This document shows, one piece after another, positions 1 to 64,000 of a stretch of DNA of 64,000 bases. A program made the translations under genes and the position numbers. Location: NCBI GenBank assembly GCA_965112735.1, contig OZ218955.1, positions 682,001 to 746,000 on the forward strand. Reading direction: 5' to 3'. Within the stretch, counting starts at the first letter, position 1; each line of letters begins with the position of its first letter. Source of the stretch: Phaeosaccion multiseriatum. Taxonomy: Eukaryota > Protista > Ochrophyta, other classes. The notes beneath the pieces are model-generated. The model did not search any database, was not told the DNA's origin, and worked only from the letters and a program-made list of their open reading frames with translations.

Positions 1-3000
1 CTTCTCGCGTTCGGCCAAAGACCTTCTTAAATGCGATGCTGGAGCACACTTCGGCAACGTGAAACAGGAGCAGCGCCACTGGCAAGAGCAGAGTCTGCGT
101 GTCGAAGCGGCTCCAGATGGCGATTTGCGGCCGGTCCAGGCCTACGTCTCCGCTGGCGTAGAAGTCGGTGATGGGCTGCTGGAAGAGATGAAGGAACTCG
201 TAGGGAACGATGGCGCAGCAAAACAGCCTGGCGACATGCACTGCCACAACAAGCATGCTCAGCAGGGTACGCATTCCCAACCTCCTTCCTCCCCTCGCCC
301 GCCACCCCTGCTCCTCCTCGTCTGCACCTGCTCCATGGTGCTCGCTCTTCTTCACCTTCTCGCGCCCCTTTCCTCGGTTGTACGTTGTGGCGGGCGAGAC
401 CCGGGCAGGCAGGCCTGTCATTATGGCCCCCTCGGGTACCTCGGCTCCCTCAGGCACGCAGGAGCAGGAGGTGATGAGCGCACGACGTCCCAGGGAGGCG
501 CCCGCCCCAATGATGGTCTTGTCGCCAAGCGTGGCGCCTTCACCGACGGAGCAGCCCAGCAGTACGCCAGTGCCACTACAGGGCATTGGGCAGTGATTGC
601 AGATTGCCAGTAGAGGGGGAAGAGGAAGGAGGAGAGAGAATCGGAAGGAAGAAGCTTGTTGGACGAGGCGGCCGGTCGGAAGATAAACGACAGACATAGA
701 CACTACTGAGCCATCGCATGCACTGGCCTTAGTCAGCTCCCCCACCCCCCAGACTTACCTGCTCTCTGTGTGGAGCGTCAGGCCGCTCCCTAAGAAGGCG
801 TTTGCCCCAATGTCCAGCGTGTCAGGGTCACTGAGCACCACTGCACCGCCGATGGACGCACTCCAGCTGATGGACGCGCCAAGGAGCTTGTACCACAAGA
901 CCATCAGCTCCGTGCCGGAGAAGAAGCTCATCATGAGCAGGTGCGAGAGTCCTGTCAGCCGATTGGCAGTCTCCCGACGGGCGAGCGCACAGGTAGACAT
1001 GTCATTCATTTGCCGACCCTTGCTCAGTTTGCCGACGAGCACCCACTTCAAGACCACGCCCACGATCACGGCAGTAGTGCTGATGATTGCCAACCAGAGG
1101 AAGAGCAGGAGGATACCAGTGTAGCGCCCAGCGCTGACCTTGTTGGAAGCCTCTAGCTGGAATGCGATTGCCGCCAGGAAGCCTGGCAGGAGCGTGATGG
1201 CTAAGCACGTGCCAAGCAACATGAGCTGCATCCAGCCCTTGGATGCCAGCGCTGGTCCTCTGATAGGGGGCTGTTGAGGCGGTATGCGAATCGCCGCTGG
1301 ATTGCCCTCGTAGAGTCGCGCTCCCGCGAGCCGCGTGCCAGAGGGCACCGTCGCTTTCACTCCAATGGTGACATTGTCCTCAAGCCTCGCTCCTCCGTGG
1401 ACAGAGCTCACTGCTCCCAAGTCGCAGCCAGATCCGATCACCACCTGCATGCCGGACATGGAGGGGATATGGAGTGCAGATGGGGGTATCGTCACTATTG
1501 GCTCTGCAGACAACGATGGGAAGTGTGTGCATCCAAAGGTAGGCGCCACATACCGACACCGCCTGCTGCTGGCAGTAGCTACTTGGGCTCCCGCTCGCTC
1601 ACCTTGTCGTAGCTGATCCTCATGTCCCCAATCAGTGTCTTGGGGGAGATCATGACACTATCGCTCACAAGGCAGTTGTCGCCAATGTGTACCAAGTCAA
1701 ACTCGCTCAGGCGCACCTGCAAACAACAACGAGGATCAAGCAGCAGGGAAAGAGGACGACAAGCAAAGAGTGCTTTAGCTGCCGCCCGCTTCGTCTGCTT
1801 TGCTTCTTGCCACCTCCTCGCCCCGCACCGCACGAATAGCCCGGTAGACTACGGGCAGGTGGTTCCGTGGTTCCTTCTTACGGGTCACGTACCCCTGTCA
1901 GATCGCATCCGTCGCCGATGTGAGCTCCCATCATGCGGTACAGAGGCACGAGTACGACGGAGTCCGAGAGGGCAATCCCGACCAGCGGGTGGAAGAAGTA
2001 GTCCAGATACGTCTCCACAACCCAGCTGAGACGCGAGCGGAAGGTGAGGGGGGAGAGTGAGAGTGGGGGCACTGTCAAGCTGATACAAGCTTTGCGAACT
2101 TCTACCTCCACCACAAGGACTCGTTCGATGGACTCTTGCGATCCTTCCCTTATCCAGCGCTTTCCTCTTCCCCCCCAATCCTCCAGTCCAGCCAGGTCTT
2201 ACCAGCGCAAATGGTACGTGCTGTAGACCTTGTACACGCCCGCTTGGTACGTCCCCACGATGCTCCACTTCACCAGGGGGGCAGCCAAGAGGGCCAAAGC
2301 TGCCGTGACCACCAAACCGACCAGGTTACCGAGGAGGATCGCAAGGTAGTCGCTCGTGACGAGAGCGTCCCGACGGGTGCCCGTGCTGGCTAGGCCTTCC
2401 TGGAGCTCTAGAAGCTTCAAGACCTGCAGAGCACCTATGCGGCAGTGTTACTCAGTCAATCGAATCAGGATCGGCTGAGGATTGCAATTCTCACTACTTT
2501 ACCGTACCTGGAACAAGTTGATGAGAGGGAAGCCCGACACTGCGGTCCCCACGCTCAGCGAAACCTTCCCAAGTAAGACGATGACGACGAACATGATGGC
2601 CAGCCACGCCAAGCCCTGCGCTGCGGCCACAGTCGCCAGCCTGAAGGCCGTGTAGCCCAACTCGGCCTTGCGATGGGCAGGCATGTGCGCATCGGAGGCG
2701 TGCTGCCACTCCCGATCAGCGTTGCTGACAGAACTAGCCGCCCCGCTCGGCGAAGGCTTCTCCTGTGCGTCTACTCGAGCCGTGCCCTCCCCGAGCGTCA
2801 CACAGGCCTCGCTGATGAAGCTCGAGAGCGCATTCAATGTCGGCATATCGAAAACTGCGGCAGGAGTGATGATAGATCGAAGGCTCTCGTCCCTGCCCTC
2901 TCCGCCCGCTCGCTCGTCGCCTTCGTCTCCTTCAATAGCGTCGACCACTCGCGTCACCACCTCTGTAACCGCGACGGAATCGTATGCCACCGCCTCCAGC

Positions 3001-6000
3001 ACGTTCGGGTCCGGATCAGTGGCAAGCTTACCCCCCGTGGCACCGGAGACGCTCTCTACGGCGCTCATGACGATGTGCCTCACGGATGCCTCTCGCTCCA
3101 ATGGCGAAACTGCCAGCAGCTCACCCATCCTCCCCGGTGCACCGAGCGGCTCGGTAGAAGCACCCGCAGCCCTAGCAGCCAGAGCTCGGGGAAGCGGGAA
3201 AGAGCGGGGCGTCTGGTATCCTGTCCATGCCCTTCGCTGTGGCTTGGCAGCAACTATGGCGAAGTGCTGTGCCAATGCGTCAGTTGCGGGCACCTGCCCC
3301 TGCAGAATGCAATGCGCGTTGAATCCACCCAACCCAAAGGAGTTGACACCGGCGACCAAGCCCTCTTTGTCACTGCAGCATGCTGCCAAGTCAGTCATCT
3401 GCGTCGGGAGCACTACGGGCAGCCCTTCGAGCTTCAGCATTGGATTGACCTCCTCGAGGTGCAGGTTGGGAGGCGCTGCCCCATGCTCCAGCACCAAGAT
3501 GGCCTTGATGAGCTGCGCCATTCCCGAGGCACCCTCCATGTGGCCCAGCGTCGTCTTGACAGTGCCCACCACAAGGGGAGACTGGGGGGGTCGAAGGCCT
3601 GCATACACGGCCTTCAGAGCACCTGTATAGCACAGGAGAGGGCAGGAGAGGGGTGGAGAGGAGAGGAGAGGAGAGAAGAAGTGGGACGAGCAGAGGAGAA
3701 GACAGGAGAGGAGAGGAGAGAAGAGCAGAGAAGAAGAGGAGAGAAGAGAGGAGGGGAGGAGACGAGAGCGGAGGAGAGGGGAACATCACTTTACGATAGT
3801 ACAGCCCGTAGGGCCATAGCTCCGAGCTCCATGACAACGAGCAAAAGGACCGAGCCGAAGAGGGGCTGACGTACCCATCTCGATGGCGTCACCCGTGACG
3901 GTGGCCGTGGCGTGCGCCTCTACGTAGGACACGTCGCTGCCCCTGTAGCCGGCGCGGGAGAGAGCCACAGTAGCCACACTCTTCTGCGCCACTCCTTTGG
4001 GGGCGGAGAGGGAGCTACTGACCCCACTGTGGCTTACCGCCGTCGCCTTGATAGTGGCGAGGATACGGTCGCCATTGAGCTTCGCATCCGCTGAACGTTT
4101 GAGCACCAGCGCTCCACAACCCTCGGCTCGAACGTAACCGTCCGCAGTGGCGTCCAGAGATTTGCAGCGTCTGACGGGAGATCAGAACAAACGATCCATG
4201 GTTGCAAGCGCAGTGAGGTTAAGTAGCCCAGGCTTGGAAAAATGGACAAGCGCAGTCAATGGAAGGCTGTGGCAAAGTCAAACTCACCCTAGTTTGGAGA
4301 GGAGTCCTGCCTTGTCGAGTGCTCCGAAAGTCTGGCGATGCAGCAGAAGATTGACACCCCCCACCACCGCGCCGCTGCATTTGCCCAGCACAAGATTGTT
4401 GCAAGCCGTGTCAAGTGCCACAAGAGCAGAGGGGCATCCCGTGTCGATGGTCTGGCAATTGCCCGTGAGGCCCAGCGTGTGCGATATGCGGCCCGCCACG
4501 CACGCTGCGCTCCCCCCGACGAGGGAGTATGCGCTTTGCTTTGCGCCGCTCTCCTGCTGAAGCACGTTCCACTCTGCTCCGGACTTGCCGATGAACACCC
4601 CGATATCCAGGCCGTGCAGACTCTCTAGCCCCTTGTCGAATCCCGCCCTGTACAGGGCCTCGTACGCAGTCTCCAGCATGATACGCTGGCTGGGGTCGAG
4701 CGCTTCCGCCTCCGCTGGAGAGATGCTGAAGAAGGCGTTGTCGAACTTGTCGACACCATCGATAAAGCCACCTTTGCACAAGAGAGGGCGTCAGAGGTGA
4801 GAGGGGGAGGGAGGGCGAGGGAGAGGGAGAGGGAAAGAGAGAGAAAGGGACATCAGAGGAGGGAGGGGGAGGGGGGGAGGGAGAGGGAGAGGGAGAGAGA
4901 GAGAGAGAGGGAGCGGGAAAGGGAAAGGGAGAGGGAGAGGGAGAGGGGGAGGGGGAGGGGGAGGGAGAGGGGGAGGGGGAGGGGGAGGGGGGGGGAGAGG
5001 GAGAGGGAACGGGAAAGGGAAAGGGAAAGGGAAAGGGAAGGAGGGAGGGAGAGGGAGAGGGAGAGGGAGAGGGGGAGGGAGAGGGAGAGGGCGAGGGCGA
5101 GGGAGAGGGAGAGAGAGAGGGAGAGGGAGAGGGAGAAATGGAAATCACCCACCCGACTGTGTTTGTTTGCAATGCAATCAACCAACTCAACCGATTCATG
5201 TACAAGCCCCTCACCTTGGATTCCGGCCCCCAGGCCTCGCTCGGGCGGAGCTTCGGAGACGCAGTCCTGCTCGGAACACAGCTTGACCCAGAGCTCCTCC
5301 GGGCTGTTGCAGCCCCCCGGGAAGCGGCACGACATCCCGATGACCGCAATGTCCCCGTCACCAGCCGCTTCAGCTTCAACTTGCAGAGGAACGGAAATCG
5401 AGTCAGTCCCACTCGCGCTTCTCTCGTCCCCGTACAGCGCTTCGTGGAGATGCGCTGCCAGCAAGGCGGGTGTGGGGAAGTCGAAGAACGCTGTAGCCTC
5501 AATGTCCAAGGCCCTTCCGTCCGCCGCGCTGCTGTACAAAAGGTCCTCCAGTGTCTGCGCCAGCCCAGCCAGTCCCTCCGACGTGATGCCTGCGTCCATG
5601 AAGCGGTCAGTGGCCCGCAGGCCGGGGTTGCCGGATGCCTCTCTGGCAGAGTCGACCACTCGCTCGAGGATGAACGCCACGCGAGCAGCCTTGACCACTC
5701 CTTCAATGCCTTCTTTCATCACCGGCATGCCATCCGCTGCATGCTCCGTGCTGCTACTGCTTCTGTCCACCGTTTTCGCTTGCATCAGCGCCGGTATGTT
5801 ACGAAGTGGCCCATTCGAAGGGTTGGTGCTGTCCACCGCCCCGTCTCCCCCACTCGCCACTGTCTCGGCCGTGAGTTCGTATACCGTATGCAGCTCGTCC
5901 GCGTGAAGTGCCTGCCTTGTCGCCCGCCTTCGGATCTTGCCGCTCGTGGTCTTGGGGATGGTCTTCTGCTTGATGGCCATTACTCTAGCCGCCTTGAGGC

Positions 6001-8785
6001 CAAATGAGGACGAAAGCATGGCTTGAGCGGCCTCCACCACTGCCCGGGTCTCGCTCTCTCGCTCCTGACGGATCTCGAACACCACCTCCAGCACGCCGTC
6101 CCCTCCCGTCTCGTCGGAGGAGAAGGCCGCCACACAGCCCTGCCGAATGGCATCAGAGGCCTCTTGAACGGCGAACTCGATGTCCTGCGGGTAGTGGTTG
6201 ACCCCATTGAAGATGATGAGGTCCTTGATGCGGCCGCAGATATACAGCAAACCCTCCTCCACAAAGCCCACGTCGCCTGTCCGTAGGTACTGGCGAGGAG
6301 GCAAGCTGTCACTGCCCCCGGCCCCACCCTGGAGAGAGAGCTTCGCCTGGAACACCTCCTTCGACAGCTCGGGCTTGCCCCAGTACCCGGCGGCGACAGA
6401 GGGAGAGGAGACCCAGACCTCTCCCGTGGCTCCTGCTTCGCCGACCTCGCCCATGGTGTCGGGATTGACGATTCGAATGTCCACAAATTCTGCTCTCTCG
6501 CTCGGGGAGCCGACGCTGGTGAGGTCGGGGCGAGAAAGCGATCGATCGAGGACAGAGGTCCAGGAGACTGGGGAAAGTGTGCAATGGGGTGGGGAAGGCG
6601 AGAGAACGAGTGAATTAGTCTTTGGACCGATTCCTACTCTGAGAGAGAATGAAATGTACCACCGCCTGTCCCTTCGCCTCGACCCGGCCCCCCTTCTGTG
6701 CAGACTTCTTACCTAAAACCACGTGCTCAGCGAGCCCGTACGCAGCCGAGAACCACCTTACAGTGCACAAGTCACAGAGAGCGAGGCACGTACAAGGGAG
6801 AGGTATGAGGTTAGAAACCACTCACCGGGCTGAAAAAAGGGGGGAGCACGGAGGATGTCGTGACAGGTCTCTCGAGCTCAAGCGCAGTCATAGCTCCTGC
6901 CGCACACTCACTCACCCCTGCCGGAGGCCGAAAGGCAGGAAGGCCCCTTCGAACCTCTCCACCGTCTCCGCTCGGATTGGCTCGGCTCCCGACTGCAGCA
7001 CGACCACGCAGGACAGATCCAGCTTGGGCTCCTTGCGAGTGCCGCGCACCTTGGCCATGTACCGGGCGCAGAGGGCATAGGCGAAGTCGGGGGCGACGGA
7101 CCACTCCACTCGGTGTCGAGAGATGAGCTCCAGCCAGAGCAGGGGCCGCCTGATGAAGCTCACGGGGGACATGTAGTGCATAGTCATGCCCGTCAGGAAG
7201 GGGGTGAGGAGGCCGAGTACGAGACCCATGTCCTGTGGGAGGGGCACCAAGCCAGCACAGACAGGTCCACCAGAGAAGGGGAGGGGGTAGGACGGGGCAG
7301 AGATTGGAGAGCGATTGAGCAACAAAGGCAAGCCTAGAAGCAAAACAAAGCAGCACCGAGGGGTGTCACAGCCACAGCGTCGCACACACTCGGCGCCTCG
7401 CTCCTGGTCGTCCGTTTCCTATGTTTCTCCCCTCCCGCGGTTTGTTGTCTATAGCCACCCTTGCCCCTCCCTCGCCCCCTCTTTACTACTCACATGATAC
7501 TGGGGCAACCACGAGAAGCCAATCGCGGGCAGGTTATGGATCCGCCTGCCGCTAGGTGCAACTTCCGTGGTGGGACCGCTGTAGCTCGCCTCAGACTGGT
7601 GTGAGGAGGAGTCTCCAGCCTTCTTGTCCGAGGGCCACAGGCGGACCATGCCCGTAGCGGGGTGGCAGCCGATGAGATATACGTTGGCCATGAGCGCTCC
7701 GAAGGTTACCATGACGCCCTTGGGGTCACCGGTGGAGCCGCTGGTGTACTGCAGGAAGGCCAGGTCCTCTTCCGTCACGCCCGGCTCGTCAAAGCTCCTC
7801 GCCGACGAGGAGGAGGTGGAGGAAGAGAAGAAGCTCTGGAGCAATCCTCCATCGGTGGCCTTAAAGTCGAGGGCCTCAGGCCACAGCTTGCTGGAGTCAG
7901 AGAGTGGATTGGCCCTGTCCACTTTGCGCAGAGCTGCAATCTTGGAGTCGGTGAGGCACAGCAGGGGCTTACAGTCCGCCACGATCTTGCTCATCTTGGG
8001 CAGTGACTTGGACAGGGGAGGAGCAGGCGGGTACACCATCACCGCCACCACGCCCGCTCTGAAGCAGCCCAGGAAGGCGGCCAAGAAGTGCAGGCCCGGC
8101 CCGTAGCACAGCACCACCATGCTGCCCTTGGGCACGCCCCACTCCTCGCGCAGCGTGTAGGCAATCTTGCCCGCCTGAGGAAGGGTTGGGAGAAGAACGT
8201 TCGCATCTTGGGCTGATTATCACAAAGAGTCTAGGAGTGCCGGGGGGGGGTAAGGTGCAAGACTACAGCACACCAGCAGCAGCTGAATCGGCATGAGAGA
8301 GCAAGCAACAAGGGTATCAACACCTCCACGGAATGTTTGGTCGTTGCGTTGCTTACCTCATCCCACATGCGTCTGAAGCTGTACCTCTCCGCCTCTTTGC
8401 CCTTGCCATCGTACCAAAAGGCAAAGGGCTTGTCGCCGAGCTTAGCAACAGCCTCGTGAGCCCTCCTCAGTAGAGGAGCGAGAGAAGAAGAGGCCGCGAC
8501 TCCTTCGTCGATTCCGCCTCGTTGTTCCTCCTTTTCGTCGCCTGCTGGAGAGTCTCGCTCCCACAAGACTTGTTGCGTCACCCCCCCCGTTGGAACTTTA
8601 TGACGACCTTCCTCACCCTTGGAACCTTCATTTCCATTGGCGTGGCGGGGGAGGAGGAGGGGCTTCGTCTTCCGGCCATCCCCTCTGCCTGCTGCTGCAC
8701 GGCCTGTGGCGGCTGCCGCTGCTGCTGTCTCTCCGGGCGGCACCCCTCCTAGGGCATCGCCCCCTCCTCGTCCACCATGATCCAT
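1..8785 (-). CDS. Hybrid membrane megasynthase: fatty acyl-AMP ligase (FAAL)-ACP-ketosynthase-ACP-Pls-like transmembrane/beta-helix ('NRPS terminal') region; 3' end lies beyond the window
   Basis: Phase-consistent exons: 8785-8357, 8174-7494, 7232-6916, 6756-6713, 6567-5215, 4771-4288, 4170-3875, 3622-2508, 2423-2203, 2025-1893, 1716-1603, 1444-759, 575-1 (6,448 nt, no internal stop). FAAL motifs: [69 protein letters not shown]1 GITS (Ser 5579-5581) with FDFPT. KS: [57 protein letters not shown]2 YDS (Ser 2976-2978) with FDMPT. Then TM pairs followed by [52 protein letters not shown], hexapeptide-like repeats ending YEGNPA/MTGLPA, and a third TM pair ending FKKVFG. Confidence 0.9.
4798..5136. 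repeat. (GAGAGG/GAGGGG)n purine microsatellite in intron 5 of the megasynthase
   Basis: Directly visible. It forms a long polypyrimidine tract on the coding (minus) strand. Confidence 0.95.
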
Positions 8786-8906
8786 TTCCTCACTTTTTGT
8801 TCCCTTCAGCACCACTAGAAGCAAGAAGTTGTTTACTTTTAAGTTGGGTGAGAAGAGGAAGAAAGGGAAAAAAAACCGTTAAAGAAGAAATGTGTGTGTG
8901 GGGGGG

Positions 8907-9081
8907 TACGAATGGCGAACATAGAATATTTCCAAGGGGTTTTCTGCGGCCGCCCAAACGACTAAACGACTATATGAGCAAAACAACGGCAGTGGGCCTA
9001 ATTTCTAATTTCCAAGAAGTAATGGGGGATACGAATGGCGGAGCATAGATATCTGAAGGGGTTTTCTGCGGCCGTCCAAAC
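8907..9081. repeat. Imperfect ~53-bp direct repeat (8907-8959 and 9030-9081) upstream of the megasynthase start
   Basis: TACGAATGGCG...AGGGGTTTTCTGCGGCCG(C/T)CCAAAC is present twice. Confidence 0.85.
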
Positions 9082-9097
9082 TTTCTTACGTAATCGA

Positions 9098-9287
9098 TCG
9101 GGCCCTGACAAGGTTCTGAGGCGATCCAAACGGGGAACCTGGCCCGCTGGCGAGGCTTGGCAGAGCAGCCTTGGCTGGCCCTCATCGTTGCCTTGTTGCA
9201 TGGCTTTCCCCCAGAACCTGGAACCTGGCCGGCTGGCGCCGGTCAGAACCTGGAACCTGGTCGCCCCAGAACCTTGTCAGGGGCCGA
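9098..9287. mobile_element. MITE-like element with 27-bp terminal inverted repeats
   Basis: 9098-9124 matches the reverse complement of 9261-9287 at 25/27 nt. Internal CAGAACCTGGAACCTGG repeats; related fragment at 21086-21120. No clear target-site duplication. Confidence 0.55.
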
Positions 9288-10132
9288 GCATTCCATAGCA
9301 GCAGTCAAGCAGGGAGGGATCGACTTTACAAGTATAGCTAGAAGTAATAAAGGGAGGAGTTCGGCGTGGGGCGGAGCAGTGAAGGGAGGAGCAGCAAAGC
9401 AGGAGCAGGAGCAGCACAGGAGCAGCACAGCGCAGTGGCAACAGGGGTGTGAAATGTATGGGCCGCTCATATGCCTCCAGCATTCGATCAGGCACCCCTG
9501 CGAGTAGGCGGTGCATTTTGTGCTTCTTGTTAGCCTCCGAGCCAGGGCAGTGACGACCCTTCCCTAACAGCTCTCAGTAGCCACCTAGTGGCCTACCGCT
9601 CACTCCAAGTTCTCTGAGATGTGCGCACGGACTGATCAAGTGGAGCGTGTGTTTTTAACAGACGTTGCTAAAATCCTTGTCCTTGTCCTTCCATGTCCTG
9701 CCTGGCTGTATGTCTGTGTCCTTATCACCTTTGCCTCCTACACGGCCTTGTCCCTCCCCTTTGCCCCCTACACGGCCTCATTCCCCCCTCCCCCCCTGCC
9801 ATGCATGCCTCCCTCCGCGTCCAGTGCCATCCCTACCTGCTGTGCTCCTTTCTGCACCTCGTACTTGGCCTCTCGCTGCGTGCTCGACACGCTGCCTGCA
9901 TCAGGTAAGCCGCATCCCCCTTGTCCTCTCTGGCCCCTCCCTCTGCCACGACTCTTCGGCCTCCCTCTCTCCCTTCCTCGCTCCTTCCTCCTCCCTCCTC
10001 CCTCTTCCCTGTCCTTCCCGTCCGCTCCTCCTCCCCTCTCCCCCCCCTCCCCCTAGGCCATCCCGTCCGTGAGCAGCAGCGTCACCAGCACCTGTACCAC
10101 CGGGCTTGCAGTGATGTCAAGACCCGGGCACT

Positions 10133-13100
10133 CTACCAATATGGCCTTGATGAGTTGAGCCATCCCTGACGCCCCTTCCATGTGGCCTAGAGTAGTCTTG
10201 ACAGTGCCCACTACAAGGGGGGGGGCATCAGGCCTGTTGGGGTGAACGCTGCCTTGAGAGCGCCAAAGGAGTATCACGCGACGTGCGTGCGTGCGTGCGT
10301 GCGTGCGTGAGGGAGGGAGGGTGGGAGGGAGGGAGGGAGGGAGGGAGGGAGGGAGGGAGGGAGGGAGGGAGGGAGGGAGGGAGGGAGGGAGGGAGGGAGG
10401 GAGGGAGGGAGGGAGGGAGGGAGGGAGGGAGGGAGGGAGGGAGGGAGGGAGGGAGGGAGGGAGGGAGGGAGGGAGGGAGGGAGGGAGGGAGGGAGGGAGG
10501 GAGGGAGGGAGGGAGGGAGGGAGGGAGGGAGGGAGGGAGGGAGGGAGGGAGGGAGGGAGGAAGGGAGGGAGGGAGGGAGGGAGGGAGGGAGGGAGGGAGG
10601 GAGAAAGGGAGGGAGGGAGGGAGGGAGGGAGGGAGGGAGGGAGGGAGGGAGGGAGGGAGGGAGGGACGAGGGGAGGGCACGAATACGCTTTGTTTATTAT
10701 GTCTCATCACAGCATCATTGTTCTAGTTGGGACGTAAGAGAGACATCACAAGGATGGTCCAACACGAATGCCCCTCTTTTAACCTCTTTGCCTCCTTCAA
10801 CGTACCCAGCTCGATGGTGTCGCCCATGACCGTTCCCGTGGCGTGAGCCTCAACATAGCCCACTTCTCTCCCCTCGCACGCTGCCTGCCGCAGGGCTCTC
10901 CTCGCCAATCTCTCTTGGGCAGCTCCCTTGGGGGCGGACAGAGAAGTGCTGACGCCATTGTGGCTGACAGCCGCTGCCTTGATGACGGCAAGGATGTTGT
11001 CTCCGTCCTTGATGGCGTCCGGCAGGGACTTCAGCACGACGGCCCCGCTGCCCTCACTGCGCACGAAGCCGTCCCCGGCGGCGGCAAAGGATTTGCAGTA
11101 CCTGGAGAAGGAGACGGGACAGGAAGTAGAGTGGGGGGCGGGGTGGATCAGTGTCCAAGCAAGGGACCAGAGAGAAGAGAAAGGGCGCTTTGAAAAGAAG
11201 AAAATAGATGCAGCAAGAGCTGCAGGAGTACACTCACCCTTCCTTCGACAGAAGCCCCGCACTGGCCAGGCCGCCAAAGCCTTGGTCGTGAAGCAGCAGG
11301 TTGACCCCGCCAACGACGGCAGAGCTGCACTGCCTCAATTTCAGACTGTTGCACGCGTTGCTGAGGGCCACCAGGGCCGACGAACATGCTGCGTCTACGC
11401 TTTCGCATGGACCTGCGAGGCCGAGTGTGCGAAATGCGGCCAGCGAAACATGCTTTGCTTGTCCCTGCCAACGTGTAGGCGCTGAGAGAAACGGCATCCG
11501 CGCTCTCACGCAGCAGAGCGGGCCAGTCACTCCCTGCAGCGCCCACAAACACGCCGACTCGGTGACCTTCAAGCCTGTGTCGGCCCTCGTAGCCGGCTCT
11601 GTGCAGACCTCCTCGTACGCCACTTCAAGCATGATGCGCTGGTTGGGATCTTGGATCTCCGCCTCGGCGGTGGACATGCCGAAGAATGCGTTGTCGAACG
11701 CTTCAACACTGTCGATGAAGCCAGCCACCTGCTCGCATGACGAGGAGAGGAGGAGCGTCCAAAATGGGGTGAGTGGGGCACAGAGACGGGCAAAGAAGCG
11801 CCCAGCAAAGCTGTTCATGCCCTTGAAGACTAACATTGGCAAGCCTCGTGATCACAGGGTAGAAACGCACCTCTCACTCCTGTTCCCAAGCCTCGCTCAA
11901 GGGGTGCATCGGTGACGCAGTCCTCCTCATTGCACAGCTTCGCCCAGAGCTCTTCCGGGCTGTTGCAGCCACCGGGGAAGCGACACGCCATCCCAATGAC
12001 TGCAATATCGCCGCTGGCCTGCTACCGTCAGAAAAAGGGACCCCAGGAATGGAGCGAGGCAGTCCGTCAACGGAAGCGTCGTCCTCCTCTTCTTCTCCAA
12101 ACAGGACCGTCTCCAGGTGAGCTGCGAGTAGAGCTGGTGTCGGATAGTCAAAGAGGGCGTCGGCCCCAATCTCAGAATCCTTGTCGCTCCCGTCTTCAGT
12201 CTTCTCGCTGCCCAGAAAGTCCTCGAGCATCACCGCCAGCTCGGCCATCATCACCGAGGTCATGCCCGCCTTCATGAAGCGGTCGTCGGCGGTCAAATCT
12301 CCGTTGTGCGTCACCTCTACGGCAAACTCGAGGAGCTTATGATGGCCACCCTTGCCTCCCTACCGAGGCCCTCCATAGCACGCATGGCCAGACCGCCTTC
12401 TCCTCCTCCTCTCCCCTCCGGGACGCCGCCTTCGACTAAGCAAGCCCTTTCCTCTGGAGCTGAGCACATGCTGGCAAGCTTCACAGGAGGAGAGTCCTAT
12501 CGGTGTGGTTGGGGGAGAAATGGGCATGACAAGTGGGGTGAGACTCGACGCAAAGCCCTCAGCAGACGATTCCCTCACCACAACTGCACGGATGAAAAGG
12601 GCTGTGAAGGGCAAGTACCAAAGCACACAGATTGAAGGGGGCAAAGGATTGGAGAGATGGGCAAGAGGCCTCCACTCCCGCTCACTCGCACCTGTGACAT
12701 CGCAGTGCGGTCCTCGATGAGCTCGTGCACCATGTGCAGCTCGCCAGCGTGAAGCGCCTGTCTCGTCGCCCGCCTTCGGATCTTGCCTCTCGTGGTCTTG
12801 GGGATGGTCTTCTGCTTGATGGCCACCACCTTCGCCGCTCTGAGACCCAAGGAGGACGACAAGGCGGCTTGAGCAGCCTCCACCACTGCCTGGGCCTCGC
12901 CCTCTCGCTCTTGGCGGATCTCGAACACCACCTCCAGCACGCCGTCCCCTCCCGTCTCGTCGGAGGAGAAGGCCGCCACACAGCCCTGCCGAATGGCATC
13001 AGAGGCCTCTTGAACGGCGAACTCGATGTCCTGCGGGTAGTGGTTGACCCCATTGAAGATGATGAGGTCCTTGATTCGGCCGCAGATGTACAGCAAACCC

Positions 13101-15354
13101 TCCTCCACAAAGCCCACGTCGCCTGTCCGTAGGTACTGGCGAGGAGGCAAGCTGTCACTGCCCCCGGCCCCACCCTGAAGAGAGAGCTTCGCCTGGAACA
13201 CCTCCTTCGACAGCTCGGGCTTGCCCCAGTACCCGGCGGCGACAGAGGGAGAGGAGACCCAGACCTCTCCCGTGGCTCCTGCTTCGCCGACCTCGCCCAT
13301 GGTGTCGGGATTGACGATTCGAATGTCCATAAAGTCTGCTCTCTCGCTCGGGGAGCCGACGCTGGTGAGGTCGGGGCGAGAAGGCGATCGATCGAGGACA
13401 GTGGTCCAGGAGACTGGGGAAAGTGTGCAATGGGGTGGGGAAGGCGAGAGAACGAGTGAATTAGTCTTTGGACCGATTCCTACTCTGAGAGAGAATGAAA
13501 TGCACCACCGCCTGTCCCTTCGCCTCGACCCGCCCCCCCTTCTGTGCAGACTTCTTACCTAAAACCACGTGCTCAGCGAGTCCATACGCAGCCGAGAACC
13601 ACCTTACAGTGCACAAGTCACGGAGAGCGAGGCACGTACAAGGGAGAGGTATGAGGTTAGAAACCACTCACCGGCCGAAAAAAGGGGGGAGCACGGAGGA
13701 TGTCGTGACAGGTCTCTCGAGCTCAAGCGCAGTCATAGCTCCTGCCGCACACTCACTCACCCCTGCCGGAGGCCGAAAGGCAGGAAGGCCCCTTCGAACC
13801 TCTCCACCGTCTCCGCTCGGATTGGCTCGGCTCCCGACTGCAGCCTGACCACGAAGGACAGATCCAGCTTGGGCTCCTTGCGAGTGCCGCGCACCTTGGC
13901 CATGTACCGGGCGCAGAGGGCATAGGCGAAGTCGGGGGCGACGGACCACTCCACGCGGTGCCGAGAGACAAGCTCCAGCCAGAGCAGGGGCCGCTTGATG
14001 AAGCTCACGGGGGACATGTAATGCATAGTCATGCCCGTCAGGGGTGAGGAGGCCGAGTACGAGGCCCATGTCCTGAGAAGCAAGGAGAAAGTAAGCAGGG
14101 TAGTGAGTGGGGCGAGAGTGAGCAACAGCAAAAGGCAAGACGAGGCGCAATGGAGAGTAGAGGGGTGTCCGGCCGCACATCGTTTCTCCCCTTCCTCACG
14201 CTTGCTTGGCGCTTCGTTCCTGGCCGTCCGTTTCCACATTTCTCCTCCCTTCATGTGTCCTGCCTCTACTTCCTCGCTCCCTCGCTCGCTCACCCTCCCC
14301 CTATATACAAGTCAACTCACATGATACTGGGGCAACCACGTGGTTGGCACATTATGGATCCGCTCACTTGGTGCTGCCCTCTGGGTACGACCGCTGCTGC
14401 TCGCCTCAGGCTGGTCTGATGGGGAGTCTCCAGCCTTGTGCGAGGGCCACAAGCGGTACATCCCCGTGGCGGGGTGGCAGCCGATGAGATACACATTGGC
14501 CATGAGCGCTCCGAAGGTTACCATGACGCCCTTGGGGTCACCGGTGGAACCGCTGGTGTACTGCAGAAACGCCAGGTCCTCTTTGGCCACGCTCAGCTCG
14601 TCAAAGCTCCTCGTCCCTGCGCCTGACGAGGAGGAGAAGAAGAAGAAGCTCGGAAGCAGCCCCCCATCCGTAGCCTTAAAGTCGAGGTCCGCAGGCCACA
14701 GCTTGCTGGAGTCAGAGAGTGGATTGGACATGTCCACTCTGCGCACAGCTGCTATCGTGGAGTCGGTGAGGCACAGCAGGGGCTTACAGTCTGCCACGAT
14801 CTTGCTCATCTTGGGCAGGGACTTGGACAGGGGAGGAGCAGGCGGGTACACCATCACCGCCACCACGCCCGCTCTGAGGCAGCCCAGGAAGGCTGCGAAG
14901 AAATGCAGGCCCGGCTCGTAGCACAGCACCACCATGCCCCCCTTGGGGGCACCTTCCACTCCTCGCGAAGCATGTAGGCAATCTTGCCCGCCTGAGCAGT
15001 TAGCAATACGAGGGAGCAACGAGGGAGAAATAGTGAGACGCCCTGTTTAAGCCCCTCGTTATCACGAAGACGGGTGGTGCAATAGGCATGTAGCGGCAAC
15101 AGCTGAGTCAGGCGACGGGTAGCAAGGAAGGCGCCATGAACGCTCGCGGCTGTGACGCGTCAATCTCGCCCATCCCTTCTTCAGCTCCTTACCTCATCCC
15201 ACATACGCTTGAAGCTGTACTGCTCCGTTTGCTTTCCCTTGCCGTCGTACCAAAAGGCGAAGAGCTTGTCGTCGAGCTCGGTAGCAACCTCCTGTGCCCT
15301 CCCCAGCAGTATGGCAGTGTGCGAGGCAGTTCGCTTCAATACGTTTTCCCCGGC
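10133..15354 (-). pseudogene. Decayed, truncated FAAL-ACP-KS paralog of the megasynthase
   Basis: Largely the same intron positions as the intact copy (e.g. exons 15354-15193, 14991-14321, 14072-13761, 13602-13559, 13413-12692). Frameshifts near 14947, 14040 (5-nt deletion), 12337, 12020, 11608, 11426 and 10250, plus a 9-nt deletion before WLPQYH. Homology stops after LIKAILV (~10133). ACP GMTS; KS DAACSS/EAHATGT/KTTLGH. Confidence 0.85.
10283..10665. repeat. (GTGC)n followed by ~350 bp of (GGGA)n microsatellite in an intron of the pseudogene
   Basis: Directly visible; source of the spurious REGG/SLPP ORFs. Confidence 0.95.
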
Positions 15355-15547
15355 CTAGGCAAAGGGAAGCAAGCGAACAAGCAGGGGGGGCAACAAATAA
15401 GGTCAACGAATCGATCAGCCTTGCGCCCAAACGTTTGGATATCCCTACAGCGTGTTGGCAGTGTTGAGTGAGGAAGCTCGGGGTATGCTGAAGCAAAGAT
15501 AGATCATGAGCAACAACCCATGCAGTTCATTCCCACCCTATTTGCAC

Positions 15548-15955
15548 CTGTGGGGGGGGCTGCAGAGCCACCTCTGCAGTCACAGATGGACTCGTATCGG
15601 CATTCTTCACTCCCACAGTATCGGCTGCGATGAGCTCGTGCACCTTGCTTATGTAGTTTGCCAGCATGCGGCGCCTGCCTCGTCGCTCCCCGGCGGATCT
15701 TGCCGCTCGTGGTCTTGGGGATGGTCTTCTGCCTGATGGCCACCATCTTGGCCGCCGTGAGGCCAAAGGAACACGACAGTGCGGCTTGCGCAGCCTCCAC
15801 CACTGCCTGGGCCTCGCTCTCTCGCTCCTGACGAATCTCGAACACTACCACGAGCACGCCATCTCTTCCCTTCTCTTCGGAGGAGAAGGCCGCCACACAG
15901 CCCTGCCGAATGGCGTCAGAGGCCTCTTGCACGGTGAACTGTACGTCCTGTGGAG
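15548..15955 (-). pseudogene. Third copy: FAAL C-terminal subdomain fragment
   Basis: [25 protein letters not shown]...[11 protein letters not shown] is homologous to both other copies. A 4-nt insertion near 15648 shifts the frame before VHELI. Confidence 0.8.
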
Positions 15956-17433
15956 AAGCCCTCGCTGCTTCCACGCCCGTTCTGCCGCAGAAGAGGGGGG
16001 GTGTTTGGGTGGGGGGGGTAATGACGCGCGGCTGAGTGATGGGGGGGGGGGGCGAAGGAATGGCCGGCCGTGCGGCTCTGGACACGGGCTGTGTATGGGA
16101 ATGCTATGCTTCTCTGCCTCCTCGCTCACCCCTTTCTGCAAAGTCGCTCCCATAGCAGATCCGCTCTCTCCTGCCGAGCCTGAGCATCAGCTTTGCCCGG
16201 CGCTCGTGTCTGCGCCGCTCCCGCATCCATAGCTGCGCCCGCCTGCGTTGAGTACTTGCCGGGCACTCCCCCTCCTCCTTGCTCCTCTTTCTCCTCGGCC
16301 CTACTTGCAGCATTCTCCAGCACGCCGGCCACCCTTTCCCCCGCCATTTCACTTTGTCTCGGTGTCCCTTCTTCCCCGGCAGCAGCTCGTCGGCATCGAC
16401 TTGGCTTTCCCTCTCCGCCCGGCTTCGCTCATTGCCCCCATAGACACCACCACGGAGGGCCTCGGCAGCTGTGCTAGTGCTTCTTCGAGAGGTTTGCTCC
16501 CCGTCTTGCTTGTCTCCCCCTTCCGCCCGAGAGAGCTCGCCCATCTTCCTCCTACTTGGCTCTCCTGCTCACTGGCAAGAGAGAGCTGGTGGCCGAGTGT
16601 GTTACGCTTATGGGCCACCTGCAGAACCACAGATCCAGACAAGGGAGGCGGGAGGCGGGACATGCGCACGAGAAGGTGCTAGACGTCATACTGAAGCACG
16701 ATTGAAATTAAACCTTCCTCTGCGTGTATCACTTGATGTTCTGTGGCTGGTGGTGCGAACCAATGAACAGAGACACCACGATCGGACGAGGGGTGGAAGA
16801 AACAGTCAGACGACACTTTGTGAGTGGCGTTGGGCAGCGGGGGGATGAGTAGGGGAGGGATTGCGAGGATACGGTGAAAGAAAGAGTTCTGCCCGTGCTG
16901 CCACTGTACTAAACCTGCTTCTTGCTGCTCCTTGCGGCGTACTGCTGCTGCTCCTGCTGCTGCTGCTGCTGCTACTACTAACTACTCCTGTTGCCTATGC
17001 CCCCCCCCCCCACACGACGGCTAGCTTGTGTGGACAAGGCGCTGTCCTCTCTCGCTGTCTCCTCTCGCGTATCAGCGCTGCTCGTGTCAGCCGCGTGTTG
17101 CCAAATTGAACCTCACACTGAATTGGCGGGAACACTACACACAATCACGCACTCATTCACTCCCTCTCGTATCCCAAGAGCTTGGGACGGGGGATGGAGA
17201 GGCACAGAGGTTTGACTTGGAGACCTCAGCTTCCGGAGGACTCTGAACTCAGGATTTGTCGCTCACGGAAAACGCGGTGGAGGGCACCCCCCCCCCCCCG
17301 GGGATTATCGACATGGTGAATTAACACCCCCGGGGATTTTGGATGGGTGAAATTGAGCTGCCCTTTGTTGCTGTTGTTGAAGTGTCCCCACAGCACACAC
17401 AATAAGGAGCGCATACAAGAAGCTCTTGTTCTG

Positions 17434-20203
17434 ATGCTCAGTCGCTTCCTTCCCCCCTTTGTGAGAAGCTCGCGGGTAGCGTCGGAGTCTCAAACCCGAC
17501 AACCCCCCGCTCCTCCCCCCTTCGCCGAGATGGTGGTCCCAACGTCGGTTGATGATGCGGAGCCACCGGTCCTGGTCGTGTACCACCCACATTCGGACAG
17601 GTTGGTGCACATTTCATACGTCGCGGTCTCTGACTTGCCGCTCGTATACTTCGCCAATCAGGAAAGGCCTCCTGTCATCAAGAGCTTTGACCTTTACGGC
17701 CCTGTATCCTGCAGCGCTCGCTCACTCTCTTCCCCGCGCTCCCACTCTGTCTTGTGGCCTGCCCTTGACATGCCCCAACCTGATGCTCGCTCCTCTCTGT
17801 GCAGAAAAAGCGTGGCCAAGAGAGTGAAGGAAAGTGTTCCCCCCGGTGGCGCTAGATACACCATCGCCCCCGAGGCCGGTAGCGCCTTCCTGGAGCTCGG
17901 ACACACACCCAAGTATATCGAGAAAGTACTTAAGCGCTGCAGGTGAGCCGCCTGCGGGGCCTGCCGCACGGATTCATCCCGCCCTGTTTGCGGCCCGTCA
18001 GGTTGCAGCGAACTTCCAAAGCGGTGGTGGCGCTCTCTTGTAGCCATGGGGTCCGACTTCGAGGATGAGATAGGCGATTGTCTCTCTCTCTTGTGTGTGT
18101 GTCTCTTTCTCCCTTTGCTGGAGTGTGCTGCATTTCAACCCTGTACCTCTGCTTCTTCGACTCCTGTCGACCCCGTTGCGTTGCAATTCCTCGTGACCCA
18201 GCGAGGCCGAAAAAGACCAAGAGGGCGGGCCTGTGCGTGTGGACACGGCTGGCACGGCCACAGTCAGCAAGGGTAGTAAAGAAGTCATCTGCAGGGCAGC
18301 AGGAGCGGTCAAGCTCGCCATCGATGCCGTGACGGGGGCAGGCGCCCCCGCGAAGGACATCACCACCGAGCCCCTCAATAAACCCTCCAGTCCTGGTACT
18401 GAGGAGGGCAGGGAAAGATTCGCGTCCGCGGTGTGTCTCACAGGCCAACGAGGACAGCACGCCGTGAGGAGAAGGGCGGCGAACGACTCCTTCTTCAACA
18501 ACGCAGCTCTGGGCGCCCTCTACTACCTCGAGAGCAATCCCAACGGAGAGAGTCGCGTCGCCGTGGTGAACATTGGCGCCGGCTTCGCCGCAGGAATCCA
18601 GGACGTGCTGAGCGACGTCAGAGACAGAACCATGGTGGCGTCAGTGCACACGGGCGATCCGATGCTCCACGACATGATCGACTCTGCGTCTAAGGGCAAG
18701 CCAGCTTCAAATGTGAGCCAGGAGTAGTAGGGGGTAGAAGTGGGTAGACAGCTAGTCGGCTCGATGGGGCCCGGCGGCGCCGCCGAGCTAGCATGACACG
18801 CCCTCTCACCACTCAGCCAACGCAGGAGCCTCGCTACTTACCGTTGCCTTACAGCCCTTTGTTTTTGCCTGTGTGTTCTTCATTACGTGTATCTCTCACG
18901 GCACACCCAGAAGAAGTTCCAGAACATTCACCACATCCTCATGCCCATCACACCCGGACGAAATGAGTGGAAGGAGATCCACAAGCGCGATGTGCTCCCG
19001 GCCTTGGAGGAATTCAAGCCGGACCTGGTCATCTGCAGCGCCACCTTCGACACCTCAAGCATAGAAGAGAAGGCCTTAAACAAGTCCGACTTTGTGTGGC
19101 TCGTGGCCCAACTGCACCGGCTGTGTTCGCGCGTCGTGATGATCGACGACAGTGACAGCGACGGCAGGAGTAAGAACAAGAACAAGGACGTCTGGAAGGA
19201 ATGCATCCGTGTGCTGGCGGGGAAGAAGTGGAGTGCCGAGGGGGACAACGAGGATACCGGTGATGGTAATGATGAGGATGTGGATGATGATGATCGTGTG
19301 ATCTTCGAGCCGAAGAAGCCAGAGCTCGAGGAGGCGGTGGTCATTAGACACCATCGAAGGCTCTGCAGTTCAGGCTCATCCTCGGCCAAAAATACTGAGC
19401 CGACTCGAAACGCCATGAAGGAGGGCAACGGAAAGGGCGGGAAGGGCAAGGCCAAGAGGCACCAGTCCTCGGTTTCCTCCACCGACGAGCAAGAGGAGGG
19501 TGAGGTCGCACAGCAGCCGCAGAGGCGTCCTAAGAAGAGAAAGGGGGCGTCGCCGTCCGAGGAGTCGAGCCTCAGCAGCGACCTTGAAGAGACCCCCCCA
19601 CTGCAGAAGCGCGGGAGAGGAAGCCCGTGCAAGACACCCCCCCCCTCGTCATGCACGACCGAGCAGCAGGAAGAGCTAGCGATGCGTGCCCAGCTTGAGG
19701 GGTGGAGAGATGAGGTGCAGATGTTGAAGGCGACGAGAGAGGCTGCCCTAGAGGTGGCCGAGAGGGTGGCGGGCGGCGAGGACTTCCTCAGGCCCGATGC
19801 GGAGATCTGTAGCACGATGTACCGTCAGATGTGCACACGCTGGCACGCGCATATTACCAAGGGGCGGGCAGCGGCAGCAGAGCAAATGGCCCGCAACCTG
19901 GAAGAGATGATGGGTACCTGCCCCAGCTACGCGGTCAACAAGGAGAGGGGCTCCAAGTCGCCGTCTGTCGGGGGGGCAGCAGCACGAGGGGCAGCGGCAA
20001 TGGGAATGCCACCACCGAGGAAGGCGAGGAGGATGAGGAGTTGTCTTCGGGTGAGGAGTAAGCCTGTCGGGCACTCATGCACTCCTCCTCCTGGTGTGAG
20101 AAATATCGTTGAGGAGTGTGCTTGCCTTGCCGTGGCCGGGACGGCTCTGCATGCGTCACTCGCATCTCAGGAGGGGGCGGGGTCAAGAAGGGAAGGACAA
20201 TGA
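17434..20203 (+). CDS. Class II HDAC-fold protein, apparently catalytically inactive, with a charged/basic C-terminal tail (start and internal exon boundaries approximate)
   Basis: Collinear HDAC segments: VLVVYH..QERP, APEA..LELGHTPKYIEKV, AAGAVKLAIDAV, GQRGQHA, FFNNAA, RVAVVNIGAGFAAGIQD, ASVH, VLPALEEFKPDLVICSATFD, RVVMIDDSD. Tail has an NLS-like QRRPKKRK. Confidence 0.75.
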
Positions 20204-20989
20204 CAACAAGGCAAGAGAAGTAGCCGAAGGCTGAGATTATGTAACTTTAAAAGAATAGCAGGGCACATTGGGACACATCTGAGCTCTCGTTGCTCTTCTT
20301 ATCACGGCCCATCCTCTCTCTCTTGGGAAGGGGCACGGAGCGCTGAGGGGACGTGGAGTTCTCCCAGGTGATGCCATCAAGCAAGGACTCAAGTAAGGAC
20401 TCCGAATTTAAGGACTCAAGCAAGGACAGCGACTATAGCAAATGCTCCAGCGAGCCTACACACACGACCAAGCCCGACGCCTCGTCGGTAGTACGACATC
20501 TCGCTGTCCCCACACACACACACACACACACTGAAACGAAAAGAGCAGGGAAGCCTCAGATGGCTTCTCTTCTCTCTCTCTCTCACTTCTTCCCCCTTCT
20601 TCCTCCTTGATTGTTGTGTACTACGAAGTCTTGTGTAGGGGGAGAGACGGTGAGGAGCGCGGGAATAGAAGTCATCAGTAGCCAGCAGCTGCCGAAAGAA
20701 GTCGGCAGCGAAAAGATTTATCAAAAAGGTGGGCGGGAGAGACCACTTTGATAAGGTAGAGCGAAAAGCGAGAGAAGCAACGCCTCGGCGGCGCGCGTTT
20801 GAAGCTTGTTCTATTCTTTCACCAACCTCGGCTGTTTCCACCTCGTTGCGCGGAGGTTGGTGAGGCTCTCCAGCACAGTGAGGGCAGTCACCGGAGCATC
20901 AGACGGCCCGTCCATCTTTTTCTTTTGCAGCCCAAAGGGTTCTCCAAGGACAGCGACTTGGAACTCACACGATTTTTTTGCTCCCTTCT

Positions 20990-21315
20990 CCCTTCACTAC
21001 TCACTCACTACCTCACTCACTCATTACCTCACTCCCCCCCTCACTCGCTCACTCTCGGCCCCACACAAGCTTGGCAGCATACAGCTTCCGGCCGGCGCCA
21101 GCCGACCAGGTTCCAGCTTCCAATTTTCAGTTGTGCAAGCCTTTCCCTCACTCACTCACTCACTCACTCACTCACTCACTTCCCAACTCCCTCCTTCCCT
21201 CACTCACTACCTCACTCACTCACTCACTCACTCTCATACTGACTCACTCGTCACTCACTCACTCACTCTCTCTCCTCCCTCCCTTCCTCCCTCACTCAAC
21301 TCACTCACTCACTCA
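20990..21315. repeat. Degenerate (CACT)n microsatellite field containing a remnant of the 9.1-9.3 kb element
   Basis: Directly visible. The reverse complement of 21086-21120 matches 9214-9248 at 31/35 nt. Confidence 0.8.
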
Positions 21316-22018
21316 TGCTCTATACTCCACGCTATCTGGTATCAGTGAAGGCACGAAAGAGGGGGCCATCTGCCCACACCAAATACTCAACCGTCACTCG
21401 TCCGTCCTTGCCGCTCCTCCCTGGGGAAATATCTTGGGAGGGATTTGCTCAAATGTTCGTGGTGCAGTAGCACTGAATGAGACACACGGAGAGAGAGGAG
21501 CGAAGATGCAGCCGAGTGACCTCCTGTTCCTTCTTCAAAGGGGAGATGTACATTGACATAAAGGAATCAACCCAAAGAAGGGGCCAGTGTGTGTGTGCGT
21601 CTTCAAAGGGGATATGGGGGGCGACAAAAGGCGTATCTTTGCCTCAAGTAGGAGGCTGTAGATCCTCACTCCTAACGTCCACACTGGCCCGGTTCGTGCC
21701 TCAGTCACACTGACTCTCCCCCTCCGTTGTGCTGCTTCGAGCTCTTTCACGGCACGCTTGGGGGGTGTATGGCAGAGAGGGATGTCTCAGGGCGGGAGGA
21801 AGGTCATAACTCTTCTTTGGGTGTGCGCTCGCATGCTCTGGGACTCATCAGAAAGAAAGCACTTGATACAGACAAGCATTCCAGCTCAGCCACAGGCCAC
21901 GGCAACCCATGGTCCCTTAATAAGCAGAGCCCCAACGCGAGAAAAGGAGGAAGTTACATGTGTAAGAAGCGTTCGGAGATGGGACGAGAGGAAGATTAAC
22001 CCATTCATTTCGCAAGCA

Positions 22019-23317
22019 TTATCTAGGCGACACCTTATAGAAGGAGGGGTCAAGGTCTCGAATGTAGTAAATCTTGGACCTGCGGACCCGCTTCCCCAAC
22101 TTCTTGCCGCGGTGAATGAAGGACTTTTGCAGCACTTTGACCTCCGAAATAAGGGGTGAGTACACAGGGACCCTCCTCTCTACCTTGGTGTTGTACAAAT
22201 AGTCCAGCAGCAGTACCGTCGTCGCCAACCCCTTCCTGCTCGTCCCCAGCACCACTCCCCTCACAGGGGAAGGGCGAAGGGCACTCATGTGAGTCTTCAT
22301 CCAGATTTCCAGCGCGTCGCCAGTATTGTACTTGGGCCATACGACATTCCTCTCCACCCTCTGTTGTTCCGCCTCTTCTACGCACTCCTGCTGCAGAGTG
22401 GCCAGCATCTTCGACGCTCTGAGAGTGCACGAGACGGAGGGAGAGAGAGAGAGATGCGCAGTAAAGCGAAGGATTAAAAGGCGGCGAAAGGGTGTGACAA
22501 GGGCCCGAGGGATAGAAGGAGGGGCAGCGGTCCAGCAGATAAATACCAGTGGGTTGATATATTAGTGCGAGCCGTGGCGAAGGACAAGGGAAAGGAGGAG
22601 AACCGCTAACGCGAGCGTTTTGTAAGACGCAGAAACACACAGCAGTGTACAATAAGGCATGAGGGGGGCGGGTCCGGCGACGACGGAGGTGGGGTACAAC
22701 GAAGAAGGGCTAGTCGGTCTGGTGGGGGGACACGAAAGTGGCATTGCCGGGGATAGAAACTAGTGACAGTGGCATATACCCAAACAACACAACGAACGCT
22801 CGTCGCCCGAGTGAGAGCTTCCATCCTCGCTATCATAGATCGGCCCCTCTCGTGCGATGAGTGAGTAGCCTCACCTCTTCTGTGGTCGACGGTGTTTGCG
22901 CCGGCCTGAAGGGTCAGCCGGAGCCTCCTTCCCTGCGCCTCTTGCTGCAGTGGGAGCGGCCGCTTCCTCTACCTCCCCTTTTGTCGAGCTTTCTGTTACG
23001 TCTCCATGTCCCTGTTCCTGCTCCCCTGGCTGCTGCTGCTGTTGCTCCTCCTCCTTTTCCTCCCCGGCAGTGGTGCTGAGTCTCATCCTCCCCCCCACTG
23101 CCCCTTCCCATGTACCGCAGCTGCTGCTGCTGGTGCTCCTCCTCCGCGCTACCACTGAGTTCGGTACCACTGCTGCCTTCACTGCCGTACTGATCCTCTT
23201 GCTCCCACCAATGGCCACTGCAGGGACAGCCCCAGCTGCTGCTACTTGCCGCGCTCCTAATGCTGCTCTCGTTCTCGAAGCCGCCCTCCCCGCCACTGAG
23301 GCGAACGAGGAAAGCAT
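22019..23317 (-). CDS. MRPL19: Mitochondrial ribosomal protein bL19
   Basis: Exons 23317-22875 and 22418-22019. Arg/Ala/Ser-rich presequence MLSSFASVAGRAASR. L19 motifs: GDALEI, GVVLG, VERRVPVYSPLISEVKV, VRRSKIYYIRD. Confidence 0.88.
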
Positions 23318-24015
23318 GGCGCCCAGGCTCCTTCCGTTCCGGAACCTACCGCGCCCGCCCTAGATCTGTGCAGCAGAATTTACAATACAATCAGGGCGCC
23401 GCGCCTCTCGATCTACGACTTGATGGGCTCCCTCTCCTCGGGGCTTGGATACCCTTACGTAAGTTGGAAGTCAACAAAATAGGTATGCGGTATGCGGCCC
23501 GCCTTACATCGGAAAACGACCCAGCGTGCGGATGGCCCCCAGCTTCTCGGCTTTCGGCCGCAGGCCGCCTGTGGCTTCTGCTTATCGGGGGGCAGAGAAA
23601 CCTCGCCTGGGGTCGACCTTTGAGAAGGAGACGCACAGACAACAACAAAAAATACAAAGACACCAGGCACAAGCGAGACTAGACCGACAGACGCCCTCGT
23701 CTCGCTGCACCAGTATGTACAAAACTTGGATTTAGATATATCGTTCCGCCTCTATAAACCCACCGCACGCAACCCTACACCCCTATGTCCCGCAGCTGGC
23801 TTCACGACAGCACGCTGCCTCTCTTTCAGCAAGGGAGGAGACGTCCGGAGTAAAGCCAACCCCGGTGGGGGGGGCGTGAGGAGATGCTTGCTCGATAAAT
23901 GGCGCGTGCTGAATGAAGCGCTGGTGTCGCCTTCTCAACCACCCCCGCCCGAAAAGAAGTAATAAAATAACGCAGCAGATCACAGGAGAGCACAGCCGAA
24001 GAGAGCTGTGACCGC

Positions 24016-25898
24016 CTAAGGGAAGCTGTAAGGCAGGATGTGGAGGGCGTCGTTGATGATGTACGGGTGTCCGTCGAGCTTCTCGTGCACCTGGAGAGAG
24101 AGGGTGTGTGTGCGTGAGAGAGAGAGAGAGAGGGACGGATCAGCGCGGGGACGAATGATGAGGATCGACACAACAGCCCAGTGAAACGAAGCGACAAACG
24201 ATACGTACGCGACATACATAAACCCCTCGCTTGCTTGACCCTCCACCGTTTGCCTTATACACATCAGGCCGAGACAAGCCCAACCCGTGAGTCGCCCCAA
24301 ACTCCAATAACAAGTCACTTCGAGACTCAGCCAAACTCCGGAGAACCCTGCTCCCAATAGATCGGCCTTCGCTTGCTTACCATGAGAGCGAGGATGCCCA
24401 TCTGCGCGGCTCGGCCGTTGTTCAGCTCAATGGCGCGCTTCTGCATCTTGGTCTCCTGCTCGGCAAAAACAAAGGTGCAATGAGGGGGTTAGAAGGGTGG
24501 CAACACGGGGGAGACGCAGGGAGGAGAGGGGCGGGATGAAGAAGGAAAGGACGCGACAACATAGATACCACTAGTCAGAAAACAACATTCCACCTCCCGC
24601 CTTCTGTGATTCACAACAGAAGGGGAAAAAAACTGCCTACACTCCTTTGACTCTCTCACCTCGGAGAAGGACTCCCACGTCTTGTTGGGCTCGAATCTGT
24701 TCATGTCCCCGGGGAAGGAACCCTCCACCTGCTTCATGACGCCCAGCTCCATGATCATGATGAAGATGAGGATCTGGGTGGTGCCGAAGGCGGGGATCTT
24801 GTCGAAGGCGGCGAAACCGTTGGGCACATCCGAGAACTTGACGTTCTGCGAGATGGACAGGTAGCCGGGCAGGCGCACGTTGTTCTGCACCAAGTGGCCC
24901 AACACGGCAAGCATACTGGCGGATGATGGAGCCAAGGAACGGGTCAGTAATCAATCAGACGTGTGAAAGAAGTGTCAATTCACACAAAGAGAGAGAAACA
25001 CGCCCGCACGCACAAACACATGCACACACCTGATACGTCCGTGCTTGATCTCCACGTAACGCAGTCGGTCGAATCGCTCCTGGTCAGCGTCCTCGAGCAG
25101 GCCCAGGGGGTCCTGATGTGGTCGTGTGTTCGGGTCGGGACGGTTGCAAGGGGGGGGGGTCAGCGGGTAGCGCATAGACAGATGTGAGGTCGAGAGGAGG
25201 GTTGCAAGCACGCCATAAGACCACGCATGCAAAGTTGCAAGTACGGCAAGAGAGGGGAGACTAAACATGAACCAGGAGGAATTGTGCCGCCACACACAGG
25301 CCCTCCTTGCCCACGACCTCCGACCCTTGCAGCACATCAGACTTGCCGCCATCACTCTCGTACTGCATCATCACACGAGCCCAGGTGGGGCAAGCAACTG
25401 AGCCTGTGTCTGTACATTCTGTAACTCCTCTCGGTATCCCTACACACGTATGAGAAAAACATCGGGGGCATTGCAAACTCCGGCAGCAGTATCCACACAA
25501 CAGTACGCACTTGCACAGCCTCTCAACCACGCCAACCGCACCCACTGCTTTGCCTGTGCATATCCACTCTCTACAAGGACATAGTACGCCGAAAACGACC
25601 CACACCAAGGTCTCTGCAGCCCCGCGCACACCCCCATTGCTCTTTTCCTCGCCCATCCCATTATCATCAGAATCTTCGGTATCCCCCTCATCCTCCTCCT
25701 GCGCTGCTGCTGCTCTGCGTGACTTACAAAGAAGCCAAGGGGAGCCTGGGCTCCGAGCTCTGCCTCGAAGGCCATCTTCATGCTGCTCGAGCTCTTGGGG
25801 GCCTTGGCGACCGCAGCGCCGGTGAAAGCGGTGGGTGCCACGAAGGCGGAGGCGCACCCGAGGGTGGCCAGAGTAGCGGCGGCGCAAGCGATCTTCAT
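24016..25898 (-). CDS. LHCF: Fucoxanthin-chlorophyll a/c-type light-harvesting protein (Lhcf family)
   Basis: Exons 25898-25728, 25112-25030, 24915-24660, 24455-24381, 24090-24016. Signal peptide with ASA|FVAP; GAQAPLGFFDPLG, ERFDRLRYVEIKHGRISMLA, KRAIELNNGRAAQMGILALMVHE. Confidence 0.96.
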
Positions 25899-26176
25899 GG
25901 TGTAGAGGAGGTGGAGGATAAAGAGACAAAAACAAAAGAGTGAGTGAGGTCATTTGTTAAGAAAAGATTTCAAACCCCGGGGGGAATCGAGCTATTACAA
26001 CTTTGGAAATCGAGGTCGAGTGAGAAGCTCGACCCATACATACTTTCCCCCCCCCCCCTTTTTTTGACCTGCTACGGCGGGTACGGGTACGTACTATGGT
26101 AGCTCTATTTTTTGAGAGCGATGTTTTCTATTAGAGGGCTGCCTCTCACTTTGTACATCTCTTCTATGATGGAGTC

Positions 26177-29100
26177 TTAGCCCTTCTTGACTGCGGCTGC
26201 TGCAGTCTCTGAGCCGCGATACTGCTCAATGTGGCTATCGTTCTTGCCGGTAAACACCGGCATGTCTTCCTCCTTGCAAGGCGGGGGCGACTCCCTGACG
26301 AGCATAACAGAAGGGCGAGGAAGAGGGGGAGAGGGGGCTTGTCAGATATTAGATCAGCCGAAAGACAGCAAGAGACAGAGGAGGAGGAGGAGGAGGAGGA
26401 GGAGGAGGAGGAGGAGGAGGAGGAGGAGGAGGAAGAAGAAGAGAAGAGGGTGAATGCGTGAGTGGGGGGTAGCTTAACTGGAACCAGGGGTGGGCGAGGG
26501 CCTCCTCCGCCGACAGACGCTTGGCGGGGTCCAGCTCCAGTAGCCGGGTCAGCAGGTCAAAGCCCGAGGGGGTGAGCACCACGCCCCCCCCGGAGAAGCC
26601 CATCATCTTGAACTTGTCCCTCAGCTTGTTCTCCTGTGGGCCTTTCCACTTCATCTTGCTCGCCAAGGGAAGCTTGCTCCAGCCCGGCCATCGCTCTTCA
26701 GTGGGCACCCCTTTTGTTTGGAGAGCGGGCGGGTGGGAGGCCCAATCAATGAGGTACAAAAACAGTTTGTTTCGGGACCGAAAAGTGTGAATAGTGTGAG
26801 CATGATGCAACAGGAGGGGGGGGGCGTGGAGAAGGATATAGCTGTTACAAAGCAGGCACACGCAAAGAGCAGAGGAGCACACACACGCACACACACACAC
26901 ACATCACACCACACACAGAGAGAGAGAGAAAGAGAAAGAGGCATAGACACGCCCCACGCACATAGAGAGAGAGGCACCCCCCTCCCCCAACACACACACA
27001 CACACACAACCGAACTGACTGACCTAATGTCTCGAAGATCTTGCCAAGCTGCTCGAGCTCCGTCTGCGCCTGGAAGGGGGCCTCGAGCAGCAGTAGCTCG
27101 CCGAAGATGCACCCCACGCCCCATATGTCCACAGGGGTGGAGTACGTGCGCTTGCCCAACAGCAGCTCGGGGGGGCGGTACCAGAGAGTCACCACGAGGG
27201 CAGTGTAGGGGCGGATGGGGTCCTCGTATCTGCAGGCAGGGGGAAAGGTGGGGGCGAGGGGTTAGGGGGGTCAGAGGAATGACGGAGCTGTCGGAGGATG
27301 GGTGGCGGTCATTCCCTCCCTTTGCCTTTCTCTCTCTCTCATGATCCTCCCTCCTCTTCCTCCACTTTCTCCTGCCCTCTTCTCTTCTCCTCTTCCGTCC
27401 TTCTCACTCACCTTCGCGCCAGGCCAAAATCGCACACCGCGAGTTTACCCTTTTGATTGTAGAGCAAGTTGGCACTCTTTATGTCCCTGTGAATGTACCA
27501 ATGCCTGTGCAGGTACTCAATGGCCCTGAGAAGCTGCAGCATGAGACACTTTACCTCCGCTGTGGTCCACTTCTGCTGCTTCTTCTTCATCCTCTCCATC
27601 ACCCACTTCAAGTCGTGGTCGAAATATTCCATCACCATGTACACCTTGTTGAGTTTAGCGGGTAGGTGTATGGGGTATGGGGATCAGGAGCACAAACGCC
27701 ACGAATGATTTCCATGATGCAAGTATCGTACGTGTCTTCTTTACACGCACACACACGCACCCACACGCACACACACACGCACCCACACACCCACCTTGTC
27801 TAGTGACGACCCCACCACCATCTCCTTAACGTTGACGATGTTGGGGTGGTGAAGACTGAGCAGCACGTTGGTCTCTCGTAGGGCAGTGATGGGAAAGCCC
27901 TCCTTCTGCTGCTCCTTGGAGATCTTCACGAGCTTCAGAGCCACCACCTCTCCCGTTGTGCGGTTACGTGCACAGTACACCATGCCTGGGAGGGTAGGTA
28001 GGGAGAAGAGGAGAGGGAGGGAGGGAGGGAGGGAGGGAGGGAGGGAGGGAGGGAGGGAGGGAGGGAGGGAGGGAGGGAAGGAGGGAAGGAGGGAGGGAGG
28101 GAGGGAGGGAGGGAGGGGAGGGAGGGAGGGGAGGGAGGGAGGGAGGGAGGGAATGTGTGGGAGGGTGTGGGTATGTCCGTGAGTGAATGAGTGAGCGAGT
28201 GTGTGAGTGAGTGAGCGAGTGATTTGGTGAGTGATGTGGTGAGTGAGTGAGTGAGTGAGTGAGTGAGTTACACTTTTTAGAATTCTGGCTTGCTCACTCG
28301 TGTGTGAGCGGGTCGAAGAAGTATGATCAACAGATGGTCTGGGGGCCACTTTTGCTGCCGCCTTTCGCCTGCCGTGTCACCAACTGTTGCCGCTTCTCGT
28401 ACTCACCGTAGGCGCCCTCATCGATGTAATTGATGCGCTGGTACTGGTCGACGCTTCGACAGCCCTGCAACAGCGGGTTATACAAGTCCACCGCAACAGG
28501 CGCAGACCCGCTTGCCACCGGAGTGGAGCCGGGCGAGGAAGGAGGGACTGGACTGCTGTGCCCGCCACGCCCGTTTGCGTTACTGTCTTGCGCCCCCCCC
28601 CCTGCTGCTTCTAACGCTGCTGCTGCCTTTGTTCCATTACTACTCCTACTGCTACTACTAATACTACTACCTATGACACTATCTACGACACTGCTGTCAC
28701 CCAGGCCCTTCAGTGCCCCCGACGCCCTCTTCAACCGCTGCTTCATCCCCCTCTCTGCTGCATCGAGCCTCTCCGCTAAGGACTGTTTGCTTGACGGGCC
28801 CGAGTTCCCTTTGGAAGCAGCAGCTGCAGAGGACGAAGACAGCGACCGAGGCACCATCAGGGTCTTGGTGGGAACGGCCTTCCTGTCGCCTCCCGCTCCC
28901 TTGTCGCTTTTGCTGCTGCCCAACTGCGCTCCTGTTTCTAAAGATGCTTTTTCTTTTGCTTTGCTCCCCACCACTTCACCATCCTCCATGGCAACTCCAT
29001 CAGCTCCCCCTTGCTGCTGCGGTTCCCCTGCTGCTCCTATTGTCTCCTTGTTTTCCTTCGGCGATGCTTCCTCTCTGGGCTTCTTCGAGGCTGAACCTGC

Positions 29101-29349
29101 TCCTCCCTTCCCTACTTCTCCAGCCCCCCCCCCTGCTGCTGCACAACCTTCATTTCCTGCTGATGACGTTGGCGATGATGCTGCCTGTCCCCCCTCTCCT
29201 GCCGAGACTGATCCCCCACCCCTCGACGCCACCGCTGCCCCTGCTGTAGCTGCTGCTCCTCCACCTTTCTTTAATGCTATTGGCGCCTTATCATCTCCCT
29301 CCCCATCCTCCGAGTCACTACTTGCCCAGCGGTCCCTCTTCTTGGACAT
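26177..29349 (-). CDS. CDK11: Cyclin-dependent kinase, CDK11/CDKG-like, with a long low-complexity N-terminus
   Basis: Exons 29349-28407, 27985-27795, 27644-27412, 27229-27024, 26710-26479, 26294-26177. Motifs: [71 protein letters not shown]. Confidence 0.88.
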
Positions 29350-29842
29350 TGCCGCTCACACAGCAGCAGCAAGCTCGCCTCCGCCGTTGGCCAAAATCTT
29401 TCACCCTTCCCTCTTCAGCTGTTGCCGGCCCTCTGTCGCGAGCCGTCTCGCTTCGGGCACTGCTCCCTTGACCCACCTTCCGACGAGAACGACGGCAGCG
29501 ACGCACCTGTGCGAGCAGGACCCACAGAAGGAGGGGATATTGAGCTACTATCGCAGAGAGGATGGCAGCAAACGGCTTCATCCTCCACTTCCACCCCCTT
29601 CTTCTTACAAACACCATCCGCTCTGAGTACCGCAGAAGGAGGAACGCGGGAGCTGAGAAGCAGCAGCAGAGGTAGAGCACAGCAGGGTGAAATGGCCAGG
29701 GGAGATCGTTGACGAAGCACCAAGGAGGATGGAGAGGAGAAACGGGAGAGAGTAGTTGAGAGGGAAGTGGAAGAAAGACGAAAAAACCTACAACAGCTGC
29801 AGGAGGGGAACTCGGAGGGAACGAGACAGCAGACAGGCAGGC

Positions 29843-29883
<41 letters not shown>

Positions 29884-29916
29884 CGACACGACAAGCGCAC
29901 TAGTGGGGAAGGAAAG

Positions 29917-31344
29917 ATGGCGCCCCCTTCGTCCGAAAGGCTTCGCTCGTCCTTGTCCTCCCTGCAGGACAAGCGCGGGCAGGTGGACGACGTGGTCAAG
30001 TACTGTCAGGACTCATACCTAGAGCCGTCTGCGGACAAGCGGCGCGTATGGCAGCAGACAGAAACGTACCTCAGGGACGCCCTCGAGTCCGTCATGGTGG
30101 ACATTGAGGGCGTGGCGAAGGAGCTGGGCGCGGTGGTGGAGGCGCAAGCGGTGGAGTTGGACAGGGTAGGGAAGAGCGTTGTCGTGGCCAAGAGAGGGCT
30201 AAAGCAACAGCAGGATGCACTGGCGGCGGGGAAGCTGGCGGAGCAAATGTATACCGTAGAGCGGGCGCCTGCGCGGCAGAAAGTAGTCCAGCTCCGGGAG
30301 AGTGAGCGACCCGACATCTGCCGATCAATGCCACCGCACCAGAGAATACCCTTGCGAGAGAGGCTGAAGACGCCTTTCCAGCAGGTGGCTGCGGGGGGCG
30401 TAGGAGGTGCCAACGGGGGGGGCAAGAGAGGAAGCGCTGCCGCAACCGGTGGAGGTGGGGCCCGCAATGGCGGTGGTGCGCTTGACCCGTTCCAATCGCT
30501 CATCAAGGGCGATGAGCTGCTCATGGGGGATGACGACGACGACGATGACGATGACGGCGCTTTTATGGGCATGGACTTTGGCACCATGGACGTAAACGGG
30601 AAACTGAACAGTATGTCAACCATGTCCATGTCGAACGCCTCCTCCTCCGCCGGGGGCGGGGCACTGGGTGCGTCTGGCAATCTCACCTCCAGCAGGGACA
30701 GCAGCAGTGGTGGGGGAGGAGGAGGGGGCGACGACAGTGGCGGTAACGGAGGTGGCGGTGCTCGAGGAGGGCGAAGGAGCAGCATCGCAGCGGGTGAAGG
30801 GCGGGGTAGTGGGGCTGGGGGTGGGGCTTCTTCCATGGGCGACACCGGACGGCGAGCTTCTTCGCCTAACCAGACCCTCCCCCGACCGGCTCCAGCGATG
30901 TTTTCCGCACCGAAGCCGACTACTTCGTTGGCTCCTCAGCGCTTCGTATCCAACGCTCCGACCGCCGGTGCGGGGGGACGGAGGTCATCGTCAGCAGCAG
31001 GAGGACCACCCCCGCTTCTCTCCCGCAGCTCTGGCGCGCCACCTCCTTCGTTCAGCAGAGGGGCGAATTCTACATCTGCATCCACCACGCCCCCACCCCC
31101 ACCTTCACAGCTCGCCCCTCCTCTTCCACCCTCCTCCTCCTCTCGACCTGCCCCTCCACCCCCCCCTCCTCCCCTGAGCCAGGCTGGGCCCGCCAGCGAT
31201 GCTCCTCCTCCCCCCCGACCTCCCCCTCCTCCTCCTCCTCCTTCACGAGCGTCTGGCACTGCCCCACCCCCTCCTCCCCCACCTCTCAGCTCACGATCTG
31301 GCGCCCCTCCCCCTCCTCCACCCCCGCCACCTCCTAAGAACTGA
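29917..31344 (+). CDS. ABI: ABI (Abl-interactor)-like SCAR/WAVE complex subunit with proline-rich C-terminus, no SH3
   Basis: Single exon. VVKYCQDSY..DKRRVWQQTETYLRDALESV..I..A..QA..L.R matches the ABI N-terminal WAVE-binding/coiled-coil pattern (VAEYCENNY..DKRKALEETK.Y..SLASV); poly-Pro tail. Confidence 0.7.
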   Translation: MAPPSSERLRSSLSSLQDKRGQVDDVVKYCQDSYLEPSADKRRVWQQTETYLRDALESVMVDIEGVAKELGAVVEAQAVELDRVGKSVVVAKRGLKQQQDALAAGKLAEQMYTVERAPARQKVVQLRESERPDICRSMPPHQRIPLRERLKTPFQQVAAGGVGGANGGGKRGSAAATGGGGARNGGGALDPFQSLIKGDELLMGDDDDDDDDDGAFMGMDFGTMDVNGKLNSMSTMSMSNASSSAGGGALGASGNLTSSRDSSSGGGGGGGDDSGGNGGGGARGGRRSSIAAGEGRGSGAGGGASSMGDTGRRASSPNQTLPRPAPAMFSAPKPTTSLAPQRFVSNAPTAGAGGRRSSSAAGGPPPLLSRSSGAPPPSFSRGANSTSASTTPPPPPSQLAPPLPPSSSSRPAPPPPPPPLSQAGPASDAPPPPRPPPPPPPPSRASGTAPPPPPPPLSSRSGAPPPPPPPPPPKN

Positions 31345-31961
31345 GCGAAGCGAGAAGTGGATGTGTGTGTTGGAGGGGGGCGGGGGGGGGAGGGATGGGA
31401 AATCCCTCCTGTGCCCTAGCCCTCTTCTCCAAATGCCAAGCATTGGTGCTGGTCAGTGACTCCGAGAGAGAGAGAGGGCGAGAGAGCCAAGGCTTGGTTG
31501 TGGACAGATCTCTCTCTGCTGGGCGGCCACAGCAGCGGCGGTGGGCAGAGGGCCTCGGAGTGAGGTGTGGAGACATGATATTGGGTGGAGATATCGGGCA
31601 GCTTTGCAGGCTCGAACAGGGCTCCTCACATGTACCCACCTAAGCAGCACCCTGGGCCAGGGAGACAGGGCGGATGCTACGCACAGCTCTTGCAGCCAAG
31701 GCTAGCTCCAGCTAGATGGATGTACGGGTGGATGGATGGATGGATGGATGGATGGATGGATGGGGGCGCCACGTAGGGGAGCAGCAGGCAGGCAGGAAGG
31801 CAGGCAGGCAGGCAGACACCGACTAGGAGACTCAATTACATTAATGTCGACCTCTCCAGCCTCAACTTTTCGATGCAGGCTCATTTCCAGTCATATGGGC
31901 GAAAAGGTGTCAGGACGGATACCTCTCATAGCACCCGCAAAGGCAAAAAGAAGAGGAGAAG

Positions 31962-33249
31962 ATGATGAGGGATGTGGTGGTCGCGGCCGTGGTTGCAGTG
32001 GCGTGCTTGGTGTCCCACGCGAGCGCCTTCATGACAGGTCCCTCTTTTATGACTGGCAGCATGAGCATGGGGCTTCGCATGCCCATGGCGAGCCGAGACG
32101 TAGGAGGCGGAGCATCCGCAACCCCCACAGCAGTACGGAGAGCAAGAGCGCAGAGCGGGGCATCATCGCTGGTGATGATGCCTATCGGTGTGCCCAAGGT
32201 GGCCTACAGAGTGCCAGGGGCGCAGAGCGCGGACTGGGTAGATATCTACAACCGCTTGTACAGAGAGAGGATCATCTTTCTCGGGCAGGAGATTGACGAC
32301 GAGCTCGCTAACCAAATCATCGGGGTACTGCTGGTGCGTGGATTCAAGTGAAGTGGGCTCATGTCCCTGGTGGTTGGCCGGAGGGTAGAGGCATAGGCGC
32401 CCGTGCTGCTCGAGTGCGCGAAGCCACATATCTAAGAGGAGGGGGCGTGGGTCGTGTGATGCAATTTGGCGGCGGGACCGACAAAGCCTTCTGGAAACAA
32501 GGAGAGCTAGGGAGGGGAGGCTTTGTGTGTTGCTGCTCTCTCTTGTCTTATTGTTGGTTGCGCTGCGTTCTGTTTCTGACGCAGCTTCGCTGCAGAAGCT
32601 GCAGAAGCTGCTGCTGCTATCAGCCTTTCCAAGCCCCTTTCACCAATTCCTCCCTCGCATCTTTATCTCATTACTGCATCTGTCATGTGCGTGCCTCGCC
32701 CTCCTCCTTCGCTCCTCTGCCATGCTCAAATCCGCCCCCACTTTCATTGCGCATCACCTCATGATCCTTCCTCATTCCTCGCTCTCTCTCCTCTCTTCCT
32801 TCCCTTTTCAGTTCCTTGACTCGGAGGACAGCTCGAGGCCCATTTACCTCTACATCAACTGCCCCGGAGGGTCTGTGATTGCAGGGTTAGCAATGTACGA
32901 CACCATCCAACACATCGAGTCGGAGGTGGTGACCATTAACGTCGGACTCGCAGCTTCAATGGCGTCCTTTATCCTCGCCGCGGGGCAAAAGGGAAAGCGT
33001 ATGGCCCTCCCCCACTCGCGAGTCATGATCCATCAGCCCATGGGCGGAGCTCAAGGGCAGGCAGAGGATATTAAGGTGGAGGCCTCGCAGATTATGCGCA
33101 TCCGAGACAACATTGTCAAGATGTATGCCATGATGAGTGGACAGACGCAGGAGAAGGTGACGGATGCGCTGGATAGGGATAACTTTATGAGCGCAGATGA
33201 GGCGCTGGAATTTGGCATTGTCGACACCATTGTAGAGCTCAGGGAATAG
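31962..33249 (+). CDS. clpP: Plastid-targeted ATP-dependent Clp protease proteolytic subunit
   Basis: Exons 31962-32333 and 32812-33249. Presequence ASA|FM; [28 protein letters not shown]; triad AASMA/MIHQP/RDNF. Confidence 0.95.
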
Positions 33250-34181
33250 ATACGAGAGGAGAGAATAGGTGGGTGCAAAGACGGAGGAGGAGGAAGACGA
33301 AGGATAGAGAGAGGGTGCTCGGAGCAAGCGATTGGAGGAAGGAAGGAAGGAAGGAAGGAAAAGGTATGGGCTACGACGAGTACTTTCTCTGTGGCCCCAC
33401 TGGTTGGGGGGTGGCGGAGGCCCATGTCCTGCCAGCAGCAGCCAAGGCCACATGTTGGGGGAAGGCCTCGGCATGTTGACTGGGGCGGTGGACGGAGCCG
33501 TCTTGTTTCTTCCTTCCCTCCGTCTGCGGGCTCCCTGCCCTGGGGTGGAGTCGGGGGGAGCTCTGCATATGGGACGCACCAATCCTTGCGTGTGGGTGTG
33601 GGCGTGTGTGTGTGTGTATGTGTGGGTGTGGGTGTGGGTGTGCACTCCAGAGCTCTGGGGAGGGCGCGTGCTGCGGCGGGGGCGGCAGCAAGAGAAGCAG
33701 GGGCGGCGGGGGGGGGAGGCGTCGTTGACCTGACATGAGAGAGGGAAGGAAGCACATCACAGCATGGCTCACGTGGGATGTGTCGAAAGACAGGCGCCAC
33801 AAGAGGATAACGCAGTAAACGGTCTTTTTGCACGGCCTGTGCTGGCCCAGTAGGTGACGACGAAGGGCAAGGGACCGCAGTCTTCGTGTAGTGGGGGCAC
33901 TTGCTGTCCCGATTTTGAATGCACGACCTCAAAACGAGTCTTACTCTTGCGGGATTCAAATCCGTCAATACATTAGGTAGTCAACTTAATTTCGGGGGGG
34001 AGAAGAAGTCAAATTGTGTTCTTCACCACACACACATTTAGGGACGGTGGGCGCCTACTTACGCACTTGTCACATACACAGAGAATTACATTGACCGAGG
34101 TCTGACCTCGTAATGCTATGCACCCCCTCTTCTCCTCCTCCTCCCCGCCTCCCCACCTCTCCTCTCCCCAACTCAACTCCT

Positions 34182-35534
34182 CTACGCCTGAAACTCTTCC
34201 GTGGGGAAGTCATCCTCCACCATATCCATGAGGCTTGGGTTGGTGGCCCCCATCTCCCGCATGATCCTCCTAAAGTCGTAGGGCCTGTCCTCCTCGTCAG
34301 GGTGCCGATTCCACATGCCCACCTCTAGCGAAAAGTACTGTGCCGCAAGCTCCCCCAAGTCAAGGTCGCTCCCGTGCTCCACCTCTTCATCGATTTCGCC
34401 AATCTCCCCCCCAGACTCGGAGCCCCAGTCGTCGTCATCATCGCCGTCTCCACCCATGATCCCACCCGAGAAGGCCTGGTTGAATAAGCCAAGCGAGGAG
34501 CTGTCCAGCCCGGGTGCAGCTGTGACCGAGACTGCTCCGGCGATCATACCTCCTACACCGTCCTCGTCGTCATCGTCCTGCTCCGCACGCTCCCGAATCT
34601 TGGTCGTAAACACGCCCTTCACGACCTTGGTGAAGGGTCGCGTGGTTCTGGCGCATTCGAGGTCCACCTCCCCTTCTAAGGAGCCCTCCACGACAATGAT
34701 ATCGGACGCACCTTCTTCCCGCGAAACGGTCATGGACGCCTCGAGCTTGCCAATGCCCAGATACAGGAAGCGCTTGGCCAAGGCTTGGCGCTCCTCCTCC
34801 GTGCTGATCACCTTAAAGCTCCTCGACCTCCGCTTCGTGAGCTTGGTCAGCGAAAAGGGGCGAGAAAAGGCCACGGGGTCGGGCTCCACGGGCCTATTCT
34901 TGTCCAACTTTCTTTGCTTCCTCTCAATTTTCTGCTGCTTCTTCTTCTTGATCCTCTCTTCCCTCTTTACGTCTCGTTCCTCCTTGCGCAGCTGCTGCAG
35001 CTTCTGCAGTGCGATTCGTTCTTCTTCCTTCGCAGCCCGCGTCTCCTCCGTCTCGTCCTCATCCTCCTCCGCCTCAAGGTTCATCCAATCGGGCCACTCT
35101 TTTGCCATTTCCCCGGCAGTCGGCGCCGCCGCCGCAGCTGCTAGTGCTGACAAAGCTGTCGCATTTTCCTCGGTCCCTTCCACTTCTCCATCGCCCTTCT
35201 GCTGCGCCCCCACCCCGTCCGCGTCTCTTGCCTCCTCATTCTCATTCGCGGCCCCTGCTCCAAGTCTCGACGAGCTTCTCCTCCCCTGAAGAGCACAAAC
35301 ACCACTACCCCAACCCCGACCCGCAGCAAGAACGAGAGGAGCTGGTGAAAGTGTCGTCAACCTGTCACACCTCCTCCCTCGCTCTTCTGCTCCACTCGCT
35401 GCTGAAGGACGGTGCGGGGCACTACGGGAAGACACAGGCAAGGTCGGACTGATGAAGGCGGATCCACCACCGCCCCCGCCTATGAGGGCCGCAGCAATCG
35501 ACAAAGCCAAGCACTTGGGGCAGCTGGAGAGCAT
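34182..35534 (-). CDS. YceD/DUF177-family protein, probably plastid-targeted
   Basis: Single exon. Signal peptide ending GSA|FISP; FSRPF, EERQALAKRF, VEGSLEGEVDLECARTTRPF, DLDLGELAAQYFSLE..RHP. Confidence 0.72.
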   Translation of the reverse strand: MLSSCPKCLALSIAAALIGGGGGGSAFISPTLPVSSRSAPHRPSAASGAEERGRRCDRLTTLSPAPLVLAAGRGWGSGVCALQGRRSSSRLGAGAANENEEARDADGVGAQQKGDGEVEGTEENATALSALAAAAAAPTAGEMAKEWPDWMNLEAEEDEDETEETRAAKEEERIALQKLQQLRKEERDVKREERIKKKKQQKIERKQRKLDKNRPVEPDPVAFSRPFSLTKLTKRRSRSFKVISTEEERQALAKRFLYLGIGKLEASMTVSREEGASDIIVVEGSLEGEVDLECARTTRPFTKVVKGVFTTKIRERAEQDDDDEDGVGGMIAGAVSVTAAPGLDSSSLGLFNQAFSGGIMGGDGDDDDDWGSESGGEIGEIDEEVEHGSDLDLGELAAQYFSLEVGMWNRHPDEEDRPYDFRRIMREMGATNPSLMDMVEDDFPTEEFQA

Positions 35535-35861
35535 CTTTGCCTGTTGGGGGCCATGAGAAGCGGAGCGCAGCTTCGCGCCCTGTGAATTCGCGACGTCGTG
35601 AATGTGCAACCTTCTTATGTCCCCCCCTCCGGTTTTTATTTTCTTATTTTTTTTGTTCCAGAGCAGAGAACTGCTTCTCGCGTTTATATCCCCAAAGCCT
35701 CTCTTTAAAGCCCCTCAAGCTGCTTGGCCCACCTCTTCGAACATCACTTCTTACGAGCGTTGGTCTTGATCGAGGTGTGATTTGTCTACATTGTAATCAT
35801 ATCTCTCTCTCAAACCCTTGTCTAACGCTATTATCCACAGCTCACTACGTTCGACCCCTGA

Positions 35862-35910
35862 CGCACTATCCGCTATCCGCTATCGGCCGGCGGCCGATAG
35901 CGCGCTATCG
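35862..35910. other. GCTATC/GATAGC palindrome cluster (perfect 12-bp-arm inverted repeat at 35878-35902)
   Basis: CGCTATCGGCCG-G-CGGCCGATAGCG plus flanking CTATC copies. Confidence 0.7.
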
Positions 35911-36282
35911 AGAAATGTGGGCGTTAGTGCGTCAGGGTGGTGAAAAAACCTGACGGGCAGATGCCAAGCTCATCCTGGATGGAGGCACATGGAAAAAATA
36001 CCTTGTGCCATCACAGCTTGGAGCCAGGCACGGGGGTGCAATGGGAGGGGCGCTAGTCGCCACTAACACACACACCCACGCACACACACACACACACACA
36101 CACACGCAATACCCACGCATACATACACACATAATGCACACTGTCTGTAGCACTTCAGTGAGTTGATGGCCCGTACATGCATACATGCGGCACAAATGCC
36201 ATTGTTGCTGGGCTGTTTCACTGTTTCACTCACTGTTTTACTCCGCCTTGCTAGGTGCCGAGCTTTGCTTTCGTGCGTTCTT

Positions 36283-39200
36283 TTAGGTGGGACATGTCGC
36301 AAAGCCCTCTCTGTTCTCATCTCCAGCCGGGCAAGGCAGACATTCCACATCGATGGCATGTCCCCATTCGCACTCCCTGCAGGTTGGGATACCCATGGCG
36401 TTACATCCCACACCTGCTCATCAGATGGGAAATAGAGCGGCAGACGGAAGGGAGAGGGGAAGGAGTGGTGAGGGCGAGAAGGAGAAGGTTTATGTCAATA
36501 GCATGCTTGGTAGGTGTGTTGGTGCGCTCGGGCATGATCACAGCTGAGGGTCAGAGGGTGGGGTCAATGTCTTCTTCGGGATACACACACAAGCACACGC
36601 ACACAAACACACACACGCACACACACGCACACACATCGTACCTCCGTTGGTGGGACAGGTAAGGTCCGTGAAGCACGTGTGCTTTTGCACTGCACATGCG
36701 TCGGTACAGCGCTTGCAGGCTTCGCAATCCTCGGCCGCAGTATCAGCGCTTGGATCGGCGCTTGCAGAGCTCGCACCCTCAACCTGGGCATTCGTCACCT
36801 CTTCTGCCGGCGCTTTTGTCTCCACAGATACAGGTGCTGCCGTATCCTCACGTACCGGTGCTTCCGTCTCCACAGCTACCGGTGCTTCCGTTTCCACAGC
36901 TACAGGTGCTTCCGTCTCCACAGCTGACGGCGCTTCCGTCTCCACAGCTACCGGCGCTTCCGTCTGCAGAGCTACCGGTGCTTCCGTCTCCGCAGCTACA
37001 GGCGCTTCCGTCTCCACAGCCACAGGTGCTTCCGTCTCCACAGGTACCGGTGCTTCCGTCTCTAGAGCTACTGGCGCTTCCGTCTCCAGAGCAACAGGCG
37101 CTTCCGTCTCCAGAGCTACAGGCGCTTCCGTCTCCACAGCTGCCGGTGCTTCCGTCTCCACAGCTACAGGTGCTTCGGTCTCCACAGCTACAGGCGCTTC
37201 CGTCTCCAGAGCTACCGGTGATACCGTCTCCACAGCTACCGGTGCTTCCGTCTCCACAGCTGCCGGTGCTTCGGTCTCCACCGCTACAGGTGCTTCCGTC
37301 TCCACAGCTGACGGCGCCTCCGTCTCCGCAGCTACCGGCGCTTCCGTCTCCACAGCTGCCGGCGCTTCCGACTCCACAGCTATCGGTGCTTCAGTCTCCG
37401 CAGCTACGGGTGCTTCCGTCTCCACAGCTACCGGCGCTTCCGTCTCCACAGCTACCGGTGCTTCCGTCTCCACAGCTACAGGCGCTTCCGTCTCCACAGC
37501 CGTCGGCGCTTCCGTCTCCACAGCTACCGGTGCGTCGGTCTCCGCAGCTACGGGGGCTTCCGTCTCCACAGCTACCGGTGCTTCGGTCTCCACAGCTACA
37601 GGCGCTTCCGTCTCCACAGCTACAGGTGCTTCCGTCTCCACAGGTACCGGTGCTTCCGTCTCCAGAGCAACAGGCGCTTCCGTCTCCAGAGCTACAGGCG
37701 CTTCCGTCTCCACAGCTGCCGGCGCTTCCGTCTCCACAGCTACAGGCGCTTCCGTCTCCAGAGCTACCGGCGCTTCCGTCTCCAGAGCAACCGGTGATAC
37801 CGTCTCCACAGCTACCGGTGCTTCCGTCTCCACAGCTGCCGGTGCTTCGGTCTCCACCGCTACAGGTGCTTCCGTCTCCACAGCTGACGGCGCCTCCGTC
37901 TCCGCAGCTACCGGCGCTTCCGTCTCCACAGCTGCCGGCGCTTCCGACTCCACAGCTATCGGTGCTTCAGTCTCCGCAGCTACGGGTGCTTCCGTCTCCA
38001 CAGCTACCGGCGCTTCCGTCTCCACAGCTACAGGTGCTTCCGTCTCCACAGCTACAGGCGCTTCCGTCTCCACAGCTACCGGTGCATCGGTCTCCGCAGC
38101 TACCGGTGCGTCGGTCTCCGCAGCTACGGGCGCTTCCGTCTCCAGAGCTACCGGTGCTTCCGTCTCCACAGCTGCCGGTGCTTCCGTCTCCACGGCTACC
38201 GGTGCTTCGGTCTCCACAGCTACCGGTGCTTCCGTCTCCACAGCTACAGGCGCTTCCGTCTCCACAGCTACCGGTGCATCGGTCTCCGCAGCTACCGGTG
38301 CGTCGGTCTCCGCAGCTACGGGCGCTTCCGTCTGCAGAGCTACCGGTGCTTCCGTCTCCACAGCTGCCGGTGCTTCCGTCTCCACGGCTACCGGTGCTTC
38401 CGTCTCCACAGCTGCTGGTGCTGCGGTCTCCACCGCTACAGGCGCTTCCGTCTCCACAGCTGGCGGCGCCTCCGTCTCCGCAGCTACCGGCGCTTCCGTC
38501 TCCACAGCTGCCGGCGCTTCCGTCTCCACAGCTATCGGTGCTTCCGTCTCCGTAGCTACAGGCGCTTCCGTCTCCAGAGCTATCGGCGCTTCCGTCTCCA
38601 CAGCTACCGGTGCTTCCGTCTCCACAGCTACGGGCGCTTCCGTCTCCAGAGCTACCGGCGCTTCCGTCTCCGCAGCTACAGGCGCTTCCGTCTCCACAGC
38701 TACAGGCGCTTCCGTCTCCACATCTGCAGGTGCTTCCGTCTCTAGAGAAACCGGCGCTTCCGTCTCCACAGCTACAGGCGCTTCAGTCTCCACAGCTACC
38801 GGTGCTTCCGTCTCCACAGCTACAGGCGCTTCCGTCTCCACAGCTACCGGTGAATCGGTCTCCGCAGCTACCGGTGCGTCGGTCTCCGCAGCTACGGGCG
38901 CTTCCGTCTGCAGAGCTACCGGTGCTTCCGTCTCCACAGCTGCCGGTGCTTCCGTCTCCACGGCTACCGGTGCTTCCGTCTCCACAGCTGCTGGTGCTTC
39001 GGTCTCCACCGCTACAGGCGCTTCCGTCTCCACAGCTGACGGCGCCTCCGTCTCCGCAGCTATCGGCGCTTCCGTCTCCACAGCTACAGGCGCTTGCGTC
39101 TCCACAGCTGCTGGTGCTTCCGTCTCCACAGCTGCCGGTGCTTCCGTCTCCACAGCTACAGGCGCTTCCGTCTCCACAGCTACCGGCGCTTCCGTCTCCA

Positions 39201-40902
39201 CAGCTGCCGGTGCTTCCGTCTCCACGGCTACCGGCGCTTCCGTCTCCACAGCTACAGGTGCTTCCGTCTCCACAGCTACCGGTGAATCAGTCTCCACAGC
39301 TACAGGCGCTTCCGTCTCCACAGTTACCGGCGCTTCCGTCCCCACAGCTACCGGCGCCTCCGTCTCCAGAGCTACAGGCGCTTCCGTCTCCACAGCTACA
39401 GGTGCATCCGTCTGCTCCGGGGCAGGTGTCACCTCAGTAGGCGCGGCAGGGGCCATCGAGGGGGCAGGCGTCGGCTGTGGAAAGGGATAAGGAGGGGAGA
39501 GGAGGAGTGAGCCACTGAATAGAATGTTTCTTTTAACCATGCGAAATGCTCTTAAAGTTCAATCCTCTCGAGGGGCCAGTCAGTCAGCCGCGCCCCACTT
39601 TAGGGAGGGAAGGAGGGAGGGAGGCAGGGAGGGAGGCAGGGAGCGAGGGAGGGGAGGGAAGGAGGGAAGCCAACCCACAAGATTCCCGGGGGGCGTCTCT
39701 CAACGTCGAAAAGGGGCTGCCTTCCGTGGCCTCCGCCCTCTCACCTGGACAGTACCAGCAGCGATGCACGAGATGTGTATCGAGAGGTCCTTTGGACTGA
39801 TTAAACCGTCGTCCCCAAACCCCGTATCCCTGACAGTGAGTGTCCAACTCCCGAACTCCCCACCGTCACCATCGCCTCCGGAGAGCCCGTTGAAGGCCGC
39901 CAAGGGCTCATGGGGGCGGTAACTGCTCGTAAAGGGAGAGCTACCCTCCGCGATGGGGAATTCCGCATCGTCGTCAAACACCACTTGGTCCACGTTCACC
40001 CCCTTCGCCCCTGCTCTGTTGAAGAGGCGTACCGTTACCGGACCGGTCGGTGATGCCCCGGGGGGGCTGGTCAGGTCCATGATCAAGTCCCCCACAAAGT
40101 CGTGCTGGATGGAAAATTTCACCACCACTTTGTCAATCCTCTCCCCAGTAGGACAGGCCGCTACCGTGTTGGTTATCTCCACAACGGGCATGCTGTCGCC
40201 AATGAAGCGCAAGTCCCTCGGCCAGAACGACGGACCCACCGGCTGGTATTTTCATTCACCAGGACGAGAGATGCGGTACGTGGCAATACGCGCCGTGAGC
40301 ATGTATGGCAGCAGATGTGTGTAGAAGGTAGCAGATGGATGGAGACCTGTGCGCGGTCAGGGACCCCCTGGTCGACCGCAACCACAACCAACCGATCAAT
40401 CAACTTACAAGAATGTACCACACACACGCTAACGCACGAACACAATAAAATGAAAAATGGAAGTGGTGCGAGGGCTGCTCACTCACTCACTCACTCACTC
40501 ACTCACTCACTCACTCACTCACTCACTCACTCGCCCACTCACTCACTCACCCACCCACCCACTCATTCACTCACTCACTCACTCACTCCACTACTCCCTC
40601 ACTCATTCACTCGTTCGGTCACTCGCTCACTCACTGACTCACTCTCAGTCACTCAATCACTCACTCCATCACTCACTCATGACTTACACACGTACCGGTC
40701 TCGGTCCCTCCGGCGCCGGTGAGCACCCTTCAGTGATCGGCTCCTCCGTCTCCCCCGTGACGAGGTTGGCACACGTGCTTCTACAGTCTGTCGACGCCAC
40801 GAATCCCAACCTCTCTAACGTCCGCATGGTGAGGGCTCCGAAGCAGCGTATGACCTCGGCCGGCTGTACATAAGGCGTCATGAGGCTGTTGAAATCACCT
40901 GT

Positions 40903-40976
<74 letters not shown>

Positions 40977-43254
40977 TCAGAGAGAGGGGGGGGAGGAAGA
41001 AAGGAAGAGAGACAGAGGCTTTCAGACAAACAAAGTGCTCTCTCCAGACTTGAAAGAGGTGAAACTGTTGTCGGCAGGCGCGGGTACTTGCGTGTCTTTC
41101 CCACACGGTAGGCCTACGGAAGCCTACAGAGGCGTACAGAGGCGTACAGATTGTAGTACAAACCTGCGGGGAAGTACGGCTCGCTCCAATGGTACACTGA
41201 GCTGCCTGGCTCGTACAGGGAAGGGACGTGAAGAGGCACACACGTCCAGGCTGGAGGAGACGGAGGGAGGGACGAAGGGAGGGAGGGATGGAGGGAGGAG
41301 GTGGTAAGCACAGGCTCTGCGCAAATGGAGCAGCACTGCAGCGCCAATCAATGGACAGGCGAATCCGCAGAGCACCGACGAGCGACAGCGACCCCCCCTC
41401 CTTTGGACACAACAGCAGCACTTGCGAAGGAAGTGAGTCACTCACAGAGATACCTTCCTTGTTGGGGCAGGGAGGGGGGGACCGCGGTGCAACTTTGTGC
41501 AGACCACTCACGGCCTCACTCACTCACTCACTCACTCACTCCCTCACTCTCTCGCTCACTCCCTCACTCACTCACTCTCTCACTCTCTGACTCACTCTCT
41601 CACTCCCTCCCTCACTCACTCCCTCCCTCACTCCCTCACTCCCTCACTCCATCACTCACTCACTCACTCACTCACTCTCACTCCCTCCCTCCCACCCTCC
41701 CTCACCCACTCACTCACTTGGTTGGTCCTGTATGCAGAGATTATTTCCAGTGAAGACGGGATTTGAGGTACCCTCAAAGCTTGATGTGGGGAAGTTGTCG
41801 GGAGTGAGGGGGAGTCCTCCCTCGCCCTCGGTCATTAGCGCGGTAAAGAGCGATCCGTAGTAAGTCTACCGATTGGGAAAGAAGCAGGGGGGGGTGGGCG
41901 TAAGTACCCTCCCTCTTCCTTCTCTCAGAGATGAAAGAGGGGAAGAGAAGGGGGGAGGGAGGGGGGGGAAGGAAGAGAACGAAAGAGAGAGGGGGATAGA
42001 GAGGGATGGAGAGAGAGATTTACCTGCTCTCCCACGTAATCGCTCCACACCGGGCCGTTGGTCGCACTTCCCTCTGCCGCCAGTTCATCTGAGGCAAAGG
42101 TGGTGGTGAATCCGAGCGTGTGACCAAGCTCATGCGCCATGACAGTTACAAAGTCCCACTGTGGCATGGCAGTTACAAAGTGGGGGAGCAAGGCAAGAGG
42201 AGAGGTAAGAAGGATGGGAGCGTGGGTGAAGGGGTGTGAGGAGGCGAGGGGGTTGGGGGGATTTAGTTCGACGGGCGCAACGGGGGACACGTGGGGACTG
42301 CAGGCAGTACTTGCCTACCAATGCCTGCTTACTTGCGTATCAACATCAAGTCTACTCACTTGCCTACCATGGCCTGCTTACCTCAGTGTCGTTGAGGTCT
42401 GTGCCTTCGCCGTAGTGCCACGGGACAGCAGCACTGAGCGCAACCTCAGCGTCAGTCTCGATCTGAAGAGAGCTCAAATAGGAGTCGTAACCCCGATATC
42501 TGTGGGGGAGTTTGCAGCCGAGATTAGCACGAGATTAACTGTCGTGCAACTCGTGTAGAGGAGGAGAAAATCGTGAGTGCCTATATACTAAATACACACA
42601 CACACGTACACACAAACACACTCACTTCACCCTGAGGGAGGGAGGGAGCATGACTAGGGATAAGAGAAAGTGTGGCGCATACCTTATTTGGGCAGCAGTG
42701 GCATCCATAATCACCACCTCACCAGAGGGAAGCTCGGAATCCACGGGAGCAAACTCCACGAGGGCATATCCCAGCAGATCCTCTGCCATCGGTCGCAGCA
42801 CATCGATGACCAGACGGATAGGCCCTCCCACTCCGGGTTCAATTCGGTCAGCCCAGACGCAGAGAGCTTCATCCGTCGCTGCCACCGCCAGTAGGTAGTC
42901 GGGGTCGTCTCTGTGAGTAAAGGATACGTCAAACAACGCACTGTAATCACAATCCTTTGCCAAGCGCCTACCGCGGAGACTGTAACCGTTGACATCTTCC
43001 CCAACTGAAGTGTGAGCCGGTCCAGGGCTGGAGGGATCGTAGCGCAGCGGCGTGTATACCGTCCACCACTCTTCTCTCCTTCCTTTCTTACTTGCTCTTG
43101 CTGTGTTTTTCGCCGGGGGTGCCGTGGATGGAAATACTGTAAATTCTCCCTTCCCATCGTGTGCATAGTCCATCGCCGCCGTGTCTTTTGCATTTGCTGT
43201 ATTCTTTGATAAGAACAGGAGCGGTAGTAGGCAGAGTCCCGCCATAGGAATCAT
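36283..43254 (-). CDS. Secreted zinc metalloprotease + proprotein-convertase P domain + mucin-like stalk + Cys-rich C-terminal module
   Basis: Phase-consistent exons: 43254-42683, 42499-42382, 42158-42024, 41865-41718, 41250-41164, 40898-40696, 40242-39745, 39474-36642, 36413-36283. Signal peptide; RGRRL; WDFVTVMAHELGHTLGF; GSSVYHWSE; NSLMTP; P domain H.FVGDL..LTSP..FDDDA..PHEPLAAFNG..GSWTLTVRD. Confidence 0.85.
36856..39399 (-). repeat. Coding 24-bp minisatellite, 106 units encoding VAVETEAP, with a 576-bp higher-order period
   Basis: 2,544 nt = 106 x 24. Diagnostic variant units recur at 37307, 37883, 38459 and 39035. Confidence 0.95.
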
Positions 43255-43756
43255 TGTCTTCCGCCTTCTTTTGTTTTCACTCCCCTTCTTGTGGGAGCAA
43301 GACTGAGCTTCAAAAAATTAAAAACCCTCCATAACGATTCCTCCAGGTGCACTTGCCATCCTGCCCCTCCCATACACTCCGCTGCTATGTGCTCTGCTGA
43401 GCTGTCGGATGGGCATTGATCCTGGCGAAGTGAGAGTGAGAGCGGAATTCGAGGGCCAGATAGATGGGGAGTAGAGGGAAAAGAGATCATGTCATGCACG
43501 AATACAAGCTGGGATGTCTATGTGCAGCCTAAGGGGAGCTTTCTCCACACGTACCTCCTGTACTGCTTCAAAGACACAACCTCCTGTAGCACCTAAAGGC
43601 CGAACGGAACGGCCCGAGTGTGCAATTCGCCAAAAAAAATGGGAACGGCGGCGGACAAAAATAAGAGTATTTTACCGTCATTGACTTATTTTTGTTCCTT
43701 TCGTCTGTCCCTCATCCCTCTTCATTCTTTTATTTCTCCAACCCAGCCCAATCAGA

Positions 43757-47835
<4,079 letters not shown>

Positions 47836-48049
47836 GCTTCTCATTCCTCTGCTTCGACCCACACACGAATGCTCAACTTGCTCGCGCCCAGCCCCCAAAG
47901 ATCCCCAAAGGGCCGAGGAGCTGAAACTGGAACCGTTGGTTCTCCGTCCTTTCACTGTTCGCTAGGGTTGTCCCACGCACTCTCTAATGATGAAACAAGC
48001 TACAAGAAGAAGCTCCTTGTCTCAACTTTTGGTCTTGAGTTAGGGGAAC

Positions 48050-48975
48050 ATGGTGGACGAGCAGATGAGGGACTCCAAGCCGGAGCTGGGGGCGGGGGGG
48101 AGAGGAACCCAGCACGATGCCCGCCAAGGTCACGGAGTCAAGGAATCAAAGCGGCGAGGGGAGGAGACACAAGTGCCAGCAGTGCTTCTCGCTTTCCCTA
48201 TACCTTGTGACGCAGGGGAAAATGCCAAGGTGAGAGCAATGGCTACTTTACCGCGTCCGGGGTGTTTCAGCTATGTGTTGATTTCGCCCGTGACCTCCTC
48301 ATGTGTGCATCAAGACCTTCTGGGACAAGTCCAACTTCACCTTTCTCTCTCGTCGGGGTGACGACTTCTTCCTCCTGCACCTTCGGCAGCCGCCACCGTC
48401 CTTCCTCCCCCAACCCGAGGAGCATCGTCTCAGTGGCAGTGGTGCTGGGGCTGACCCGAAATCAGCCACCCCATCGCCTCGCTCTGAGCCACAGCACGCC
48501 CTGTTCCAATACAATGAGGCAGCGCCGGTCCTGCTTGCTCGAATAAGGTGCAACTCTCCACCCCTTTTTTATTGATTCATTGTTGTGTTTTACCATGAAG
48601 CCGACTTCACTTCCTTCTTACGTACTTTCCCCTTTATATGTACATATCCTCCGTCTGCTATCGATGTTGGCCCTCAAGCTGAATCTCTTTCCTCTCTTTC
48701 CTCCGTGTTTGTGTCGTGCTCTGTACTGCATACAGCCTCAATCTGTCGGTGGTGGCGCTCCAACTGAGTCTCACGCAGGTACACGTGTTGGAAATACGGC
48801 CTCATGTGCAGCAAACTCTCGCTGCTCAGGTCTCTCACTCACACGCCCGAGTCCGAGCCAGAGACACATCGAGGGCAGCAGCAGCAGCAGCAGCAGCAGC
48901 AGTTGGTGATACATCAACACCTTGTCAAGGAGCGAAGGGTGTTGACGGCCGTCTGTTCGACGAGGGAGAGGAGCA

Positions 48976-49015
<40 letters not shown>

Positions 49016-52000
49016 GAGGAGGAGGAGGAGGAGGAGGAGAGGGAGGGTAGGGTGTACCATGCAGTTGAGGAGAATGGTAGAAGCAGTAGCGAGAGCGGCA
49101 GGAAAAAGCCGGCCACCAGTGGATTGGAGACAACCTATGACACGCTCTTTGAGACGCCGCGGAGGGAGAGGAGGGAGAGGAGGGAGAGGAGGGTGGAGTG
49201 GGAAATCAACACTCAGGCGGACATTCTCCCTGGGGGCGTGTGTTGGACGGGGTACTCGGGGCAGCAGACAGAGGTGAGGGAGTAGAGGTGTATTGGGGCG
49301 GGGTAGACTTGCCCTTTGGGGGAGGCGATGGCAGCAGAAGGGGAGACTTGAGGAGTAGAGGCATATGGGGGGAGGCAGGAAGAAGAGCGTTATCACTCGC
49401 CTGTTTGTATACTAAGATGCCCCTATGTCTGCCTGCCCATATGCCTGCCCATGTGCCTACTTGCCCACATGCTCTTTGCCTCTCCGTAGAACCTCATCCT
49501 CACCACGTGTAAAGGCTTCGAGATATACACCGTCACCATGACGCGTACCTTGACAACACCGACACCAACATCAACACCTAAAGCAACGACACCAACACCA
49601 AGCCCAACAACACCAACGACCCCCAACACCAACAGCTGCAAGCTCATACGATCCGTCTCCACGCAGAGCCCCCCCTGTGCCTTTTGGTTCAACCCTGACC
49701 CCGCCCTTCTCCTCCTCTCCACGGGCGCCGACGGCAACACCCTCCGCGGCTTCTGGCTGCCTCGCGCGGCCCCTGCCCCTTCCAAGCCGTCGGGTGCCTT
49801 CTCCTCGGCCCTCGCTCTGGCAGCGGCGGCCTTTGGGAGTGGGGGGGGCAAGTTGGGGGGCAAATTAGGCCCCACCTCTCCGCTGCCCAAGTTCTCCCTG
49901 CCCTTACGTAAGGGGCAGGTGGCGCTGGACCCCTCGGAGGCCTCCCTGCATAGCCTGTACGACAGGTGCGAAAGGGATGGCAGAGGATGGATGGCAGTAG
50001 ATGGCAGAGGATGATGGTGGGTGGCAGTGACGGGGACTTAATTTGCGTCGAGAGGAGAAGGAGAGGAACAGATTGATCACGGGGGGGGGACTCTTGCGTG
50101 TTTTCCTTATGCATACCCTCCCATTCCTCTTGCCGCCGTTGTTCGTCCCTCCCTTCCTCCCTCCTCCCTCCTCCCTTCCCACCCAACCCAACCCAACCCA
50201 ACCCAGACTATACTTGCTTCACGCCTGCCCAGAGACCGCTCTGGTGACGCTGTACCTACTTGACGAGAATCGAACCCGCCGCAGCAACAGCGTGGTGCCT
50301 ACCTACGTGTTGGATGGCCTCTACCCCGGGCCAGTTGCGGTGAGCGTGATAGATAATTTGGTCTGTCTTCACTCTCGCAGTACAGGGTTGAGCATCCTGT
50401 ATGACATACTGAATCAGCAGCAGTTGGTGGTCCAGCAGCAGCAGCAGCAGCAGTCGTCGTCATCGTTGTCGTTTTTTACCTCATCCCCCCTCAGCCGGAG
50501 AGGCTCGAGCGGCGGCCGAAGAGGCAGCAATGGCAGCGACTGTAGCACCAACAGCACCAGCACGGGTAAGGGTAAGGGGCTGGAAAGAAGGATGAGCAGC
50601 CTCGGTACGATGATGCCTATGTCAATAATCCCCGACCCGGAGCAACAGCAACAGCAAAAGCAGCAGTTGGTGATGCAGGAGCAAGGTTCCCGTACGAGCA
50701 CCATTAGCGCAGCAGCAGTAGGGGCAGAGGTGGTGGCGGAAGAAGAAGAAGAACAAGAACAAGAAGACGAAGAAGAAGGAGAAGAACGAGGAGGAGGAGG
50801 AGTAGGAGACGGTGGCGACTGTGAGACGAACTCGAACTCTAGCAGCAGGAAGATCAGTAGGGGAGGAGACACTCCGGCGGGGACTCCTCCTTGTTCTTCT
50901 CGCCCTTCCCATCCTCCTGTACCACCCCACCACCCCAAAAGGACGGGATTGAAGGCGAGGGTGGGATTGGGGTGCACAGCGACGCCCAACTTGCCCTACT
51001 CGCCCTCCAAGCTGCCCGACTTGCTGAGCCTGAGGCTGGGGCCGTGTGCTGTGGCGGGGGATGAGGGCACTTCTCAAGGCATGTTGCTTGGAGGAGAGCC
51101 TCTTGGATACGCTGCTGCCAATTGGGGGAGGGAGGGGCATGACCTTCCTCCGCTCAACCTGCTGGAGGGGCTCCTCCACCCTCTTTCTTTCGTGGAGGAG
51201 GTGCATGCGGCACAGGGGGGAGGTAGTCAGCTCGGCAGCGGCAGTCGGAGGCATATAGGGAGCAACAGTAGTAGTCATAGCGGCAGTCGCAGTCGTGTGG
51301 GCAGCGGCGGTGGCAGTGGAGGAGGTGGCGGGAGGAAAAGGAGGGGCAGCAGTGAGCCCGACTGTGGCTGTGGCTTGACGGGTCCAGAACAAGAGCAAAC
51401 GCAGCAAGACTCGTCGGGAAGAGGCAGTGGAGAAGAAGGAAGAGAAGCAGTGGCAGCAGCAACAGCAACAGCAGCAGTTGGTGATACAGACTCGGCGGCC
51501 AATCCACCAGCCCCAACCCCAGGGTCTGTGATAGCACCACTTACGACCCTTACAGGAGCAGTTGGTGATACAGCAGCAGGGTCAGCAGCAGAAACCGCGA
51601 AGGCAACAGCGACAGCAGCAAGCCCAGCAGGAGCAGCAGCAGGAGGGCCTTACTCCGGCGGGTGGAAGTTCCTCCCTCCGTGCTGGTTACTTGACGTCAG
51701 GACATGCGTCATTTGGGAGCTCGTTGCCAATCTGCCGGACATTGTGGGGAGGAGCTGTGGAGCACTGGGGTATGGGGATGGGAACGCGCTTGGTGTGGGG
51801 TATGTGGTGGGAAAGAGCGGTGACCGTGTAGCGGGAGGGGGTAGGGGCGGATGCGATTATTTGGGGAAAGCAAGGGGCGAGGCGGTATCACCAACTGCTG
51901 CTGCTACTGCTGCTGCTTCTACTGCTACTGGCATCGACTTCAGTAAAAGTTGTGCCCGAGCGAGGTCTGTACGAAGCCGAGTGACGGTGAGTGAGCTTGC

Positions 52001-54004
52001 GTGGCGGTCCAGTCAGTCAGTGAGGCGGTCAGGCAGGTAGGCAAGTCAGATGCTCAAACAGGCAGGCAGGCAGGCGGGCAAGTCAGAAATACAGGCAGGC
52101 AAGCAGGCACTCACTCCCCCAGTCACTCAATTAGTCAGTGAGTGAATGTGCGAGTGAGTGAGTAGTTAGTCAGTAAGTGAGTGTGCGAGTGAGTGAGTGA
52201 GTGAGTGAGTGCCCTCGGCCTTTCACTTGGGGTGCCGAGTAAACTTCACACACCGAACCAGACTGACCGCCGAGTGCCCCGCTCCATCTTCTACTCTCCT
52301 CCTCCTCCCCCCACCCCTCCCCCTCAGTCACTCAATTAGTCAGTGAGTGAATGTGCGAGTGAGTGAGTAGTTAGTCAGTGAGTGAGTGTGCGAGTGAGTG
52401 AGTGAGTGAGTGCCCTCGGTCTTTCACTTGGGGTGCCGAGTAAACTTCACACACCGAACCAGACTGACCGCCGAGTGCCCCGCTCCATCTTCTACTCTCC
52501 TCCTCCTCCCCCCACCCCTCCCCCTCCTTCTCTATGCTACAGCCGATCATGTTGGAGAGGAGTGTGTCCTTTTGCCTACGGAGGGGCACCTGGGTTTCCG
52601 CAGCGTCGAGGAGAACAAGGCGGCAACAGCGGCAGCGGCAGCAGCAGCAACGCGTGGAGTATGGCTCTCCCGAGCTCAGTAAGGCGCTGGTTTTGGCGCA
52701 GCTTTGCTCGGCGGTTGAGCTGCTCCACCGTCAGGAGACTGCGAAGATGGAGCGTAGAAATGTGGAGCAACAGCATGAGTTGGTGATACACCAGCAGCAG
52801 CAACAGAAGGAGGAGGAGGAGGAGGAGGAGGAGGAGGAGGAAAAGGGGCAAAAACACAAGCAAGCCACCGAGCAGCCGCAGAGCTCGAACGGGCAGGAAC
52901 AGGAACAGGGACGGCAGCAGGCAGGCCAAGCAGAGCAGTTGGTGATACAGCAAGCAGGGCAGCACTCGACGATGATTGCGGGTCAGAGAGTTGTGGTGAC
53001 CGCTCGATGGGCCCCCGGGGGAGGGGGTACAAAGGAGGAGGAGGGTGGGGAGGAGGGGGAGGATCAAGAGGGGGGCCTCCGAGTGGAGGAGGAGGAGGAG
53101 AGCTGGGAAGACGGCTTGAGAGCCCTGTTCATGTGTGTGTTCAGCAAGTACAGCCGGTCCATGCGTCACCACCTATACCACCTCCTGCAGCAGCAGCAGC
53201 AGCAGGAACAGCAGCAGTTGGTGGTACAGCAGCAGCAGGAGAAGAGCGGAGGAGGAGGGGAAGGGGATGCGGAGGAGGGCTCCCGGATAGGTGCTGGAGG
53301 GAAGGGAGAATCGAAGACCTCCCTTTCCTCCTCCTCTTCCCCAACCCTTTCCTCCTCCTCCCCCTCCTTTTTCGCGTCTTACCCAACGCCCTCCTCCACG
53401 AGCCGCACCGGTCAAACTTCTCCCCAGATAGCAACAGGCGGAGGAGGAGGAGGAGGAGGAGGAGGCGCAGAAGTAACAGTAGTGAAGGAGGAGGAGGAGG
53501 AGGAGGAGGAGGAGGAGAAGGAGGAGGAGGAGGAGGAGGAGGAGGAGAAGGAGGAGGAGGAGGAGGAGGAGGAGGAGGAGGAGGAGGAGGAGAAGGAGGA
53601 GAAGGAGGAGGAGGAGGAGGAGGAGGAGGAGGAGGAGGAGGAGGAGGAGGGGATTAGCATGGGCTACCGCAGGACACCAAAGTGGGGGGTGCCGCAAGAG
53701 CCTGACCCAACTCTCCTGCTCAGCCTCTGCATTGAGCACTTTGGAGGTCTCCTCCCTCCGGAGTTGCTCTTAGCCCGTAGACAAGGCTCCTCTCTCCATG
53801 AGGAGGAGGGGGGAGAAGATGCCGAGAAAGAGGAGGAGGAGGAGGAGGAGGAGGAGGAGGAGGAGGAGGAGGAGGAGGAGGAGGAGGAGGAGGAGGAGGG
53901 GGAGGAGGATGGGGAGGAGGCGGCTGGGAGATCTCGGGCCCGTGTGCAGGGTGTGCCCGAGGGGGTGCCCAAGTGGATGCGGCCTCGAGCGAGCCTCCTA
54001 CTCC

Positions 54005-54050
<46 letters not shown>

Positions 54051-56107
54051 GCGCCAGCAGGAGGATCAGGAGGAAGAGCAGGAGCACGAACAGGAGGAGG
54101 AGGGGTGTGTTTGTGAGACGAAGCAATGCTCCGCGGGGGGGGCTCTGAGGAGGCAGATGCCCCTCGGGAATCAGAGAGACCCGAGGGGCTTCCTCATCGT
54201 CACTCAGAGCGAGGTGCTCGTCCTGGTAAGTCAGTGAGTAAGCGAATTGGTGGCATTCCAATATTTGACCATGTGTCCTCAAACCACAGGGTGCCATCCA
54301 TTGTATCGTGCTGCACTAACTCCGACCGCTGCCCTTTGTAGTAAACGTATAGGTAGACGGGAGAGCGATAAAGCTCTTATCCTTACAGACTGGTGGGTGA
54401 CCTCTCCGCTCCTCATCCTCCTCACCCCATCTCACCACCACGCCCACCTCCTCCTCCTTCTCCCCACTCTCCTTCACCCAACCCACCCCCCCCCCTCGAA
54501 CAACAACAACAACAGGTCTTCCTACGCCTCCTCCGCGGCGGCGGAGTGCCCCCCTCCTCTCTGCTGCGGGCCGTTACCATCTATCTAGAGGTACTACAGG
54601 CACTGAAACTGGAGATCTATCCTCCTGTGGTAGTGCTGCTTGCTCTGCTGCACACCTTCCTCGGTATGCCTCCTCGAGCGCTGGGAGAGCCGCTGCTTGT
54701 GGAGCATCACTCTCCCCGTCATCATTTCGGACCCACCCCTTCGACTTGGGCCACCTATGACCCCCAACAAGCGGGCAGCAGTCATGCGGGCAGTAGTGTG
54801 CTCTTGCCGGACTCGCTGCCGCTGGCTGAGACGCTCCTGCTGCTGGTGAGTGAGTGAGTGAGTGAGTGAGGGAGTGAGTGAGGGAGTGAGTGAGTGAGTG
54901 AGAGAGAGAGAGAGAGAGTGAGTGAGTGAGTGAGCGAGTGAGGGAGGGAGGGAGGGAGTGAGTGAGGGAGTGAGGGCAGCAGAATGCAGCAGAATGCAGC
55001 AGAAGGCAGCTGAAGAGGAGCGTGGGAAAAGACCCACTGATTCTCAACCCCACCTGTGCCTGCCTTTTATTGCTGTGTGCATTCGTTTCTCTCTCCCTCT
55101 CCCCTTGCGTCTCTCGCTCAGGCCGAGGCAGGCGACGCAGCCTTTGGAGGAAAGCAGCAGAAGCAGCAGCAGTTGGTGATACAGCAGCAGTCCTCCTCCT
55201 CCTCCTCCTCCTCGTTTCACGACGCGCTGCTCCTCCCTGCGATAGAGATGTTAAGCCGGGTCGGGCAAGGACGGCTGGCTGTGAGTGTTCTGCTCCGGCA
55301 TGACTTACTGCACGACGCCGTCGGATTGGCCCTGCAGCTGCAGCGACATCAGGCACCAGTGGGTGATGGTGGTGGTGGTGGTGGTACCGCAGAGTCACAA
55401 ATGGCGGCGGAGGGCCGGACCGGTCAGAACACTGGAGGAGGGGCGAGGCGCAGGGCACACTCTGTCGTCTCATCTGGGGGTGTAGGACCCGCTGCTGCTG
55501 CTTCTGAATCACCAACTGCTGTGTCTTTCTTCGAGGCCGCGGTGCGTCTGGCAGGAAACTCGCCTGTGGCGGAGCGTGTGGTGAGTTGGGCGGGGGCGGA
55601 GAGGAGTGAGTGAGTGAGTGAGTGAGTGGGTGAGTGAGTGGGTGAGGGTATTATGAGTGAGAAACGGAGTGAGAGAGCGAATTGCGTTCTCACAGTATAC
55701 CGCCGCACAGGAATCATTGATTTAAAACGAGAGGAGACAGGGATACAGACGGCAGGGCGTGTCTTACTCTTTTTGCCCGTGCCCCTCCTCCCTCCCTCCC
55801 TCCTACCTTCCCTCCCTCCCTCCCGCTCTCTCAGGACATTTTCATGAAGATTGTACATTTTTTGAGAGAGTGGGACCCGAGTGCCTTGCAAAGGGTAAAG
55901 ACCCCTCCGCTACCGCCGCCGCAGCAGCAGTTGGTGATACAGCAGCAGCAGCAGTCTCGACTGTGTGTTTCCTTGGGAGGAGGAGCATCGTTCCCCGACC
56001 GGCTCTTCCCCTCCGAGGAGCAGCGGTGCCAGCTGCGGAGACTGCTCGGCTTCAGCGTCGATGTATCACCAACTGCTGATACTCCTGCTTGCCCCTCTAA
56101 GAACTGA
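48050..56107 (+). CDS. RMC1: Regulator of MON1-CCZ1 (RMC1/Mic1/C18orf8 homolog), inflated by poly-Q/E/G insertions
   Basis: Multi-exon. Collinear RMC1-like segments: VCWT..NLILTTCKGFEIY, LLLLSTG, LPKFSL, SLYDRLYLLH, VSVIDNLVCLH..SILYDI, YSGGWKFLPP..IWEL, IEMLSR. Last exon DIFMKIVHFLREW ends at 56107. Confidence 0.78.
52120..52525. repeat. Near-identical ~200-bp tandem duplication inside an RMC1 intron
   Basis: Units 52120-52324 and 52325-52525 both begin CAGTCACTCAATTAGTCAGTG and differ by a few substitutions and one GAGT unit. Confidence 0.9.
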
Positions 56108-57163
56108 ATAGGGAAAGGGAAAGCTCTGAAGGGTAGAGCTTTCAATACTTGTAATTATTGGGTTTCCAGTTCCTCGTGAGCCTAGGAGAGAGGATGGAAA
56201 AAAAATCAAATAATTATTCTTTTTAACAGTATTAAATCACAAAATAAATGAGTGTCGATAAGGACAGTGCTGCCTCTGCTGCCTGCCGCTCTTCCTCATT
56301 AACTTCCTTCAAAATCACGTCCTCTCTTGCTGTTGTCCTTGTGTCCTTTCTCCGCCGCTACCTCCCACCCCTTTCCTATCCAACCTTTGATTGCGTGCTC
56401 CACCACTCTAAAACCAAAATACGGTACTGAACCAAGCAAGCAAAACCTTTAAAATTCCTAAGCTACGCTATACACTGATAAGCCGCGCAAGCAAAAGCCC
56501 ACCGCACCACCTCTGCTCCCTATTTTTTCATCATTGCATTTGCTTTCTCTTCTCTTCTCTTCATCCTCCTCCCCGGCGCCGGGAATTCCAAAAGGTCTCT
56601 CTCTCTCTCTCTCTTTGTCTCCCTTTCTCTCTCTCTTCTCTCCCTTCCTCCGCGAGCTAAGATTCCTTCTAAATGTGCAGCGCAATCCCGCTTACTCTAC
56701 TTCTGCTCTGATAAGATAGCGGTGTGGAAGGTCGCACACCCTCCCTTCTAACGATATGGCCACTGTAGCAACCAACCCTTCGCCCAAAGCATTCTTCCAT
56801 CCTACTACCCCCCCTGCTTTTCTAACCCCTTTACCTTTCTCTCTACAATTGCGATTTACCTTCTGACCCCCTCTAAACCGAGCTTCGCTGCAGCTCGCGC
56901 TACATACGATACACACTCATTATCTCATGACCTCGGACCACCCCCCTCCCCCAACTTATGTGTACAAGCGTCGGCAGGCCTCCCACCGTTGAGATAACCC
57001 ACTGACTGACTGACTGATTGACTGACTGGCAAATGTCTCACCCATGCGCAGTCCTCCTTCAGTCCACAGAGCCGCTGAGTGACTGACTGGCTGAGTGACT
57101 GACTGAGTGAGCGACTGAGTGACTGACTGACATGCCTGCCGTAGGTCTCCCTCATGGTCATGT

Positions 57164-59297
57164 TCAGTCCTCCCTCTGATCCTTCCTGAGGTCCCTCAGA
57201 TCCTTCCTGAGGTACTGCAGGCGGGGTACACTGAAGGACATCGACCACAAGGGGTCATTCCTCACAGGCTGAGGAACATAGAAAGAAGGAGAGAGAGAGA
57301 GAGAGAGAGGGAGAGGAGGGCGGGTGGGGGGGGAGGGGGGGCAGAGAGGGGCGAAAGAGGGAGAAAGAGAGAGGAAAAACAGGAGGATGAGAACCCACAT
57401 CTAAACCCGACAGCAGGAGAGCGCAGTGCCCCCACTTAATGTCTGGCTGCCTGTCTCCCTGACTTGAGAGAACCGACTGACTACGGACTGTACTGTACCC
57501 ATGGACCTACCTTGTATCCCAGCTTGGTGTACAGCCTGACTGCGGGTTCGTCTCCGAACAACACGTGCAGGTACACGTCATCGTAGCCCCACGCTCGCGC
57601 CTGGTCCTCGCACGCCTGATCAGATGAAACAAACGCACGCACGCCCGCATGCACGCACCCACATTCATTATATGCCTCTTGTTCTCCCTCTCGCCCGCCC
57701 AAACCTCCTTCCTTCTCTCCCCATATGCCTTGTCATGTTGTACGCCCCTACCGTACCTGCATCATCTGTTGAGCCACGCCCTCCCTCCTTGCCCAGGGCG
57801 CTACGAGCACGTTGCTTATGTAGGGCCTCAGTGGGGTTCGGCCAAGGGGGTGCCACGTCTTAAGCTTCTTCATCCACCCGCTCAAAGGTAGGGCCGGCGC
57901 TGATGGGTGGGGGAGTAAGTCAATGGGTGGGTTGGGTTGTTCATGATAGAAACGTGAGGTGGGAAGGGAGAGCGGCAGCAGGAGGAGGAGAAGAATGTCA
58001 GTCAGCTTAGACCCTACCCAAGGCAATAATTCCATCTCATAAACGACAACTTCATAACCGTCCTCATACGTATGTGAAGACACACATGACGCACACGTAC
58101 CAGTGCTGCCATCTGTGGGCTGGAGGCTGACTTCAGCGACGCCAGCACAGAGGGGATTGCCGTTACGTCGTGACCCCTCAACCTGACTCTGCGACACGCA
58201 AAACACCTTGTGATCTCTCCCCTCCCTGCGAGGTAGGAGGAAAGGGGGTGTACAACGCACACATGGGATAGAGGATGTGAGGGTGTGAGAAAGCGGACGG
58301 CTCCGGATGGACACCTCAGGATGCAAGGTGTCAAACTTCTGTTTGCTCTCTTGCCTGCCCCTCTCTTCCGACAGACTCCCTTGTCTTCCCCTCCCTCATC
58401 TCTCTATCTCTTATTCTTTCTCCCCTTCACCCCTTTCCCCCCCTCTCCCCATCTGCTTGCGTCGCCGACCCACCTGCCAATGTCGATTCTCCAGCGGAAG
58501 CCCCAGTACAGGAAGAACAGCAGCACAGCCTTCTCCCAAGCGCGCGACATCCGGTGAAGAGGGCCGGAGAGACTCCCGAGACCCGCATCATCGAGCATCT
58601 CGTCAAGGGTGAGGCCCGTACCTGCCCCAACGACGTCACCCCCACCATAACCACTGCTGCTACTGCTACTGACGCCGCCATTACTGAGGACTACGTCGTC
58701 TGGGCAAAACTCCTGTACTGCGAGACTCTGCACTGCCCCCACATCTCTGTAACTCAACTCTCGCAGAGTACGGCCCCGACCGATGGCCAGGGGAAGGTAG
58801 GCAAGCTTGAGCTTGCGGTCGTCGGGGGCGGCTGCCGAAGGTACACCTAACACAGTCTGGTCGGCTCTGCTCGTTACGTAGGTTGTGATTGGCGACCCCA
58901 CGTCAAGAAGAGGAAGTGAGGGCACGAGAGAGAAGAGGGGGTCAGACTTGGGAGGGCAGGGGGGCACACGGGGATATACTGCACGGGGCGGGATGGGGAG
59001 GAAGTAGCTGCCTCCGCCGGCCACATGAAAAACCACGCACCTCACCCCTCCCGCAGCTCCGTCCAGGATGGCCATCGAGGTAGCTGCGCGTCTGCGCCTC
59101 CCCGCCAGGCCTCTCCGTGCGGCCCCTCTACCTGAGCTTGCGCTTCCATTGCCCCGGCTGTTGTATAGGCCAGAGGTCCATGTCCTGACGCTGCTGCTAC
59201 TAGTACTGCTGGTGCCCACGAAGCCGCTGACGACGTCCACTCCTGACGATAAGCAGAGCACAGCGGCAAACCCCCCGCATCTCACGCAGTGCCTCAT
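57164..59297 (-). CDS. Plastid-targeted GNAT-family acetyltransferase
   Basis: Presequence VSG|FVG plus S/R-rich transit peptide; AGVAEVSL, PYISNVLVAPWARREGVAQQMM (acetyl-CoA motif), CEDQARAWGYDDVYLHV, AVRLYTKLGY, YLRKDL. Five exons. Confidence 0.85.
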
Positions 59298-59720
59298 CTT
59301 TTACACCCACCCCGTCTTCAACGTTGAGTGGACCTGTCCTTGTTCACATGCAGAAGCGCCAGAACTCGCTCAGGCGAGCGGCGACAGTACCAACACCTTT
59401 CCAACCCACCACCCCTCTACAGTATACTGCAGATGGAGCTCTCCCTTCAAGCTCTGCTTCTCCCTCCCCTAACCTTTTTGCGTACGTGTTCAGGTTTAGT
59501 TGTAAATCCTTTTGTTCTTGTTCTCTTCCTCCTTCTTCCTCCTATCTGAAGAGCCTCTGGTGTAAATCTCAACAGTAGTAGCCAACTATCAAGCGAGGGG
59601 AATAAAGATGAGGCCTTAGGGAGCTGAGGAAGAGAGAGGAGAAAGAGGAAAATGGACAGAGCCCACCGGGGAGAGGCCATGAAACTTAAATTTTAAACGT
59701 TGGCCCGAACCCTGTGACAC

Positions 59721-59802
59721 GCTATCGCCCCCCCCCGATAGCAGATAGTGCGCCGGCTGGCGCCGGCGCTATCGGATAGCACGCCCCCCCCCCCCTGCTA
59801 TC
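59721..59802. other. Second GCTATC/GATAGC palindrome cluster
   Basis: GCTATCG-C-run-CGATAGC hairpin (59721-59742), GATAGTGCG, GCTATCGGATAGC. Also contains GCCGGCTGGCGCCGG, identical to 9228-9242. Confidence 0.7.
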
Positions 59803-59817
59803 CTTCATCTCGTCGCA

Positions 59818-61346
59818 TCACGCAGACTCGCCCGCAGCAGCCATGCCGCTCTGGAACGTTCTCCAGAGCACGGAATCCCCGTTGTCGGACCATTCCCCGA
59901 TGGCCTGCAGCATGCGATGGTCGTCCAGCCCGGCCGAGTCAGTGCCCCCCGCCCTCTCCCAAAGGGCCTCCAGCGCCTGTCATCATCATCGACATCGATA
60001 GTGAAAGTAGAGAGGAAGGGTTGAAGAAGGAAGGGTGGTAGAAGAAGGAGGAGATATACACCTATTTAAATTGGATGGGAGTGATGGATGGAGTGGAGAG
60101 GTGTATGTACCTATCGGGTGTTAGGTGCTGAGCTACAGAGGCAGCAAGCGGCTCAGGGCTTATGGTCAATGTGTGCTTGCACCCTACCCCCCCCCCAAAC
60201 CACCTCACGGGGCTTCGAGCACAGACCATCAACTCAACCAAGAAAGGAGGGCCCCGCCCCTCACGCACTGGTGGTACAAAAACGCTTCCTCCTACATACA
60301 TCTTGACTGGGCGGGTCGTCGGGCTTGATGATGCCCGAGGGGCCCATGGGCATGGCGAAGTCAAGGGCCGCCACGCGCTCGCAAAACTGCTCCTTGCTCA
60401 GCACAGTCGCACCGGCCTTCTTCTCCTCCTGCCCTTCCTCCTCTCCTCCTGCTGCTGCTGCTGCTGTTGCTGGGTCTGACCCTGTTGGCTCGTGGAAAAT
60501 GGTGCTCCACTTGCTAATATGCTCTCGACCGTCGTCGAAAGAGCGTTTGGTGTACACAGGGACCCACTTGGGCTGCGCACACAGGCAGGGAGGAAGGGAG
60601 GGGGGGGCAGGAATAAAGAGGGAGAGAAGAGAGAGAGAGGGGGAGGGAGGGAGAGGGGGGGAGGGAGAGAATGAGGGGGAGAGGGAGGAAGGGAGGGAGT
60701 AGTTAGATCGGCACAGCACAGCGGACCCTCCCTCTGTTCTTCCATCACTCCCTTCCTCCATCCCGCCCTCCGTTCCTCCCTCCCTCCTTTCTTCCCTCCC
60801 TCCCTCACTCACCCTCCCGGCCTTGAGGATGTCGAAGTCGTAGCGAAAGGGGCATTCAGGGCAGCCTGAGTGGCAGCATGCACCCGCGGATCTGAGTGGA
60901 GGAATGATGCATTGTAAGTAGTCACCCCCTTCCCGCGTCTGCCGAGACCCTTCTGTTGCCCTGCCCTCAGACACCCAAAGTGGAAGGCACACCTTTGCTC
61001 AATAAGGGACGCAGTTAGTACCTGCCGTCCGCGGTGAACTTGTGTGTGGAAAAACTGCGTCTCCCCCATCTCTCTCCTCTCTCTCTCTCTCGCTCGCTCT
61101 CTCAACTCACCCGTCAAGGAATATCATCTTCTCGCTCAAACGGCCGTACAACTTGGCAAGGTCCAGCGGATCGAGGGTGGCGCCCGCTGTTGACATGAGA
61201 CGAAGTGGTGTACGCCCCCTCCCCGCTTGCTTCCCTGTTGATGTTGCTGGCCGCAGTGAGAACGCCTCCGCGCCTGTCAATGCAAAGGCGGTGCCGGCAG
61301 CTATCACCGCACAGCGGCTTCGTACCCTTCTCCTGCTCTTTCCCAT
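59818..61346 (-). CDS. Uncharacterised plastid-targeted protein with a CCHSGCPECPF metal-binding-like motif
   Basis: Four exons (first 61346-61111, second from 60891; last ends at TGA 59818). Presequence AEA|FSL; IFLDGSAGACCHSGCPECPFRY, RPKWVPVY, HISKWSTIF. An alternative ATG lies at 61361. Confidence 0.72.
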
Positions 61347-61918
61347 TCGAGTCTCCGTCATGTTTGTTGTGCGGCTGCCTGCCTTTCTACTTTCCCCCAC
61401 CTACTGCGTACGCCCCAGCTTCTTCTCAGCCCCAATTCAGGATCAGCCACCGGAGCTTTTGTTTTATTCGTGTCTGTGGAATGGGATACTGTTGCTTCGC
61501 TAGGAGGAGGAGGAGGAGGAGGAGGAGGAGTCTACACGTCACCTCGCCAACTGTAGGTGCACTTGTTGGTACTCCATCGATCCGGGTGAAATCGAAACAC
61601 GGATCACTTCCCGTTTTTGTTCAACACAATCCACATCCACGCCCTCTTCTTCTCCCGCGCCCCTCGTCCTGCTGCTACTGCTGCGGATCTCACGTGGGCG
61701 AGCCTCCGGACATTCGGACATGAGTGGAGTGAGGGCACCCGGCATGTAGGCGAGAGCAACATCCAGCAGGAGAGAGTAGAAGAGGAGCAGCAGCAGCAGC
61801 AGCCAGCCAGCCTCTTCACGAGGCGGAGGTGCAAATGCGGCATATGAGGTAGAGGTTTTCAAGGCAATCGCTGCAAATTGCACTTCCAGCAAAGTAGAGC
61901 AAGCGGAAAGAGGAGGTG

Positions 61919-64000
61919 ATGACCTCGGAGGAAAAGCTCCCTGCTGGGAGGAAGGCCACCATCCGAAGAACGTACAGCGTCGTCAAGCCTCGCGAGGAGG
62001 AAGCGGAGGAGGACACGCTGCAGGCCGAGGCCCACTTTGAGAAGACGCTGCACGGATTGTTCGAACAGCTAGACCTGAACCGGGATGGAGTGCTGTCCCC
62101 TGCAGAGGTGCGATGGGCAAACCTTAACACTTCTTTGTGCACGTTTACGACTGGACTGGTGGTGCAGTCCGTCTTCCTGTCTACCTGTCTGTCTCTCGAG
62201 AGGAGGGACAGTCCATCACATTGGAGTAGTAACGATGGACTTCTGCGTTACGACTGCGTTTACAACAGCCCCCACCCCTCGAACATCGCTGCTGCTGCCA
62301 CCACTCTTCTTCTGTCACTTATCCTACTACCCCTCACCACCAATGGAAACACCCCTCTCGCTCTTCCGCTCATACACGCACCCCACCCCTGCCCACGGAG
62401 AAGGTCCGGGAGAGCTTCCGTCGCCTCGGCCTGCCATGCGGCAAAGTGCACATGGAGGCACTCTTCGGCGAGGGCTTCTTCGAGGGGGGTATTGGTAGTA
62501 CGTCGCCGCCAAGCCTGATCCGCTTGGAGGACTTCGTAAAGCATGCCATGGGGAGGAGAGATCGCCTCATGGCCGTGTGGGAAGGTGAGCACATAAGGAG
62601 GAAGAAGCACAGCTAGCAGCCCCCAAAACCTATGCGTACCCACTCTCTCTCTCTCACACACACACTGGGCTCGCGTCGAGGTCGATCGAACAGAAGACGG
62701 GTGTTAGGTCTGAGAAGGAGGGGAGGAGATGGAACCGCTTTGAGAAGGAGAGGAGGGTGTGGTTCCACAGCCAGAGCCGTCCACATGAAAGCAACTGTGG
62801 CTGTGTCTGCATGAGAGGAATTGTGTACCTCCGGCTACTCGCTGCTGGTATAGGGCAGTTTTCGCGTTACCTTGGTTTGGCTTAGGTTGCCTTGTGAGGT
62901 CGATGCAGGTGCAAGCAATGGTGAAGCGTGTCAGAGCGCAGAAGTACGATGGGTGAGGTCGCTCTGTCTCTAATCTGCATCTCCTATGCCGCCCCACCTT
63001 CGACCTACCTATCCGCTTTTCTCCCTACCTACCTACCTACCTACCTACGTGCCCTCTTTCTTTATGGTATATCTCGTGTCGGGTCTATCTGTTTGTGTCT
63101 CTCTGCCCCCCCAGAGCTGGATAGCAACAACGACGGCCTCGTGTTTGTGGACGATATCCAAAGGGCTCTGCGCCGCCTTGACATTAAGGCATCAGACGCA
63201 CAGGTGCAGTGCATGTAATGAAAGGAGGGAGTACTTTGGTCTGGTTATGGACGAGCGACGGGGGCAGGGTGTGTGTGAGCGTGAAGGGAGGAGTGTGTGG
63301 GTATGTGCCGTTACGAACCTACTCGTGGAGAATCCGTCGCTGGAGCTCTCCACTCCTCCTTTGTCCCTTACGTGTGTGTGCGCGCGTGCGTGTGTGTGTG
63401 CGTGTGTGCATTCCGTTGCGTTCCGTTGCATTCCGTTCCCGTAGGTGCTGAAGCTGATGCGCCGCTCGGGGGACGGGGGCGGGCATATGGGCCTGGAGGA
63501 CTTCACGCGTCTCATGCTCCTCGCCCCAGGCCAGACTGTCGCAGAGCACTTCGATGCGTACCTGGCTGGGGCGGAGTTCGGAGAGGGAACAGGTACGTAC
63601 CTGTCTTACGTAACAGAGCAGAGTCAGAGTCATCACAAGCACATGGGTAGAGAGTCTCAGTCGCTAAGAGTCACACACAACAAGGAAGGCAAGAGGGCAA
63701 GAGGGGCCGTTTCGCAGTTTCGTTTTGTGTGGTGGTGGTGTTGCGTGGTTGCGTGAGGGGGGAGGGAGAGACCGGCAGGGAGCGAGGGGAGGCACCCCAG
63801 CGGCATCATGCCCCTGAGAAGCACCACCTCACGCTCACTCACTCACTCTCACTCACTCACTCTCACTCACTCACTCACTCACTCACTCACTCTCACTCTC
63901 TCCCTCACCCACTCACTCACTCACCCACTCATTCTCACTCACTCACTCACTTCCTCCCTCAGGTCCCGTGACGGACGACTTCGAAGATCTGAACGAGGAA
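61919..64000 (+). CDS. EF-hand Ca2+-binding N-terminal part of a probable mitochondrial ATP-Mg/Pi carrier (SCaMC/SLC25A24-like); continues beyond the window
   Basis: LFEQLDLNRDGVLSPAE, RRLGLP, EDFVKH..RLMAVWEELDSNNDGLVFVDDIQRALRRLDI, EDFTRLMLLAP, following the SCaMC regulatory-domain layout. The carrier domain is not in the window. Confidence 0.65.

What the first reader, a model, noticed from the sequence alone, without database searches (positions are those of the whole stretch)
1..8785. FAAL-ACP-KS-ACP fused to a poly-lysine-synthetase-type membrane polymerase region: candidate algal lipid-polymer synthase
Seen in sequence: one spliced, stop-free frame (12 GT-AG introns, all phase-consistent) joins a FAAL, an ACP, a KS with Cys/His/His, a second ACP, and three TM pairs. 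The first two pairs are each followed by a KWxxxG..W..GAxI segment and beta-helix-like repeats; the third ends in FKKVFG at the window edge. Established: this repeated TM + 'C1-C3' region is the chain-forming part of epsilon-poly-L-lysine synthetase and related A-T-TM/C enzymes (TIGR02353 'NRPS terminal domain'), which normally follow an A-T didomain. FAALs load long acyl chains onto ACPs. Inference: this enzyme activates a fatty acid, passes or extends it through a KS module, then transfers or polymerises it across a membrane, for example into a surface polyester or acylated wall polymer. I do not recall this FAAL-PKS-Pls fusion being characterised in any alga.
Basis: partly seen in the sequence, partly recalled or inferred. 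Interest (0 to 1): 0.93.

Follow-up and report, generated by a model that had tools for sequence, protein, structure and literature searches.

The report
Fatty-acid/polyketide enzyme with polylysine-synthetase membrane tail
A real, intron-split algal gene joins a fatty-acid-activating enzyme and a one-step polyketide module to the membrane-embedded "tail" otherwise known only from bacterial and fungal enzymes that make poly-lysine-type polymers; relatives sit unstudied in many eukaryotes, including liverworts, ferns and conifers, and what they make is unknown.

Summary
A 13-exon, 12-intron (all GT-AG) minus-strand gene starts at 8785 and runs off the window's left edge. It encodes FAAL, ACP, KS (Cys/His/His kept, no AT), a probable second ACP, then three TM pairs with two complete Pls/PosA-type units; the third is cut off. 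Single exons span FAAL-ACP1-KS and KS-ACP2-TM1, so the fusion does not depend on splicing. The C-terminal region matches TIGR02353, a local canonical Pls profile (143 bits) and predicted Pls-type folds (TM 0.6-0.71). No RNA evidence was obtainable. I corrected two acceptor sites; the first 98 residues are doubtful, and ACP2 is only moderately supported.

The Pls-type domain is real, but polymer synthesis is only inference. The fusion class is not unique. FAAL-(PKS)-Pls-type proteins occur, uncharacterised, in stramenopiles, a jakobid, a choanoflagellate and Marchantia, Adiantum and Cryptomeria. Their terminal domains group apart from the amino-acid polymerases in a tree. This gene has no relative above 27% identity in its Pls part and is the only AT-less one found.

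The scan also noted this megasynthase on adjacent DNA (a tandem copy left of the window); a decaying partial copy lies at 10.1-16 kb.

Most likely it releases an ACP-bound acyl or beta-ketoacyl chain onto a free nucleophile at a membrane.

The parts
1..8785 (-). Whole gene model, 3'-truncated by the window edge. Exons (high to low): 8785-8357, 8174-7494, 7232-6916, 6756-6713, 6567-5215, 4771-4288, 4170-3875, 3622-2508, 2423-2203, 2025-1893, 1716-1603, 1501-759 (or 1444-759), 575-1.
   Evidence: 12 GT..AG introns and no stop in 2168 codons; exon GC3 0.74 against intron 0.57.
8492..8785 (-). Doubtful N-terminal 98 codons: Gly/Ala/Arg-rich, possibly 5'UTR or a mis-called start.
   Evidence: GC3 0.52; homology with the neighbouring paralogue begins only at residue 99.
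5903..8482 (-). FAAL-type adenylation domain (residues ~102-712), split by introns 1-4.
   Evidence: PF00501, PF23024 and best NCBIfam matches to fatty acyl-AMP ligase families (PRK12476 151 bits, PRK05850 145 bits, FadD32).
5441..5665 (-). ACP1 (residues 792-866); phosphopantetheine Ser lies in DAGITSEG at 5573-5596.
   Evidence: PF00550 18.3 bits over the full length; local carrier profile with Ser in register. HH probability 94.5%.
3300..5350 (-). Ketosynthase (residues 897-1309), split by introns 5-7. Cys in DTGCPSAL (4422-4445), His in EAHATAT (3900-3920), His in TLGHMEG (3531-3551). No AT domain follows.
   Evidence: PF00109 and PF02801; catalytic columns aligned with five relatives, 52.9% identity to the KS of P0020.
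2805..3086 (-). Probable ACP2 (residues 1381-1474), Ser in AYDSVAV (2967-2987), with an 18-residue acidic insert. It sits in the same exon as the KS C-terminus and TM1.
   Evidence: 99 of 100 nearest language-model clusters are PP-binding (score 0.92). HH probability 20%, E 1e-3, Ser in register, shuffled controls at most 2.1%. Against: no Pfam hit, and the local profile matches only the last helix.
2289..2612 (-). First TM pair: TM1 2556-2612 and TM2 2289-2345, with intron 8 between them.
   Evidence: hydropathy peaks of 2.48 and 2.42; aligned with the TM pair of Pls-type relatives.
1289..2276 (-). Pls-type unit 1 ('C1'): KWSIVG motif (2253-2276), helical subdomain, then left-handed beta-helix. 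Split by introns 9-11.
   Evidence: the beta-helix part is modelled with high confidence.
1052..1222 (-). Second TM pair: TM3 1166-1222 and TM4 1052-1108.
   Evidence: long helical hairpin H85-120/H128-156, pLDDT about 90.
398..1054 (-). Pls-type unit 2 ('C2'): KWVLVG motif (1031-1054), two helices, then beta-helix. Split by intron 12.
   Evidence: TIGR02353 E 1.1e-12 and 5.8e-5..
11..262 (-). Third TM pair (TM5 206-262, TM6 35-91) and the start of unit 3: FKKVFGR at 11-34, where relatives have KW..GR. The rest is off the window.

Best explanation
This is one membrane-anchored megasynthase.

Shown:
- A FAAL-type adenylation domain, a carrier (ACP1), a type I ketosynthase with an intact Cys/His/His set, a probable second carrier (ACP2) and a Pls/PosA-type terminal domain are encoded in one reading frame.
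- The terminal domain consists of TM helix pairs alternating with helical + left-handed beta-helix units.

Inferred, by analogy with the named families:
1. The FAAL adenylates a fatty acid and loads it on ACP1 rather than on CoA.
2. The chain moves to the KS cysteine. It is condensed once with an extender on ACP2, which must be loaded in trans because there is no AT. This gives a beta-ketoacyl-ACP2. Alternatively the chain is simply passed on.
3. The Pls-type domain occupies the position it has in Pls, directly after the carrier. There it does what it does in Pls and PosA: it releases the carrier-bound thioester by attack of a freely diffusible nucleophile (an amine, or possibly a hydroxyl) at the membrane. 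The acyl chain ends up amide- or ester-linked to that acceptor, perhaps coupled to export.

Whether one transfer or many happen per product, and what the acceptor is, are unknown.
For: Architecture.

The fusion is independent of splicing: exon 3622-2508 carries KS C-terminus + ACP2 + TM1, and exon 6567-5215 carries FAAL C-terminus + ACP1 + KS N-terminus.

Pls homology: TIGR02353 on single exons; 143 bits for the spliced region against a profile of 20 canonical A-T-Pls domains; KW..G motifs in register. The AF2 model (pLDDT 86) shows a beta-helix / TM hairpin / two helices / beta-helix unit. It matches predicted Pls-type proteins over residues 18-247 with TM 0.6-0.71. It also fits the published AlphaFold description of PosA (PMC10522769).

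Pls mechanism (carrier-bound donor, free acceptor, chain never covalently held): PMC9205021.

The same logic occurs elsewhere as single polypeptides:
- P0020, FAAL-ACP-KS-AT-KR-...-Pls, is one uninterrupted 8.6 kb ORF on a eukaryote-like contig.
- P0010 and P0024 are single transcripts of Stygiella and Artemidia.
- FAAL-carrier-Pls transcripts occur in Mucochytrium and Salpingoeca.

In the tree, FAAL/PKS-linked terminal domains group apart from A-T-linked ones, and this gene lies inside that group.

The solved beta-helix structures closest to this model's beta-helix include hexapeptide N- and O-acetyltransferases. From established knowledge, LpxA and LpxD of that fold use acyl-ACP donors.

Variants between near-identical copies or alleles show 12 synonymous to 16 non-synonymous changes, the latter concentrated in linkers. 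This suggests some constraint.
Against: - There is no transcript, protein or product evidence; the runs found were DNA.
- ACP2 is only weakly recognisable.
- There is no AT, KR or other partner nearby, so the extender supply is conjecture.
- The KS motifs are unusual ([15 protein letters not shown]).
- TIGR02353 scores are far below the curated cut-off, both for this gene's exons (47 bits) and for whole domains in its clade (62-232 bits against 423). Catalysis could therefore differ from Pls.
- No catalytic residues of Pls-type domains are established, so none could be checked.
- C3 was not seen.
- A neighbouring copy is decaying, so the locus is in flux.
Confidence: 0.5

Rival explanations
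1. Lipid-polymer synthase. The donor on ACP2 carries its own nucleophile, for example a 3-hydroxy-, omega-hydroxy- or amino-acyl chain. The Pls-type domain then adds it repeatedly to a free growing chain, as Pls does with lysine, making and exporting a polyester or polyamide such as a wall or cuticle-like polymer.
For: Every characterised member of the Pls/PosA family is an iterative polymerase. The relative P0020 has KS-AT-KR before the terminal domain and would deliver a 3-hydroxyacyl thioester, which is a bifunctional monomer. The clade occurs in organisms with resistant lipid-derived wall polymers, namely algae and non-seed and seed plants.
Against: This gene has no KR, so the expected donor is a beta-keto or plain acyl chain without a nucleophile. 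The FAAL/PKS-linked domains form a clade apart from the polymerases and score far below the family cut-off. No product is known for any member.
Confidence: 0.15
2. Pks13-like head-to-head condensase. The FAAL loads long acyl chains. The KS joins two long chains (Claisen condensation). The terminal domain then transfers the branched beta-keto product to a membrane or sugar acceptor, as the Pks13 thioesterase transfers mycolate to trehalose.
For: The order FAAL + ACP-KS-ACP + transferase parallels FadD32 + Pks13. The KS exons hit the NCBIfam Pks13 model second best (130, 63 and 61 bits). The absence of an AT for malonyl loading is easier to accept if the second substrate is not malonate.
Against: Pks13 itself needs an AT to load a carboxylated acyl chain, and none is present here. 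The Pks13 hits are generic type I KS similarity, and the best hit is another PKS model. Relatives with KS all have a standard AT.
Confidence: 0.08
3. The gene is not functional as modelled. It could be a recently rearranged or decaying member of a tandem array, or a gene model that wrongly joins parts; the KS-ACP2 module may be inert.
For: The adjacent unit at 10.1-16 kb is a truncated copy with frame-breaking indels. The first 98 codons look non-coding. The KS motifs are altered and ACP2 is weak. There is no RNA evidence.
Against: 2168 codons are open across 13 exons with canonical splice sites, and coding-type GC3 holds in every exon but the first. Catalytic residues are kept. Domain junctions lie inside exons. 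Synonymous changes are enriched between variants.
Confidence: 0.1

Closest known systems
Epsilon-poly-L-lysine synthetase Pls (Streptomyces albulus) and delta-poly-L-ornithine synthetase PosA (Acinetobacter baumannii); NCBIfam TIGR02353 'Pls/PosA family'
   Same: A carrier domain is followed directly by TM helix pairs alternating with helical + left-handed beta-helix units. The KW..G motif follows each pair. The predicted fold of the repeat unit is shared. There is no thioesterase, reductase or classical condensation domain.
   Different: The loading part is FAAL-ACP-KS-ACP instead of an amino-acid A-T didomain. The terminal domain is only about 25-29% identical, scores far below the family cut-off, and falls in a separate clade with other FAAL/PKS-linked domains. 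The donor is expected to be an acyl or beta-ketoacyl chain, not a diamino acid. Polymerisation has not been shown.
Uncharacterised eukaryotic FAAL-carrier-Pls-type proteins: Marchantia MpACOS18 (BBN01803.1), Cryptomeria XP_057823992.2, Adiantum KAI5057660.1, Chrysophaeum KAJ8602067.1, and Mucochytrium and Salpingoeca transcripts
   Same: A FAAL-type ligase and a carrier feed a Pls-type membrane domain. The terminal domain belongs to the same clade. All are eukaryotic and none has been studied.
   Different: They lack the KS-ACP module. The plant members add an N-terminal flavin amine-oxidase domain and a catalase-like insert. Identity to this gene's Pls part is at most 27-29%.
FAAL-PKS-Pls-type proteins P0020 (metagenomic eukaryote-like contig), P0010 (Stygiella incarcerata), P0024 (Artemidia motanka) and P0065
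   Same: FAAL and KS-containing PKS module(s) end in a Pls-type domain. The KS of P0020 is 52.9% identical to the KS here.
   Different: All of them carry an AT in cis, and most carry KR, DH or ER; this gene has none. Their terminal domains sit in other sub-branches of the clade, so the KS modules were probably gained more than once.
FadD32 + Pks13 (mycolic acid condensase) of Corynebacteriales
   Same: A FAAL loads a fatty acyl chain onto an N-terminal ACP. There is one KS between two carriers. The last domain transfers the product to an acceptor instead of hydrolysing it.
   Different: Pks13 has an AT and a thioesterase-type transferase, is soluble or peripheral, and its FAAL is a separate protein. 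Here there is no AT and the releasing domain is an integral-membrane beta-helix domain.
Left-handed beta-helix acyl-ACP-dependent acyltransferases (LpxA, LpxD) and sugar-nucleotide N-acetyltransferases
   Same: They share the beta-helix fold. The PosA model predicts the three Pls beta-helices to pack like these trimers. LpxA and LpxD take (3-hydroxy)acyl-ACP as the donor for O- or N-acylation.
   Different: Those enzymes are soluble homotrimers of one short chain. Here there are three non-identical units in one chain, tied to six TM helices, and only about 55 residues superimpose on solved structures.

Membership tests
Pls/PosA family terminal domain (TIGR02353) | Three pairs of TM helices alternating with three tandem soluble units (C1-C3) at the C-terminus, directly after a carrier domain | tested here: met
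   Three TM pairs. C1 and C2 are complete and in register with relatives. C3 starts at the window edge and was not seen. A probable carrier (ACP2) lies about 65 residues before TM1.
Pls/PosA family terminal domain (TIGR02353) | Score at or above the curated NCBIfam cut-off (423.1 bits) | tested here: not met
   Single exons score 47.2 and 21.6 bits; the spliced domain could not be submitted to that tool. Complete domains of the same clade score 62-232 bits, against 614 for a canonical A-T-Pls. The spliced region scores 143 bits against a local canonical profile.
Pls/PosA family terminal domain (TIGR02353) | Repeat-unit fold: bent TM hairpin, two helices, five-turn left-handed beta-helix (AlphaFold model of PosA; no experimental structure) | tested here: met
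   The AF2 model of exon 12 has pLDDT 86. It matches predicted Pls-type proteins over residues 18-247 with TM 0.6-0.71. The PDB matches only the beta-helix, and the PDB holds no Pls C-terminal domain.
Pls/PosA family (cationic homopoly-amino-acid synthetases) | N-terminal amino-acid adenylation (A) and thiolation (T) domains activating a diamino acid | tested here: not met
   The adenylation domain matches FAAL families best and is followed by ACP-KS-ACP. In the tree, the terminal domain falls with FAAL/PKS-linked ones, apart from all 63 A-T-linked rows.
Pls/PosA family (cationic homopoly-amino-acid synthetases) | Iterative polymerisation with a free growing chain as acceptor | not testable with these tools
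   This needs an enzyme assay or product analysis.
Fatty acyl-AMP ligase (FAAL) | ANL-superfamily adenylation domain whose best matches are FAAL families, with a FAAL/DIP2-type C-terminal subdomain | tested here: met
   PRK12476 151 bits, PRK05850 145 bits, FadD32 132-136 bits, all above the fatty acyl-CoA ligase models on the C-terminal exon; PF23024 is present. On exon 3 a CoA-ligase model scores slightly higher (90 against 80 bits).
Fatty acyl-AMP ligase (FAAL) | FAAL-specific insertion and blocked CoA pocket; transfer to holo-ACP, not CoA | not tested
   No structure-based residue check was made. An adjacent carrier with Ser in register is present.
Type I PKS ketosynthase | Cys-His-His catalytic set in the KS N and C domains | tested here: met
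   PF00109 and PF02801. Cys in DTGCPSAL, His in EAHATAT and His in GHMEG align with five relatives.
Type I (cis-AT) PKS module | Acyltransferase domain after the KS | tested here: not met
   Only about 70 residues separate KS and ACP2, inside one exon. There is no AT hit in the gene or in the 9 kb upstream. All four KS-bearing relatives have an AT.

The most novel reading that the evidence does not exclude
The FAAL/PKS-linked clade of Pls-type domains, to which this gene belongs, could be a so-far unrecognised class of eukaryotic membrane polymerases. They would string hydroxy-, keto- or amino-acyl units into an exported lipid-derived polyester or polyamide. That would make them a candidate for the missing assembly enzyme of resistant algal or plant surface polymers (algaenan-, cutin- or sporopollenin-like material), conserved from stramenopile algae to liverworts, ferns and conifers.
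Probability: 0.12. Interest if true: 0.92.

Novelty: new variant of a known kind. Interest (0 to 1): 0.7.

Why it matters
The Pls/PosA terminal domain is known only as the chain-forming part of enzymes that make cationic poly-amino-acid antimicrobials. Here the same membrane machine is fed by a fatty-acid ligase and a ketosynthase. It would therefore be a third way, besides thioesterases and reductases, for a PKS or fatty-acid assembly line to release its product, and the release would happen in a membrane.

The tree shows that this is not an oddity of one alga. It is a separate, eukaryote-rich clade that includes genetically tractable organisms such as Marchantia, and not one member has a known product. 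Defining the acceptor would name a new family of lipids or polymers. It would also explain the plant 'HemY-FAAL-catalase' proteins that were reported as being of unknown function.

Tried and rejected
- RNA support: the look-up of sequencing runs (kind rna) returned four runs of one sample, but their contigs run straight through all introns (for example one contig covers 1124-2674). They are genomic, and the single read-laying run is spent. The one 'joint' listed (4183-4305, AG..AG) does not match any splice site and was ignored.
- First choices for two acceptors (2080 for intron 9, 1502 for intron 11) gave insertions relative to all relatives. I replaced the first and questioned the second.
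- The single-sequence AF2 model of ACP2 had pLDDT 50. It was discarded and not searched.
- The word-indexed homology search with the Pls region of P0020 found only two proteins; it is too insensitive for this family.
- Literature searches for TIGR02353, MpACOS18/ACOS18, 'Pls-like' and FAAL + polylysine synthetase found no paper on acyl- or PKS-linked Pls-type enzymes.
- I considered that the upstream FAAL-ACP-KS unit at 10.1-16 kb might be the 5' half of a bimodular gene. I rejected this because it has frame-breaking indels in conserved exons and stops inside the KS.
- I looked for a trans-AT, KR or PPTase in the 9 kb upstream and found only that paralogue.
- I considered bacterial contamination and rejected it: the gene has spliceosomal introns and host-like codon bias.

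Full report
**1. What is in the sequence**

All long open pieces in window 1-8824 that hit protein families lie on the minus strand. I anchored peptides in each open piece and listed every GT/GC...AG pair that joins them without a stop. The result is a 13-exon gene with its ATG at 8785, 12 GT...AG introns of 84-443 nt, and an open frame that runs off the window at base 1.

Third-position GC is 0.71-0.87 in exons 2-13, against a flat 0.57 in the introns. Each intron either carries stops in the reading frame or has a length that is not a multiple of three.

Alignment to relatives exposed two weak splice calls:
- Intron 9: the acceptor at 2080 created an 18-residue insertion. The acceptor at 2026 sits behind a long pyrimidine tract and removes it, giving HLRC|WVVETY.
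- Intron 11: it has two in-frame acceptors, at 1502 and 1445. The second removes a 19-residue insertion that the structure model leaves as low-confidence coil.

The first 98 codons are Gly/Ala/Arg-rich with GC3 0.52, and they have no counterpart in the neighbouring paralogue, so the true start is uncertain.

**2. Domains**

- FAAL. Exons 1-5 encode an ANL adenylation domain whose best NCBIfam matches are fatty acyl-AMP ligase families (PRK12476 151 bits, PRK05850 145 bits, FadD32), plus Pfam PF23024.
- ACP1. It is marginal in Pfam (18.3 bits, full length) but clear against a carrier profile built from relatives. The serine of DAGITS is in register, with HH probability 94.5%.
- KS. The KS N and C domains are strong hits. 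They keep Cys (DTGCPSAL), His (EAHATAT) and His (GHMEG) in the catalytic columns, although the surrounding motifs are unusual. The KS is 52.9% identical to that of relative P0020.
- No AT. Only about 70 residues, within one exon, separate the KS from the next domain.
- ACP2. This is the weakest claim. It has no Pfam hit, and the local profile matches only its last helix. On the other hand, 99 of the 100 nearest language-model clusters are acyl carrier proteins (score 0.92). An HH comparison gives E 1e-3 and probability 20% with the serine of AYDS in register and an 18-residue acidic insert, against at most 2.1% for 20 shuffles. It also sits where the T domain sits in Pls. I call it probable.

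**3. The membrane part**

Hydropathy gives three pairs of strong helices. TIGR02353 (Pls/PosA family) hits the largest Pls-like exon at E 1.1e-12 and the last exon at 5.8e-5. I built a profile from the C-terminal 760 residues of 20 canonical A-T-Pls proteins. It scores 143 bits on the spliced region in two overlapping stretches, with KW..G after TM2 and TM4 in register. A multiple alignment with eight relatives keeps this register through C1, TM3/4, C2 and TM5/6. It ends with FKKVFGR where relatives have KW..GR.

AlphaFold2 on exon 12, with a 46-row alignment, gave pLDDT 86 and pTM 0.76. The model shows a beta-helix, a long helical hairpin, two helices, and the start of the next beta-helix. 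Foldseek against AlphaFold DB clusters matches the whole unit (residues 18-247) to predicted 'peptide synthetase', 'AMP-binding' and 'carrier domain' proteins with TM 0.6-0.71. In the PDB only about 55 residues of beta-helix match, to gamma-carbonic anhydrases and hexapeptide acetyltransferases. The PDB has no Pls C-terminal domain at all.

The model agrees with the published AlphaFold description of PosA: six bent TM helices, two helices before each of three five-turn left-handed beta-helices, packed like trimeric sugar-nucleotide acyltransferases (PMC10522769).

**4. Is the fusion real?**

I could not get RNA data. The runs found are genomic. They do confirm the assembly, and they show a second set of contigs 95-99% identical to the window.

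The fusion does not depend on splicing, however. FAAL C-terminus + ACP1 + KS N-terminus share exon 6567-5215, and KS C-terminus + ACP2 + TM1 share exon 3622-2508.

Of 39 variant positions in the DNA runs, 28 are exonic: 12 synonymous and 16 non-synonymous, the latter mostly in linkers. This is mild evidence of constraint.

Independent support comes from relatives in which PKS and Pls-type parts are one polypeptide:
- P0020 is a single 8.6 kb ORF on a eukaryote-like, intron-poor contig.
- P0010 and P0024 are single transcripts of Stygiella and Artemidia.

**5. Relatives**

An exhaustive HMMER search of 1.84 billion representatives with exon 12 found 203 proteins. None was better than 27% identity or E 4.5e-14, and this gene's own product was absent. 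The Pls part therefore has no close relative in public data.

Among the best 150 hits, local searches with this gene's domains show 29 proteins that join a FAAL-type or KS-containing loading part to the Pls region (25 distinct rows in the tree), four of them with KS. Named sources are all eukaryotic:
- Marchantia 'MpACOS18', Adiantum and Cryptomeria;
- the stramenopiles Chrysophaeum and Mucochytrium;
- the choanoflagellate Salpingoeca kvevrii;
- Stygiella and Artemidia.

Their complete terminal domains score 62-232 bits on TIGR02353, against 614 for a canonical enzyme and a cut-off of 423.

A quick maximum-likelihood tree of 130 terminal domains splits into two parts. One holds 63 rows, all without a FAAL. 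The other holds all 25 FAAL/PKS-linked rows, 24 of them in a 48-row clade (SH-aLRT 90) whose unlabelled rows are mostly N-terminally truncated fragments. The window's protein lies in a 96-supported subclade, next to FAAL-Pls proteins without KS. Caveats: the search was quick, the rooting is by midpoint only, there are several long branches, and the labels are crude.

The four KS-bearing relatives sit in different sub-branches and all have an AT. KS modules were therefore probably inserted more than once, and the AT-less form here is unique in this sample.

**6. Literature**

- No paper in the searchable library mentions TIGR02353, MpACOS18 or a Pls-type domain attached to a FAAL or PKS.
- A FAAL survey lists eukaryotic 'FAAL-NRPS' and 'FAAL-PKS' signature combinations without comment (PMC12820801).
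[quoted passage not shown] Pfam on the Marchantia and Cryptomeria proteins shows that these are the same proteins, and that they contain the carrier and the hexapeptide/Pls-type region.
- The PosA paper treats the whole family as cationic homopoly-amino-acid synthetases and notes eukaryotic members with unknown substrates.

**7. Mechanism**

Established for Pls: the donor is carrier-bound, the acceptor is a freely diffusing monomer or chain, and the chain is never covalently held (PMC9205021).

Transferring this to a FAAL-ACP-KS-ACP loading part gives the following. A fatty acid is adenylated and loaded on ACP1, then passed to the KS. It is possibly extended once with an extender that must be loaded on ACP2 in trans. 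It is then released by attack of a free nucleophile within the beta-helix domain at the membrane. Only the architecture is shown; every chemical step is inference.

Polymer formation needs a donor that carries its own nucleophile. That is plausible for the KR-containing relative P0020 (a 3-hydroxyacyl donor), but nothing indicates it here.

I give 0.5 to acceptor-dependent acyl release, 0.15 to true polymerisation, 0.08 to a Pks13-like long-chain condensation, and 0.1 to a non-functional or mis-modelled gene.

**8. Surroundings**

Directly upstream on the same strand (10134-15953) lies a partial paralogue covering residues 99-1245 (FAAL, ACP, most of KS), preceded by an extra copy of the FAAL C-terminal subdomain. 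Its FAAL part is 95.6% and 86.7% identical in DNA to the gene. It has a 5-nt deletion and a 2-nt insertion inside conserved exons, and its KS frame is interrupted. It is most likely a decaying remnant, not part of this gene.

Earlier notes of the scan report a full tandem copy to the left of the window. I could not read that DNA, but the second variant set in the DNA runs is consistent with it.

**9. Verdict**

This is a new, AT-less variant within an unstudied, eukaryote-wide branch of the Pls/PosA terminal-domain family. Its function is unknown, but the gene is well defined for testing.

Noticed in passing
window 10134-15953 (minus strand): A partial paralogue of the megasynthase (FAAL-ACP-KS, residues 99-1245 only) lies directly upstream. 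It has a 5-nt deletion and a 2-nt insertion inside conserved exons, frame breaks in the KS N domain, and ends after '...QLIKAILV'. Its KS has more canonical motifs (DAACSSAL, EAHATGT) than the intact gene. It is probably a decaying duplicate.
   Followed up: yes
window 15507-16103 (minus strand): An extra, isolated copy of the FAAL C-terminal subdomain (80% protein identity to residues 617-717) sits upstream of the partial paralogue.
   Followed up: partly
window 12718-14075 versus 5872-7235: Between the gene and its partial paralogue, introns are more alike (98.7%) than exons (95.2%) in this block. That is the reverse of what purifying selection gives. It may reflect gene conversion followed by relaxed or diversifying change in the pseudogene's exons.
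   Followed up: no
window 4796-5147 and 10231-10700: Long CT/GA-rich microsatellites fill intron 5 of the gene (reading as (SL)n or (PS)n in open frames) and the equivalent KS intron of the paralogue ((PPSL)n, about 470 nt). Assemblers break contigs there.
   Followed up: no
window 1-6000, DNA runs X1-X4: About half of the laid contigs are 95-99% identical rather than 99% or more, with 39 recurrent variant positions. This is consistent with a second near-identical copy (the tandem duplicate noted earlier) or a divergent allele.
   Followed up: partly
window 1445-1502: Two in-frame 3' splice sites 57 nt apart for intron 11. The upstream site adds 19 residues that relatives lack and that the structure model leaves disordered, so this may be an alternative splice.
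   Followed up: partly
L002:10001-17455: On a eukaryote-like metagenomic contig, a FAAL-carrier-Pls-type gene (P0047) is followed 37 nt later, on the same strand, by a 974-residue family 2 glycosyltransferase. This hints that a sugar polymer or oligomer could be the acyl acceptor in that organism.
   Followed up: no
P0157 (Marchantia MpACOS18), P0005 (Cryptomeria), P0065: The plant 'HemY/amine oxidase-FAAL-...-catalase' proteins reported as function unknown (PMC8460268) contain a carrier domain and a Pls-type TM/beta-helix domain. In Cryptomeria the catalase-like piece is inserted within the Pls-type region. P0065 combines amine-oxidase fragments with FAAL-KS-AT-ACP-Pls.
   Followed up: partly
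window 2717, run X3: One contig ends here and continues into CCCTAA repeats (telomere-like). This is probably a chimeric contig end rather than a real chromosome end inside the gene.
   Followed up: no
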